NCBI RefSeq assembly: GCF_006345805.1
Contig: NW_021823596.1
Location: 1 to 21,767 of the forward strand
Origin: Octopus sinensis
Lineage: Eukaryota
DNA: 21,767 nt
Reading direction: 5' to 3'
In this document: piece by piece, positions 1 through 21,767 of the stretch
How the letters are laid out: each line of letters opens with the position of its first letter
Position numbering within the stretch: position 1 is the first letter of the stretch
Notes under the pieces: model-generated
Database searches by the model: none
Seen by the model: only the letters and a program-made list of their open reading frames with translations
What the model was told of the DNA's origin: nothing
Translations under genes and position numbers: made by a program

Positions 1-199
1 AAAGATGAAGTCAATTTAAATGTTTTCAATCATCTTGATAATATTAGTTGAAACATTAAAACAAATATTAAAACAAGAATACTGTTTTTTTAAGGAAGTG
101 AATATCTTCATTTTTTAATTAGTCTTTAAATTTAAAAAATGCATTTTCGGAAATCGTCAAATATGATGTCACAAAAATTATTTTTGGGTTTGCTTTTAT

Positions 200-690
200 T
201 GGGCTTGTCCTTAACGGTTCGAAATCTGAGCTGCCTTGGTTCCCAAATCAGTGGCAAGGAGATTAGAAAGGCTCTCTGTGACAACAAAAATGAAATAGAA
301 ATCCTTATCTTACGTATCTGCAAACTTGAATCTCATCTGGTGCTTTTCCTAATGAAGAACTATTTTTTATTCCGAAACTTACTTTCCTTATGCACTCATC
401 ACCTTTCTTTCTCAAGCAAGAACATCTATCTCGTCTTTATAATTTGGTTTTAAAGCCCCCGAGTTGCTGGTGAATATAATATTCAAACCTGGTGACATAC
501 TGCGTGACAATTTACCTAATCGTTGCGGGGCATCGGTATCTGCTTTGCAGAGATTTATCCCTGCCATGCTATCTATCATCGTTGTCCGATTCCACTAATT
601 TTGTCAACTCTGTTTTCTTTTCCTCTTCTGAATACTCCTTGGCATTGAGATTTTCCCGCCACATCAATGCAAAACAATTTTAGCCTTATA
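200..690 (-). pseudogene. Degenerate SCAND3/KRBA2-like (Ginger-type) integrase fragment
   Basis: Minus-strand pieces HGRDKSLQSRY, IVTQYVTRFEY (decayed zinc-binding region) and FYFIFVVTESLSNLL..TKAAQI (decayed first catalytic strand); many stops and frameshifts. Confidence 0.45.
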
Positions 691-735
691 ATTTGTGATC
701 ATATTTGACTTTGACAGAATGTGCAATCACAGATT

Positions 736-1041
736 GCACGACTTTGAATAGAGTGTGCAATTAACAGATTTTGAAAAACCACTTTGATAGTTGAAACCAC
801 ATTAGCACAATCATTAACACAATTTACCACCAATTGACGCACGACCTTGAATAGAATGTGCAATAACAGATTTTGAAAAACACTTTGATAGTTGAAACCA
901 CATTAGCACAATCATTAACACAATTTACCACCAATTGACGCACGACCTTGAATAGAGTGTGCAATTAACAGATTTTTAAAAACACTTTGATAGTTGAAAC
1001 CACATTAGCACAATCATTAACACAATTTACCACCAATTGAC
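736..1041. repeat. Tandem repeat, 3 copies of a ~102-bp unit
   Basis: Units starting GCACGAC(T/C)TTGAATAG at 736, 839 and 940, nearly identical; partial copy at ~707-735. Possibly internal to the adjacent Helitron. Confidence 0.95.
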
Positions 1042-1234
1042 AGCGCAATCAGAAGAATTTGCGTAAAATATTAACTATTACTTGAGTTTTTCGTAAAGAT
1101 AGAATTTATTTTCGGTATGCCTCTTTTCCTAAACTTTTTTATTATTCAAAAATAATTTTTTAAATAGATAACCGAAGGAGGAAAAACGAAGCTGAAGAAA
1201 AAACGGTCAGCTTAATAAGGTAATTAATTAAATC

Positions 1235-1318
1235 TTTTTTGGTGTCGCTTTTTTGTGTGTCGCTTTCTTGCCTGCCGCATTTCCGCCTGCCGCATCTCCC
1301 CCTGCCCCATTTCCGCCA
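1235..1318. repeat. Degenerate 15-bp-period GC-rich repeats followed by an A-rich tract
   Basis: tgtcgcttt x2 and cctgccgcat-type x3 at 15-bp spacing; resembles subterminal repeats of a MITE. No partner end found. Confidence 0.6.
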
Positions 1319-1419
1319 GTAAAAAACAAAAAAATAAAAAAAGAAAAAAAAAGAAATTACAAAGGAAAAATGAAAAAATTAAATATAAAAAAATAAACCA
1401 CAAAAAATGAAAAAAAAAG

Positions 1420-1720
1420 TTTGCAATGACAATAAACAAGGCCCAGGGACAGTCATTAAAGGTAGTTGGGTTATTTTTAGAGAGTGAGTGCTTTTCACAT
1501 GGACAGCTGTATGTGGGATGCTCGAGGGTAGGCAGAAGAGAAAATTTATTCATATATGCCAAGGAAGGACGGACGACAAACATCGTTTATCAACAGGCGA
1601 TAGAATAGGGTTACATTAAACCAGGTAGTTTTATACATCTACATAAACTTATAGTTGTTTGATGAAACAGGCCCTCCGCAGGAGCTAGGTCGCGGTGAGC
1701 GAAGCGAGCTGCCGAGCTAG
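1420..1720 (+). mobile_element. Helitron 3' end: Pif1-type helicase C-terminus, hairpin and CTAG terminus
   Basis: FAMTINKAQGQSL...FSHGQLYVGCSRV...TTNIVY* (1420-1608) is the typical RepHel C-terminus. GC-rich hairpin with GCGAAGC core (~1693-1714), then CTAG at 1717-1720 followed by T. 5' end not located. Confidence 0.9.
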
Positions 1721-1881
1721 TTCTAAATAAATACACATCACTTCTTACTTTAACACCAAATTTCTAATTTGAATTATTTCTAATTTGAATTAGTTTTGTT
1801 TCACATTAACTAGTGTACGTGGAAATCGATTTTTATAACATAAATTCAGATAGCTCGTGAATTAATTAGTTTTCACGTAGA

Positions 1882-3068
1882 ATGGAAGCTTTGTGGACAA
1901 AGTATAAAACTACGGAATCAAAAAGCCTGCTTAAAAAATATTTGACTCAAGATCTCTACGACTCCCTTAAGGGACTTAAGACTTCTTATGGAGGAGAACT
2001 TTCAAATTGTATCACTCCAGGTTAGAATTAGCTTTTAATTTGTAAGGCCTAACTAATACCGATTCTCAGATAGGTATGTATGCTTGCGATCCAGAGGCCT
2101 ATACGTTATTTGGACCACTTATTAATTTAATTATAAAAGATTATCACAAAGTACGTGTACTTTTCAATTGCTTAGATAAGTAATTCAATAACACACCCTC
2201 AACCCAATTTTGGTAATTTGGACAACCTGCCATTTGGAGATTTGGATCCCGATAATAAATATATCATTTCAACACGTGTCAGAGTTGGAAGATCTCTTGA
2301 AGGCAGACCATTCCCGCCTCTTTTGTCAAAGCAGGTACATTTTACCTTGAAATATGTATTCGTAGGATAGACTTGATATGGAGAACGTTGTTAAGAAGGT
2401 TTTTAGTCAATTTACTGGCGACCATGCAGGGACATACTATGCTTTGTCCAATATGAGTAAAGAAGTCGAAAAGCAATTAGTCGAGGATCACTTTCTCTTT
2501 CAAGACGACAATAGGTTGTGTTTATACAATTTTTTTGATTTCTACGGACTGCCTGTGGATATAACCATTGGCCTGCCGGACGTGGAATCTATCATAATGA
2601 TTCCAAGACATTTCTGATCTGGGTCAACGAGGAAGATCATTTGAGAATAATTTCTATGCAAAAGGGAGGGAATCTTTCAGAAGTTTACAGGAGACTGATA
2701 GAGGCTTGCTTATTTATATAATTTTTGAAGGGAGTAAATAAATTTGGTGCCTGTGGGATGAATTTTGCTCATAACGAAAATTTGGGTTATTTAACGTATT
2801 GTCCAACTATTTGGGAACAACAATTCGTGCTTCTGTTCATATCAGAATCCCTTGGCTCAGTTCGCAGCCTAATTTTAAAGAAATTTGTGAGAAATTAATG
2901 GTCCAGCCTCGTGGTATTCATGGAGAGCATACCGAAAGTGTTGGCGGAGTTTACGATATATCGAATAAGCGAAGACTCGGCATTTCTGAAATTGACGTTG
3001 TAGCAGAAATGGCTAACGGGGTTAAGAGAATCATTGAAATGGAATCTTCAAAGAAAATCAACATTTAG
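1882..3068 (+). CDS. AK: Arginine kinase (phosphagen kinase), 6 exons; one apparent 1-nt deletion near 2809
   Basis: Spliced translation [80 protein letters not shown](N)[27 protein letters not shown]. Introns: 2021-2046, 2151-2175, 2335-2365, 2515-2537 (GT..TG), 2704-2730 (GC-AG). Confidence 0.95.
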
Positions 3069-3459
3069 ATGATTAATCTAATTTAATAATCGTTTCTAAA
3101 TATTAAAGTTTTGATTCACCTTCAAATCATTCATTTTTGACGTTTTCTTTAGGTTAGAATTCATATATTGGATGTTTAAAAATATTTGTAAGCGAATTTT
3201 TTCTACTAAAAATTATATGAACGAATTAAATAATATCAAGGTTAAAAATCCTAGAAATTAATTTCCTGTTTTTGGCCTTGAACATATTTCAAAGTTAATA
3301 CCATTTTTATCGCGGATTTCTTTTTCATTATCTTGTTTTAAATAATTTTTACGTAGTACAAATTATCATTAAATAAAGAACAAAGTTAGATGCTAGCTAG
3401 GGTAAATTGATTTAAAAGTTAGTCATGAGCCTAAGGTTCAGCTCAACCAAGCCAAACTG

Positions 3460-3790
3460 TGTATTGAATGGCAGTTTCTGCGGAACACAGCGACCGACGT
3501 TTGCTGAAAGACTCAGCTTGTCTCCGTTCGTTTATTTTCGAGGAGATTCTCCTACCGACGTAAGTGAGGTGTTTCTTCAGGTTTCGAAGGCAAGCAGAGG
3601 AAAATCAAAATAATCAGGAATACACAGGTATTTCGTCCTCTTTGACACCTCGGCCTGAGCGCTGGCGGAGCCTGGGTGGCTGCAGGTTTTGAATAGCATA
3701 TGTGGCGTTTAAAACTAGGGACTTGCCTTTCCTGAAAGGAGAAGTCGTCATCCAGTCGGAACACTTCCCGTCGGTCCGGAAAAGGCCGAC
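3460..3790 (-). mobile_element. CRE-clade non-LTR retrotransposon 3' fragment (restriction-like endonuclease), degenerate
   Basis: Minus-strand pieces RTDGKC.D.MTTSPFRKGKSLV, PGSASAQAEVSKRTKY, LAFET, VGRRIS, SVAVFRRNCHSI fit the PD..D / K..KY / RLSIAV.RGN pattern of the CRE RLE domain. Confidence 0.7.
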
Positions 3791-4318
3791 TGGCTCTAGA
3801 AAAAAAGGAAACCAGCTGCTTCTAGTTTATTTTTCAGTCAGCAGCATTGTGTTAGTGGTATAGAGGATTACTCTAGTGGAATTTGAAATTATTTCAAAAT
3901 TCTAATGGGTCTTAAACTGGCTAAATACACACGAGTCATCAAATTTCTTTAGATCAATAATCAGAACTAGGTAAAAATAAATTTATTCAACAAAAAACAG
4001 AATTTTAATATTATTCAGTAAAATGTTGCTTAATAACCAAACTACGAAAAAATGCTATGAGTGATCTTGAAGGTTAATAAATAAAAATAAACTACGTACA
4101 TATAGAATTGCTTTTGAAATTTCGTATCACTATATCTACAGACCTGTTGTAAAAAGGATGTCATCATTTAAAGTCTTGGTAAATAATAATTTTACTAAAA
4201 TATTTTTCTCCCAGATATATATCTACTCAGAAAAAATTTAAATTTTAAAAAAATCAATTAAATAAAAGTAAAAGATAAATTTATTTACAATTTGTAAAAA
4301 AATACTGTGGTGACAAAA

Positions 4319-4873
4319 ATGATTCAGGACAACAGTGATCTTGTAAATATTATATCAGAAATAGAGGATTTATTTAATGTTTTTCTATAGAAATTTAATA
4401 CTATAGAATTTTAACCTTCAATTAAAATCCAATTATATTTTGAAGGAACAGCTAAAAACTAATGAAGAAGAACTAAAAAATGTTTCTCTTTTAAACGAAT
4501 CTCTCAATAAACGTTTATAGCTAATTTATCATTAATAAATGTTTGATTTTAAAAACATAAAAAAGATGAAAAAGAAATCAAAGAAATACAGCAAGCTGCA
4601 TTTGAAGATAAAAAAGCTGCACAATCTGAGTCTGCCTTAACTAAGGCCTCGGTGAACTATAATTTTATTAAATTTATTCAATATAAATAGTATGAGTCGA
4701 AAATAAGAGATCTGGAAGAAATCTTAAGAGGGCAGAATCAGTTTTTTGATCAACAAGTTTATCAGAGAAGAATTCAGCAACTCAAAGAAGATTATGAAGA
4801 AAAAATCAAAGACCTAAATGAACTAATAAAGATCTTGGAAATAAAATGCAGGCGTAAAAAATCTAGTCGATGA
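4319..4873 (+). CDS. Coiled-coil protein, CCDC152-like, 4 exons, 144 aa
   Basis: Exons 4319-4378, 4407-4512, 4566-4651, 4691-4873 joined by GT-AG introns (28, 53, 39 nt) give an uninterrupted ORF. C-terminus YESKI...QQVYQRRIQQLKEDYEEKIKDLNELIKILE resembles the CCDC152 C-terminus (from memory). Confidence 0.7.
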
Positions 4874-5104
4874 CAGTTGAAAATTTTATTTTTGAGTTTT
4901 ATTTGTTGGTATTTGAGCATTATAAAAATCAATATTCGAGTGCTTTTAAGCTTTCATCATCCAAAGAAAATTATTTTTAATTAAAAATATATTTTTTCAA
5001 CTTTAACTCTGAACAATCGTTTCATTTTAAGTAGGGGTAATAAGAATAAAATCAGTTAATAGATTTTATTGAATTGCGAGAAAGGGAATATCAAATCTTT
5101 TAGC

Positions 5105-5580
5105 TCATGGGCCGAATCGATAATTAAGAATATCTTTGCGGGCCGCACAAAAAATATTTTATGTTATTAATGAAAAGAAGGCTTTATTAAGTAATAAAAA
5201 TCAATGCGAGACTTGATTCTGTTTGGCGTCTAAAATAGTGTACGAAAAACTTGGATTCAGTGAGTAGCTGGTAATGAAGATCGTCAGATATGCTCTCAAT
5301 TCTCCGAGAAACTGTATTAATGCTAATGTAAGTTAAGTTTCGACCATTTTTTAATTTCTGAAGAGCAACATTCTTCTGTAATATATGTCACAAATATATC
5401 ACAATTCGGAATAATTGAAAATATACTTTCGGCCCTGTTCACGGAAACTTGGCTGATAACATCAAACTATCTGTTTTCTAAACCTCTCAGCAGTTTATTT
5501 GAGCTTTTTAGAGTATTCACGGCAACTAATCTAAAGTTTCCAGATGTCCGTTGTCTCACTCCAAGATAAAGGTTTGCAAA
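5105..5580 (-). mobile_element. hAT (Buster/Charlie-like) transposase 3' relic
   Basis: Minus-strand end ..TSYSLNPSFSYTILDAKQNQVSH* (the Q.Q.SH* ending is typical of Buster/GTF2IRD2-like transposases); subterminal GCGGGCCG motifs at ~5108-5147. Confidence 0.6.
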
Positions 5581-5659
5581 AAGACAAATAAAGTTTTTAT
5601 ATATATTAGAAAAAAGTAAATATAAAATATAAAATAAATAGTAATAAAATATAAAAAGT

Positions 5660-6140
5660 ATGTTCTGTGATTCGTTGGGAAGCTGTGGTGGATCAGTGAC
5701 TAGTGTGGAATATAAATCGACACTATTAAAATGGACGAATTACATATACGGGTGGCAGGAGAGATACTTTATTTTAGAGAAGGGGAGTCTGAGTTACTAC
5801 AAAACGTGGGAGGACGTGTGTTATAGGACTCGTGGGTGTGTGTGAAGGAGGTGCAAGTGATAGTATGGTTGGTGTGTAATGCCAGTTGGACATATGGACG
5901 AAGGACACCGTGTGGTACATTCGAGCACGGTCGGTGGAGGAGAGGAATCGGTGGGTTGGCCTGCTGAACAGTTCGGTGGAGTCGGCGTATGGAAGTGAGG
6001 GGTCTCCACTCGGATGTGTTGTCCCGCGAAGGGAGGTGTTCCCTCTGCCCACAACTCGACTGGAGGGACAAGTACTACAGGGAATGAGAAAAGAACAGGC
6101 AACTGAGGAAACAACTTGCTGATCTATTCCACGACGAAGT
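5660..6140 (+). pseudogene. CERT1: CERT (COL4A3BP)-like PH-domain gene, N-terminal part, frameshifted
   Basis: LLKWTNYIYGWQERYFILEKGSLSYYK..RGCV, then DTVWYIRARSVEERNRWV..ESAYGSE and LRKQLADL, parallel the CERT PH domain and downstream ESGYGSE motif. Frameshifts near 5845-5880 and ~6005, TGA at 6085; no FFAT or START region seen. Confidence 0.75.
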
Positions 6141-6141
6141 A

Positions 6142-7580
6142 ACTACTCAGAGGACTGACATTACAGGGGGGACATTACTCCCCAAGTATACTACTCAGAG
6201 GACTGACATCACAGGGGGGACATTACTCCCCAAGTATACTACTCAGAGGACTGACATTACAGGGGGGACATTACTCCCCAAGTATACTACTCAGAGGACT
6301 GACATCACAGGGGGGACATTACTCCCCAAGTATACTACTCAGAGGACTGACATCACATGGGGGACATTACTCCCCAAGTATACTACTCAGAGGACTGACA
6401 TTACAGGGGGGACATTACTCCCCAAGTATACTACTCAGAGGACTGACATTACAGGGGGACATTACTCCCCAAGTATACTACTCAGAGGACTGACATCACA
6501 GGGGGGACATTACTCCCCAAGTATACTACTCAGAGGACTGACATCACATGGGGGACATTACTCCCCAAGTATACTACTCAGAGGACTGACATCACATGGG
6601 GGACATTACTCCCCAAGTATACTACTCAGAGGACTGACATCACAGGGGGGACATTACTCCCCAAGTATACTACTCAGAGGACTGACATTCACAGGGGGGA
6701 CATTACTCCCCCTCCCTACTACCAAGGATACTTACTCAGGAGAGGACTGACATTACACAGGGGGGACATTACTCCCCACTCCCCAAGTATACTACTCACT
6801 CAGAGGACTGACATTACAGGGGGGACATTACTCCCCAAGTATACTACTCAGAGGACTGACATTACAGGGGGGACATTACTCCCCAAGTATACTACTCAGA
6901 GGACTGACATTACAGGGGGGACATTACTCCCCAAGTATACTACTCAGAGGACTGACATCACATGGGGGACATTACTCCCCAAGTATACTACTCAGAGGAC
7001 TGACATTACAGGGGGGACATTACTCCCCACGTATACTACTCAGAGGACTGACATTACAGGGGGGACATTACTCCCCAAGTATACTACTCAGAGGACTGAC
7101 ATTACATGGGGGACATTACTCCCCACGTATACTACTCAGAGGACTGACATTACAGGGGGGACATTACTCCCCAAGTGGACTACTCAGAGGACTGACATTA
7201 CAGGGGGGACATTACTCCCCACGTATACTACTCAGAGGACTGACATTACAGGGGGGACATTACTCCCCAAGTATACTACTCAGAGGACTGACATTACATG
7301 GGGGACATTACTCCCCAAGTATACTACTCAGAGGACTGACATTACAGGGGGGACATTACTCCCCAAGTATACTACTCAGAGGACTGACATTACAGGGGGG
7401 ACATTACTCCCCAAGTATACTACTCAGAGGACTGACATTACAGGGGGGACATTACTCCCCAAGTATACTACTCAGAGGACTGACATCACATGGGGGACAT
7501 TACTCCCCAAGTATAAGTATACTACTCAGAGGACGACTACTCAGAGGACTGACATTACAGGGGGGACATTACTCCCCAAG
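6142..7580 (+). repeat. Minisatellite, ~30 copies of a 48-bp unit
   Basis: Unit TACTACTCAGAGGACTGACAT(T/C)ACA(G/T)GGGGGACATTACTCCCC(A/C)AGTA-like consensus, period 48 (actcag at 6145, 6193, 6241); noisy units around 6690-6800 and 7510-7540. Confidence 0.98.
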
Positions 7581-7584
7581 CTGC

Positions 7585-7940
7585 GTAGAATATCAAATTT
7601 TAAAGGATGTTTGACATGATAAAATCCCCGAAAATCTTCGAGGCACCGAAAATCTAGACTTATAAAGAAAATGGTGAATTTTACCATTATCAATGACAGG
7701 TATTGTAAATTTGCAATAAATTCACTGACTATCTTAAATTAATCATATCTTGCGAAAATGAAAACAAAATTGAGCTTGCCGCGAAATCATTACACGAGTT
7801 TTCACTCGGAGGAGTAAATAAAATTGAATATGAATTTCGACAAAGATAATTCACTGTAAAGAATGACATTGTCAGAAAAGTCATTTGAAATTGTGAAGTT
7901 TGCAAATTTTCCGTCCTTTAAAAGTTCAATATATTAGGGA
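7585..7940 (+). pseudogene. SCAND3/KRBA2-like integrase N-terminal (zinc-binding) relic
   Basis: AKSLHEFSLGGVNKIEYEFRQR*FTVKNDIVRKVI*NCEVCK fits a decayed H..H / C..C integrase zinc-binding domain. Confidence 0.6.
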
Positions 7941-7944
7941 AATT

Positions 7945-8097
7945 CGGTTTATTCTCCTCGAAGTTGGTCAAACCAAAGTCCGATTGTATTATTTGAACAC
8001 CATAAGACGGATGGAATCATTTGACTATTTAAAAATGTTCTAAATGCAGTCGAACCCAGGACACTTGTTATATACGGAGCGTATCAAAAATTAGATT
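7945..8097 (+). pseudogene. Possible Merlin/IS1595-like transposase scrap
   Basis: VEPRTLVI...AYQKL resembles the I.PGT.I.TD.WRAY..L motif; very degraded. Confidence 0.25.
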
Positions 8098-8339
8098 GAA
8101 AAATTTAAAAAAATTCGGATGTTTATTGATTTTTTGTGTTTTTAAGTAAAACTATTATTCGTCGGATTTGCCAAACTACCTTATTTATAAATTTAAGCAG
8201 ATTATCTATATATTTGTATTTCAAAGCAAACATTTCTAATTTATCTGACCAAAAAAATTGGATTTTTTAATTTTAAGTGACAAATGCTAAAATTAACATG
8301 ATGGAGAGCGTCAATTTGCTTCGTAGCTTCTTTTTTCAG

Positions 8340-9060
8340 CGAAAAGACAAAAATTTTTCAAATAAGTTTTTGGTACAGACGCCTAAATTTTAAATAACCG
8401 TATCTCCAATTCCTTAATGTTTTGGGCGGTTTTTTTGATAATTCCGATTTTTTCATGACACAAAGATGTTCTATATGATTAAGATCTGATGATTGGAATG
8501 GCCAATTTAGTATTTCGTGTTTATTGTCTTTCAAATATTTGGTTACAATGTGGCTTTGTAGCATGGAGCGTTATCTTGTTGGAAAATAAATGATTTTAGC
8601 CCCCCTTGGGCGATTCTACAAAGTCATTTGTTAAAGATTAATATCATTGATGCTATTCATTTTCCTTTTAATAAAAAAAGATTCCCCACATATGAGAAAC
8701 ATTCCCAAATCATTAATCTTCCTCCTCCGTACTTTACGGCTGCCGGAATATTGCATTTTTGAAAAGCATGTCGAGTTTCACCATAAATACTTTAAGTTTT
8801 TTATTATTAGAGACATCAAACATTGATTTTCCCAAAAATGACCGTTTTCCATATGTTATCAGATGTTCTCTTCTATGTACCCATTTCGATTTACATTTTT
8901 TACTGTTAACAACTGTTTACGTCTTGCTCGATTTCACACATAACTCATTGAATTTGTAATTTTTCAAGATAAGTGGACTTCGTGACTTAATTTTTCATTT
9001 GATCAATCCTGCATTTTTATATTTCTTAGTTACAAAGCAAACAACAATATCTTGCAATTC
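8340..9060 (-). mobile_element. Tc1-family DDE transposase relic
   Basis: Minus-strand WKTVIF, AVKYGGGRLMIWECFSY, FQQDNAP, LNWPFQSSDLNHIEHL; multiple frameshifts. Confidence 0.85.
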
Positions 9061-9099
9061 AATAGTCATTTTCAATCAAACATCATCAAAAAATCCAAG

Positions 9100-9600
9100 T
9101 ATTTATGTCAGGTTAATTATTAAATTCTTGAAAATTCGTTATCTCCCCAATAAGAATATTTATAAATTTTTCTTTACCGGCATCAGTCTTGTCTACAATA
9201 AAGAAAATCTTTCCATTAATTCACAATCCGATTATCTCATTAACACGTATTTTGGCCAAAATTTTGACATTGTTTCGACATTTTGATTTTAAAAGTAACT
9301 CGAGTCCAATCGTATTAAAAAAAATATCTTAATACAGAATTCCTTAGTTTATATAATTGAATATTTGCGGAAACAAATGCTTCAGTTAGATTTAGTAAAG
9401 AATCATTCGTATCAACAGTAGTGGGAGAAACGTTTGAATCCTCGTTTGAATTTGTTCATATGTGAAATATGTTATTGCAAAATCGTGCCAACTTTTTCCA
9501 TAGTTTTTTTCTTGAAAGTGCTACTTCATTTATCTTGTATCACACAAGAGTGGCGATATATCTAAATAATTGCTTCTGTCAACTTTGTAAATCATTAGCC
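9100..9600 (-). mobile_element. CGGBP1-like / hAT-derived transposase relic
   Basis: Minus-strand LTEAFVSANIQLYKLRNSVLRYFF and KIFFIVDKTDAGKEKFINILIGEI resemble the ANIPL.KL and I..DET.D..GR motifs. Confidence 0.55.
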
Positions 9601-9797
9601 CATTAAAGGAATGTTTTTCTCAAGTTTATGTGATTTTTTAATATTGACATTATTTTAATAATCGTGGATTCTTTTTGAACCAACATTTTTAAATTCTTAT
9701 TAATTAATGTTGATGTAAAAAATTAATTAAATTAATTGAAATAATATTTTATTTATATTCATAATGTTTTATTTATTTTTCTCTCTTGATTAAAAAA

Positions 9798-11665
9798 TGT
9801 CACCGGCCGTAGGCTGGACGGCCGCCGTTCGTTGGACACTTTCAAAATCTCATTTTTTTCAATTTTGCTCATATAAAAACATACCTTAATTTTTTCCAAG
9901 TCCCATTTTAAGCCTATTTTCGATGAATTTGGTGACTTTTGAGAAATAAGAGAGCTAACAAAAACCAACACACACGTTTTTTCTACGATTATTGATTAAA
10001 AATCATAATGTTTATTATATTTCGAGGTTTACCATTTTAAAATAATACTTTTTAATAGTTATAAAATCGAATTTATTTGTAAAATTTATTAAATAAAATA
10101 GACGTTGGTATCCTAACAGCAATTTTAGAGATGACCAGTACAGATTTCTAAGGGAACCTAACCAAACCTTAATTGCTGCACACGTATTACTTCTTATCCA
10201 GCCTTAGGCGTTCAGGTAGTAAGTCCAACCTAAACCAATTGGCCTACGGCCGGATTTTTTTGGAATCCACTATTCCCCTATGCGGCCTTCGGCCGCGGTG
10301 GTGTAGTTTTTAAAGTCCAACCTAAACCAATTGGCCTACGGCCGGATTTTTTTTGGAATCCAACTATTCCCCTATGCGGCCTTCGGCCGCGGTGTGTTTG
10401 CTTCTTATTTAAGTTGAAAAACTTTTTATACAATTTTAAAATTTATTAACCAAAATTTTAAACTAATCGTTTGAGTCTACTAATGTGAATGGATTCAATT
10501 TCGTTCCATTTTCATCTTTTAACACACATAAATTATTTTTTTTGTCGACGATATAAAAATTTCTCTGAAGATATTTCATCGTGAAGAGGATATTTCCTAT
10601 TATTCACATTTGCGTCTCTATCATGTCGGATAATAACAGAATCTCCGACATTTATATCCTCTTGTCGAATTTCCTTGTAGCCGATATCCATCTTTTTATA
10701 GATTGATTGAATCTATATAATTAAATTTTTCTTAAGCGACCTTTCTACTTGGCCCTGACCCAAGGTGCTCTTGGCCTGCCGAAAACTTGTTTATTTCCAA
10801 ACTCCTTGCATACATTCCTAACAAGGAGTTTCTAAATTCCTTTCCATTGTCACTATGCAAAAGAATTGGATGTCCAATAGTGCAAAAAATTGATTTTATT
10901 AATTTTGAAATTTCAATAGCATTTTTGTCTTTGCAGGTTCAACGACTCCAAATTTTGAAAATGAGTCTATTAATACTAACAACTACAATATTAAATCACG
11001 AATACCCATCATTAATATCAGCATATCTTCTTAAGTCAATTAGATCTATGAGATAACGATCTCGTGGTCATAAGCTATAATAGGAGTAATAGTTGTTTAG
11101 TGGCCATCAAACGCATCGCCTATATTGCTCATAAATATTAAACCTGGCAAACTTCACACGGCTTACAACAGTAAGGACCTCTCTTCTCGTAATCGGATAA
11201 ATTTCTTCACAGAGTTTGGAATAAAGCCTATCACGACCAAAATGGTTTAAATTGTGTTCAGCCTACAAAATTTGATTTTATATTTACCTAAATTGTTTTC
11301 ATCTTAAATTCTTTGTTCGATAGTGAAGAATCTTAGTTTTTTACCATTTTTCAGAATGAAAAGCACAGATTGCTCATAAATAAAATTTTTGAGAGAGAAC
11401 GTATTTTAAAACGCTTTCGTCTGTGTTTCATCTTCTATCAAGACAGTTTCAATATAATTAATTAATTTTTCAACAAAGGATTGCAATAGATACAACAAAA
11501 CCATTCTCACGCGATTCTTAATTTAAACAAAAAAATTAGGAATATTTAATAAATTATTTAAATAATTTTGATTTTTTAATGGAGATTATTATTGTAAAAA
11601 TATTTTTAATTAAAATATTGCTTAGTGTCCACTCAACGGCGCCGTCTATCCTACGGCCGGTGACA
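9798..11665 (-). mobile_element. Ginger-like DNA transposon with ~43-bp TGT..ACA TIRs and decayed rve integrase
   Basis: Left TIR TGTCACCGGCCGTAGG...TGGACACT (9798-9840) is inverted with 11624-11665 (first 16 bp perfect). Internal minus-strand HNLNHFGRDRLY, EVCQ, RYLIDLIDLRRYADINDGY, LIDSFSKF, ILLHSDNGKEF. Imperfect TTAA-type target duplication. Confidence 0.85.
10221..10394. repeat. Two ~80-bp direct repeats (period 92) rich in hairpins
   Basis: Copies at 10221-10300 and 10313-10394, each with CCAATTGG, GGCC-TAC-GGCC, GGATT..AATCC and GCGGCC-TTC-GGCCGC. Confidence 0.9.
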
Positions 11666-12895
11666 TTAAATTCGTTAAAAGTTTGTTCATTCAATTTCAA
11701 AATGTTCCAAGAAAATATTTTATTTTTAGTTATTTCTGAATTGGCAGCTATGCAGGTCCCATCCCAAGACCACACGATATTCTCGATTAGACAGTCCTCA
11801 TATAAAAAATAAAATAATCAAATAAAATACCAAAAACGTAGAACATTTTTGATACGTTGTTTTTGAATTTTCTCGTTCAAAATATGTATACTTCCACAGC
11901 TGTAATAAACGACCAATTTTGAATTATCTGCATTAAATGCCGACTTCATTACTGTACTTGACACCTCTTCTATTGAGCATTTTTCCGTCAATGTAATCGA
12001 TTCGATAACAACTAGCTGGCGTTTTTGGACTCAACACAAATTTGAGTGCAATCGTGACTTATGTTATTGATGAAATTGGTTATATCTTTAGAATAGTTGT
12101 TGTTGTTGTTGCATAACCCGGTCACATTAGGGTATGAGACCGGGGCTAGCAAGAAACACAGCGCCTTCGCGGGTTGGTTGCTCCCAAAGGACCTCGGGGG
12201 AGTGGACAGCAAATTTCTGCGGACAGGGAGGAGAACAGGGCAGCGGAAAAGGTGGTCAGTTGAGTGATCTTCGGCACAGCAGAGGTTGCATACGGGGAGA
12301 TCACGCGTTCAATGATGTGAGCGTAGGAGTTTAGTGAGTGGTGGTGGCCCGAGCGGAAACGAGTGAGTATGAAATAGTAATTATGATTACATATAATTTA
12401 ATTATCTTAATTAATCTATTGTCACTAAATCCCACTTTATTAATCTTCCAGACTCGTCTCCTGTTATAATAAAGTGATGGAGTCTAGAAGCACACAATCC
12501 AATATTTTGACTAAATGACTCTAATGAAATGTCACAATATATTCTAACTTCAAAAATCGTCGAGATTTGCATGTTTTTTAATAATAAAATTATATGATTT
12601 GAGGTCATCAAATACATCATGTGTGTCCATCGGAGGACAAGTTATCACATGTCCTTTATCCTGCTCGATCTAAAAATTGAAATGTGCTATATACTTAAAT
12701 GTGTTAATACATGTTTTGTACCGACCTCCAAATTTTCACAAACCCTTCATCGCAAGCCGTGGCGATTTTATTTTCGGTAATTACAAGCATTGAAGAAATT
12801 TGATATAACATACGATATAACATATTTGGTGATTCTTAAATTTCAAAAATAGAAGTTTATACTAAAACTCACTTTTTGTTAAACTCTAAAATAGT
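11666..12895 (-). pseudogene. WD40-repeat protein gene (partial), interrupted by transposons
   Basis: Minus-strand ISSMLVITENKIATACDEGFVKIW, FIITGDESGRLIKWD, SAFNADNSKLVV, IENIVWSWDGTCIAA, with short GT-AG intron candidates. 5' end cut at the R4 element; last codons probably at 9759-9792. Confidence 0.65.
12098..12372 (-). mobile_element. 5'-truncated I-group (I/Ingi/Outcast-like) LINE 3' fragment with (CAA)n tail
   Basis: Minus-strand LTRFRSGHHHSLNSYAHII..CNLCCAEDHSTDHLFRCP (C-terminal CCHC finger); (CAA)5 tail ~12097-12111; 6-bp TSD AATAGT at 12092-12097 and 12373-12378. Confidence 0.8.
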
Positions 12896-13089
12896 AGTTT
12901 AATAAATTATTTTGTGCACGGATCGACTTCAAGAAAGCATTTGACTCAGTTAGCCATGACTTTCTTGTTGAAATCCTCGAAAACTCTGGACTGCCTAATT
13001 GGATAACTAGTTTTATTATGTCAATTATTCCAAACTGAAAAGTCTCTTTGAGATTGGGAAAAAAACAGCTGGGAACTGTTAATATAGAA

Positions 13090-13383
13090 CAGGGGTCTCC
13101 AAACTTTTGACAACGCGGGCCGGATAGAATATTTGGTAGATGACCGTGGGCCATAGTGTAAAATCAATTAGATTTAATAATGTTCCTAATTTTTTAACTA
13201 CGACTAAGAAGACAGAATAACAAAAAAAGATTTAAACATTAGCTTTTAATGAGAATGATGAAACTGACTTTTCGTTTTATATATTTTATTGTAATCAGGC
13301 GTCAAGTCTGTTGTCACAAAAAGATATTTACAACAGCCGGGCCGGATTAAATCACATGGCGGGCCGGGGTTTGGAGACTCCTG
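13090..13383. mobile_element. hAT Buster/Charlie-type MITE (294 bp)
   Basis: 15-bp TIRs CAGGGGTCTCCAAAC / GTTTGGAGACTCCTG (1 mismatch); exact 8-bp TSD ATATAGAA at 13082-13089 and 13384-13391; GGGCCGG subterminal motifs. Confidence 0.95.
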
Positions 13384-14650
13384 ATATAGAAGGTGGTATA
13401 CTCCAAGGCGACTCTCTGTCGCCCCAATTATTTGTACTTGTTTTGGATCCGTTAAGTAGACTTTTATCTTCAAAATATCCAAATATATCAATAAATTCTG
13501 GTGCCATTAATTCCTTAATCTTTTCTACAAATCACTTTCCATTCATTGCAGACTTGAAGCTATTGTCCAAAGAAGAGGAGACATTGGCGTGGATGATGGA
13601 CGATGTGAACTATTACTTTGAATTACCTATTGAGAAATGATGGTAAATTGTTGGATGGTCTGGACAGCTACAGATATTTGGGAGTTTTAGAAAACAGATG
13701 TAGTAAAGTACTCAAAGAAGACGTACTCAAAAATATTAAAGAAGAAATGCAAAACCGTATTGAAAAGTTATTGGAAACTAAATTAAACTCAGTAAATTTA
13801 TTTAAAGCAATCAATGAACATGCTCTATCACTGTGCAATTACTATATTGGCCTCATTGACTTAGAACCCTGTGAATTTGAAGAAATTAATAAATTAGTCA
13901 GAAAGATAATTATGAATTTGAATGTGCATATGAAACCAGCTTGCAAAGAAAGACTTTACTTACCGAGGAATATGTTTAGAAGGGGACTGATATCAATCAC
14001 TTTCAAAGCTGAGAAAATGTTGATTGATTTCAAAACAAGTCTGGAAAGGCGAAAACTTACTTCTCTGAAGAGTGCAGGAATTCTGTGGGCTGAACAACAA
14101 AAAAGTCACATATGGCCACAATTACAGAATTCTTGCAAATAAAATATGAATCAACCCAGCACATTGAACAGACACTAAAGAGTCTGCAGATTGAGTGTCT
14201 CTTATCAGCTATTAAAAAGAAAAGTCTCCATTCAAAATTATTTGAATCACTTTATAATGAGACTTTCGATTTACAGACATCCTCAAAATGAATTGTAAAA
14301 GGAAATATTTCCCCTAAATCTGAAGCCATGTTCTTCCTTCTGCAGGACAGAAATATTTTCTTCCGCGAGCTTGGTTCGAAATGACAGTCGACCATTTGGC
14401 AACTCGATGCAATAGAATGCTTAATTCTGATTATACAAGGAGACATAACGAAATTGTTAAATGCATACACATGCACCTATGCAGAAAATTTGGATTCAAA
14501 AAATCAAAAAGGTTAAAGACTCACTCTATTCAAACCGTAATTACCAATGATCGTGCTGAATTACGAGTTGACACTACTATCCATACCGAATTAAAAATTC
14601 AATATAACAAGCCGGACATTTTTTTATACGACAAAAAATTAAACCAGATA

Positions 14651-15459
14651 CAGTCCGACCCCGAATTGGGGCACCAAGTGCCCCAAAAAGCGGCGGTGCC
14701 CCAAAAACAGAGGTTTAATAAAAACAGAGATTTTAAACATCAAAAATCAATTTTAGAAAAATAATCAGTTAATTTATCCCCAGTTTTCCTTTTACTTCTT
14801 ACATTTTTCATAAAATTAAGTCGAAAATCGTAAAATTCTTTGAGCATTTCAGGAGATATGTGAAAATTTTCTTCTCTAACTGATCAAGAGAATCTTGCGT
14901 TTCTCTTAGAATTGTTTCCATGTTATCGTTTTCTAAACCTTCGTTATAAATATTATCGACAAATTCGTCATTTTCCCCATTCAATGTTTCGTTAACGGCA
15001 TTGTTGATTAATTCTTCTGTAATGCTATCTTCAATTCTTACGGAATCACGAATCTTTTCAATTTGTTAAACTTCGATCAAATTTTTCTCAGCTTTTAGAA
15101 ATTAGCAGAATTACCTGACGAAGGTTTATTTTGTTTATCGACCGTCATCATTCTCAAAGCACAAAAACTGAATCAGATAATTTGAGTAATAATCTTTAAA
15201 GGTTTTTCTCCCATAGAATTGCAACAAAGAAGCACGTTGACTCTTTCTTTTCCCTGTTTAAAGCTAAAAGTATCGTCATTTATTCGGACAAACGACTTTC
15301 TCGGTTTTTTTTATCATTCCCCACAATTTTATAGTGGCCCAAAATTTCCGTATTTTTTATCGATTTTTCATTTTACTCTGCCAAAATGTGGCCAAAAAAA
15401 AGTGCCCCAAAATGCGGGGTGCCCCACCCCTGGGGTCTGCCCCATTCGGGGTCGGACTG
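14651..15459 (-). mobile_element. Internally deleted pogo/Tigger-like transposon (809 bp)
   Basis: Perfect 16-bp TIR CAGTCCGACCCCGAAT, TA TSD (14649-50, 15460-61), GTGCCCC subterminal repeats; internal minus-strand GKERVNVLLCCNSMGEK resembles the pogo DDE_1 motif. Confidence 0.9.
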
Positions 15460-15896
15460 TATGGCTAATAGAGATTGAAGTGACGTGTGTGGATAATTTA
15501 AAAGCAGTTGAAGTTGAAAAACTTCATAAATATGATATCCTGGCAAGTGAATTAGAAACAATTTGCAAAGCCAAAGTCAAAATACTTTCGATCATCATTA
15601 CCTGGGATGCGATCACCTCCAAGTATTTTAAAATATACATGGATTTGATTGGCATTAAAGACAGTATTCTGGCGTACATCCAAACGATTGCATTAAAGAA
15701 GACGTTGGAAGGAATGTTCGTAGAATATAGACATGGTTTCGAAGACGTAATGACTAAAGCATTGATTCTCGACAAAGATTATGCAGTGTCGAACACTCGC
15801 CAAAGGGGAGCTAACTCAATGAAGAGGAGACATGATGAGATGACAGAAAACAAATACTCTGAGGAAGGACAAAATAATAGCAAGAGAACCACGAAA

Positions 15897-16149
15897 GTTT
15901 ATTTATCTTATCGCAGTTGAGACTTCCAGTTCCTTGGGCAGTAAGGCAATCAACTTCGTTCAGGATATCGGGTCCCGCATGTTTGCTCTCACAGGCGACG
16001 CCCGCGAATCAAGATGGTTTTACGAGCGGATATCCTTCGCGATAGTACGCTCTAATTCTTTCTCGATCGCGCCGGCTTCCCGTCCATGAAGCTTTCAACA
16101 CTTGACCGAATTCCTTTTTTTTGTAATAAACTATTCATACTAAAAAAAA
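15897..16149 (+). mobile_element. CRE-clade retrotransposon 3' end with short poly(A)
   Basis: IAVETSSSLGSKAINFVQDIGSRMFALTGDARESRWFYERISFAIVRSN...* (stop ~16088), then AATAAA and an A-run at 16142-16149. Confidence 0.75.
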
Positions 16150-16316
16150 TTATCTTATTTTACAGATAAATTTATTACGAGGTAGATTGGGATTAAATTA
16201 GCTGTTGATCAGTGACGAATGAATTTGTTAAAAGAGATAATTGATTTGTTAACTTCTTTAAAATTAGATTATTGATATAGTGAAATGTTTGAAAAATTTT
16301 TAGATAAAATGAGAAA

Positions 16317-16860
16317 CTAGTTAAAGGCTTTACTAGACGCTCGACTACCCTTGCAAATAGCAAAGCTTTTGTCACAGATCACAGCGATCGATAGACGTTT
16401 CAAAAGCCAAGATGACTTTCTCGAGTAGTGTCTTATTTTTGATACCCGGCAACCGAGCAAGCAAGAAACCAAAGCGTTTAAAGGCAGAAAATGCTGGAGG
16501 ACTCCAAAGCACTTGGACATCGAGTTTTAAAAGTGGCCGTTCTTGAGAATCCTGTGATTCTTGTCTTGCCCTGACGCGTGCCCAGGATCGACAGGTGACT
16601 AAGCGAGATATTCGCGCGAAAATGTGTCTAAGCAAGTAGAATCAAAAATAAGGGATTTCCTTGTCTCGTATGAAAACGCGGACAGGCCGTCTGGGCATTT
16701 GCCGTCTTCTCTATTCAGTCCAAATGGTTCGAAGATTAACGGGACACCTGCAAAAGCTAGGGTTCTCTGTATGATAACGTTGAGTTTACCAGCACTCTGA
16801 CAGGAAGCGAGAGGGTGCAAGTCGTATTCGTCAACAGTTCCCCCTGCGGTGGCATTTGTG
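16317..16860 (-). mobile_element. CRE-clade retrotransposon RLE fragment, degenerate
   Basis: LNVIIQRTLAFAGVP..EPFGLNREDGKCPDGLS..SLIFDSTCLDTFS ... KRLSIAVI; frameshifted. Confidence 0.8.
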
Positions 16861-16919
16861 GGCCTAGCAGATCTTCAACCCAACACGGAAAAAAATTGCG
16901 ATCCTCAAACAATCCTTGT

Positions 16920-17245
16920 CCATCAGATTCCAGAGATTTCGTCTTATTGACGTCAGATAGATTCAGAATCGGGCAGTGAACACTCTTTAAGACAATTCTT
17001 GGAGATAATAAGCCGGATCTATTATGTTTGATAAGAAACATAACCGTATATTCTTTTTGAAGTGAAGAAAACGTCAACAGAAAACTTACAATAATTGGAA
17101 TTAGAAAAGCTAATAAAATATGATCTCTTGGCAAAGGAATTAGAGATGATATTCCATGCGAGTGTCAAGGTAGCTCCAATTGTTTTTACATAAATGGTCT
17201 TGTGACATCAAACTTCAGAAAATATGTGAAGTCATTAAACATAAA
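16920..17245 (+). mobile_element. Second R4/Dong-like RLE fragment
   Basis: DNKPDL.MFDKKHNRI, ELEKLIKYDLLAKELEMIFHASVKVAPIVFT, GLVTSNFRKYV; a divergent paralogue of 14600-15650. Confidence 0.75.
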
Positions 17246-17409
17246 ATACTCCGGCTACACTCACCGATAACCCTGGGAGACAAAATAATGAACAATGAAA
17301 AGATTATTGAGTCTTAATCAAAATACAGAAAAAGAAAACGTCATTTGGTTAACTTTATTTTTAGCTTGTTGTTATCCTTCAATGAATTAGTAGTATTTAA
17401 TAGTTAATA

Positions 17410-18571
<1,162 letters not shown>

Positions 18572-18677
18572 TTGAATTGTTAATACTTTATATAATCAAT
18601 ATAATGCGGCTATTCTAAAAATATTTTTTATTATTAATAAAAAGAAACTAATTAATTCCCTAACTAAGTCCTGAGTT

Positions 18678-20074
18678 GTTTGCCTCTCAACCATATGTTG
18701 TTTAATCTTTTGAGCGTGAATGTTGCTAGTGATTTTCTTCGTATCATGTCTTCTGTATCTCCTAAGAGAGTGCCAAGTTTCTTTGTATGCCTCAATTTTT
18801 CCTCGTGTCGTTTGTCATATCGCCTCACTATAGTGTATTCTGTTTTCTCAGTGTTAATTTTTAGGAATGATTTTTCAAAAGTGTTGGCCAATTTGTCCAT
18901 AGTACTTTCTAGTTGGGGGTCTGTTGCCGTGAAATCTATGTCATCTGCAAAGATGACTTCTGTAATATTTCTGAGGATATTATTCCTGACATTTCGTAGG
19001 GTCGCCTCCAGATATACGATGAATAAGGCGTCTCCTTGGGGGGGTGCCCTTGTTTGTTTCAAATACTTTGGATTTCTGTTTTCCGAGCTGGATAAATAGT
19101 TGAGTGGAGGAGAGTAGGTAACGAATAATTCTGATGCAATCTTCGTCGAGTAGTGGCGTTAATATTTGTATCATCTTAATTCTACTGATTGAGTCGAATG
19201 CTTTAGATAGGTCGATTTCCATTATGTGGTACTCTTCTTTATATTTTTGGCATGAAGCACACATCCATTTGTGGCTCCAAACAGCATCGGAAGTTGATCT
19301 TCCAGAGACAAACCCACTTTGGCTGGATCCGATAAATTCACGTAGTGGGCCTTTAATTCTCTCCAAAGCGATTAGTGATAGAATTTTACAAAGTAAGTTG
19401 AGTATTATGATTGTTCTTAAGCTGTTTAGTTTTCCTTTTTCCTTCCCGGGTTTATGTAAGGAAATTAACTTTCCGATTCCGATGTTAATTTTGGCATGTT
19501 CTTCAAAAGTTTTGTTCAAGATGTAAGCAATAAGTTTTTGGAGCTCTTCAGGAGCATTTCTGCGTCTTTACAAATCAAACTTTACAATATGTTCGTAAAA
19601 CCAGTCCTACTGTACAACTCCTCTTGGGCTCACAGTGAAGGAAATAAAAAATCTGAATTTCTTTCACAGAATGCAGCTGAAATACATCCTAGGAATCTTT
19701 TGGCCAAAACGCATTTCAAACAAACATCTCTACTCCAGGTACAATGAACACCCGTTGGACAAAGAAATAAGAAGTAATAGATTGGCCTTATTCGGTCACA
19801 TCCTAAGAATGGACAGGAAAACTCCTGCAAATCTTGCAATGGAACACCACTACGCCCCCACCCGGGGACAAACTTCCGAGGAAGATCACGAATCACTCTA
19901 CCAACCCTCCTGCACCAGGACCTAACTTTGATTGGAAAAAGGCTGAAATTGAGTACTTGAGAGAACTATCGAGGAACAGAGGGACTTGGAAGCGATTAAC
20001 AAAACGCATCCAGGAACGGGTGGCACAAGCGAGATAACTTTACTAACGTTATTTTGCGGTGTGCTTAATAATAA
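18678..20074 (+). mobile_element. RTE/RTEX-like non-LTR retrotransposon, 5'-truncated with 5' inversion
   Basis: RT core on minus strand 19558 to 18676 (QSGF..GRST, IDLSKAFDSI, GTPQGD, IFADD, KINTEKT, KKLG). C-terminal continuation on plus strand from 19556 (ISASLQIKLYNMFVKPVLLYN, FGHILRM), (TAA)n tail 20066-20077, TSD TAAGTCCTGAGTT at 18665-18677 and 20075-20087. Confidence 0.92.
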
Positions 20075-20636
20075 TAAGTCCTGAGTTTCCAAAGTGAATA
20101 GGAAATGACACTTTACGCATTTTCTTCCCTTCTTCCTTCTCTTCTTGGCTCTGTAGACCTCCAATTAAATTTCAAGAAAGTATCTCCCTGCAGCAGGCGA
20201 TAGAACAGTCTGCAATTATTTGAGAACTTCTTTTAATAAACGAAAATCAGCTTCCCCTCTGCCCAGACACGACTCAACTCATTAAAATCCCATCTGACAG
20301 CTCGTGCTCGACAAAGTACAGTACTCACTTGACCCGAATCTTGACTCCATTGCTCACATCATTAATGTGCCTAGTCAGCGCTTGCAGCTCGGTTTTTCTT
20401 GCGGCTATCTTTGCGGAAATGTTTGGCCTCCACTTACTCTATGGCCCGAGCTTCTGCGTGATTTCTTCTTGCGTTGTCTGTGTTGAGTACAAATAGAGAA
20501 AAGTCTCGTTTATTTTCTCTGGAGCCTTACGCACAATATGGCACGATTGATGCAACATATAAAGTCAGTCCTGAATTGCCACCGATGTATTTTTCGTGTC
20601 ACTCTGCGCAAAGTTCAAAGATATGTATTGAGACAT
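20075..20636 (-). other. Possible intron-containing orphan host gene
   Basis: ATG at ~20636, GTAAGT and GTGAGT donor-like sites, coding-like stretches IAARKTELQALTRHINDVSNG and GGLQSQEEKEEGKKMRKVSFPIHFGNSG; I could not build a clean exon chain. Confidence 0.3.
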
Positions 20637-21099
20637 TTTTCAAATAAAACACTAAGCTTGCTTTTCCAAAAACCCTTGCCTCTTAGCTTAAAAACTGGAA
20701 CATCCCAAATCAAAAACACTTGAAATTTTTTAATGTAAATATTTTTAAACATTCCTAACATACTCAATAATTAGAGATCAAAAAGCCAAGACATTAAGAA
20801 AAATTTATTTAGAACAAAACAAACAAGTGCTATCTTTAGACTTTATTATTACCATACCAGTAGGTGAGAATTTTTGTACATAATATACCCTGGTAATCTA
20901 TTTTTTCATTTAAAGAAAGCTTCCGAATTTTTTTATTTGTGTCAGTCTACCTCTTCGGAGAACCCCGTCCTCAATTTTTAACACAGAGATATCATTCTTT
21001 CAAATCCTTTTTAAAAGATTTTTTGTTCAGCCACATCTGAGCAGTGGACAGCCTTTATACTTGTTCTTTTGGTAAAAAAACCATGTCAAAGTCATTTTT

Positions 21100-21600
21100 T
21101 ATTCAGGTTGAATCAATCCAATTCCGTGAATAATTGATCAATTTTTTCTGTCGTATAATACATATTCATCGACTGATTTGCATTTTTGTCAAACATAATT
21201 CTGAACGGTGCATACGACGCTGAGTTATAGGAGCTGGTTGTCCTGTTTATTATTGAAATCCATTTATAATTGAGGTTATCGGACAAACAAGTGGAGGAGA
21301 CAACATATATTTTAAGGATTGGTTTAGTTTTTCTATTTGCCCCTGCACACAAAGGCATTATGCATGACTCCTCAGAGGTTTCATTATGTACTCCTCACAT
21401 AATCAGGCAATCTTGTCATTGACAAATTTCTCCCCATTGTCCGTGTGAAGAATTAAATGTTTTCCAAACATCAATATTATTTTATTGCATTGGACACTTC
21501 CATAGCTGATTTGGACAAAAATTGTGCGTCCAACCAAATTTCAAGAATAATCAAATACCTTTTCGTCAGATTCTTCTTTGCCCAATTGTTTAATGCCGTG
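21100..21600 (-). pseudogene. SCAND3/KRBA2-like rve integrase relic
   Basis: SKSAMEVSNAI, MFGKHLILHTDNGEKFVN, VQGQIEKLNQSLK, KWISIINRTTSSYNS..PFRIMF; stops and frameshifts. Confidence 0.75.
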
Positions 21601-21742
21601 TTAATACAGTTTTTGATAAATAGATTTTTTAGACTTAAAACAAGAATCAAATAATAATCAGCGTAGCTAAAAATTTAATATTTCTTTAAAATGTATAAAT
21701 TTTAGCAAAACGAGAGTCAATAATTATAATTTATTACAGATA

Positions 21743-21767
21743 CAGTCAAACCTCTCTAATTTACCAC
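21743..21767. mobile_element. Probable start of a Tc1/mariner-superfamily (pogo-like) TIR
   Basis: TA|CAGTCAAACCTCTCTAAT at the window edge resembles pogo/Tigger MITE ends; partner end is outside the window. Confidence 0.45.

Follow-up and report, generated by a model that had tools for sequence, protein, structure and literature searches.

The window, here the whole 21,767-nt stretch of contig NW_021823596.1 from the Octopus sinensis assembly, holds a non-LTR retrotransposon copy that is dead and 5'-inverted; the element is RTE-like with a single ORF, and the copy's inversion was in all probability (roughly 0.86) produced by twin priming during insertion. The geometry of the copy, the zero gap between its halves, the microhomologies at both junctions, the target site duplication (TSD), and the recurrence of this arrangement in at least six further, independent insertions are all observed. 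The insertion consists of the following parts, in window coordinates.

18665..18677, plus strand: left TSD, 13 bp, the last 2 nt of which (TT) are the outer microhomology with the element
18676..19557, minus strand: inverted segment, 882 nt, RT domain, 5'-truncated (element positions ~1536-2417 of 2939; P0002 aa 525-822)
19556..19557, no strand assigned: inner junction, AT, a 2-nt microhomology common to both halves
19556..20074, plus strand: forward 3' segment (element positions ~2418-2936), with the region past the RT, the end of the ORF, and a short 3' end
20066..20077, plus strand: (TAA)4 tail, the final TAA overlapping the right TSD by 3 nt, at the putative first priming site
20075..20087, plus strand: right TSD, 13 bp, second copy of TAAGTCCTGAGTT

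Exactly two copies of the TSD sequence, TAAGTCCTGAGTT, are present in the window (18665-18677 and 20075-20087), and the unit is bracketed by a 13-bp TSD and a (TAA)n tail, as an earlier, sequence-only reading of this DNA had described; a (TAA)n tail is likewise present in other copies of the family. The same reading had held that one RT ORF was split into opposed halves, which is borne out by the protein comparisons: RVT_1 is matched by both minus-strand frames of the inverted piece (E 9.8e-13 and 8.9e-7), and a tblastn search with the full-length relative P0002 placed aa 525-822 in the minus half and aa 826-949 in the plus half. Near 19038, a G run of the inverted segment carries a frameshift of 1 nt, and the forward 3' segment is disrupted by frameshifts. 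At the outer junction the inverted piece begins at the TSD edge with the 2-nt TT microhomology; neither this microhomology nor the frameshift near 19038 had been mentioned in the sequence-only reading. Element sequence to the left of 18665, which the sequence-only reading would have counted against itself, was searched for and none was found. The insertion lies ~94 nt upstream of the start codon of an LDH gene and may touch its promoter or 5' UTR.

Comparison with other family copies shows that the two halves are normally adjacent. A genome search with this region yielded at least 79 matches, which came from 40 of the 229 candidates, and 22 loci were then oriented. In all 15 oriented loci (of the 22 examined) in which the anchor was found, the order was ...GAGGCAAAC-AA-ATTTCTGCG..., with a gap of 0 nt. 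The contiguity predicted for non-inverted copies is therefore confirmed, and the halves are adjoining segments of one family rather than pieces of different families. One detail of the prediction did not hold. The inner microhomology had been given as ATT, but is AT only (19556-19557), 2 nt rather than 3; the family sequence at the inner break is AAATAT-GCTCC (K-Y-APEEL), and the 'N' of NAPEEL, previously assigned to the inverted half, therefore comes from the other half. Microhomologies and gaps here and below were judged by eye against copies that are 83-97% alike, which stand in for the true source element.

The twin-priming model of Ostertag and Kazazian (2001), as described in PMC2912911 and PMC4245944, could produce this arrangement in a short series of steps. 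Before copying is complete, the endonuclease would make a nick in each strand, with 13 nt between the two. The bottom-strand end would pair with the UAA tail of the RNA (3-nt overlap), and ~520 nt would be copied, while the top-strand end (...GAGTT-3') would anneal through 2 nt to an AA inside the same RNA and prime a second cDNA, comprising the next 882 nt upstream and copied in the opposite direction. The two cDNAs would then be joined at the 2-nt AT match, followed by fill-in. This mechanism is deduced from insertion products alone, and the single 2-nt match is weak evidence taken by itself, since a TSD that ends in TT has a 15% chance of such a match. A snap-back of the first cDNA was considered and rejected, because it predicts a second copy of the forward piece, and what is inverted here is the sequence upstream of it.

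The recurrence of such inversions was assessed in a census based on a 21-nt 3'-end pattern (up to 2 mismatches), which is blind to 5' structure. Its 86 matches fell into 61 groups by their flanks, and removal of L131 and L132, which are chance pattern matches on chromosome-scale contigs, left 59 distinct insertions; copies that are older or 3'-deleted escape the pattern (136 candidates otherwise), and the result is thus a sample. Eleven insertions were flagged as having an adjacent inverted piece. One of these, L034, was kept in the denominator and not scored as inverted, as its structure differs. Of the 59 distinct insertions, all of which retain an intact 3' end, ten are therefore 5'-inverted, and the window event is part of a family-wide pattern, a genome-wide count having been proposed with the original observation. 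With the window copy excluded, the proportion is 9/58 (16%, 95% CI 7-27%), or 6/58 on strict criteria. Inverted copies are more frequent among insertions of at least 400 nt (9/33) than below that length (1/26; Fisher p 0.03). Outside the pattern set, four further loci (L040, L080, L140, and L143) look inverted.

In seven inverted insertions (the window copy, L032, L036, L051, L066, L087, and L091), a TSD is present (8-15 bp) and the breakpoints are no more than 21 nt apart. In that order, their TSD lengths are 13, 11, 12, ~12 (one indel), 8, 11, and 15 bp, their breakpoint offsets are 0, -14, -13, ~-1, 0, +4, and ~-21 nt, and their outer microhomologies are 2, 2, 2, 3, 0, 5, and 3 nt. The outer microhomologies total 17 nt, compared with a null mean of 3.1 (p ~5e-6), and are at least 2 nt long in six of the seven; L066 is without a strict outer microhomology. 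All seven have their outer breakpoint precisely at the end of the TSD, and none retains a forward remnant of the element. The inverted pieces carry no tail of their own. At the inner junctions, the AT of the window copy is matched by microhomologies of 2-3 nt in L036, L087, and L091, while L032 and L066 have 15-16 nt of filler templated by nearby element sequence, which suggests that integration is completed by end-joining repair. The three remaining inverted copies (L043/L057, L052, and L117) have no TSD and gaps of 680-1100 nt, and need later deletions in order to fit twin priming.

Additional structural variation was observed in the family. L034 (G000:C9535:44770-47670) is full-length and has a single 12-bp TSD; its interior contains an unrelated repeat of 255 nt together with the first 63 nt of the element in inverted orientation, and a 20-nt element stretch occurs on both sides of this material. 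Twin priming alone is no explanation for an inverted 5' piece within a forward full-length copy. Internal deletions of hundreds of bases are found in L031, L032, L034, L035, L078, and L083, and several deletion ends lie near element positions 1540-1560 and 1900-1940. At the 5' junctions of L089 and L092 (G000:C8907 near 159350 and C11005 near 27980), two to three CCCTAA-like units extend from the TSD to the truncated 5' end, as if a telomere repeat could have been added to the cDNA end, although chance is possible.

The window insertion itself is present in other contigs. C9055, C8695, and C10659 contain it at ~97% similarity including the flanks (the alignment here used the L004 row), and a later 210-bp deletion has taken the outer junction. 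It is present twice in C2687, where two other deletions have removed most of the element and kept the outer and inner junctions. Counting the window's own contig, 40-mers across the outer, inner, and tail junctions are found in 2, 5, and 4 assembly contigs, respectively; the inner 40-mer is exact in C9055, C8695, and C10659 and has one mismatch in C2687. All five contigs with the insertion carry the inverted form, and those that repeat the junctions differ by 1-5% and by deletions of their own. Separately, a unitig of run X1 covers 20048-20400, that is, the tail and the right TSD; X1, X3, and X6 are one sample, which is possibly the source of the assembly. Among the unitig pieces in a filtered listing, none bridges the inner or outer junction, which speaks neither for nor against these junctions. 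A pattern search of the assembly with up to 2 mismatches gave 0 matches to the exact empty site. However, L114 holds a diverged empty homologous site (77% over 86 nt) in which the left flank is followed by a single TSD-like copy and then by the right flank, and in two contigs of run X1 the left flank is joined directly to right-flank-like sequence. A second, independent family insertion lies ~35 nt from the homologous target site (L114:4585-4705), which may point to a preferred target within a TAA-rich repeat.

Several other processes could generate a similar outline. Two RNAs could have been used at one site, either as transcripts primed from both nicked ends or as an opposed double insertion. 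This would predict the same outline and TSD, the inverted and forward halves of the window copy are 94% and 89% identical to L046, respectively, and the nearby second insertion at L114 indicates that the region is open to repeated hits. Under such a scenario, however, there is no reason for the pieces to meet, and yet in all seven TSD-bearing cases they come together to within 21 nt, in an element of 2.9 kb; the lack of tails on the inverted pieces also counts against it. Because the pieces adjoin in element coordinates, the use of two RNAs is largely refuted and is considered very unlikely. A similarly low and perhaps marginally lower likelihood is given to a later inversion, in which a collinear 5'-truncated copy was inserted first and its 5' part was flipped by break repair. 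These contigs are rich in rearrangements, as shown by the different deletions of the window insertion in C9055/C8695/C10659 and in C2687, and L034 contains an internal inverted piece. In contrast, a flip after insertion does not account for outer breakpoints that coincide with the TSD end and leave no forward remnant in seven of seven TSD-bearing copies, nor for outer microhomologies that match the TSD 3' end, as priming would predict, and the window insertion is inverted in every one of its five contigs.

The least likely of the alternatives, and one to which hardly any weight is given, is an assembly or read chimera (fold-back artefact). The contigs that confirm the structure are all from one assembly, and the inner junction is known from contigs rather than raw reads. 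Nevertheless, the junction 40-mers recur in contigs that have diverged by 1-5% and acquired their own deletions, the X1 unitig crosses the tail and right TSD, and a fold-back duplicates sequence, whereas here the halves are without overlap and a TSD is present on both sides. Twin priming thus remains the best explanation of the window copy.

The element family is ~2.94 kb long, with a single 5' end common to L031, L032, L034, L051, and L040; the GC content of the family loci is 36%. Homology to the proteins P0002 and P0139 begins 57-70 nt into the TSD-bounded full-length copies L031 and L034, and therefore there is no room for an ORF1. The relatives are endonuclease-RT proteins of ~1000 aa on contigs of 3.1-3.6 kb. 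Pfam endonuclease models were matched by eight of nine relatives and by neither of the two broken N-terminal frames of L034; an RNase H model was matched by none of the nine, L1-type domains were likewise absent, and a C-terminal CCHC pattern was absent from all seven relatives checked. RTE-clade elements are not known to carry an RNase H or a C-terminal Cys-His motif. In an RT tree of 34 rows, 21 of them proteins from P0001-P0009 and P0130-P0155, the family falls in a 22-row group (96/93), together with single-ORF APE-RT proteins. Separate from it are eight zf-RVT-bearing RTs (100/99), which we take to be of Tx1/L1-type, and three DUF6451-bearing RTs of the same assembly, these three being the only ones of 14 DUF6451 loci with a long enough RT stretch. 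Similarly, L1 ORF2p scored 37 bits, compared with 152 bits for the best relative, even though the query used for that relative was shorter. By these sequence comparisons the family RT is placed outside the Tx1/L1-type group; a placement within L1/Tx1 had been named beforehand as an outcome that would speak against the interpretation. The curated TSDs (8-15 bp) and (TAA)n tails complete the description. Since the single ORF, the microsatellite-like 3' end, and a TSD range close to the 7-15 bp typical of RTE match the descriptions of RTE-clade LINEs of ~3 kb in PMC5389967 and PMC6007223, the architecture supports the designation of the family as RTE-like, which is to be read as an assignment by architecture and not by a tree with named RTE references. 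At 2.94 kb, it is slightly shorter than the anole RTE elements described there (3.2-3.9 kb).

Two genes in the window are relevant to the identity of the organism.

1883..3068, plus strand: phosphagen-kinase gene, with GT-AG introns of 25, 26, and 31 nt
17802..18571, minus strand: LDH gene, with a 26-nt GC-AG stretch that is missing in X3 and X4 contigs

The best named matches of the kinase exon are mostly molluscan, flatworm, and nemertean proteins (53-81% identity among the matches listed). According to the account in PMC13644364, introns this short are found among animals only in myxobolid myxozoans and a dicyemid, and a dicyemid genome is described in PMC6736024 as repeat-rich, with a mean intron of 38 bp. 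All 84 family 3' ends are on small contigs and none are on chromosome-scale contigs, while 139 of 150 zf-RVT matches are on C1-C29. Because the family is confined to small contigs, one of which has introns of 25-31 nt, it probably belongs to a dicyemid-like cobiont that was sequenced with its host. The family contigs resemble those of a micro-intron cobiont within a 2.7-Gb animal assembly. The proposal that twin priming operates in an RTE-type clade of this organism is therefore supported, inversion at the time of integration included, with the refinements that the organism is probably the cobiont and that the RTE label is one of architecture.

The window also contains other repeats. Decayed pieces of other non-LTR families are found at 20153-20600 (minus strand) and 13236-15920 (plus strand); the right-flank piece has many copies that are ~77% alike, with long RT-bearing ORFs, and its family is presumably R4/Dong-like. 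At 6088-7619 there is a tandem array of ~30 units of 48 nt with long open frames.

In comparison to known systems, the inverted copies closely resemble mammalian L1 inversions in their order of parts (TSD, inverted upstream piece, forward 3' piece, tail, TSD) and in their adjacent breakpoints with short outer and inner microhomologies; adjacent breakpoints, a TSD, and junction microhomology are the hallmarks given for inverted L1 in PMC2912911. TSD lengths are comparable, at 8-15 bp here and 10-20 bp for inverted L1. In that study, 639 of 2068 human and chimpanzee L1 insertions (30.9%) were inverted, versus 1 of 5554 Alu insertions, and the rate here is of the same order (10/59, or 9/33 at 400 nt and above), although the counting rules differ. 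Unlike L1, the family is 2.9 kb long and has a single ORF; it has neither an ORF1 nor a C-terminal CCHC (7/7 relatives), and (TAA)n takes the place of poly(A). In further contrast to mammalian L1, its RT is outside the Tx1/L1-type group, its host is an invertebrate, and in L032, L040, and L051 synthesis from the second primer reached the RNA 5' end. It does not join the DUF6451-bearing RTs of the same assembly either. As described in PMC4245944, inversions in cell culture were seen only with L1 in human cells, with one Nimb-2_DR insert as the exception, and inversion was proposed to depend on both LINE and host and to require a sufficiently long 3' overhang. That insert, obtained in chicken DT40 cells, is also 5'-inverted and comes from a non-L1 LINE with TSDs of ~12 bp. 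However, it was one engineered cell-culture event in another clade, whereas here at least seven natural, independent events are found in one family. In the available text of PMC4476161, twin priming is invoked only for snRNA-L1 chimeras, and the papers searched on twin priming yielded no report of frequent 5' inversion in RTE.

The mechanism is already known, mainly from mammalian L1; the clade, the host, and the rate are the new part, and the gain is in the range and rate of twin priming. Twin priming is likely to be frequent in this ORF1-less, non-L1 element. On balance, a slight preference is given to a broader reading, in which twin priming is no speciality of L1 or of mammals, an ORF1-less RTE-like element in a dicyemid-like micro-intron parasite inverts its 5' end nearly as often as L1 does (in about a quarter of copies of at least 400 nt), and the outcome would be set by the 8-15-nt overhang of staggered cleavage rather than depending on ORF1p, poly(A), or repair factors of mammals. 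The 8-15-bp TSDs agree with the overhang model of PMC4245944. If this reading is true, ORF1p and poly(A) would be dispensable for inversion, and the implication is that second-strand cleavage often occurs before first-strand synthesis ends in this clade. A natural single-ORF family with at least seven clean independent inversions separates the factors proposed in PMC4245944, and a 2.9-kb, one-protein element would offer a simple test system for the timing of cleavage.
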